The notes under the pieces are model-generated. The model was not told the DNA's origin and did no database searches. It worked only from the letters and a program-made list of their open reading frames with translations. Below, in pieces: positions 1 to 36,643 of a DNA stretch of 36,643 nucleotides (position 1 is the first letter of the stretch; every line of letters starts with the position of its first letter). The DNA is from a virus (taxonomy: Duplodnaviria > Caudoviricetes): the IMG/VR virus record IMGVR_UViG_3300011337_000672, positions 1-36,643 of that record. One strand, given 5' to 3'. Made by a program: the position numbers and the translations under genes.

Positions 1-31
1 TTTAGCTCTCCTTTTACTATTCGTTCTCTTT
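1..31. repeat. Copy 1 of a >=31-bp direct repeat (copy 2 at 533-563) containing a minus-strand Shine-Dalgarno
   Basis: tttagctctccttttactattcgttctcttt vs tttagctctccttttaatattcgtactcttt, 29/31 identical; may extend beyond the window start. Confidence 0.85.
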
Positions 32-34
32 TAT

Positions 35-205
35 TTAACCTGAACCGTCACCGTCACCGTAACCGGAACCGTAACCGTCACCGTAACCGTCACCGTAACC
101 GGAACCGTCACCGTAACCGTAACCGTAACCGTCACCGTAACCGTCACCGGAACCGTAACCGGAACCGTCACCGTAACTTTCATTTATATTGTTTACATTT
201 TCCAT
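35..205 (-). CDS. 56-aa Gly-X repeat peptide (MENVNNINESYGDGSGYGSGDGYG...), not in the ORF track
   Basis: ATG at 205 overlaps the end of the upstream gene, TAA at 35-37; GGT codons alternate with TAC/GAC/TCC. Confidence 0.75.
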   Translation of the reverse strand: MENVNNINESYGDGSGYGSGDGYGDGYGYGYGDGSGYGDGYGDGYGSGYGDGDGSG

Positions 206-531
206 TCTTTTACGCTTTCAATAGATTTTTTAGCTTTTTCAGTAACGTCTAAAATTTCAATTGCTTGTAATAATTCAACCCTATCAACAGGCGCAGGAAA
301 CTTACATTCACTAGGTAAAGAGGTCCCATCTGTTGCTAATTGACTAAGAGATGCGGCTCCTTTCCAATACCATATTCTGCGAGCATTCCTTAAAACAACT
401 TCTTGTCCATTTCTTGATTCTAGATATCCTGCAAAAACGCCAGCAGAATAGGTTCTACATATTACATATTTTAAAGAATCTGCTTTTTGTTTCTTTACAT
501 ACTCTTCGCCATTAATCGTTATTGTTTCCAT
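193..531 (-). CDS. DUF6948-like small phage protein
   Basis: YVICRTYSAGVFAGYL...ARRIWYWKGAASLSQLA motif; start moved to the ATG at 531 behind SD AAAAGGAG. Confidence 0.7.
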   Translation of the reverse strand: METITINGEEYVKKQKADSLKYVICRTYSAGVFAGYLESRNGQEVVLRNARRIWYWKGAASLSQLATDGTSLPSECKFPAPVDRVELLQAIEILDVTEKAKKSIESVKEWKM

Positions 532-703
532 TTTTAGCTCTCCTTTTAATATTCGTACTCTTTGGCGCATTCACACCAATTAATACACGTTTTTTATTGT
601 TATGATGATTAGTCTCAAGGAAAGTGATTTTCGCTGGTCCGTCTACTTCGACGGTTTCGCCTTCTCTTACTGTAAGGACTAAGTTACCTTGTTTGGTTGT
701 CAT
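512..703 (-). CDS. csrA: CsrA/RsmA-like RNA-binding translational regulator
   Basis: LVLTVREGETVEV...VLIGVNAPKSTNIKR aligns by eye with CsrA MLILTRRVGETLMI...VRIGVNAPKEVSVHR; 63 aa. Confidence 0.75.
   Translation of the reverse strand: MTTKQGNLVLTVREGETVEVDGPAKITFLETNHHNNKKRVLIGVNAPKSTNIKRRAKNGNNND
533..563. repeat. Copy 2 of the 31-bp direct repeat (3' end of the csrA-like gene and RBS of the DUF6948-like gene)
   Basis: 29/31 identity with 1-31. Confidence 0.85.
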
Positions 704-909
704 TCTATTTTTCCATTATTATCTAAAGCATCATCAATAAACTCTAATAGTTTACTTGCATTATTATTTTCCATTAATATTGCTGGCTTAATATTTCCTA
801 AAATAGGGATTGGCGTTTTTAACCACTCAACAATTTTCTTATAATCATTGAAATAGCAGTGAAGACCAATAATTATTTCTACGTTTGTTTCGTTAAGTTC
901 GATTTTCAT
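700..909 (-). CDS. Xre/MbcA/ParS-type antitoxin C-terminal (DUF2384-like) domain protein
   Basis: EWLKTPIPILGNIKPAILM resembles the WLxxPxxxLGGxxPxxLL signature; start at the ATG just after the upstream stop. Confidence 0.55.
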   Translation of the reverse strand: MKIELNETNVEIIIGLHCYFNDYKKIVEWLKTPIPILGNIKPAILMENNNASKLLEFIDDALDNNGKIE

Positions 910-910
910 T

Positions 911-1180
911 TCAGTAGTATTCCTTTTTTTCAAAGTAAGATTCTAATCTATTTAATTCAGACAAGAATTTTTCCGTTTCTAATGCCATGAAATGTTCAAA
1001 AATAATTTCTGAAACTTCTTTTTTGTTTTTATCTGGTTTTAAATAATTAAGACCTCGCCACTTTATATCATCATCAAGTTTATATTTATTAATAAGAGCA
1101 TTAAATTCTTTATGAAAGTTATCTTCTGTTATTCTTGCTTTTTTAGTTATTTGTGTTTGTAAAACATTGTTTAGGTTCAT
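911..1180 (-). CDS. Hypothetical protein
   Basis: ATGA overlap with the upstream gene at 1177-1180; operon context. Confidence 0.65.
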   Translation of the reverse strand: MNLNNVLQTQITKKARITEDNFHKEFNALINKYKLDDDIKWRGLNYLKPDKNKKEVSEIIFEHFMALETEKFLSELNRLESYFEKKEYY

Positions 1181-1953
1181 TTCAAAACCTCTAATTTTCT
1201 GCATCTAACTTTTGTTAAATTATTTATGTAAATATTTATATCAGATTTAAAAACACGACATTTTAAAATCTTTCCATTATGATAAGATAACGCATCTCCA
1301 ATGGTTGGACTTAAGTGAAGACCATTTCCACATTCTATTGAATCATCATCAATCCAATCAGGGCACTCTACTATTCCTTCATATTTAATTTTATTTGTTT
1401 GAAAGTCACATAAGGTATCTCTTCTTACTGATTTATATAATATTATTGAGTCATCACAAAACTTTTGGCATCGATCAAAGAACCTTTCTTTATCATAAAT
1501 AATTTCACTTGGAGTTTCTACAACTGTCGCTGTCGTATGTTTTAATTCAACTATTGGTTTAAATCCTCGAAAAGAAGCAATGGAATAATCTAATAATTTT
1601 TTAATAGTTACAGACGATAATAATACTGCGATCATTGAAAAATCATTTGCCTCAACGCTGGAGTTTCCACAAGCCAAAACGCTGGAGTTTCCACAAGCCA
1701 AAACGCTGGAGTTTCCACAAGCCACAACGCTGGAGTTTTCCCAAGCCTCAACGCTGGAGTTTCCCCTAGCCACAACGCTGGAGTTTCCCCTAGCCACAAC
1801 GCTGGAGTTTCCACAAGCCTCAACGCTGGAGTTTTCCCTATTTAATCTAATAAATATTAATTCAGTCGATCTAATTTCAATTCGCGTATATTCGTCAAAC
1901 GAATGTGGTAGAGCATCTAGTTGTGCTTGCGTATTAATTATAATTATATTCAT
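1177..1953 (-). CDS. Octapeptide-repeat (NSSVxAxG) protein with a C-terminal ECGNGLH domain (DUF7666-like)
   Basis: Eight 8-aa repeats suggest a beta-solenoid; C-terminal LYKSV...ECGNGLHLSP...KVRCRKLEV is typical of phage early repeat proteins. Confidence 0.7.
   Translation of the reverse strand: MNIIIINTQAQLDALPHSFDEYTRIEIRSTELIFIRLNRENSSVEACGNSSVVARGNSSVVARGNSSVEAWENSSVVACGNSSVLACGNSSVLACGNSSVEANDFSMIAVLLSSVTIKKLLDYSIASFRGFKPIVELKHTTATVVETPSEIIYDKERFFDRCQKFCDDSIILYKSVRRDTLCDFQTNKIKYEGIVECPDWIDDDSIECGNGLHLSPTIGDALSYHNGKILKCRVFKSDINIYINNLTKVRCRKLEVLK
1649..1840. repeat. Tandem 24-bp coding repeat, 8 copies
   Basis: Invariant core aacgctggagttt at 1654, 1678, 1702, 1726, 1750, 1774, 1798, 1822. 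Confidence 0.95.
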
Positions 1954-2237
1954 TTCAATAACCTCACTGACTTACTCTCTTTATATTTAACCTCATGACC
2001 TTTGATGATTGAAGCAATGGAAAAGGACATTCCATTTTCTTCATACTGCAAATAAATATTATCTATTTCTTTTTGAAGTTCATTCTCGTTGCTTGCTGAG
2101 ATAATACAATCAAACTGAGAGTCACTAGCTACAATGGTAGCAAATAGCTTTGCTCTTTCGCGTTTTGGTTTGTAATCAGCATCAACTGTTGTGAAATCTT
2201 CTGATTCTTTTACTGTCATTTCTTTTTCCATTTTCAT
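1950..2237 (-). CDS. Hypothetical protein
   Basis: SD AAGGAG upstream; ATGA overlap with the next gene. Confidence 0.7.
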   Translation of the reverse strand: MKMEKEMTVKESEDFTTVDADYKPKRERAKLFATIVASDSQFDCIISASNENELQKEIDNIYLQYEENGMSFSIASIIKGHEVKYKESKSVRLLK

Positions 2238-2263
2238 TCTCCTTGTTAATTATTTTTACAATA

Positions 2264-3142
2264 TCATTTCAAACTCTCTAAGTATTTATTAGCAAGATCT
2301 AGAAACTCATCAAATAAAGTAACGCTTGAGCCTTTTGATAGTTGCCATGACTTTATGGCTTTAATTAAAGTCTCTGTGTCTTTTTGTCCTAATTGTTCAA
2401 AGCTCATTCCTGATTTAAAAGATCCGAAATTAAATTTAAGACGATATGTTTTCCAGTCTCCAAAATCTTTATGTTCAATTGCATGATTTACGATTGGTTT
2501 TTCAATAGGTTGCTCCTGCACAGGTTTAATATTTGTGCCTGGGACAGCATCTCTGCTTATCTGTTTTTCCTGTGCAGGAGTAATAGTTTTAATTTCATTT
2601 TCAGCTTGTTCCATTTCCTCTGACGAATAAATACCACTAAGATCTTGAGGGAATGCTTTTCTCAAAGCCAAACATTCAGCAACTTTTGCAATCATTAACT
2701 CTGGCATTTTGACCCAAAAAGAAGTTAAATCTCCGTTCTTTTTTCTCGCTGCATAACTATTAAACTTTGCAACGGCCCATAGAGGTTCTTTGAAATCCGA
2801 TCTTAGGACAGCAACTTTTGCAGCAATAGGAGGTTTTGAATCAATCCATACGTCTTTCCAATTACCATCTTCACCACACCAGAAAGGTCCGAGTTGCCCA
2901 GCATATTTTTCTGATCTATTAGCTATAACTCGAAACCCATCTACCCCTGTTTGAAAAGACATTATTTCACGGCCTAGATTAGAGTCCCATCTTTTTACAG
3001 CCCAACATTGTTTGGAAAAAGGGTCTAATCCTGTTCTATTTGCTGTATGAATAAACAATTGGAGTTCTGAGTCTGTAGCTCCTTTGCATATCTGATCTTT
3101 TAATAATTGTATTTTATCATTTGCAATAACTAGATCACTCAT
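2264..3142 (-). CDS. bet: Phage recombination protein Bet (RecT/Red-beta-type single-strand annealing protein)
   Basis: KGATDSELQLF...GLDPFSKQ...GVDGFRVIA...MPELMIAKVAECLALRKAFPQDLSGIYSSEEM. Confidence 0.92.
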   Translation of the reverse strand: MSDLVIANDKIQLLKDQICKGATDSELQLFIHTANRTGLDPFSKQCWAVKRWDSNLGREIMSFQTGVDGFRVIANRSEKYAGQLGPFWCGEDGNWKDVWIDSKPPIAAKVAVLRSDFKEPLWAVAKFNSYAARKKNGDLTSFWVKMPELMIAKVAECLALRKAFPQDLSGIYSSEEMEQAENEIKTITPAQEKQISRDAVPGTNIKPVQEQPIEKPIVNHAIEHKDFGDWKTYRLKFNFGSFKSGMSFEQLGQKDTETLIKAIKSWQLSKGSSVTLFDEFLDLANKYLESLK

Positions 3143-3690
3143 TTTTTAACCCCTATCTTTGGCTTAGCCACACCAATTTTTATTGAATTTCCTTGAATAA
3201 GACGACAACCAGGTATTTCTTTGCCTTCTTTTAATTCATTACTAATTTGCATTTTATTGATAGTTTCAGTGACACTGATTTTTCGATAATCCTCTGGTAC
3301 TAAAGCCTCATTCCAGACATCAACCTTTGGTGGATTTTTACGCAATGTAATTGATTTTAAGTCTCCCGATAGGCTTGTAATGTTATTTTCAGATAGGGCC
3401 AGCTCTAGATTAGAGTTAAGTTTTTTCTCTACCTTGCTTAAACCGTCTAGGATGCCGCCTAGAGCGTTTATTTGTTGGTTGTAGTATTCGCGAAGGGCAT
3501 CGATTCTCTCAAGCGCCATCGCTGTAATATCTACGCTTAATTCTAATTCTTTGAGGTTATAGTTACTATAGCTGATTATTTCTTCTATTTCTTTGGTGAT
3601 CTCACCGCCTGAGTCGATAAGACGTTTTTCAATCTCATCGGCGAAAAACATAGAATCAGATATTATAGCTTTTAAATTGGATGTATCCAT
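3139..3690 (-). CDS. Siphovirus Gp157 family protein
   Basis: Coiled-coil N-terminus, then LRKNPPKVDVWNEALVPEDY...LKEGKEIPGCRL; adjacent to bet. Confidence 0.85.
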   Translation of the reverse strand: MDTSNLKAIISDSMFFADEIEKRLIDSGGEITKEIEEIISYSNYNLKELELSVDITAMALERIDALREYYNQQINALGGILDGLSKVEKKLNSNLELALSENNITSLSGDLKSITLRKNPPKVDVWNEALVPEDYRKISVTETINKMQISNELKEGKEIPGCRLIQGNSIKIGVAKPKIGVKK

Positions 3691-3731
3691 AGACCGAATT
3701 CCTTTCGTTATAGTTTTATGATTCTTATACT

Positions 3732-3746
3732 ATTTTACAAAATAAT
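3732..3746. promoter_or_regulatory. Candidate operator ATTTTACAAAATAAT (exact second copy at 5907-5921)
   Basis: Near-palindromic core ATTTT-AC-AAAAT; both exact copies intergenic; partial copies near 3915 and 6250 (reverse). Confidence 0.4.
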
Positions 3747-3808
3747 GTAAAGAGAAATTACAACTATTTAAAATTCTTTGTTAGCGCCACTATCGCGAAT
3801 TATTTAAA

Positions 3809-3830
3809 TGTCCCCAACTTGTCCCCAACT
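3809..3830. repeat. Tandem 11-bp direct repeat TGTCCCCAACT x2
   Basis: Exact tandem copies in AT-rich divergent intergenic DNA. Confidence 0.8.
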
Positions 3831-4089
3831 AAAAAATAATAAGCTTTAATAATAAACAACTAAAAGAATTAGTTCATTGTCTAAACTATAAATTTTTATT
3901 CTTGGTAGGAAATTATTTTACAAATTTTAGATTATAGTAGAAGTTGTGATTAGAAAAAACAAAAGGGGCTTATAACCCCTTAAGTTGATACAAGCTGATT
4001 ATGGACGAATCAGATTGCACCTCGGATAACTCCGATAAGTTCAATTAACAACTCCTAGTCATAATTAGCAAGTATTTTTTTAACCTAAA

Positions 4090-4412
4090 GCAATTTATTG
4101 CAAAGGTTACATGGTAGCCAAAAACCTATTTATTCAAGGACCGCATTTGAGCGGCTAATTAAGAGTCCGATGCGAAAGCATGGCAATGGACCGCCCAGAA
4201 GAAACATCTGTGTGCTGTGGCAAGATAGGGGGGACAGTGGTGTTCGAGGTGGGACCTCGGCCCATGATGTGCTTTGGGAAAAGCTAGGTCCACCATGTTT
4301 CTAAAAGAGAAACCGTAAACCCCAATACTCAGCTTATCCTAACGATGGCTTTGAAAAGTAACTCATTCTCTTTCCTATCCCTTTTTTACTTATTAAAGGG
4401 GGTAGGGGGGAT
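4090..4412 (+). ncRNA. Candidate structured non-coding RNA or structured origin element
   Basis: About 52% GC over 4141-4320 by my count in an AT-rich genome; many hairpins, two with GNRA loops; long-range pairing 4179-4192 with 4287-4297. Confidence 0.45.
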
Positions 4413-4470
4413 TTTGCTCAATATCTAGCTAAGCCTTCAATGGTTTTGAAAAGTTTAAAGAAAGGTTTGT

Positions 4471-4677
4471 ATGGGAGAAATGAAAAGTTATCATAAAAAG
4501 AGACAACATAAATTAGCATCATGCTATAAAATTAATAAAAATTCTTCTGAATGTTTAGTGAGTCTAGAGACTAAGAAAAAGCATTGGAATCAAAACTATA
4601 GAATTAGACGATCACGAAAACCAATTGTTAAACCTGATCTAGATGCGATTATGGAAGAGGCTTTGAAAAGAGTTTAA
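4471..4677 (+). CDS. Hypothetical basic protein
   Basis: ORF with AAAGG upstream; no recognised motif. Confidence 0.5.
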   Translation: MGEMKSYHKKRQHKLASCYKINKNSSECLVSLETKKKHWNQNYRIRRSRKPIVKPDLDAIMEEALKRV

Positions 4678-4725
4678 AATTAAATTGGCTCTCAAATTAA
4701 ACAACCCCACCGGAGGTATCATTAA

Positions 4726-5001
4726 ATGAATATATTACAAAATTATATAGAAATAATTGAAGTTTGTAAGGATTTAAATCTTACAATTAATGATGCTAAA
4801 TTAATATATTTAATAGGAACATCTAATAATTTTTTAGAGATAAAGCAGAATGAAATTGCCAATACATTACGGATTTCAATTCCAACAATTAGAAGATCAA
4901 TAAATAAACTTGTTAAAAGAAGAATCATTATTAGAAAGTATGGTTTATTTAAAATATGTAGTTTATCTATAGATAAAAAATTCATTGAGATGATGTATTA
5001 G
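4726..5001 (+). CDS. Winged helix-turn-helix DNA-binding protein
   Basis: SD GGAGGT; IKQNEIANTLRISIPTIRRSINKLVKRRII HTH pattern. Confidence 0.75.
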   Translation: MNILQNYIEIIEVCKDLNLTINDAKLIYLIGTSNNFLEIKQNEIANTLRISIPTIRRSINKLVKRRIIIRKYGLFKICSLSIDKKFIEMMY

Positions 5002-5026
5002 ATTGATACAGAGATTTAAATAGTGT

Positions 5027-5055
5027 TTGACTAATGTTCGACACAGTGATATATT
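5027..5055 (+). promoter_or_regulatory. Putative sigma70 promoter
   Basis: TTGACT-17 nt-TATATT with an extended -10 TG, upstream of 5098. Confidence 0.55.
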
Positions 5056-5097
5056 ATAAATATAAGCAATTAAGCTTAAACGGAAGGAATACCGGAT

Positions 5098-5343
5098 ATG
5101 AGAAATAAACACATCTTTTGTTGTAATTGTGGATACGAAGGAAAACCTAAAAAAGAGACACCAGGGTCTTTGATAATTGAAACTTTACTTTGGTTTATGA
5201 TGTTAGTTCCAGGACTGATTTACTCGATATGGAGAATGTCCTCAAAGTTTCATAAATGCCCTCATTGTAATAGTAAGAATATTTTACCTTCTGATTCTCC
5301 TATGGCAAAACAAGTAAAGAAATCAATGTTGATAGCTAATTAA
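5098..5343 (+). CDS. Small membrane protein with a split Zn-ribbon (LITAF-like topology)
   Basis: CCNC and CPHC flank hydrophobic segment LIIETLLWFMMLVPGLIYSIW. Confidence 0.7.
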   Translation: MRNKHIFCCNCGYEGKPKKETPGSLIIETLLWFMMLVPGLIYSIWRMSSKFHKCPHCNSKNILPSDSPMAKQVKKSMLIAN

Positions 5344-5360
5344 TAGAGAGGAATTCTAAC

Positions 5361-5555
5361 ATGACAGAGAAAAAATATTCAAAACTTATAGATCTTTATA
5401 GGCAAAATAGAAATATCGATTACGCAATATTATCCGTCACAACGAGTGATTTTACTATAAATAACATGAGAAAAGAAGATTGCTTAAAATACTTATATAA
5501 TATGCAAATCATTCTTAATGAAGAAATAAAACGACTTGAGAAGGAGGATTTTTAA
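5361..5555 (+). CDS. Hypothetical protein
   Basis: SD GAGG; operon context. Confidence 0.6.
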   Translation: MTEKKYSKLIDLYRQNRNIDYAILSVTTSDFTINNMRKEDCLKYLYNMQIILNEEIKRLEKEDF

Positions 5556-5556
5556 A

Positions 5557-5745
5557 ATGCAAGAGACAACAGTATTTAATAAGAACTGGGAAAGAATTGC
5601 TAGAATAAATAATATAGAAAAAGCTCTATCAGTTTTAGTAAAAGAATGTAAAGCCGATGATAAATCAGAATTAGACAATGCCTATCATCTAGTATTTCAA
5701 GATCTAATGGCAAAACTATTAGATCTTAGAAATGAGGATCTATGA
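5557..5745 (+). CDS. Hypothetical protein (MQETTVF...)
   Basis: AAGGAGG upstream of the ATG near 5557; ATGA overlap with the next gene. Confidence 0.6.
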   Translation: MQETTVFNKNWERIARINNIEKALSVLVKECKADDKSELDNAYHLVFQDLMAKLLDLRNEDL

Positions 5746-5894
5746 TCATGAAACAAACAGAACGTATTGCTTTAAGAATTACCATTGAAGAGAGACTTGA
5801 GCTTGAAAAGAAAGCTAGGAATCTAGGTTTAACTTTGAGCGAGTATATTAGATCAATAGTATTCGGAAAGAAGATTAGGATTAAAGCTGTTTAA
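5742..5894 (+). CDS. 50-aa ribbon-helix-helix DNA-binding protein, not in the ORF track
   Basis: MIMKQTERIALRITIEERLELEKKARNLGLTLSEYIRSIVFGKKIRIKAV: alternating beta strand, then helix-G-x-T/S-x-S-E-Y-I-R. Confidence 0.75.
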   Translation: MIMKQTERIALRITIEERLELEKKARNLGLTLSEYIRSIVFGKKIRIKAV

Positions 5895-5965
5895 ATTTAC
5901 AACTCCATTTTACAAAATAATCAATTCTACTAGTATTTAAGCAATTAAACAATGCGCGTCAATAC

Positions 5966-6223
5966 TTACTCAGGCTTATTATTATGTTTTTCAATCAATT
6001 CATCAAGACTATCCATGAGCTCTCTGAGAGCTATTCTAGCAAAGTCTTGTATTTTAAGTCTTGAATCTACTTGTTTAAGTTTCTTCTTTACTAGAAGCCA
6101 TCTCTGTAGTTCTAGATAGGTAAAACAGATATGAATAGGATGCTTAATTACTTCTCTTTCGATGAAAGCAGTATCAAGAGATTCGATCGATTTAATTGAT
6201 TTAAGTGTCTTTAAATTTGTCAT
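5966..6223 (-). CDS. Hypothetical protein, possibly a regulator
   Basis: Lone leftward ORF filling the gap before the late region. Confidence 0.5.
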   Translation of the reverse strand: MTNLKTLKSIKSIESLDTAFIEREVIKHPIHICFTYLELQRWLLVKKKLKQVDSRLKIQDFARIALRELMDSLDELIEKHNNKPE

Positions 6224-6298
6224 ATAAATTATAAAAACAAATTAACTTGATTTTGTAAACAATAATTGAAAATATCTGTTTATTAAAAGAGGTATCAA

Positions 6299-7039
6299 AT
6301 GAAAATAGGAATCATAGGCGTGGGAGTCGTTGGTGGTGCTCTTGTTAAATGGATCATATCAAATACTAAACATTCCATTGCTCGTTGGGATCCATTTATA
6401 GGATTCAATGAAAGTCTTGTTGGTTGTGATGCTATTTTTATATGCATTCCTGTTAAGCCATCAGAAAATGGACAAGACATTTCAGAACTAGAATCTACCG
6501 TTAAATTCGCAAAAGATTTTACATCTAATGTATTCATTAGATCAACAGTCCTTCCAGGAACAAACGATAAACTAGGAACTATTTCTTGTCCTGAATTTTT
6601 AACTGCTCGAATAGCTGATCAAGAAATGCAAAGACTTCCAATACTCGTTGGTGAATGTAATTCTGATTTAATCTTTAATATATTTCCAAATAAAGGAATT
6701 ACAATAGTTAATAACAAAGCAGCCGAGCTTGCTAAATTCGCTCATAACTGCTTTGGTGCTATGAAGGTCACTTATTTCAATATGATTTACAATTTAGCCC
6801 AAGATTTAGATGTTGATTATGAACAAGTGTTAAATGGCGTTTTAATTTCAGGATTTATAAACGAATTTCACACACAAGTTCCAGGACCAGACGGAAGTCT
6901 AGGTTACGGAGGAGCTTGTTTCCCTGAGAATATGGAAGCCTTTAATAATTATTTAGAAAAAAAAGAATATTATTTAAATTCTAACTTTATAGGGTTAGTA
7001 GAAGAATTAAACGAAAGACATAGAGAATTAAATAAATGA
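6299..7039 (+). CDS. UDP-glucose/GDP-mannose dehydrogenase family protein, short form
   Basis: GVGVVG Rossmann motif, RSTVLPG, CPEFL, AELAKFAHN, catalytic GYGGACFP. Confidence 0.88.
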   Translation: MKIGIIGVGVVGGALVKWIISNTKHSIARWDPFIGFNESLVGCDAIFICIPVKPSENGQDISELESTVKFAKDFTSNVFIRSTVLPGTNDKLGTISCPEFLTARIADQEMQRLPILVGECNSDLIFNIFPNKGITIVNNKAAELAKFAHNCFGAMKVTYFNMIYNLAQDLDVDYEQVLNGVLISGFINEFHTQVPGPDGSLGYGGACFPENMEAFNNYLEKKEYYLNSNFIGLVEELNERHRELNK

Positions 7040-7470
7040 GCAATAGGATAAAAGACAAAGATGGAAAATATAAAAGAATTAGAAAAGAATGGAGTATTGA
7101 AAATTTTAACGATGGATATGTAGATAATAAAGGAAGATTTAGAGTTTATAAACCATCTCATAAAAGAGCTTATAAAGGTGGGTATATATTAAGATCAATA
7201 GTTGCATATGAAGCATATAATAATATTGAAGTAGAAAAATTTATGGATATTCATCATAAAGATCATAATAAATTAAATGATTCAAAAGACAACCTTGAAT
7301 TAATTGAGCATAGTAAGCATACAATATTACATAAAACAAAACCTGAATTATTAATTAAAAAAATATGCAAAGGATGTAATATTACTTTTAAAATATTACC
7401 ATATAGAGAAAGAGCAGGAAGAGGAATTTATTGTTCATCTACATGTTATGAACAAAGAGGAATAAAATGA
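7036..7470 (+). CDS. HNH homing endonuclease with C-terminal Zn finger
   Basis: DIHHKDHNKLNDSKDNLEL...HTILH; CKGCNITF...YCSSTC. Confidence 0.85.
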   Translation: MSNRIKDKDGKYKRIRKEWSIENFNDGYVDNKGRFRVYKPSHKRAYKGGYILRSIVAYEAYNNIEVEKFMDIHHKDHNKLNDSKDNLELIEHSKHTILHKTKPELLIKKICKGCNITFKILPYRERAGRGIYCSSTCYEQRGIK

Positions 7471-8408
7471 AGGTTCTTATTTCAGGTTGTTTTGGATTTA
7501 TTGCTTCTAATCTTATTCCATTTCTTCTAAATAAAGGAAATATAGAAGTCATAGGAATAGACAACTTGCTTAATCCATCAATTGATCCAAGCTCTAGAAT
7601 TAAATCAAATTGTAATCCAGGATCTTGGGAAAGGTTTAAATTTTGGAATGCTGATATTAGAGACTTACAAAATATTTACTCAATTCTTATTAATGAAAAA
7701 CCTGATTATGTAATTCACTTAGCAGCTCTTGGTTCTGTTCCAAGGTCTTGGGATCAACCAGGAGTTGTCACAGATATTAATGAGCGTGGATTTATTAATA
7801 TGCTCCAAGCCTCAACAGCAACTAAGGTAAAGAGATTCGTCTTTGCATCTTCTAGCTCAGTCTATGGACCTACAGATAAGAATATTAAATGGGAAGGATC
7901 ACAATTATTCCCCGCAAGTCCATATGCTTTAACTAAAGTTAATAATGAACGATTCTGTGATCTATGGTGTGGAAATATGGGAATGGAGTGGATGGCTTTG
8001 AGGTTCTTTAATGTTTATGGACCAGGGCAAAGATTTGATTCTAACTACTCAGCAGTGATCCCTAAGTTTATTAAAGAAGAAACAATAAATATAAATGGTG
8101 ATGGTTTAACAATTAGAGATTTCACTTACGTCAGTGATGTTTGTTATTATTTATTTCAAAGTCTTATATCTAAAAAGCATAGTCTCGCTGTAAATATTGG
8201 TTCAGGCTATGGGACAAATTTAAATAAACTCGCTGAGATTATATCTGAAAGATTTAAAAAAGAAAAAGTCTATAAAGATCCTCGTCCTAATGATGCAAAA
8301 ATATCAATCGCAGATACCGCAAGACTATTTGAAACATTAGGGGAAATTAAAATGACATCTATTGAGCAAGGTCTATCTAAAACTATGTACTATTATGATT
8401 CTCTATGA
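7467..8408 (+). CDS. NAD-dependent nucleotide-sugar epimerase/dehydratase (WbpP-like extended SDR)
   Basis: SGCFGFIAS, HLAALGSVPRS, ASSSSVYG, SPYALTK (YxxxK), FNVYGP...YSAVIPKF. Confidence 0.9.
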   Translation: MKVLISGCFGFIASNLIPFLLNKGNIEVIGIDNLLNPSIDPSSRIKSNCNPGSWERFKFWNADIRDLQNIYSILINEKPDYVIHLAALGSVPRSWDQPGVVTDINERGFINMLQASTATKVKRFVFASSSSVYGPTDKNIKWEGSQLFPASPYALTKVNNERFCDLWCGNMGMEWMALRFFNVYGPGQRFDSNYSAVIPKFIKEETININGDGLTIRDFTYVSDVCYYLFQSLISKKHSLAVNIGSGYGTNLNKLAEIISERFKKEKVYKDPRPNDAKISIADTARLFETLGEIKMTSIEQGLSKTMYYYDSL

Positions 8409-8782
8409 GTAAAGGGCCAACAAAGACTTCATTCAAGCGTGGAGAAAACGGTTATCAAAAAACCGTTCCGAAAGACTTACAAGAGGCTCGTAAACTAACT
8501 AAAGTAGAAATTGAGTTAATACTAAATAAGTATCTTCATATGCAAATCGGTGAGTTGATGGCTCAGGTTAAAGATCCAATGAAGCCAACTCTTGAAGTCT
8601 TAGTCATGTCTGTTTTAATTACTGCGATTAAAAAAGGTGATCATGATAAATTAAATTTTGTTTTTGATAGATTAGTTGGTAAAGTTAAAGATAATGTTGA
8701 CCATACAATTAAATTATCGTTTCATGAGCAGTGTGTCGATTTTATCGAATCAATCGAAGCTAAATACGACCGAATCGAATAG
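8405..8782 (+). CDS. Putative terminase small subunit
   Basis: Position upstream of TerL; TSFKRGENG resembles the FKPGxSGN N-terminus; helical body ending DRLVGK. Confidence 0.55.
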   Translation: MSKGPTKTSFKRGENGYQKTVPKDLQEARKLTKVEIELILNKYLHMQIGELMAQVKDPMKPTLEVLVMSVLITAIKKGDHDKLNFVFDRLVGKVKDNVDHTIKLSFHEQCVDFIESIEAKYDRIE

Positions 8783-8797
8783 AGAGGAGAAATTACA

Positions 8798-8905
8798 ATG
8801 CCAAAGAAAACTAAAGCTACAAAAACAAAACCAGTTAAGAAAATGGCCGCCAAAAAAATGGCCAACGATAAAATGCCTTGTAAAGCAATGTCTAAAAAGA
8901 AGTAA
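8798..8905 (+). CDS. 35-aa Lys-rich peptide MPKKTKATKTKPVKKMAAKKMANDKMPCKAMSKKK, not in the ORF track
   Basis: SD AGGAG upstream; 14 Lys in 35 aa. Confidence 0.65.
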   Translation: MPKKTKATKTKPVKKMAAKKMANDKMPCKAMSKKK

Positions 8906-8912
8906 CTTAAAT

Positions 8913-8956
8913 AGGGCCGGTCTTTCTCTCTACCAATCCCGAGAAGGATCGGCCTT
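8913..8956 (+). promoter_or_regulatory. Stable hairpin covering the likely terL ribosome-binding site
   Basis: GGCCGGTCTTTCTC pairs with GAGAAGGATCGGCC; ends 3 nt before the ATG at 8960; no U-tract. Confidence 0.6.
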
Positions 8957-8959
8957 GAT

Positions 8960-10456
8960 ATGAATGATAAAATAAAAAAAATATTAGCAAATAAATCCTG
9001 GCGTTTAAAAAATCTCTACAAAATAGTTGATAAACACGGAAAAAAAGTAAACTTCACGCCTAACTCAGTTCAAAAATTAATTAATATAGAAACTGCAAAC
9101 AGAAAAATAATTCTTAAAGCCCGTCAATTCGGAGTATCTACAAATGAACTTATTAAGATGCTCGACTTCGTTTGTTTTAGAAGAAACATGACTGCTTGTA
9201 TAATAGCCCATGAGAATGATGCTATTGCAAAGTTATTTCGAATTGTTCGCCACGCCTATGAAAATATGCCTGATAGTATTAAGCCAGAGCCATCTAAGGG
9301 AGGTGGTTCAATATATGAGCTATATTTCCCTAAAATTAATTCAAGGATATATTGTGATCTAGAGTCTCGCGGTAATACTAACCAATGGCTTCACGTATCA
9401 GAAGCAGCCTTCATGAAAGACTCGTCTAAACTTAAATCTACTCTTCAATCGGTTCCGTTGGGTGAAGGAATAGTAACAATAGAGACGACACCGAACGGTT
9501 TAGGAAATTATTTCTATGATCTTTGGAATGATAAAGATTCAACTTATAAAAATCTTTTTTATCCATGGTATGTATTTCCATCATATAGATTAAAAACAAA
9601 TGAAAAATTAATTCTTACAGAAGAAGAAGTTATTCTAAAAGAAAAGGCCAAAAGGCTATTTAATGTAGACATAGACAATGAACAAATTGCATTTAGACGT
9701 TTTAAAAAATCAGAATTAAAACCATCAAGTCACGACAAGACTAGAGTTACATTCGAACAAGAGTATCCAGAAGATGAAGAGACTTGTTTCTTAGCAAGTG
9801 GTCAGAGGTTTGTTTATCCAATGACAATTCTAGAACAAAGACAAAGAGCAAAGAAGCCAATACTAGAAAAGGACGGTTTTGTTATTTTTGAGAAACCTGA
9901 TAAAAATAAGATTTATGTCTGTGGTGCTGACGTTTCAGAAGGTATATCTAAAGACTTTTCTAGTGGAGTATTAATGGAACTTCGTACAAGAGAAGTCATT
10001 GCAACTATTCGGGGAAAATATAAACCAGAAGATTTCGCAGATAAACTTGCATATTTATGCATGCAGTATGCAGCACCAGGAAAGTCACCGCCAGAATTAG
10101 CAGTTGAAAGAAATAATCATGGTCATACTGTACTTTATCGTCTTGATGAACATTGTAAATACAGAAACATCTATCTTGATAAAGATGATGAGCGTCCAGG
10201 TTGGAAAACAACTGCAATCAGTAGACCGATGATGATCGATGAATTCATAGATGCTTTTGAAAATAAAATTATAAAAGTAAATGACGAAATAATATTAAAT
10301 GAAGTTCAAACTTTAGTTGATAACAATGGAAAAATTGAGGCCGCTTCTGGTAAAAACGATGATACCATCATAGCATGTTCAATAGCATTGCAATTATGTA
10401 AGAAATCAAGCATCATAGACTTGTACGAAGACATAGAATCAAAAATTATTCTCTAG
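8960..10456 (+). CDS. terL: Terminase large subunit
   Basis: Walker A ILKARQFGVST, Walker B LHVSEAAF, ETTPNG coupling motif, RNase H-like GADVSEG...DFS, NDDTIIA. Confidence 0.95.
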   Translation: MNDKIKKILANKSWRLKNLYKIVDKHGKKVNFTPNSVQKLINIETANRKIILKARQFGVSTNELIKMLDFVCFRRNMTACIIAHENDAIAKLFRIVRHAYENMPDSIKPEPSKGGGSIYELYFPKINSRIYCDLESRGNTNQWLHVSEAAFMKDSSKLKSTLQSVPLGEGIVTIETTPNGLGNYFYDLWNDKDSTYKNLFYPWYVFPSYRLKTNEKLILTEEEVILKEKAKRLFNVDIDNEQIAFRRFKKSELKPSSHDKTRVTFEQEYPEDEETCFLASGQRFVYPMTILEQRQRAKKPILEKDGFVIFEKPDKNKIYVCGADVSEGISKDFSSGVLMELRTREVIATIRGKYKPEDFADKLAYLCMQYAAPGKSPPELAVERNNHGHTVLYRLDEHCKYRNIYLDKDDERPGWKTTAISRPMMIDEFIDAFENKIIKVNDEIILNEVQTLVDNNGKIEAASGKNDDTIIACSIALQLCKKSSIIDLYEDIESKIIL

Positions 10457-10487
10457 TTAAATAAAAAATATTGATACGTGAGGACTA

Positions 10488-13400
10488 ATGGCCGAAGATT
10501 TAAATGCTCCAAAGAGTTCTAATTCAGACAATTTAATATCTGAGGCTTATTTCGGTCTTGTCGAAGAGACTTATTTTAAATCACCTTTAGTAGAAAAATC
10601 ATATAAAGCACCATTTAACTCCGATGATCTTTGGCAAAAAACTGGTGATTATTCTATATATGAAGAAATGCTTCAAGATGATCAAGTCTCTATTTGCTCA
10701 AAACTTAAGAAAGATCTTATTCTAGGAAGTGGTTTTGATATTGTTCCAGATGGTGACGAAGATCAAGAAGACATAATTGAATTTCTTAATAAATCTTTTG
10801 GTCAAGAAATGGACTCAATATTCGTAAACAGATTAGAAGAAATGCTTCAATGCTATGACTTCGGTTTTTCTTTAACCGAGAAAATATTTAAAAAACTATC
10901 CAGTGGAATGATAACACTGAAAGAATTAAAAACACGTCATCCTAATTCATGGACATTGTTTCAAGATGATTTCGGTAATGTGATAAAATATGAGCAATCT
11001 ACTGTTAAAGGAAATATCGAAGTTCCTAAAAGTAAATTAATTCATATGATAGCTAATGAAAAGTTTCAAAATCCTTACGGAACCTCTGATCTTCGAGCTT
11101 GCTACAATGCCTATTTTGCTAAAAGACAAGTGATTAGATACTATGCAATATTTATGGAAAAATCTGCTTCCCCTATTCCTGTTGCAAAGTATGATAAGAA
11201 TGCGCCTCAATCTGCAGTCAATAAAATCTTTGATATCATAAAAAGATTTCAAACAAAAACGGCGATCGCCATACCTAAAGAAATAGAACTAGAATTCCTA
11301 GAGTCCAAAAGTGCAGGAGAGGCCTATTCAAAGGCAATCAATATCTTCAATATGTTTATAGGTCGAGCTCTATTTGTTCCTGATCTTTTAGGACTTACAG
11401 GTAGCGAAACTGGAGGAGGTTCATTTTCTCTAGGTAAAGAACAAATTAAAATTTTCTTTATGCATATTAATAGAAGACGATCTTATTTAGAATCAATCGT
11501 GCAAAAGAATTTTATCGAACCAATAGTTAAATACAATTTCGGTGAATTAGAATATTACCCTTGTTTTAAATTTAAACCTCTTGATGACATGGAAGCTGTA
11601 GAACTAGCTAAGGTTTGGCTTGATGCTGTTAAATCAAGAGTATTTAAACCATCAGAAGAAGAAGTAAATTACTTTAGATCACTTTGTAAGTTTCCTGAAG
11701 GAGAAGTTGATTTTCAACAACCAGCTTTAAATCCTTTACAAGCACAATCACAAACAGGATTAGATCAACAAAGTAAAACAAATACTCAGGAAATAGATAA
11801 CGAAGAAACTGATAAAGAAGTTGAAACAGAAGATAAAAAAGAATTTGGAAAAGTATATAATCTTCCTAAAGGTGATTACTATAAAAAAGTAGACTTTAAA
11901 GCTATTGAGAACAAACTTAATGATTATGATAAGAGTGTTATAAACGAGGCAAGGCCTGTTATTAATAAAATATACTCGGATATTTATGATCAGATAGCTA
12001 AGAAGAAAATCTTAGAGAAAAAGGACATAGAAAAAGCTGATACTATTCAAGTTAAATATCTAAAAGAACTAAAAACAATACTTAAGTCTAGCTTTATGGG
12101 AATATATAAAGATGGACAAGTACAAGCTCAAAGTGAATTAGATAAGTCTAATTTTACTCAACCAACAACCTCACAAGAGTTCTTAGATTTACTTGAACAA
12201 GAAACTTTCGCTTACATTGGTGATTGGCAATATGGAATTACTAAAGAAGTTAGACAACAATTAATAATTGCAATTAAAGATGGAAGACCACTTTCTTCTG
12301 TAATTGATATTTTAGATGACGAGGGTAAGAAATTAAGTGAGCAAAGTTTAGAAAGATACTCTCGAACCAAACACACAGAAGTCATGAATAGAGGACGTTT
12401 AGAATATTTTGATTCAACTGATATTGTAGCAGCTTATCAATACAGCGCTGTTCTTGATGATAGAACTTGTTTTTCTGGAGAAACAGAAGTAGTTATGTCT
12501 GATCTAAGTCTTAAACCAATTAACAAAATAAGACCTGGTGATTGGATTATAAGTGGAACAGGAAAACCAAGGCGAGTTAAAGCATGTAAGATCTCTATCG
12601 GAAATGAATGGAGACGAATTAACGTGGGCGAAAAGAAACAAGTATGCGCGACAATTAACCATCCTTTCTGGAAAATTCAGCAAGGAGGCTCTCGATGGAT
12701 GGAATGCAAAGACTTGTCGAAAAACGACTCAATTGGAAGAATTGAATTGCAAAAATTGCAAAAAATTATTTTTGAGAAACAAGAATTCGAGGAAACAAAA
12801 GTTTTGCAGTCAGAAATGTTATTTTCACAGGAAAAAAGCTGTGATGATCGACAGAGAATGCATACAATGCAAGAAAGTCTTTCAAGTTCACAAAAGTTGG
12901 TTGAATGCGAATCCGAAAGGAGCAAAATTTTGCAGCATAAAATGCCAACGACTAAAGAAGTCTCATGGATTGAACCCAGACGATTTAATAAAGAAATGTC
13001 TAACTTGCAACAAAGAATTCAAGATCAAGCCGAAAGAAGCTCTGACGAAAAACAGAATTCATTGCAGCAACGAATGCAGGAAAAGAAGACTGAAAAAAAT
13101 CTGTCCAACGTGCAATATGGAATTCGAAACGAAAAAAAGCAATCAATCGATACATTGCAGCCTAAGTTGTTATCGGAAATCAGAGATGGAAACTACTTTA
13201 GAAATAATGGCGAGGAAAGAATTATCTCTCCTGAATATTCCATTTCAACAGGAAGTAAAGATTGGGAGATTCTCAATAGACTTTGTGATAATGAACAAAA
13301 TAGCTATAGAGATGAACGGGAAATATTGGCATCAGAAAAGAGTCATTTCAGATCAGAGAAAAAAGAAAATGATAGAACAGAGCGGAATGAAGATGATAAC

Positions 13401-13796
13401 CATTTTAACAGATCATTGGACAGAGGATACGAGAATAGAATTATTAAGGAAACTTATAGTGGAAATATACCAACTCCAACAAAAGAAATAAATATAATTT
13501 CAATTGAAGATTATAAAATAGAAGATTTATGTTTTGATATTGAAATAGAAGATGATCATTCTTTCCTAGTAACAGACTTAGGAATAATTGTACATAATTC
13601 TGATATATGCCGTGGACTTCATGGAAAGATCTTTAAGCGAGGACAAGAAGTTGTCCCTCCACTTCACTTTAATTGCAGAAGTGTTTTAGTTCCAATTACT
13701 AAATATGAGGATTGGGAAGCTGATACTCACGTTGGTAAAACACCTATCACTGATTTTATAGATGAGAATGTCGGTAAAGGTTTTTCAATTAAATAA
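10488..13796 (+). CDS. Portal protein (DUF935/Mu gp29-like) fused to a MuF-like minor head domain, intein-containing (about 725 aa after splicing)
   Basis: Follows terL; YDFGFSLTEK, NPYGTSDL portal motifs; MuF motifs RTKHTEVMN, YSAVLDDRT|SDICRGLHG, PPLHFNCRS. Confidence 0.9.
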   Translation: MAEDLNAPKSSNSDNLISEAYFGLVEETYFKSPLVEKSYKAPFNSDDLWQKTGDYSIYEEMLQDDQVSICSKLKKDLILGSGFDIVPDGDEDQEDIIEFLNKSFGQEMDSIFVNRLEEMLQCYDFGFSLTEKIFKKLSSGMITLKELKTRHPNSWTLFQDDFGNVIKYEQSTVKGNIEVPKSKLIHMIANEKFQNPYGTSDLRACYNAYFAKRQVIRYYAIFMEKSASPIPVAKYDKNAPQSAVNKIFDIIKRFQTKTAIAIPKEIELEFLESKSAGEAYSKAINIFNMFIGRALFVPDLLGLTGSETGGGSFSLGKEQIKIFFMHINRRRSYLESIVQKNFIEPIVKYNFGELEYYPCFKFKPLDDMEAVELAKVWLDAVKSRVFKPSEEEVNYFRSLCKFPEGEVDFQQPALNPLQAQSQTGLDQQSKTNTQEIDNEETDKEVETEDKKEFGKVYNLPKGDYYKKVDFKAIENKLNDYDKSVINEARPVINKIYSDIYDQIAKKKILEKKDIEKADTIQVKYLKELKTILKSSFMGIYKDGQVQAQSELDKSNFTQPTTSQEFLDLLEQETFAYIGDWQYGITKEVRQQLIIAIKDGRPLSSVIDILDDEGKKLSEQSLERYSRTKHTEVMNRGRLEYFDSTDIVAAYQYSAVLDDRTCFSGETEVVMSDLSLKPINKIRPGDWIISGTGKPRRVKACKISIGNEWRRINVGEKKQVCATINHPFWKIQQGGSRWMECKDLSKNDSIGRIELQKLQKIIFEKQEFEETKVLQSEMLFSQEKSCDDRQRMHTMQESLSSSQKLVECESERSKILQHKMPTTKEVSWIEPRRFNKEMSNLQQRIQDQAERSSDEKQNSLQQRMQEKKTEKNLSNVQYGIRNEKKQSIDTLQPKLLSEIRDGNYFRNNGEERIISPEYSISTGSKDWEILNRLCDNEQNSYRDEREILASEKSHFRSEKKENDRTERNEDDNHFNRSLDRGYENRIIKETYSGNIPTPTKEINIISIEDYKIEDLCFDIEIEDDHSFLVTDLGIIVHNSDICRGLHGKIFKRGQEVVPPLHFNCRSVLVPITKYEDWEADTHVGKTPITDFIDENVGKGFSIK
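12695..12745 (+). CDS. Putative 16-aa leader peptide MDGMQRLVEKRLNWKN in the third frame inside the intein
   Basis: AAGGAGG at 12682-12688, 6-nt spacer, ATG; its TGA overlaps the nuclease TTG as TTGA. Confidence 0.5.
   Translation: MDGMQRLVEKRLNWKN
12742..13491 (+). CDS. Nested out-of-frame endonuclease: 4x CxxCxxxF...CSxxC Zn fingers + DUF559/Vsr-like nuclease domain, 249 aa
   Basis: +1 frame relative to the portal; CKNC/CIQC/CLTC/CPTC units; ETTLE...FQQEVKIGRFSIDF...IAIEMNGKYWH...DQRKKK; TTG start directly precedes the first finger (frame is open from 12553). Confidence 0.82.
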   Translation: MNCKNCKKLFLRNKNSRKQKFCSQKCYFHRKKAVMIDRECIQCKKVFQVHKSWLNANPKGAKFCSIKCQRLKKSHGLNPDDLIKKCLTCNKEFKIKPKEALTKNRIHCSNECRKRRLKKICPTCNMEFETKKSNQSIHCSLSCYRKSEMETTLEIMARKELSLLNIPFQQEVKIGRFSIDFVIMNKIAIEMNGKYWHQKRVISDQRKKKMIEQSGMKMITILTDHWTEDTRIELLRKLIVEIYQLQQKK

Positions 13797-13816
13797 AGAT
13801 ATGAAAGGGATTTTAT

Positions 13817-14161
13817 ATGTCAGTTTCGCCATTAGATATTTCAACACATACGCTACACTCAGCAGTTAACCTAACAACAGGCTTCTCTAGTACTCCTATG
13901 AATAGAGATGCCATGAGCGGATATGCTCTACTTATTAAAACAACAATAAACACAACGACAAGCTCAGTTATTTATAATCTACAAGCATCAATCGACGGCA
14001 CTACTTACGTCGGTGTTGATGGATCAACAACAACGGTCTCCTCAACTGGTAACTTACTTTATGATGTAGATACTCCACATTATAACTATGTACTAGTTCA
14101 ATGTACTGCAACCACTGCACATTTTAATGTCACAATAACAGCTAGAGCGATAAGGATTTAA
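13817..14161 (+). CDS. Thr/Ser-rich putative virion protein
   Basis: SD AAAGGGA; beta-rich; LQASIDGTTY motif. Confidence 0.65.
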   Translation: MSVSPLDISTHTLHSAVNLTTGFSSTPMNRDAMSGYALLIKTTINTTTSSVIYNLQASIDGTTYVGVDGSTTTVSSTGNLLYDVDTPHYNYVLVQCTATTAHFNVTITARAIRI

Positions 14162-14163
14162 TC

Positions 14164-14994
14164 ATGCCTAATTTTATTAAACTTCCGGCTAAATCGACAT
14201 TGCTACAAGTAGATAAGTTCTCGTCAAGTGGAACATGGACAAAGCCATCGTGGGCAAGATCAGTACAAGTCATTGGTGTTGGCGGAGGTGGTGGTGGGGG
14301 GTCTGGTAGAAAAGGTCCCTCTGGTGGTACGCGGTATGGGGGTATAGGAGGCGGCGGTGGAGGTTCTGGATCTATCATTCTTAATTGTTCGACTATAACC
14401 TCCACAGTAACAGTAACCATTGGCACTGGAGGAAGTGGAGCTGCTTCTCAGACAACAAACAGTACAAATGGTTCTGCAGGAACCGCTGGTGGAGATACAT
14501 CTTTTGGGACGTATGCTACATTTTATGGGGGTCTTGGGGGTCAGGCAGGGTCAAACTTAGTGGATGGGACTGGTACAGCTAGACCAGGGTCTTCTCCTGC
14601 GAATGTTCCCAATTTATCGACAGTTGCGCCAGTTAAAGCTTCTGGAGGATATTCTCAACCTGGAGGTACAGGTGGAGGAGTATCTACATCTAACACAGGA
14701 CTAGCTGGAGCTAACGGAGGAGATTCTCTTTATGCTCTTGGCGGAGCTGGAGGAGCTATAAGCACTGGAGGTTCTGTAGGAACATCCGTAGGAACTATCA
14801 TAGGAGAAAATATTTTTGGCGGTGGCGGAGGCGGTGGTGGTGGATCAAACACTACTAACGCGGGCGCGGGCGCTAATGGTGGTAATTATGGAGCTGGAGG
14901 AGGTGGCGGTGGAGCATCTACTGACTCTGTAGGAAACTCTGGAGCAGGAGGAAATGGATCCAATGGATACTTAGTTGTAGTATCTTTTGCATAA
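14164..14994 (+). CDS. Glycine-rich fibre-like virion protein
   Basis: FSSSGTWTKP...VGGGGGGGSG start and GGNGSNGYLVVVSF end of the phage Gly-rich domain. Confidence 0.75.
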   Translation: MPNFIKLPAKSTLLQVDKFSSSGTWTKPSWARSVQVIGVGGGGGGGSGRKGPSGGTRYGGIGGGGGGSGSIILNCSTITSTVTVTIGTGGSGAASQTTNSTNGSAGTAGGDTSFGTYATFYGGLGGQAGSNLVDGTGTARPGSSPANVPNLSTVAPVKASGGYSQPGGTGGGVSTSNTGLAGANGGDSLYALGGAGGAISTGGSVGTSVGTIIGENIFGGGGGGGGGSNTTNAGAGANGGNYGAGGGGGGASTDSVGNSGAGGNGSNGYLVVVSFA

Positions 14995-15007
14995 ATAAGG
15001 GGATTTT

Positions 15008-15205
15008 ATGAATAAATATGCAATGATTAATAGAGAAACAAATATAGTTGAAAATAAAATAGTATGGGATGGAATTTCTAAATATGAATGTCATCATGGA
15101 TGTTATTTAGTACAACTAGAAGAATCTGATTTTGTTGATATTGGTTATTTATATGATCCATTATTAAAAACATATACTAATTTAAAACCCGAGGAGGTAA
15201 CTTAA
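15008..15205 (+). CDS. Small protein accompanying the Gly-rich fibre (possible chaperone)
   Basis: YAMIN...IVENKIVWDG...VDIGYLYD pattern seen after Gly-rich fibre genes. Confidence 0.6.
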   Translation: MNKYAMINRETNIVENKIVWDGISKYECHHGCYLVQLEESDFVDIGYLYDPLLKTYTNLKPEEVT

Positions 15206-15206
15206 T

Positions 15207-16244
15207 ATGCCACAAACATATTCTATTCCAGGCGTTGAGATATTCTCTTGTGGTGTTTGGAATGGTGATGAATATACAATTGATGATCTTCAAGAAATGG
15301 TGACAGCGTTTAATGAAACTCAAAGAGGAATCAGACCTTTCATTAAACTTGGTCATGATGAGAAACAAAGATTACTTCAGGAGGATGGATTACCTGCTGC
15401 AGGTTGGATTGATAGACTTTATCTAAATGGAAATAAGCTTTTTGCTGATATAACTGATATACCAAAAAAGATTTATGATCTAATTCAAAATAAAGCTTAC
15501 AGAAAAGTATCAAGTGAAATTTACTGGAATCTAAAAGTCGGAGAAAAACTTTATAAAAGATTCTTAGGAGCCGTTGCCTTGCTTGGTTCTGATATGCCAG
15601 GTTGTATGAATTTGTCTGATATATTAGGTCAATATAAAGCTTTAACAAATGAGTTACCGAAAATATATTCAAATTGTGAAAAATATAATTTTGAAATTAA
15701 ACAAGAACAGATTACTATAAAGAAAGATGAGGGTGAAAATATGCCAACAGAAAAAGAATTACAATTAGAAGCAGAATTAAAAACTTTTAAATCTAAAGCA
15801 GAAGCAAGTGAGAAAGAACTTGCAAAAGCAAAACAAGAAGCTGAAGAGTTAAAAAAGTTTAAAGCTGATGCTGAAATTGCTACAGCTAAAGCTTTAAAAG
15901 AAGCACAAGAAGCTAAAGATCAAGCTTTTATTACTGATCTTGAGAAAGAAAATCTTTGTACTCCTGCAATGAAGCCTTTTATTTCTTCCTTAATTGGAGA
16001 AGAGAAAAAAGAATACTCTGTAAAAGTAGGAACAGAAGAAAAGAAATTAAATAAACATGAATTAGTAAAAGAAACTTTAAAACTTTTTAAAGCCATTGAT
16101 CAAGTTAACTTAGATGAAAGTTCTAGATCCGGTAATAAAGATTCTAAAGATTCTAAAGAGCAAGAAGAGAAAATTGCAAAATATATGGCCGAGAATAAAT
16201 GTACATATTCAAAAGCCGTTAAAGCAATTTTATCTTCTAAATAA
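15207..16244 (+). CDS. Mu gpI-like prohead protease with C-terminal scaffold
   Basis: KLGHD, PAAGWIDRL, YRKVSSEI, LGAVALLG; charged coiled-coil C-half. Confidence 0.85.
   Translation: MPQTYSIPGVEIFSCGVWNGDEYTIDDLQEMVTAFNETQRGIRPFIKLGHDEKQRLLQEDGLPAAGWIDRLYLNGNKLFADITDIPKKIYDLIQNKAYRKVSSEIYWNLKVGEKLYKRFLGAVALLGSDMPGCMNLSDILGQYKALTNELPKIYSNCEKYNFEIKQEQITIKKDEGENMPTEKELQLEAELKTFKSKAEASEKELAKAKQEAEELKKFKADAEIATAKALKEAQEAKDQAFITDLEKENLCTPAMKPFISSLIGEEKKEYSVKVGTEEKKLNKHELVKETLKLFKAIDQVNLDESSRSGNKDSKDSKEQEEKIAKYMAENKCTYSKAVKAILSSK
15741..16244 (+). CDS. Putative internally initiated scaffold protein (Mu gpZ-like), same frame as the protease
   Basis: GAGGGTG upstream of the in-frame ATG (MPTEKELQ) at the start of the coiled coil. 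Confidence 0.6.
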   Translation: MPTEKELQLEAELKTFKSKAEASEKELAKAKQEAEELKKFKADAEIATAKALKEAQEAKDQAFITDLEKENLCTPAMKPFISSLIGEEKKEYSVKVGTEEKKLNKHELVKETLKLFKAIDQVNLDESSRSGNKDSKDSKEQEEKIAKYMAENKCTYSKAVKAILSSK

Positions 16245-16270
16245 TATACCAATAAGAAAGGAGAAAGATT

Positions 16271-16651
16271 ATGAGCCATATAGCTCCAATTTCAATGAAA
16301 GTCCAAACGACTCTTTCTGCTTATCGTATTGTAACCTATTTGACTGGGACAGCGAATACAGTAAAACTACCAGCATCAGCAGGAGAATTGCCTCTTGGTA
16401 TTACAACCGACACGGTTTTAGATACTACAGCGTCAATTCCTGTTGCTATCGCAGGTATTCAAAAACTTTATTTCAATGACACAGTTACAAGTGGTTCTTA
16501 CGTTGCAGCAGACTCTTCAGGACGAGGAGTTCCTCATACAAATGTAACAGCAGGTTCATTCGTTATCGGTGTACTTGTTGGTCCTACTATTGCAGCAACA
16601 GGGACGATTGCTGATGTTTTAATTAACCCACACTTTAAATCTATTCCGTAA
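16271..16651 (+). CDS. Capsid decoration/cement protein (DUF2190-like)
   Basis: Between scaffold and MCP; small-residue-rich; VAADSSGRGV...IADVLI. Confidence 0.75.
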   Translation: MSHIAPISMKVQTTLSAYRIVTYLTGTANTVKLPASAGELPLGITTDTVLDTTASIPVAIAGIQKLYFNDTVTSGSYVAADSSGRGVPHTNVTAGSFVIGVLVGPTIAATGTIADVLINPHFKSIP

Positions 16652-16679
16652 TTAACGGATAAACGAAAGGAGTAATACT

Positions 16680-17585
16680 ATGCCATTAAAGTCACAGTTA
16701 CACGTGAATCAATTACTCTCGAATGTATCCGTTCAATATAAGAATTCGGAATACATTTGGGATAAAGTTTTTCCTCAAGTTCCTGTCATGAAAGACACTG
16801 ATCTTTATCGTGTATATGATAGAAATTTTAGAATTCCAGAAACTAAGCGAGCAGCAAAAGGCGTTGCACGAGAGTTTCAATTCGAAGTCAGCACAGCTTC
16901 ATATGCTTTAGAGCAACATGCTTTAAAAGAATATGTTGGTGTAGATGAAGAAGAAAATTACGATCAAGGATCTTTACAAGTTGATACAACTGAAAATCTC
17001 ACGGATGCGATTTACAGACGTATTGAAGACACAGTTGCAGCATTGTTTACTACAACAAATTGGAGCTTGAACGTATCATTGGCTGCTACAGCAGCATGGT
17101 CTTTGAATACAATTGCAAGCGATCCTGTTCCTGTTGTAGACACAGCGGCATCAACAATTATTGCGAACTCAGGAAAGACTCCAACCTTCATGGTGCTTCC
17201 TAGAAACGGATTTATCGCAGTTAAGAACCACGTAAGTGTTCTTGATCGCGTTAAATACACATCTAGCGAATTGTCAGAATCTATGATCGCAGGTCTTTTC
17301 TCTGTTTCTGAATTGTTAGTGCCCACAGCAGTTAAAGATACGGCGGTTGAGGGTGTAGCGCCTTCAATTTCCAATTTCTTTGGAAACATGGCATTTCTAG
17401 GATGGAAGCCAGGTAGTGCAGGTCTTAAAACACCTAGTTGCGGATATACGTTTATTAAGAGCACTCCAAGAGTAAGATCTTGGTTTGATAATGAACGCAA
17501 TGCTACAGCAATTGAAGTTGAGGTTAAATTTCAACCTAAAGTTGTTGCATCATTGACAGGGTATTTAATTAACGGCACAGTTTAA
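16680..17585 (+). CDS. Major capsid protein
   Basis: LSNVSVQYKNSEYIWDKVFPQVPV N-terminus; SD AAAGGAG; followed by a terminator. Confidence 0.88.
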   Translation: MPLKSQLHVNQLLSNVSVQYKNSEYIWDKVFPQVPVMKDTDLYRVYDRNFRIPETKRAAKGVAREFQFEVSTASYALEQHALKEYVGVDEEENYDQGSLQVDTTENLTDAIYRRIEDTVAALFTTTNWSLNVSLAATAAWSLNTIASDPVPVVDTAASTIIANSGKTPTFMVLPRNGFIAVKNHVSVLDRVKYTSSELSESMIAGLFSVSELLVPTAVKDTAVEGVAPSISNFFGNMAFLGWKPGSAGLKTPSCGYTFIKSTPRVRSWFDNERNATAIEVEVKFQPKVVASLTGYLINGTV

Positions 17586-17608
17586 TTAAAGCCATTGGAT
17601 TTCTTTTT

Positions 17609-17655
17609 GCCTCTCTATGGCTTATTAAATAGTCATGGAGAGGTTTTTTATTTTT
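17609..17655 (+). terminator. Rho-independent terminator after MCP
   Basis: GCCTCTCTATGGCT/AGTCATGGAGAGGT stem followed by TTTTTATTTTT. Confidence 0.8.
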
Positions 17656-17679
17656 AATAATTGGCTTAAAAGGAGCAAC

Positions 17680-18108
17680 ATGTCTGAAACTACAGAAAAT
17701 CTTTTTGATTCAGTTACGGAAAATAAATCAAAGAATCAAAGAAGAAATACAGAGGATAAAAATTCTGAACTAGAAGAAATGAAGAAAAAACTAGCAAAAT
17801 TAGAAAAGATGCTAGAAGAAAAAATTGAAAACGAAAAGGGTAATCCCGCAAATGAGTGGGCTAAAAAACTAGCACAAGAAAAAGCTAACAGAAAAGCAAA
17901 GCCTGTAAAAACTATTTTTACTTCTAAAGATGGTAAAATTTTAAAGATAGATGTAAAGCCAAATGGACAATATACATCTTACGTTGGGAACGCAGTTAAA
18001 AATAAAAACGAACTCAAGCCATTGATCGAAAATTGGATTAAAGAGGGAGTTTGGGTTAATGAATACGAATTAGAAACAAAAGTAAATGAATTAATTAAAT
18101 CATTTTAA
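17680..18108 (+). CDS. Hypothetical charged protein (MSETTEN...)
   Basis: SD AAAGGAG at the ATG 17680; the longer track start lies inside the terminator. Confidence 0.7.
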   Translation: MSETTENLFDSVTENKSKNQRRNTEDKNSELEEMKKKLAKLEKMLEEKIENEKGNPANEWAKKLAQEKANRKAKPVKTIFTSKDGKILKIDVKPNGQYTSYVGNAVKNKNELKPLIENWIKEGVWVNEYELETKVNELIKSF

Positions 18109-18126
18109 TAAAAAGAGAGGTGTAAA

Positions 18127-18609
18127 ATCGGAACCTACGCAACAACGACAAGTTTACAAACCTTGATGATTGGAACCGATTTTGATACGGCAACAACCTC
18201 TCTTTGTTCAAAGATGATCACTCATGCAGAAAATGAAGTAAATAAATATCTATCAAAGAGATATGATATCTCATCGTTTACCTCTACCTCTATTCCACCA
18301 CTTGTTACATCACTCACTGAAACTCTTGCTGAAGGTTATAGTTATCAAAGAATGAGTCGAGGTAATAAAGAGTGGAGAGATAGAGGACTAGAACTTGTTA
18401 AAATGGCTTTAGAAAATCTAAAGCTTATCTCAGAATATAAATTAGATTTAGTTGATTCTTCTGGAAATGTTCTAACAGATATGAGTAACACAGCTTTTCG
18501 ATGCTTATCTAGTACTGATTCTTATCCAACAACGTTCAATGAAGATAGTGAACTCAATTGGAAAATTGATACAACGAAGCTTGATGACATAGAAAGTGAG
18601 CGTGGTTAA
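18127..18609 (+). CDS. Head-tail adaptor (Mu gp36/DUF1320-like), probable ATC start
   Basis: AENEVNKYLSKRY...IPPLV motif; N-terminal GTYATTTSL follows SD GAGAGGTG and an ATC codon. Confidence 0.75.
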   Translation: MGTYATTTSLQTLMIGTDFDTATTSLCSKMITHAENEVNKYLSKRYDISSFTSTSIPPLVTSLTETLAEGYSYQRMSRGNKEWRDRGLELVKMALENLKLISEYKLDLVDSSGNVLTDMSNTAFRCLSSTDSYPTTFNEDSELNWKIDTTKLDDIESERG

Positions 18610-19082
18610 TGGCTACAGAAGTCACTTTTGAAAATAAAGAAGTAATGGATTTCTTAAAGAATCTAGATAAAAAACTTAAAGACATTGATGACGGTGCTAA
18701 AAAATATACTACCCTACTATCCTCTATTGTTTATAGAAATATAAATGAACATTTTGAAAATGAGGAAGGATCAGAGGGAAAATGGGAACAATGGTCTTTA
18801 TATTATGCAATTAAAATGAAAAAAATAGATAAAGGTGGAAATAAGATTTTACAAGACACCGGAAGACTAAGAAACTCATTTAAACCAATGAATGTAAAAA
18901 GAACTAGCGAAGGATTCTTATGGTTTAATAATGCGAAAACTAAATCAGGATTTCCGTACGCATTTGCACACAATGAGGGTGGTGAAAAACTACCAAAGCG
19001 TGATTTCATGTGGTTGTCTAATGAAGCACAAGAAAAGATTAGTATTCAGACATTACAATTCATGATCGAGATGGGTGTTTAA
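18609..19082 (+). CDS. Virion morphogenesis protein (Mu gpG-like)
   Basis: HFENEE...KW...KILQDTGRLRNS...YAFAHNEG...LPKRDFM. Confidence 0.85.
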   Translation: MATEVTFENKEVMDFLKNLDKKLKDIDDGAKKYTTLLSSIVYRNINEHFENEEGSEGKWEQWSLYYAIKMKKIDKGGNKILQDTGRLRNSFKPMNVKRTSEGFLWFNNAKTKSGFPYAFAHNEGGEKLPKRDFMWLSNEAQEKISIQTLQFMIEMGV

Positions 19083-19585
19083 TGGCTACAAGAGTAGATC
19101 TTAATAATATAAAATCAGAGTTAAGATCACTTTTTAATTCAGCCAACACTACGACAGCAAATCCTATCGATCTTTCTTCAAGCCTTACAAGACGTGTTCA
19201 AAAAGTCTTATCTGTACATCCTGAATTTATTCCAATTCAAGCATCTCATTATCCTTGTGTTACCTGTTATATTTCTAATAAATCAATGCCTAGTAATGAT
19301 ATTGCGAAAGATCAATTAAACTCTAAACGTCGTGGTGATATTTCAATTGATGTTGTCGGCGCTGTATTTAATCAAAACTTTCTAGATATAACTAAAGATC
19401 CAGCAGATGAAGACATAAATTATTTGATGGAAAATATTGAATTAATACTTAGGTCTAGTCCTAGTTTAAATGGATCTGTACTGTGGCAAAATCCTACATC
19501 ATGTGAGTATTATTCTACAGTTTTAAATTCACAAGTTCACTTGAGAGTTGGTATTTTAAAACTAGAAGCATCTATATTCTATTAA
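19082..19585 (+). CDS. Putative tail terminator/completion protein
   Basis: Position after gpG-like gene; size; YPCVTC motif. Confidence 0.6.
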   Translation: MATRVDLNNIKSELRSLFNSANTTTANPIDLSSSLTRRVQKVLSVHPEFIPIQASHYPCVTCYISNKSMPSNDIAKDQLNSKRRGDISIDVVGAVFNQNFLDITKDPADEDINYLMENIELILRSSPSLNGSVLWQNPTSCEYYSTVLNSQVHLRVGILKLEASIFY

Positions 19586-19597
19586 GAAAGGAGCATC

Positions 19598-20590
19598 ATG
19601 ACTGAAGATCAAATAAGAGCACAATCTGAAGCTGCGATTAAACAATGGGGCGAACAATGGGAAAAACATTGTAAAATTCACTCTCAAGATAAAGATATTA
19701 AAAATAGCCTCAAAGATCTTGAGTCAACTGGAATAGGTAAAGCCATCCTTCTTGTAGCTAATGGATACTCTCTTGAAGAAAACATGCAAAAGATCAAGGA
19801 TAATCAAGATACTTGTGATATTATTTGTTGTGATAAGTCCTTGGGTCATTTAATTAATAATGGTGTATATCCTAAATATTGTCTTGTCTGTGACGCGAAT
19901 GTGGATTTTGAAAAATATTTAAAACCATATTTAGATAAACTTGATAAAACTACTTTACTAATTAATGTCTGTGCAAATCCAGAGTGGTCTCAAGTTATAA
20001 ATTGGAAAACAAAATACTTCTTTGTGAACAAAGACATTATAGATAGTCATTTAAAATTCTCTAAAATTACTGGATGTAATAACTTTATTCCAGCAGGAAC
20101 CAATGTTTCAAATGCCATGATGATCATGCTCACTCAAAGTGATAACAATGGAAAGAGAAATTTCTTTGGATATGATAAGTTTCTTCTTATAGGATATGAT
20201 TATTCATGGAATTATGACGGTAATTATTATGCTTATAACAAAGATGGTGATGGAAAAGCAGATTATATGAAGCATATTTATTGCGTAAATATGAATGGAG
20301 ATTTCGCCTATACATCTGGTAATCTATACTTTTCATCAAAATGGTTAGAGAAATACTTATCTACGTTTAAATTTCCAGTTGTGAACTGTTCTAAAAAGAC
20401 TATTTTGACACAAACAAAATTTGGTGATTTAGAAGAGCAAATGAAATACAATTTTAAACAAGAGGATTCTTCTCGTGTGAAAAATATGATCGAGGAGCTA
20501 ACTCAAATAATTAAAAGAAAATCGGTTATTGAAAGCAGTTTATTAAATATAGAGAAAGAACACTTTCAATCCGTTTTATCGAGTGTGTAA
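19598..20590 (+). CDS. Maf-family (MAF_flag10/DUF115, MptE-like) putative glycosyltransferase
   Basis: AILLVANGYSLEEN, IICCDKSL..L...GVYPKYCLVCD, GTNVSNA, FLLIGYDYS match the family pattern GPSL / IIAxD / GxSV / IxLxGxD. Confidence 0.75.
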   Translation: MTEDQIRAQSEAAIKQWGEQWEKHCKIHSQDKDIKNSLKDLESTGIGKAILLVANGYSLEENMQKIKDNQDTCDIICCDKSLGHLINNGVYPKYCLVCDANVDFEKYLKPYLDKLDKTTLLINVCANPEWSQVINWKTKYFFVNKDIIDSHLKFSKITGCNNFIPAGTNVSNAMMIMLTQSDNNGKRNFFGYDKFLLIGYDYSWNYDGNYYAYNKDGDGKADYMKHIYCVNMNGDFAYTSGNLYFSSKWLEKYLSTFKFPVVNCSKKTILTQTKFGDLEEQMKYNFKQEDSSRVKNMIEELTQIIKRKSVIESSLLNIEKEHFQSVLSSV

Positions 20591-20609
20591 ACTATAGGAG
20601 GGTTTAATC

Positions 20610-21659
20610 ATGGCGGTAGGTCAGGGTTCATTAGTAGGGAATTTATCCTACTTAGCAGTTGGAAGAGAAATTACTTATGGAACCTATGCCACTTGCACGG
20701 CTGGGATTAACTTCTTATCTGCATCTTTTAAAACAATGAAAGAAGTTAAAATATTAGAAGAAGTTCAAACTTCTAGAACTAACTCGAATGCAATATCTCT
20801 AGGGAAAACTATTGAGGGAGAAGCAGAGTTTTATTTTTCTCCAATAAATGGGGCTTGTAATTATATTGTTCATAATGCCTTTGGAGGAGGAAATGTAGTA
20901 TCAGCAACAGCAACAGGTGAGACTGCTGGAGGAGCTGGATTTACTCATACTATTTCTATTAATAACTTCTTAACAACTTATTCGTCTTTAAGTTTTAACA
21001 TGAGAAAAGGGCAAGCAACTGGCGGAAAGATTTTTGAATATTCTGGGTTTAGAGTAAATGAATTAACTTTCACAGCGGAGATTGATGAGGCATTAAAATG
21101 TTCTACATCTATGGTTGGAAAAGATTCTACTTTAACAGCAAATGATGTTTCAGGTGTTCTTTCAACTCTCACACAAGCTCCTCTTAGTTTTGTTAACGGT
21201 AGATTTTCTGTAGAGACATCAACAGGAGCATTAACAACAACTAGTTATTGGCATGTCCAAAGTTTTGAATTTAAGATTGCAAATAACTTAAATTCTGATT
21301 CTGGAGCTCGTCGAATTGGTAGTGACACGCTTCAAGTGTTACCTGCTGGTATGGCAACTTTTGATTTAAAGGCCACAATTCGTTTTGATACTACAACAGC
21401 ATTTGATGCTATGATTGCAGGAACCAGGCTTGCTGCTGAATTTGAGTTCTTAGGCAATACTATGGGAAACTCTGTTATTAGAGAAGGTATTAAACTGACA
21501 ATGCCTTATGTGTTAGTAAGCGAAGCTGGTGATCCTGAAATCGGAGGTCCTAATGAGATGCTTACTAGTGAAGTTACTTTCAAAGTTTTAAGAGATCCTA
21601 CAACAGCAGGTTATGCTGTGAAAGCTCTTATTACAAACAACACATCAACATACGCATAA
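20610..21659 (+). CDS. Tail tube (major tail) protein
   Basis: YLAVGREITYGT N-terminus, FEYSGFRVNELTF; upstream of chaperone and tape measure. Confidence 0.82.
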   Translation: MAVGQGSLVGNLSYLAVGREITYGTYATCTAGINFLSASFKTMKEVKILEEVQTSRTNSNAISLGKTIEGEAEFYFSPINGACNYIVHNAFGGGNVVSATATGETAGGAGFTHTISINNFLTTYSSLSFNMRKGQATGGKIFEYSGFRVNELTFTAEIDEALKCSTSMVGKDSTLTANDVSGVLSTLTQAPLSFVNGRFSVETSTGALTTTSYWHVQSFEFKIANNLNSDSGARRIGSDTLQVLPAGMATFDLKATIRFDTTTAFDAMIAGTRLAAEFEFLGNTMGNSVIREGIKLTMPYVLVSEAGDPEIGGPNEMLTSEVTFKVLRDPTTAGYAVKALITNNTSTYA

Positions 21660-21667
21660 AGGTTTTA

Positions 21668-22039
21668 ATGTTTAGTTTTTTTAAAAGTAAGAAATTAGAA
21701 TCAGTTTTAGAAGAAACAAAGACAATTCGTGTTCATGGAATACGAATTGTTATTTGTAAAATTAATGTTTTAAATTATCTAGATGGTTCAAAAGCTCTTA
21801 ATCAATCCTATGATCTTTATAAATCAGGGCAAAGAAATACTCCTATAGATTTTTATGATAAAAAAATCTTGGAACATATTAAACACGTTATATATTCTGG
21901 AGTAGTTAATCCAAAAATAACTTTATCTTCAGATAAAGATGGACTGTTTATTGATAAACTTTTTACAGATATTGATCTAGTTTTGTCCATATATAATGAA
22001 ATTATGCTTTTTACAAATGGTAAAAAAAAAACGAAATAA
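21668..22039 (+). CDS. Tail assembly chaperone (G-like)
   Basis: Between tube and tape measure; ends in an A10 slippery run. Confidence 0.75.
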   Translation: MFSFFKSKKLESVLEETKTIRVHGIRIVICKINVLNYLDGSKALNQSYDLYKSGQRNTPIDFYDKKILEHIKHVIYSGVVNPKITLSSDKDGLFIDKLFTDIDLVLSIYNEIMLFTNGKKKTK

Positions 22040-22218
22040 AATACCTTAGTAGAGAAAAACTAAATGAATTAGATATAATCTCTAGACGTTATTCACAAAA
22101 ACCAAGTTCCTTTTTGAAAGATTCAGTAAGTGATTTTCAATTTAATTTATTAGTTGCAAGTGTAGGAATTGAATTTGAAAATAAAAACATGAGGAAAGGG
22201 TCTTTTCGTGGCAAGTAA
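22022..22218 (+). other. Programmed -1 frameshift site and GT-like extension (NEIKYLSREKLNELDIISRRYSQKPSSFL...GSFRGK)
   Basis: A10 at 22022-22031 then C; -1 frame open to TAA 22216-22218, with no start codon until its last few codons. Confidence 0.8.
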
Positions 22219-24214
22219 AATAGCAGAACTTTTATTAAAATTCAAAACAACTGGTGAAGAAAAACTAGAAGCACTATCAGATGGATTCGAGAAAGTTGGA
22301 AAAACTGCAGGAATAGCATTCGCAGCAATCGGTGCCTTTATAACTAAATCATTAATGGATTATCGTGAGCAAGAAAAAGCTGTTGAGTCATTAACTCAAT
22401 CAATGATTAATAATGGAATATATACTAAAGAATTAAAAGATGAATATTTAGATCAAGCATCCGCACTTCAAAAGTTATCATTATTTGGGGATGAACAAAT
22501 AATTGCAGCTCAAGCGACATTACAAACACAGCTTGGTCTTCTTAAAATTACCCCTGAATTAACAAAAGCAACTTTAGATTTTGCACAGGCCCAAGGAGTG
22601 GACCTTCAATCAGCGGCGGAAATGGTTGGAAAAACAATTGGAACAAATACAAATGCATTAGGAAGACAAGGTTTAGAACTATCTAATAATATGACAGCTT
22701 CTCAAAAACTAGCTGCTACCGTAGAATTTTTAAACGGAAAATGGGAAGGTCAAGCTTTAGCGGCAACGAAAGGTCTTGGAGGAATAACTCAATTAAAAAA
22801 TGCTTTTTCTGATTTATTAGAAAATATTGGGGAAAAACTATCTCCTGCTATTGTTTTTTTAACCTCTAAAATAAAATCTGTTATTGATACAGCAAATGAA
22901 CACCCAGGTGTAATTCGTTTTATTGCAGCAATAACAGCAGGCGCAGCAGCAGTAACAGGTTTTGTTGCTGCACTTAGTGCAGCCGGTGTTGCTTTTACAG
23001 CTATTGGATCTTTAGCAGCAGGTCTTGGTATAACATTAGGAGCTTTGCTTGGACCAATCGCTGCGGTTGGTGCTGGAGTTGCAGCTCTTGCAATAGGTAT
23101 CGGAACCTATATGACAAGGGGAACTAAAGATGCAAGTAATTCAATTTCAGAGCTTGAAGAAAAAATAAAAAATACAAGATCAGAACTTGAAAAATGGCAA
23201 GCATTTGTAGACACACATAAAAACAAATCAGTATTTGGTGCAACAGATGAAGATATAAAAAGACTAGATCTTTTAAAAGAAAGACTTTCTGGATATGAAG
23301 AAAGTTTAAGAAAACTTAATGCTCAACAAAGTATATCTACCCAGAACTCAGAAGAATCAATTAAGGCTGAAATTAACAAACAAGAAGCTCTTAAAAAGAT
23401 AAGCGATGAGGCTTATATAAAAAAATCTGAACAAAATGCGATCAACAGACAATATGAAAAAGACATAGATTCAGCAAACCATCAAGAAGACATGGCACTT
23501 TTAGTTGAAAGAGAAGATGAGAAAAAATTGGCTCTTGTATCTGCTCAAGAAGCAAAACTACAAGCAGAGATAGCTCATCAAAATCAATTAATAACTAATG
23601 CTACAACTCAAGCAAATAAGCTTAAGGCGATAAAAGATAAAGAAGCTTTTGAAGATAAACTTAGAGATGTCACAGAAAAGAAACAAGAATTAGAAAGAGA
23701 AGTAACTCAAAATAAAGCAAAAGAAGCTGCAAGATCATCAACATTAAGTGTTATTGCGGGAATGCAAAGCTCATCAAATTCAACTCTTGCAGCAATTGGT
23801 AAGGCCGCAGCTCTTACTCAAATTGCAATAGATACTCCTGTTGCTATTGGTAGAGCTCTCGCTGCATTTCCTCCTCCATTCAATGCAGCTGCAGCGGCGG
23901 CTGTGGGAGCAGCAATGGCTGTACAGGCTGCAAAGGTGGCTGGAATTCCTTTGGCTGAGGGTGGGATTGTTATGCCTAGACCTGGAGGAACTCAAGCAAC
24001 TATTGGTGAGGCTGGAAGTGCAGAGGCCGTTATTCCACTGGATAAATATCCAAACCTATTAAATGGTGGAGGAACTAATATTCAATTAACTGTTTATGGT
24101 GGAATTCTTGGCGATCAATCAAGTGCCTATGAATTCGCAAAAGCAATTGATAGAGAATTATTAAAACTTAGACAAAATAATGAATCAGCAGCCTTTGATA
24201 GTGGGGTGGTATAA
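22208..24214 (+). CDS. Tape measure protein
   Basis: 668 aa, Ala/Gly-rich helical with hydrophobic segments; C-terminal LAEGGIV...IGEAGSAEAVIPL. Confidence 0.9.
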   Translation: MASKIAELLLKFKTTGEEKLEALSDGFEKVGKTAGIAFAAIGAFITKSLMDYREQEKAVESLTQSMINNGIYTKELKDEYLDQASALQKLSLFGDEQIIAAQATLQTQLGLLKITPELTKATLDFAQAQGVDLQSAAEMVGKTIGTNTNALGRQGLELSNNMTASQKLAATVEFLNGKWEGQALAATKGLGGITQLKNAFSDLLENIGEKLSPAIVFLTSKIKSVIDTANEHPGVIRFIAAITAGAAAVTGFVAALSAAGVAFTAIGSLAAGLGITLGALLGPIAAVGAGVAALAIGIGTYMTRGTKDASNSISELEEKIKNTRSELEKWQAFVDTHKNKSVFGATDEDIKRLDLLKERLSGYEESLRKLNAQQSISTQNSEESIKAEINKQEALKKISDEAYIKKSEQNAINRQYEKDIDSANHQEDMALLVEREDEKKLALVSAQEAKLQAEIAHQNQLITNATTQANKLKAIKDKEAFEDKLRDVTEKKQELEREVTQNKAKEAARSSTLSVIAGMQSSSNSTLAAIGKAAALTQIAIDTPVAIGRALAAFPPPFNAAAAAAVGAAMAVQAAKVAGIPLAEGGIVMPRPGGTQATIGEAGSAEAVIPLDKYPNLLNGGGTNIQLTVYGGILGDQSSAYEFAKAIDRELLKLRQNNESAAFDSGVV

Positions 24215-24215
24215 A

Positions 24216-24995
24216 ATGGATTTTCTTACTACGAATCTTATAAATACAACCACTCAAATTAGTTTAAATTCTAATACATCAACTGCATCAAATATCTTTA
24301 ATAGAGATCCTTTCTATCAATATTATAGTGATGGATTTAATAATGATTTAACAACATCTTCAATTACTATTACATTTTCTGATACTACATCAGTTTCTAG
24401 GATTGCTTTAATAGATACAAATGCAAAACAATTTAATTTATTTTATAATGGATCAACTGCGAATTCTATTACGCTAGATGGAAATGGTTCAACCTCAACA
24501 GCATCATGGGCAAGTAATACAGAATCAAATATTTACATGAGACTATCAAGTACTATTACTGTGTCTTCTATTACTCTAGATATTAAATCAACACAGACAG
24601 CAGATAATGAAAAAAGATTAGGAATATTTTATATAGGAGATAAATATTATACTTTAACTCAAATACCTTCAGCAAATAATTATAATCCTAGAATAAATCC
24701 AAAACAAGTCGTACATACTTTGTCAGATGGAGGAACTAGAATTCATAATATAAGAAAAAAGAAATCAATAGAAATTAATTTGGATTATATTAGCTCAAGT
24801 ATAAGATCTAATCTAGAAACAATTTATAATTTAACTGTTCCATTTCAATTCTGTCCTTTTGGGACAACAACTTCATGGGATGGATTCTTTTTTGAATGTG
24901 TTTGGACGGGTGGTTTTGATTTTTATGAATTTTCTGATAATGCTTCTTCATCTGGATTCTCAGGTAAAATAAACTTAAGGGAGACTCCATTTTGA
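24216..24995 (+). CDS. Putative distal tail protein
   Basis: First gene after TMP; ATG right after the TMP stop with GGGGTGG upstream. Confidence 0.65.
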   Translation: MDFLTTNLINTTTQISLNSNTSTASNIFNRDPFYQYYSDGFNNDLTTSSITITFSDTTSVSRIALIDTNAKQFNLFYNGSTANSITLDGNGSTSTASWASNTESNIYMRLSSTITVSSITLDIKSTQTADNEKRLGIFYIGDKYYTLTQIPSANNYNPRINPKQVVHTLSDGGTRIHNIRKKKSIEINLDYISSSIRSNLETIYNLTVPFQFCPFGTTTSWDGFFFECVWTGGFDFYEFSDNASSSGFSGKINLRETPF

Positions 24996-26383
24996 GCAAT
25001 TTAATATCTAATATTAAATCTCATAAATCGGAGGTTTTTAGAAAAGCCTATATAAAACGTCGTGATGCAGTAACGGGACAGTTTGAAACTAATTGGTATG
25101 AGATTACGTCTAACGTAAAAAAATGGGGACGAATATCTCAAAAAGTTGATGATATTAGATTAAATAAATTTACTTTTGCAAATATAAAACTTGTTGTTGA
25201 TAACGAAGAAGGTTTATTTAACCCTCATAATGATGAGGCAAGTCTATGGAATGGTTATCTAAACCAACAAAGAACACTTATAAAAATAGAAGCTGGGTTT
25301 ATAGAATTAATTGATTCTACTTTTGGAACAAAACGTAGAGTTTTATTTCCGTCAACAGCAACTTGGGATGAAAGTCTTTGGGATGAGGAAACATGGGATA
25401 GTGGTGTATCAATGTTTATTGGGGTTATATCTGGAGATATACCTTTGAGCGATTCTAATGAAGTTACATTTAATATTAAACCTCTTAATTCTATTTTCCA
25501 GGATTATCCAGCAAGAAATCTTGTTGGTTGGACAACAACAGGATTTACAGCTTCTCAATTTGTACAGATGGTAATGAATCAAACTGATGGATCATCTAAT
25601 TATATTTTCTTACCATTCTTTGGAAATACTACGACAAATTATAATATAGAAACAACAACAGTAAATTATTCTGATCTTAATACTATAACAGCATCAGGAG
25701 TTTATGATAAAAACGTATGGGAGATAATTGAAAAGTTAGCAGAATCAGAAAGCTTTGCTCCATTCGTAGATAGACAAGGTGTTTTTAATTTTGTTTCTAG
25801 AACTCCTAATACAGATATATCTTTTGAATTTCACGGAGCTGGAAGTTTTAACAGTAATTATGGTCAGACAATAAAAAAAGTAAATAGTTATGGATCAAAA
25901 ATTTCAAAATTCTATTCTAGGGTTGAAATAAAATTTAATAATGCTGATACTGTTACTAGTTATGTGTGGCAAGAAGGTACTTTTTCAGTAAGTCCAGGAT
26001 CATCATCTTGGGTATTAGGATCAAGAACACTTAAGATTGAAAACTTTTTTATTCCAGATACTACAACAGCACAGAATATTGCATCAACATTATTTACTGA
26101 ATACTCAACACTTAGAAATGAAATTGAATTCACTACGTCATTTATACCACATTTAAATTTACTTGATAGAGTATCTGTTTATTATGATCCATCAGAAGTA
26201 TTAATTAATAATTTATGGGATCAAAATAATTGGGCATCTGATTCAACTAGTACTAGTACAGATTTAATATTTGATGCTTCAAGAGGTGATGCAATAAAAT
26301 TAAATGGTGATGAGTTTAAATTTTTATCAATTGAAGTCGATCTAGATAATTTAGAATGTAAATATCTAGCAAGGAGTATTTAA
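24992..26383 (+). CDS. Putative tail tip/hub protein
   Basis: Position; WEIIEKLAE...FVDRQGVFNF; PHLNLLDRV; WDxxxWD repeats. Confidence 0.65.
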   Translation: MSNLISNIKSHKSEVFRKAYIKRRDAVTGQFETNWYEITSNVKKWGRISQKVDDIRLNKFTFANIKLVVDNEEGLFNPHNDEASLWNGYLNQQRTLIKIEAGFIELIDSTFGTKRRVLFPSTATWDESLWDEETWDSGVSMFIGVISGDIPLSDSNEVTFNIKPLNSIFQDYPARNLVGWTTTGFTASQFVQMVMNQTDGSSNYIFLPFFGNTTTNYNIETTTVNYSDLNTITASGVYDKNVWEIIEKLAESESFAPFVDRQGVFNFVSRTPNTDISFEFHGAGSFNSNYGQTIKKVNSYGSKISKFYSRVEIKFNNADTVTSYVWQEGTFSVSPGSSSWVLGSRTLKIENFFIPDTTTAQNIASTLFTEYSTLRNEIEFTTSFIPHLNLLDRVSVYYDPSEVLINNLWDQNNWASDSTSTSTDLIFDASRGDAIKLNGDEFKFLSIEVDLDNLECKYLARSI

Positions 26384-27606
26384 TGGCATTAACAAGTTTT
26401 GTTTCTAGTACAACTATAAAGTCTGCAGAGATGAATGCTAACTTCGATTTTATGATGGATGGAAGTAATTTAATTCATAACTTATCGCTAAGTACTTCTG
26501 TTTCTGGTAATGCTTTGACAATATCAATAAAAGATAAGGCTGGGAGTGACCCATCATCAACGTCTCCAGTTAAAATTGGAATGAGATCAAGTACATTAAC
26601 AGATGGTAAGTTTAATATAAGATCTATTACTTCTGCATTAAGTACTACAATTAGTTCTGGATCAACTGCAGGACAAACATCAAATAAACCATGGATAATT
26701 TGGATTTATTTAATTGATAATGCCGGAACTCTTGAGCTTGCATGGTCTGGTTCTTTATATAATGAAAATCAACTTATATCTACAACTGCAGAAGGTGGAG
26801 CTGGAGCCGCTGATTCTATTTCTACAATGTATTCAACAACTGCTAGATCTAGCGTTCCATTTAGATTGATTGGAAAATTATTAAATACTCAGACTACTGC
26901 TGGAACATGGGCAAGTGCTGGGACACAATTACAAGTTGGGAGCTATGGAAGTTTATCAGTAAGTCAAAATCCAACTGTTCAAACATTTACTTCTGGTTCT
27001 GGTACTTACTACACTCCTGCAGGAGTGAGAAGAATTAATATTAGAATTGTTGGTGGAGGAGGAGGAGGTGGTGGGTCTGCTACAGGTGGTGTTCCATCTG
27101 CTGGTGGTTCTGGTGGAAACTCAACTTTTGGAACTTCTCTACTTACTGCAAATGGTGGAAGTGGTGGAACTCATGGTACCGGTGGCGGTGGAGGCCAGTT
27201 TGGTGCAGGTGGATCTTATACTTTAAATTCTCCAGCAATAGGTTTTGGATTTCCAGGTGGTGCAGGTGGAAGTGGTAGTAATCAGGCAACAACACTTGCA
27301 GCAGGTGGAAATGGTGGAAATAGTATTTTCGGAGGTGGAGGTGCTGGTGGTACTGCTACTGTTTTAACTCCTAGTGCTGGAACGACTAATTCAGGGGGAG
27401 GTGGTGGTGGTGCAGGGTCAGCTTCAGGTGCTTCTTCCGGTGGTGGAGGTGGAGCTGGAGGAGGTATTATTGCAACAATAGTTAATCCTGATTCTTCTTA
27501 TTCTTATGCTGTTGGTTCTGCTGGTTCTGCTGGAGCTGGAGGAGCTGGAACAGGTGGAGCAGGTGGTGCCGTTGGAGTAATTATTGTCGAAGAATTTTAT
27601 CAATAG
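26383..27606 (+). CDS. Tail fibre with C-terminal Gly-rich domain
   Basis: SAEMNANF anchor motif; C-terminal domain similar to 14164-14994. Confidence 0.75.
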   Translation: MALTSFVSSTTIKSAEMNANFDFMMDGSNLIHNLSLSTSVSGNALTISIKDKAGSDPSSTSPVKIGMRSSTLTDGKFNIRSITSALSTTISSGSTAGQTSNKPWIIWIYLIDNAGTLELAWSGSLYNENQLISTTAEGGAGAADSISTMYSTTARSSVPFRLIGKLLNTQTTAGTWASAGTQLQVGSYGSLSVSQNPTVQTFTSGSGTYYTPAGVRRINIRIVGGGGGGGGSATGGVPSAGGSGGNSTFGTSLLTANGGSGGTHGTGGGGGQFGAGGSYTLNSPAIGFGFPGGAGGSGSNQATTLAAGGNGGNSIFGGGGAGGTATVLTPSAGTTNSGGGGGGAGSASGASSGGGGGAGGGIIATIVNPDSSYSYAVGSAGSAGAGGAGTGGAGGAVGVIIVEEFYQ

Positions 27607-27614
27607 GAGTTTTT

Positions 27615-28574
27615 ATGCCATCAAGTGCAACAATAACAGCTTTTTATAATTTTACTGCAAATACTAAAGCTAGGGCAACTCAAGTAAATAATAATTTCGA
27701 TGTTCTTCGAGGTCATATTATTCCGATTGATCCTAATACATCAACAGCAGCAACAACTGTGACATATGATTTAGGATCTACTGAATATAGATGGAGAACT
27801 GGATATTTTAGAGAAGTTGATTTTAAAAGTAATACTAGTACTGGACAAGCATTACAAATTGTTGGTGATACGGCAACAGGACAAGGTGCTTTTCTAATTA
27901 AGCATGCAGGAAATACTAGAGCTAGAATTGGTGGTGGTAATCAATATGTAGATTTAGATACCACTACTAGTCAGTTTGATTTCAAAGCAAATGGCACAAC
28001 ATTAACTTCTTTTAACTCTAATAAATGGTCTAGTAATATTCCAACAAGTACTGGTCAATGGGATTATTTATTAAATGGCTCAACCTTCTCATCCGTAAAA
28101 TTAGGTGGTTTTGAAAGAGGTATAATTAAACCTACTACATTTTGGACAACATCAATACCAACAACTGGAACTTGGTCAATTAGTACAGCAGGATCTAGTA
28201 ATGCATTTCTAGTTGGTACATTATCAGTTACTTCTAACGGTCATTCATTTAAACTTGGAATGAATTTTAATACGTTACAAACAACTGGCTCAATATATAT
28301 TTTATTTAATAATACAACAACTGGAGTCGGTGGAGTTTTATTTGATTTTTATAAAGATGGAACTGATCTTTCAAATAGAATAGCTAGAGTTCAAACATTT
28401 TGTTCTGCTAAAGATACAACAACATCAAATGGAATGCGAATTCATCCTAAAGATTGGTGTATTGATTCATCTTGTTCGTCTGGAGGACACACATATTATT
28501 GTTATGTTGTATCTTCAGGTGGTAATTTATTTTTTCAACAAGGTTGTCAATTTCAAGCTATCGAATTAGTATAA
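27615..28574 (+). CDS. Second tail fibre / receptor-binding protein candidate
   Basis: ATQVNNNF anchor motif, YDLGSTEYRW; internal TSTGQ/TATGQ/TTTSQ repeats. Confidence 0.7.
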   Translation: MPSSATITAFYNFTANTKARATQVNNNFDVLRGHIIPIDPNTSTAATTVTYDLGSTEYRWRTGYFREVDFKSNTSTGQALQIVGDTATGQGAFLIKHAGNTRARIGGGNQYVDLDTTTSQFDFKANGTTLTSFNSNKWSSNIPTSTGQWDYLLNGSTFSSVKLGGFERGIIKPTTFWTTSIPTTGTWSISTAGSSNAFLVGTLSVTSNGHSFKLGMNFNTLQTTGSIYILFNNTTTGVGGVLFDFYKDGTDLSNRIARVQTFCSAKDTTTSNGMRIHPKDWCIDSSCSSGGHTYYCYVVSSGGNLFFQQGCQFQAIELV

Positions 28575-28595
28575 AATTAGTTAACAATATTATAG

Positions 28596-29564
28596 GTGAT
28601 TATTTTGAGTATAATTAAAAAATTTAATAATTTTATATATAGAAGTAAATACACTAACGCTCATATTATAAGTCAAAATAAACCAATTGATTTAGCATTA
28701 GAACTTACATCAACATGTAATCAAAGATGTGGTTATTGCTACCATGCAGACCAAGAAAATCTCCCATTCTCAAAAGGATTCATGGATACTGATTTGGCAT
28801 ATATGATTATTGATCAAGGAGCAGATTTAGGAGTTCATTCAATTAAATTTAATTTGAGGGGAGAAAGTACACTTCATAAAGAATTTAAATCAATTACTGA
28901 ATATGCAAAGAATTATGCAAAAGGACTAACTTATATTGATAGAATAACAAATTCTAATTTTAAGTTTAATAATACTAGGGAAGATATATTCGAAGGACTT
29001 TGTAATCAAACAAAAGTTAAAATTAGTTTTGATTCTTTTATTCCAGAAGTAATGCATAAACAAAGAGCAGGATCTATTCATTCACTTGCAATGTGTAATA
29101 TTGATTATTTCTATAATCATCCTAAAAGGAAAAATACTGAAATAGTTATTCAAGCTGTTAGAACTTCTTTAAATAAAGATGAGGATATTGAAGGACAAGT
29201 TAAAAAAAGATGGAGTGAGGCAAAAGTTTCTATAAGAGATATGGTAACTGGAAGAGTTGACAAAGACTTATCAGAACTAGAAAATAGGAAAAGAGACATA
29301 AATAATAGACAAACATGCATTCAAGCTCATGCCAGACTTATAGTACATCATGATGGTAAGGTCGTTGCTTGTTGTCCTGACATAAGTGGGAAATTACAAT
29401 TAGGTGATGCTACGAAAGAAACTCTTTACGATATTTGGAATTCGAAAAAAGCAAAAGAGCTTAGAGAAAGTCTCAAGAACAAGACGGCATTCTCTAAAGA
29501 GCCTTGCAAGTCTTGCAGCTCATTTGAGTCCTACAAAGGATTTAAACAAAACTGGGAGTCATAA
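28596..29564 (+). CDS. Radical SAM protein with SPASM/twitch domain
   Basis: CNQRCGYC (CxxxCxxC); CIQ...DGKVVACCPD...LYDIWNS...PCKSC. Confidence 0.92.
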   Translation: MIILSIIKKFNNFIYRSKYTNAHIISQNKPIDLALELTSTCNQRCGYCYHADQENLPFSKGFMDTDLAYMIIDQGADLGVHSIKFNLRGESTLHKEFKSITEYAKNYAKGLTYIDRITNSNFKFNNTREDIFEGLCNQTKVKISFDSFIPEVMHKQRAGSIHSLAMCNIDYFYNHPKRKNTEIVIQAVRTSLNKDEDIEGQVKKRWSEAKVSIRDMVTGRVDKDLSELENRKRDINNRQTCIQAHARLIVHHDGKVVACCPDISGKLQLGDATKETLYDIWNSKKAKELRESLKNKTAFSKEPCKSCSSFESYKGFKQNWES

Positions 29565-29565
29565 T

Positions 29566-30894
29566 TTGAAAATAGGAATAGTGATTAATTCTAGACTAAA
29601 GTCGAGTCGTATTCCTAATAAAGCTATAAAATCAATCAATGGTGTTAGAGTAATAGAGCATTTAATTAATCGTATTAAGGATCTCGGATTTAATATTATT
29701 ATAGCAGTCCCTCTTCAAGAATTAATGACATATAACTATTTATCAAGAATAGAAAATGTTTCAGTTTATGGAAGTATTTATGACGATGATCCTCTTGCTA
29801 GAATGAATGAAGTAGCAGAACATTATGGATTAGATTATGTTGTTAGAATAACACATGATAAAATATTTATTGATACTGAAATTTTAAATGATTGTCTTAA
29901 TTATTATGTAATAAATTCAAATATAAAAAAAGATTATATATTTTTAACAAATGCAATACCAGGGACAGGTTTTGAAATAATATCAAAAGACGCATTAAAA
30001 AAAGCATCTGATAGATTTAAAAATATTGAGTATATTGGATATGCAATAAGAGAAGTGACATCAAATATAATTTCTATAGATGCTAAAAATAATATATCTC
30101 AAAGCTTAAGACTTTTAATTGATTATCCTAATGATATAAATTTAATGGAAGTTATTTTTTCTCAGCTTGGAAATAATTGTACTTTAAGAAATATAAAAGA
30201 ATTTATTTTAAATAATCCTGATATTATGAATATAAATAAACTTCCAAAAATAACAATATACACTTGTGCTTTAAATGCTGAAAAATGGATTGAGAGAGCC
30301 ATTGAATCAGTAATTATTCAAAAAGGAATTGATATAGAATATATTTTAATTGATGATTTTTCTAATGATAAAACACCTATGATAATGGCCGAATATGCAA
30401 GTAAATATCCATTTATTAAGTTTATAAGAAACGAAAAAAACATAGGTCTATCTTCTTCATGTAATGTTGCTTTATCAGAAGCAAAGGGCGAATTTATATT
30501 TAGATTAGATGCTGATGATTATTTGATATCTAGCGAATCAATTTCTAAAATATATGAATATTCAATAATCAATAAATATGAAATTACTTACCCTGATTAT
30601 TATAAAGTATTTAGAGGAGTTATATCTTTTAAAATATCAGGAGAATTAGAACATCATGCTGGTTGTGCTTTATTTAATAGATCAGCTCTTAATTATATTA
30701 AATTCACAGATGGATTAAGGGGCCATGATTCTCTAGATGTTTTTATAAGAGCAAAAGAAATATTAAAAATAGGTTATTTTAGAGAGCCTTTATTTTGCTA
30801 TGTTCAAAGAGAAGATAGTCTTTCTCATACTAATTTAGAGGAAAGAAATAGAATTAAAAATAATCTTATAGAAAATTCCAAGGTGAATTCATGA
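29566..30894 (+). CDS. SpsF-like cytidylyltransferase fused to a GT2 glycosyltransferase
   Basis: SRLKSSRIPNK, DDPLARM, VVRITHD, LRLLIDYPND; then ILIDDFSND, NIGLSSSCN, RLDADD; TTG start behind GGGAG. Confidence 0.85.
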   Translation: MKIGIVINSRLKSSRIPNKAIKSINGVRVIEHLINRIKDLGFNIIIAVPLQELMTYNYLSRIENVSVYGSIYDDDPLARMNEVAEHYGLDYVVRITHDKIFIDTEILNDCLNYYVINSNIKKDYIFLTNAIPGTGFEIISKDALKKASDRFKNIEYIGYAIREVTSNIISIDAKNNISQSLRLLIDYPNDINLMEVIFSQLGNNCTLRNIKEFILNNPDIMNINKLPKITIYTCALNAEKWIERAIESVIIQKGIDIEYILIDDFSNDKTPMIMAEYASKYPFIKFIRNEKNIGLSSSCNVALSEAKGEFIFRLDADDYLISSESISKIYEYSIINKYEITYPDYYKVFRGVISFKISGELEHHAGCALFNRSALNYIKFTDGLRGHDSLDVFIRAKEILKIGYFREPLFCYVQREDSLSHTNLEERNRIKNNLIENSKVNS

Positions 30895-31259
30895 GAAAAT
30901 TTGAATCAATTGATTTAATGAAACTCTATAGTATGGGTTCAAATAATGGTTGGAATAAATTTCTAAATCAATGTTTTGAAACAAGAAATATAAACGCACT
31001 TGCTAAAATGCGATACTCTGTTCAAGCTGGAATGGATGACTTAGCTAAGAAGAAGTTAAACACAGATGACATAAATGTTTGGTTTTGTAGAATTATAAGA
31101 TCTCTTGAAATTACAGCAAAAAGAATAATTAAGGTCAATCTACCATTACCTCAAGACAATCCACTTATTGCAAATAATAAAGAATGGATGGATCAAAAAA
31201 TCATTAAGAAAAAAAGAGATGAAGAGCTTGCAAAGTTCATGAGATCGAGTTCCTATTAA
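30891..31259 (+). CDS. Hypothetical protein
   Basis: ATGA coupling to the upstream gene. Confidence 0.65.
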   Translation: MRKFESIDLMKLYSMGSNNGWNKFLNQCFETRNINALAKMRYSVQAGMDDLAKKKLNTDDINVWFCRIIRSLEITAKRIIKVNLPLPQDNPLIANNKEWMDQKIIKKKRDEELAKFMRSSSY

Positions 31260-31285
31260 TCTAGAATTAGATTAATGGGGATTAA

Positions 31286-31972
31286 ATGCTTATTGCAAAT
31301 ATAGGTCTACAACACTTCGGAAGTCTAGAGAAAGCAAAAGAACTAATCAGAGTATCTAATGACTCTGGAGCTGATTTAATTAAGGGTATAGCATTTCATC
31401 CCCTCTATACAGGTCCAATGGATATTGAGTTCTATGAAATGACTCATTTTGTTTTTGATGAATATATTGAATTAATAGATTATGCAAAATCAATAGGCAA
31501 TGACTTATTCTTTGATATCTATGGAAATCAAAATGAATCTTTAAATATCTATCAATCATGGGCATCAATACACTCAGAGAATATAGATAGATATAAAACA
31601 TCGGAAATAGACAAAGATAATGTTCTAGTTTTCATCGATAATAGTATTTTCCCACCAGCTCTTTTTAACGCAAATATTATCTATACAATGGATTCATTAT
31701 CAGAAAACGCCAACTTAGAAAGAATAAATATTTTAAAGAAAGTCTATAATAGGAATATTGGATATAAAGATAAAACTATCGGGATTAAAAATTGCATTAT
31801 TGCAAATGATGAGTATCATTGCCTTATAATAGAAAAAAACATTACATTAGAAAAAGGCATATTGTTCAAAGGTAAGATAATTGAAGAGAATGTTTATTCT
31901 TGTTTACCTAATCAATTTGAAGATCTTGCAAATAATCTAATGCTATTTAAAGAAGACATTGTTCTACACTAA
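31286..31972 (+). CDS. Degenerate NeuB/N-acetylneuraminate-synthase-family protein
   Basis: LIANIGLQHFGSLEKAKELI...GADLIK, IGYKDK, IIEKNITL, SCLPNQF follow NeuB motif order with key residues replaced. Confidence 0.75.
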   Translation: MLIANIGLQHFGSLEKAKELIRVSNDSGADLIKGIAFHPLYTGPMDIEFYEMTHFVFDEYIELIDYAKSIGNDLFFDIYGNQNESLNIYQSWASIHSENIDRYKTSEIDKDNVLVFIDNSIFPPALFNANIIYTMDSLSENANLERINILKKVYNRNIGYKDKTIGIKNCIIANDEYHCLIIEKNITLEKGILFKGKIIEENVYSCLPNQFEDLANNLMLFKEDIVLH

Positions 31973-31983
31973 AGGGGTATAGA

Positions 31984-32517
31984 TTGAATATTAATAATCT
32001 TATTAAGTATATATTAAAAAATTATGAATATAATAAAAATAATGGAAAACTTTATTACAAAATTAAAATAGCAAAAAGAGTTAAGTTAGGAACTGAAGCT
32101 GGGTATAATCATCATAGTGGGTATAGAGATATTAAAATAAAAGATAAAATATATAGATTACATAGAATTATATGGTTATTGGAAAATGGACATTTTCCTG
32201 TAAATCAAATAGACCATATAAACGGAATTAAAAATGATAATAGAATTATAAATTTAAGGGATGTTAATAATAGATTTAATTGTAGTAATAAAAAAAATAA
32301 TAAAAAAATAATTGGTGTATATAAAAATAAAAATAATGGATGGTATTCTAAAATAAGATTTAAAAAATATCAGATCCATTTAGGAACATATAAAACAGAA
32401 AAAAATGCATCAAATCAATATTTAAAAGCACGTAAAATAATTATAGATGGAGACAATAAATGTCAGAGTTTAGTTTTAAAAGAACTTTTGGACCTTGTCC
32501 AAAGTATGAAAATGTAA
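31984..32517 (+). CDS. HNH homing endonuclease with AP2-like domain
   Basis: YRLHRIIW...IDHINGIKNDNRIINLR; GVY...W.SKI...IHLGTY. Confidence 0.9.
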   Translation: MNINNLIKYILKNYEYNKNNGKLYYKIKIAKRVKLGTEAGYNHHSGYRDIKIKDKIYRLHRIIWLLENGHFPVNQIDHINGIKNDNRIINLRDVNNRFNCSNKKNNKKIIGVYKNKNNGWYSKIRFKKYQIHLGTYKTEKNASNQYLKARKIIIDGDNKCQSLVLKELLDLVQSMKM

Positions 32518-33278
32518 TTAATTATAAAAGAAATAATGATGAATTTATTTATATTTGTGGACCATGTTCTATAGAATCAATTGAGCATGCCTATAAAATG
32601 GCAAAAACAGTTAGGGAGAGTGGTGCTACACATTTTCGAGGTGGAGTTTTTAGAGCAGGCACATATCCTAATTCTAATAAATTTGGTTATATTGATAATG
32701 AAATAATTAGAAATTTTCATATAGCTTCTAAAGAAAATGGTTTGAAAAATATAATTGAAGTTTTGGACTATTCAAAAGATCAAATGGATTTAATTTCTAA
32801 TTATTGTGATGCTTTTCAAGTTGGTGCTAGATCAATGCAAAACTATACATTATTAAGAAAATTAGGAGAATATAAAAAACCTGTATTTATAAAAAGATCT
32901 GCTGGCTCAAACATTGATGAATTCTTAGGTGCTGCTGAACATTTATTAATTAGTGGAGTAAAAGATCTTTTTCTCATTGAGAGAGGTGGATCAAGTATAC
33001 ATAATCATGTAAGATGGGATCTTTCTATAAGCATAATTCCTGCTATAAAATCAATAACACAAATACCAATAATAGTAGATGCATCACATGGTACTGGAAG
33101 AAGAGATCTTGTTACACCTATGACACTTGCTGGTGTAGCTGCTGGTGCAAATGGTGTACTGATTGAAGTTCATGAAAATCCTGAAATGAGTTTATCTGAT
33201 CCTGATCAAGCAATAAATATAAATGAATTTAAAAATTTAATGAATAAAATTAATAAAGTAAAAGAAGCTATAAAATAA
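32460..33278 (+). CDS. Type I-beta DAH7P synthase/KDO8P synthase family protein with an altered substrate motif
   Basis: GPCSIES, QVGARSMQN, IKRS, IERG, VDASHGTG, IEVHENP...LSDPDQ; RGGVFRAGTYP replaces RGGAFKPRTSP. Confidence 0.88.
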   Translation: MSEFSFKRTFGPCPKYENVINYKRNNDEFIYICGPCSIESIEHAYKMAKTVRESGATHFRGGVFRAGTYPNSNKFGYIDNEIIRNFHIASKENGLKNIIEVLDYSKDQMDLISNYCDAFQVGARSMQNYTLLRKLGEYKKPVFIKRSAGSNIDEFLGAAEHLLISGVKDLFLIERGGSSIHNHVRWDLSISIIPAIKSITQIPIIVDASHGTGRRDLVTPMTLAGVAAGANGVLIEVHENPEMSLSDPDQAININEFKNLMNKINKVKEAIK

Positions 33279-33288
33279 GGAGGATAAT

Positions 33289-34584
33289 TTGCGGTGCATA
33301 ATTTGTGATTCTAATAACTGGGAAAACATTGATATTTATAGGTTTAAGCCACACGGAATGGCAATTTGCAATACTTGCTCAATGATTTCTTACCCCACTC
33401 TTTGGAAATCAGAAGAAGAAATAAAAGCATATTATAGAAAAGATTATAGGTCATGCCCAACTTCAGGAAATCTATTCACTGGTCAAAGAAAGATCTATTT
33501 TCATCATGCGTTTTTAAATGATTTATTTGAGAAGTGGAAAAAAGAAAACAGAGGAGAAATTGAAGTTTGTGAAATCGGTGCAGCTTACGGTCTTGCTCTT
33601 TCTTGGGTTAAAGACATATATCCAAAATCAAAAGTTTCAGGTACAGAGCTCACTATAAGTTATAGAAGAGTCGCTTATCATGAACACGGTATTGAGTTAA
33701 CAGAAGACTTTGATGACACAAAAAAATATGACTTAATTATGAGTTATAAAGTTGCTGAGCATCAATTAGATGTTGATAAGATGCTTACAAAATATAGATC
33801 TTGTTTAAAAGAAGATGGATTAATGTATTTGTCAGTCCCTATTTGGTTTGATCAAATGAACTGTTTTGGAGTTAATTCATTTGATTTAGAATATTACTAC
33901 GACAAAAACCATGTAAATGTTTGGACTAAAAAACTATTTGAATCATTACTAAAAAAGGTTGGTTTTGAAATTATTAAACAAGATCATTTAATTTATGATT
34001 CTACTTATTTATTAAAAGCATGTGAACCTAAAACATTAGATAAAAATGATTTTGATGATATTAAAAAAATTAAGTCAATTATGGAAAGAATTAAACTTGC
34101 TCATATTGCATATAATGAATCAAGATTTAGTGATGCAATTATAGTTTATCCAAATTATCCACAGGCTTATACATCTTATTTTGAAATTAATAGAAAAGAA
34201 TTTCATGAAAAAGGGTGGGAATATACAAAAGAAAACTTCATTGATAAAATGAAAAAAGATTGTGGAGAGTGTGGAGAATTTTTTATTACTGCAACAGATA
34301 TCTCAATGAGATTTAAAAAGTTTGAAGAGGCTATAAAATACGCTGAAAATGGTTTAAAAATTAAACCAAACAATCCAGGTCTTTTGATATTGCTTATAAA
34401 TATTATGAGAGAAATTGCTATCCACTCAGACACAGAAGAAAAAAAGATACATTACTTTAATCAGGCGCGTCAAATATCTAGGTATCTAAAAGATGTTTCT
34501 CTTCAACATACCAAGGAAGCAATAGATTTAATTTATTTATTTGATTCTAAGATACCAATTCCTTCAGAAATAAAGCAGAATTAA
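33289..34584 (+). CDS. Class I SAM methyltransferase with N-terminal Zn site and C-terminal TPR-like region
   Basis: CIIC...CNTC, EIGAAYG, YDLI...VAEH, LKEDGLMYLSVP; FEEAIKYAENGLKIKPNN. Confidence 0.82.
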   Translation: MRCIICDSNNWENIDIYRFKPHGMAICNTCSMISYPTLWKSEEEIKAYYRKDYRSCPTSGNLFTGQRKIYFHHAFLNDLFEKWKKENRGEIEVCEIGAAYGLALSWVKDIYPKSKVSGTELTISYRRVAYHEHGIELTEDFDDTKKYDLIMSYKVAEHQLDVDKMLTKYRSCLKEDGLMYLSVPIWFDQMNCFGVNSFDLEYYYDKNHVNVWTKKLFESLLKKVGFEIIKQDHLIYDSTYLLKACEPKTLDKNDFDDIKKIKSIMERIKLAHIAYNESRFSDAIIVYPNYPQAYTSYFEINRKEFHEKGWEYTKENFIDKMKKDCGECGEFFITATDISMRFKKFEEAIKYAENGLKIKPNNPGLLILLINIMREIAIHSDTEEKKIHYFNQARQISRYLKDVSLQHTKEAIDLIYLFDSKIPIPSEIKQN

Positions 34585-34656
34585 TTTAGGATTTATTTTT
34601 ATAGGATGTAAAAATATGAAAGTTATTTTTAAAAATTTAATTTCCGGAGCAATTTA

Positions 34657-34893
34657 ATGCTAGACGGAAAAACAATAATAGATTTATGGCCGATATTAAT
34701 TGCGATTTTTTGTTTGGTCATTTGGGCTATTCGTCTTGAAGCGAAGGTAATTTATTTAGATTTAACTTTTAAAGAGAAGCATGCAGAATATATAAAAAAA
34801 GATGAGGTTTTTTGGAGTAAGGTTGATTCGTTGCAAACAACAATGAATCAAGTTTTACAAGCATTAGGTGAACTAAAAGGAAAAATAGATTAA
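34657..34893 (+). CDS. Holin-like or small membrane protein
   Basis: One N-terminal TM segment plus coiled coil; start of the lysis block. Confidence 0.5.
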   Translation: MLDGKTIIDLWPILIAIFCLVIWAIRLEAKVIYLDLTFKEKHAEYIKKDEVFWSKVDSLQTTMNQVLQALGELKGKID

Positions 34894-34915
34894 CAAAACT
34901 AATGGGGGTTTAAAA

Positions 34916-35266
34916 ATGGATTTTACAGCACTACAAACATTATTAGCATCACTTGCAGCTTTACAACAACAAGTTGTAGATGCACAAGCATTAGTTGATC
35001 AAGCCTATCAAAAAGGTTTCGCTGATGGTGCAGCTTCCGTATCTGTTCCACCGTCAGATAAGCTTTACAGCGAAGAAGAGCTTCAAGCAAAGATCGCCGA
35101 AGCGGTAGCTCCGCTCCAAAAAAAAATCGAAGAGTTGGAAGCAGTCGTTGCAGGCGTGGATCAAAAAATCGCTGATGCTGTTGCGGCATTTAAAGCTGAT
35201 TTGTTGGTTAAGGTAAAAGAAGTTGATGCGATCGAAGATGCGGCTTTAGAAGAACTTTTAAAATAA
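34916..35266 (+). CDS. Hypothetical acidic coiled-coil protein
   Basis: Ala/Gln/Glu-rich heptads; GGGG upstream. Confidence 0.65.
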   Translation: MDFTALQTLLASLAALQQQVVDAQALVDQAYQKGFADGAASVSVPPSDKLYSEEELQAKIAEAVAPLQKKIEELEAVVAGVDQKIADAVAAFKADLLVKVKEVDAIEDAALEELLK

Positions 35267-35271
35267 GGAGA

Positions 35272-35457
35272 ATGAAAATGGATACAAAAAAATTAATCGA
35301 GATTTTAGATAAAAACATTGATCAAAAAGGCTTAGTTAAAGACTTGGCTTTTGAATTATTTTTACCACTTCTTGAGAAGTTCGTAGCAGACACATCAAAT
35401 AAATATGATGACATGCTAATTGTAGCTTTAAAAGAATTCTTATTAAAGAAAATTTAA
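35272..35457 (+). CDS. Hypothetical protein
   Basis: SD AAGGAG; VADTSNKYDD motif. Confidence 0.6.
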   Translation: MKMDTKKLIEILDKNIDQKGLVKDLAFELFLPLLEKFVADTSNKYDDMLIVALKEFLLKKI

Positions 35458-35458
35458 T

Positions 35459-35671
35459 ATGAGCTTCTTAGCAAGACTTGCAGCGTACATGTTGCAATGG
35501 ATTCTTACTATTGGCGGTAAGGCTTTATATGAGGCCGTTACCGCCTTTGTTGAGAAACAGAAGCAAATCCAAAAAGAAAAAGAAAACTTAAAAAATTATC
35601 AAGATGCAGTTAAGAAAGGTGACCGTGATGAGATTCTTAAAAAAGAGCGTAATCTTCTTAATGGCGAGTAG
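35459..35671 (+). CDS. Putative i-spanin-like protein
   Basis: Hydrophobic N-terminus, short coiled coil, 3' overlap with a lipoprotein gene. Confidence 0.45.
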   Translation: MSFLARLAAYMLQWILTIGGKALYEAVTAFVEKQKQIQKEKENLKNYQDAVKKGDRDEILKKERNLLNGE

Positions 35672-35918
35672 TTTGATTGGATGCTCTAACTTACCAGAGT
35701 TTCCTGCTGATTTTGTTTTTGTGGTCAATCCTGATACTCAAACATGCAGTAAACATGAGATTATTAAGAAAGATCCTGTCACCGTTGGAGACGGAATTGA
35801 TGTTCCTTGGGATGATTGCCCTCATGTATTTGGCTTTAAAGATTCTGACATTGGACCAGTAATGAATTGGATTAGGAAGGCTCAAGAGCTCTCTAAACAA
35901 AAGTGTAAGGATATGTGA
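35628..35918 (+). CDS. Lipoprotein, putative o-spanin
   Basis: MRFLKKSVIFLMASSLIG-C lipobox; Pro/Cys-containing mature part; adjacent to the endolysin. Confidence 0.6.
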   Translation: MRFLKKSVIFLMASSLIGCSNLPEFPADFVFVVNPDTQTCSKHEIIKKDPVTVGDGIDVPWDDCPHVFGFKDSDIGPVMNWIRKAQELSKQKCKDM

Positions 35919-36367
35919 TGAAAAGACTTGTTGAGCGTGCATACGAAGCCGCTAAGGAAGATTTAAAAAAGGATTGGTCAGAAGTTAAAGGACCAGGATC
36001 AAACCCTTTAATTACAGAATGCTACAAAGCAGTTGATGGTCTTGGTAATCCCGAGATGCTTGATGATTCAACCACGGCCTGGTGCAGTTGTTATATGAAC
36101 AAAAAAATCCAAGATGCAGGCGGCAAGGGGACAAGATCGCCAGCGGCAAGATCTTGGCTTCGATGGGGACGTGAAGTAACTGAACCACACGAGGGCGATA
36201 TTGTTATTTTCAAACGTGGTAATTCTTCGTGGCAAGCACATGTTACGTTTTTTATTTCTAAAGACGAAGAATATGTCCAATGTTTAGGAGGCAATCAAGG
36301 TAATGACGTAAAAATAAGTCGTTATCCTATTGATCATATCATCGGATTTAGAACCTCAAAAGATTAA
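35915..36367 (+). CDS. TIGR02594-family (NlpC/P60-like) peptidoglycan hydrolase, putative endolysin
   Basis: TAWCSCYMN, AARSWLRWG, GDIVIFKRG, HVTFF, LGGNQG. Confidence 0.88.
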   Translation: MMKRLVERAYEAAKEDLKKDWSEVKGPGSNPLITECYKAVDGLGNPEMLDDSTTAWCSCYMNKKIQDAGGKGTRSPAARSWLRWGREVTEPHEGDIVIFKRGNSSWQAHVTFFISKDEEYVQCLGGNQGNDVKISRYPIDHIIGFRTSKD

Positions 36368-36385
36368 AAAAAGGAGAAAAATTTA

Positions 36386-36643
36386 ATGTATAAAATAATT
36401 ATATTAATAATCGGTTTTGTTATTGGACTCAAAGTAAGTGCTCAAGACATAAACTCATTTCCAATTAATGATGTTGTTCAGAGCATGGGAAAATCAGAAG
36501 GCATCCTTTACGGTAGACCTAATTTTGATTGGACAAAAACAGCCACAATCGGAATGGGGATCTACCCTAGAGGTGATGCTTCTCCCACATGGTGGACACC
36601 TGACAATAAAGCATATAAATCCTCTGAGTATTGGACTGCGATT
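36386..36643 (+). CDS. Secreted protein, truncated by the window end
   Basis: SD AAGGAG; signal peptide MYKIIILIIGFVIGLKVSA-QD; open to the end. Confidence 0.7.
   Translation, partial: MYKIIILIIGFVIGLKVSAQDINSFPINDVVQSMGKSEGILYGRPNFDWTKTATIGMGIYPRGDASPTWWTPDNKAYKSSEYWTAI

Follow-up and report, generated by a model that had tools for sequence, protein, structure and literature searches.

An out-of-frame zinc-finger nuclease frame nested in a phage portal–MuF intein and candidate routes to its translation

The locus described here lies in a 36,643-nt stretch of viral DNA, which was analysed whole and is referred to as the window. In this window a gene that joins a portal protein to a MuF domain is interrupted by an intein, and inside the intein runs a second open frame shifted by +1. 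A preliminary description had placed a nested +1 nuclease inside a portal gene. Both are present: the frame is intact and encodes zinc fingers and an EDxHD-like domain, and the portal is fused to MuF and carries the intein. The main features are as follows.

10488..13796, plus strand: portal (Portal_Mu)–MuF fusion gene, 1102 aa with the intein and 725 aa without it
12468..13598, plus strand: intein of 377 aa in frame 0, with C1, TxxH at 62–65, a block F Asp, a terminal HN and Ser at +1
12553..13491, plus strand: nested +1 open frame, 312 aa from GTG 12553, with an N-terminal extension, four CxxC..CSxxC fingers and an EDxHD/Vsr-like nuclease
12748..13170, plus strand: four treble-clef-like zinc-finger repeats (C66–C206), with invariant Cys
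13201..13488, plus strand: EDxHD/Vsr-like catalytic domain (E217, D243, H260, D267), from profile and fold match to PDB 3R3P

The portal–MuF gene matches Pfam PF06074 (E 2.5e-48) and PF04233 (E 4.2e-9). The intein boundaries are directly supported by intein-free homologs, which are ∼725 aa long and read DDRT|S at the junction; excision of 12468–13598 from the window gene leaves 725 aa and the junction DDRT|SDICRG, the same as in the homologs. The pattern D-x-R/K-T without an insert was found in 93 of 119 homologs, with S (75), T (17) or Y (1) as the next residue. The insert gives a Pfam Intein_splicing match (E 2.1e-7, under the curated cut-off) and has the features of a class 1 intein, namely C1, TxxH in block B, Asp in block F (standard block names), a terminal HN, Ser/Thr/Cys at +1 and precise insertion relative to empty alleles. 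From these sequence features the 377-aa insert is likely a self-splicing intein, and splicing is predicted. Over the intact nuclease frame, frame 0 is a stop-free disordered linker, and selection is seen in the nuclease frame: in the nuclease region split codon boxes vary in 34/45 cases and the residue is altered in 4/45. Only eight codings of intein codons 70–95 preserve both overlapping proteins. A full HMMER search with the intein returned 94 proteins, many with the same stop-free linker.

The catalytic domain of the nested frame is most similar to the homing endonuclease I-Bth0305I (PDB 3R3P), both by family profile (E 2.1e-16) and by Foldseek, in which 3R3P is the top match with a probability of 1.00; both comparisons indicate a Vsr-like C-terminal fold. 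D243, H260 and D267 align in the family profile with D196, H213 and D222 of I-Bth0305I, and we infer that E217, which is invariant across the nuclease family, is the Glu of the EDxHD motif. Pfam found only MTES_1575 and DUF559 on this protein. Where EDxHD enzymes have a NUMOD-like N-terminal DNA-binding region, four Cys4 fingers are present; their matches to YacG/MYM are weak (E 0.04–0.11) and their AlphaFold pLDDT is about 80–94 per block. The nested nuclease resembles an EDxHD enzyme in its predicted action, and we do not claim strict family membership. In the AlphaFold model residues 1–41 of the 312-aa form have pLDDT <50, and the predicted first beta-strand (residues 61–65) begins at TTG 12733. 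The first Cys of the first finger is encoded at 12748, two codons after TTG 12742.

A wastewater contig (X12) differs from the window by 3 letters over 12452–13640, 1 of them listed within the intein, as against at least 40 differences in the 218 nt upstream of the intein (12233–12450). Empty, intein-free alleles were seen in runs X15, X16 and X18. A near-identical intein in a diverged host allele suggests that the element probably spread recently. The pattern is compatible with homing, although it does not end sharply on the 3′ side, and recombination of the ordinary kind would also be possible. Because near-identical inteins in diverged alleles fit recent homing, the nuclease is probably expressed; being intact and recently mobile, it requires a route of expression. 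On a 19,826-nt contig (P0219, as in X12) the allele that holds this same intein also carries, at a downstream MuF FN-C site, an apparent second intein N-half that ends in a stop and is likely a split intein.

The candidate starts of the nuclease and the signals around them, including Shine-Dalgarno (SD) sequences, are listed below; L003 and L018 are the closest relatives of the window element (33% and 32% identity over the intein).

12553..12555, plus strand: GTG, first start codon of the open +1 frame and a candidate start, with GGTGA 11 nt upstream, poorly spaced
12604..12606, plus strand: ATG in +1, second candidate upstream start, with no SD
12625..12744, plus strand: doubly constrained stretch, intein codons 53–92, with +1 residues invariant at 18/40 positions among the window, L003 and L018
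12659..12688, plus strand: predicted local hairpin (−10.6 kcal/mol) pairing CC-A-TCCTT (His-Pro-Phe codons) with AAGGAGG
12682..12688, plus strand: perfect SD AAGGAGG, in intein codons Q72-G73-G74
12695..12745, plus strand: third-frame 16-codon ORF MDGMQRLVEKRLNWKN*, the proposed leader
12733..12735, plus strand: TTG in +1, homolog of the start in relatives L079, L081 and L083, its SD lost where intein G-D became N-D
12742..12744, plus strand: TTG in +1, overlapped by the TGA of the proposed leader

It had been proposed that the third-frame ORF serves as a leader that delivers ribosomes to the nuclease by translational coupling, and the sequence bears out the arrangement. AAGGAGG is followed by a 6-nt spacer (CTCTCG) and by ATG 12695, which opens the 16-codon ORF; its TGA (12743–12745) lies over TTG 12742–12744, and all three forward frames are open across these 51 nt, the third from 12659. 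A 4-nt start/stop overlap recurs, as claimed, at other junctions of this phage, six in all (ATGA at 7036, 7467, 8405 and 30891, TTGA at 24992, GTGA at 35915), which speaks for the leader. So does the strength of its SD (−11.4 kcal/mol, spacing 6), the strongest near the element and the only SD-led entry reaching the +1 frame in the window element. As in a coupled leader, an SD-led short ORF has a stop overlapping a downstream start that lacks an SD of its own (−3.3 kcal/mol for TTG 12742 and −0.1 for TTG 12733). No +1 start in the window element is SD-led by a strict rule that 17 of 30 of the phage's own genes pass; under this rule the GGTGA before GTG 12553 is too distant, and a looser duplex gives −7.8 kcal/mol. 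The +1 frame of the window is interrupted by stops at codons 21 and 28, in the region used for initiation by L003 and L018; this favours the leader and leaves GTG 12553 or ATG 12604 as upstream starts. TTG 12742 is predicted to be paired (unpaired probability 0.01–0.02), again in keeping with the leader, as coupled starts often are paired.

These elements have to be set against what the intein codons produce unaided. The TTGA overlap, which for this reason counts against the leader, is automatic because any TTG followed by A yields TGA in the third frame; here it comes from ATT-GAA (I92-E93), while the SD comes from the Q-G-G codons and the ATG from R-W (CGA TGG). With the intein residues held fixed, codon resampling placed an SD and ATG at the leader position in 32% of cases; under host codon usage the exact 16-codon leader arose in 0.26%. 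Two nulls (600 resamplings) produced a strong-SD third-frame ORF ending in an NTGA overlap at rates of 6.2% and 6.7%, uncorrected for scan size, and at 10.5–11.5% when the SD cut-off was relaxed. The 6–7% figure leans towards a functional leader, but six further off-frame SD+ATG sites with ORFs of 1–17 codons occur in the 25,563 nt of genes scanned in the window. AAGGAGG itself occurs three times on the plus strand of the window and is absent from the minus strand. The leader arrangement is real and mildly unusual, and not far beyond chance. A control for chance leaders is position 9315 inside the terminase gene, where an out-of-frame ATG preceded by a predicted SD of −17 kcal/mol, a very strong value, opens a 15-codon ORF. 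Just upstream of the terminase, 6299–8408 holds a UDP-glucose/GDP-mannose dehydrogenase-like gene and an NAD-dependent epimerase.

Predicted RNA structure cuts against the leader as well, with the SD mostly paired (unpaired probability 0.19–0.41). The predicted hairpin would hide the SD, either silencing an accidental SD or gating a real one. We found no excess of RNA structure in this region of the window (z = 0.29), and neither a sigma-70-like promoter nor a terminator was found in 12400–12800. RNA run X20 contributed one 219-nt contig over 12452–12614, which says nothing about starts. A further argument against the leader is that the predicted first strand of the nuclease would be truncated if translation began at 12742.

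Fourteen distinct relatives for which DNA was available have a nuclease nested in +1 and a complete 5′ end; 12 are zinc-finger/EDxHD and 2 are, judging by their motif, GIY-YIG-like. This count leaves out L019 and L023 (5′ end missing), the mini-inteins L005/L006, L007 and L024, the duplicates L004, L010, L013, L031 and L032 with re-fetched copies, L061 (no intein), the in-frame or split forms L065–L067, L069, L070, L075 and L076, and free-standing nucleases. L031 is a Patescibacteria MAG contig in which L003 is also present. Other searches added little. Single-protein scans of viral contigs gave two unrelated loci with the nuclease and none with the intein; tblastn of the intein gave nothing in phages and only Hint domains in plasmids; 1/401 genomes was positive in a phylum search, an element already in the set; and a scan with a conserved DNA motif returned 12 stretches, 2 being the known L003/L004 element and 10 lacking an intein. 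The +1 protein read from 12553 has no record in the protein collection, an absence that is uninformative.

Conservation of the leader in homologous inteins had been named as a check on the proposal, and here the proposal fared poorly. Neither of the two closest relatives has the leader, which counts directly against it: L003 and L018 keep TTG-x-x-TTG-AAY-TGC, I92-E93 and the TGA, but have no AAGGAGG and no ATG at the Trp, and their third frame is stopped 11 codons earlier, at codon 81. Similar SD-led leaders in L009 and L050 (2 of the 14 relatives) speak for the leader, though each of these two carries a separate SD for the overlapped TTG. Leaders that have an SD and stop on a +1 start were counted in 3/12 elements, with 1.3 expected, and in 0/3 additional elements, figures that weigh against a family-wide role. 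In L011, L020 and L014 the conserved Trp supplies an ATG without an SD, and the frame it opens ends in NTGA; we count this as weak support because the pattern follows from GGA-TGG and xxT-GAx.

Direct SD-led +1 starts are found in 11/14 relatives (8/11 in a first set and 3/3 in a second), although the 8/12 elements with such starts are not far above the 5.7 expected by chance. In L003 and L018 the start is a GTG at intein codon 20 (AAGGA, 8 nt; AAGGAG, 7 nt), after which the +1 frame stays open. In L079, L081 and L083 an (A)AGGAG from the intein G-D codons (GGA GAC, codons 82–85) stands 5–6 nt before a +1 TTG start, and the +1 frame of L081 is open only from two codons before its TTG. The positional homolog of this start in the window is TTG 12733 and not TTG 12742.

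The collection also shows related layouts. At the same site in MuF, the inteins of L012 (1316–2566) and L015 (2522–3673) harbour a GIY-YIG-like +1 nuclease whose ATG is SD-led in both cases. In L065, L066, L067, L069, L070 and L075 a Vsr/EDxHD-like nuclease is in frame with the intein, and most of these end in MuF-like CxC extein motifs. L076 (583–3398; IMGVR_UViG_3300035138_000092) is a split MuF intein. Its N-half runs in frame into an EDxHD-like nuclease with four fingers and then stops, and the C-half and C-extein lie in a separate overlapping ORF in a different frame; this locus is possibly an intermediate between the nested and in-frame layouts. L007 (2522–3019), P0130 and P0143 are shortened inteins with an apparent remnant of the first zinc finger's frame, representing decay stages. 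L013 and L014 are near-identical, and in L013 the nested nuclease is broken within its last finger by a stop that L014 lacks. In L001 the antisense frame of an HNH-like gene (2686–3420, plus strand) is stop-free and contiguous with a large virion-like gene (124–3429, minus strand).

Each third base of an intein-frame codon is the second base of a +1 codon. In a comparison that rests on three close sequences (the window, L003 and L018, the codon table of L018 being padded from two other loci), the 18/40 invariant +1 residues in codons 53–92 compare with 4.6 ± 1.4 under the null, a value reached in 0/1500 trials, and third bases are invariant at 23/40 codons versus 15/108 in controls. The signal extends upstream of the SD: in codons 53–71, all of which precede it, +1 residues are invariant at 10/19 positions versus 2.3 ± 1.0 expected (0/1500) and third bases at 10/19 (Fisher p 4.6e-4 against the same controls). 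Codons 72–92 show 8/21 invariant +1 residues, codons 1–19 show 1/19 versus 0.8 expected, and codons 20–52 show no three-way constraint (5/33). Pairwise third-position identity among the three is 0.28–0.42 in the exteins, codons 1–55 and the C-terminal domain, 0.54 in the nuclease and 0.71–0.75 in codons 56–92, and first positions show no corresponding rise. In the L011/L020 pair, too, the +1 frame is conserved upstream of the first finger, with third bases the same at 20/27.

Composition points the same way. Codons 41–71 of the window have G/C third bases at 12/29 positions versus 4.4 expected (P 4.5e-4; reached by 2/210 host windows), and the third bases of codons 1–28 and 342–377 are host-like. 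This excess may partly reflect origin, because the nuclease wobble bases are G/C-rich too (65/212 versus 35.9). The +1 frame of the window is stop-free for 65 codons (P 0.028). Antisense coding was considered as a cause of the constraint and, by inspection, rejected, the in-phase antisense frame being stopped at TTA codons, for example at +1 Leu63. A comparison of protein with RNA constraint gave p 0.13, and an RNA element could explain part of the constraint in codons 53–92. The pattern suggests that a second reading frame is under selection inside the intein splicing domain. In a coupled leader the downstream constraint would start at the coupled start, but here it begins ∼39 codons upstream; under a leader with its nuclease start at codon 92, +1 constraint in codons 53–71 is not expected, which counts against the leader model.

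We tentatively favor, while keeping considerable doubt, the explanation that the 51-nt third-frame ORF is a by-product in a doubly coded stretch and that the nuclease starts upstream, at GTG 12553 or ATG 12604, with its first 40–60 residues overprinted on the splicing domain. The upstream start is not pinned to one position because codons 20–52 show no three-way constraint. Frame-0 ribosomes would make portal–MuF–intein, which would splice, and a small share of ribosomes would initiate directly in +1 at a weak start upstream of 12625, giving a nuclease whose N-terminal extension would share its DNA with intein block B. Empty MuF alleles would be cut by the nuclease at DDRT|S and would acquire the intein during repair (homing). 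Several results weigh against this reading: neither upstream candidate has a well-placed SD, the AlphaFold model is of low confidence over residues 1–41, SD-led direct starts in the relatives lie close to chance expectation, and the constraint and the G/C excess may in part have other causes. Initiation in frame at the GTG/ATG of intein codon 53, with ribosomes slipping into +1 soon afterwards, was also considered and set aside, as no slippery site in common was seen.

The chief alternative is possible though doubtful: AAGGAGG and ATG 12695 would recruit ribosomes, which would translate the 16 codons up to TGA 12743 and then reinitiate, either at TTG 12742 or at TTG 12733, 9 nt further back. 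The leader would then be a lineage-specific replacement of the relatives' upstream SD-GTG start, acting alone or beside an upstream start. Part of the original proposal stands, in that the leader is the only SD-led route into +1 in the window element. A start at TTG 12742 as the family mechanism does not, given the absence of the leader from the two closest relatives, the +1 constraint from ∼12625, which it leaves unexplained, and the position of the homologous start at TTG 12733. L079, L081 and L083 suggest that TTG 12733 was the ancestral start, so a working leader might deliver ribosomes to this codon and not to 12742. All results would fit a recent switch to the leader that followed replacement of the intein's first 40 codons by recombination. 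We have similar reservations about the fullest form of this alternative, a triple-coded 51-nt stretch with the splicing domain in frame 0, the nuclease N-terminus in +1 and, in +2, a leader that evolved after loss of the family's SD-led start and is gated by the His-Pro-Phe hairpin.

Recoding is unlikely. Here portal-frame ribosomes would shift +1 between codons 29 and 55 to give a portal–MuF–intein–nuclease fusion, or leader ribosomes would slip −1 at A-AAA-CGA (12721–12727). A shift would suit the 6/11 elements whose +1 frame is open from codon 29 or earlier, the onset of constraint near codon 53 where no start codon is shared, and the in-frame fusion of an intein N-half to the same kind of nuclease in L076. 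By inspection, however, no slippery sequence is common to the three closest elements, the A run is only 5 nt, and L003 and L018 have ordinary SD-GTG starts. Very unlikely is a model in which SD-poor initiation takes place directly at TTG 12733, an ancestral start lying where the N-terminal splicing domain ends, with the conserved upstream bases acting as an RNA-level initiation or structure element and not as protein: the SD-led TTG of L079, L081 (with its late-opening frame) and L083, the retention of this codon in the window, L003 and L018, the first strand predicted to begin there and the hairpins possible at HPFW..G in the same three elements agree with it, but the TTG has no SD, the window shows no excess folding, the consensus HPFW..G hairpin has no compensatory changes, and a rise in third-position but not first-position identity fits +1 coding better.

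Inteins with an out-of-frame nuclease are already known, and what is new here is a sense-strand +1 zinc-finger/EDxHD form that overlaps the splicing domain. The following comparisons extend to the accessible portions of the papers cited. Non-canonical actinobacteriophage inteins combine an intact intein with a nuclease in another frame (Gosselin, Arsenault and Gogarten, bioRxiv 10.1101/2025.01.02.630785). Like the present element they show signs of continued transfer, and their host proteins include 'minor capsid', among which there could be cases related to this element. Their VSR-like, possibly EDxHD, nucleases are antisense, whereas ours is sense and +1; their sense out-of-frame nuclease is endonuclease VII-like and in frame 3; and here, unlike there, the nuclease frame is constrained inside the splicing domain. 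The text consulted describes no mechanism by which translation of those nucleases would initiate. A cyanobacterial dnaX intein (Phillips et al., bioRxiv 10.64898/2026.09.14.751524) likewise has a sense out-of-frame nuclease under purifying selection inside the intein, but it is a LAGLIDADG enzyme in a cellular host gene, with putative SD motifs directly upstream of its start and no leader. I-Bth0305I (Taylor et al. 2011, PMC3239194), the best match in sequence and fold, shares the Vsr-like C-terminal domain; it is intron-encoded and its family has NUMOD-like N-termini, in contrast to four Cys4 fingers nested in an intein.

With regard to expression, homing endonucleases of T4-like phages (Edgell et al. 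2010, PMC2988022) offer RBS-hiding hairpins in I-TevI, segB and Aeh1 mobE, comparable to the predicted SD hairpin here. A stop/start overlap is suggested there to couple mobE to nrdA, a precedent in favor of the leader, but in that case the upstream ORF is a real gene, and the accessible text describes no dedicated third-frame leader in a doubly coded region. The hidden HNH nuclease of ShiLan in phage methylases (Arsenault et al. 2025, PMC11855218) is similarly actively homing and out of frame; it carries zinc fingers and has an RBS-less GTG start close to the insert's 5′ end. It differs in having no splicing domain, in being HNH and not EDxHD, and in its proposed leaderless initiation; the same paper states the translation of the hidden nuclease as an open question. 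In the literature searched, which took in few subscription papers, we found no report of a sense +1 zinc-finger/Vsr nuclease in a MuF intein, nor of a leader serving a nested nuclease.

Support for the leader alone is weak, and the significance of the finding rests mainly on the element and its family. The family offers several solutions to expressing the nuclease: some members draw an SD from the intein G-D codons, others have an SD-GTG at codon 20 or fuse the nuclease in frame, and a leader may be a further route. If the triple-coding leader is true, it would provide a defined route for expressing an out-of-frame intein nuclease by loading ribosomes inside the portal mRNA. The element makes the question of expression testable, within a 200-nt stretch and with four candidate starts.
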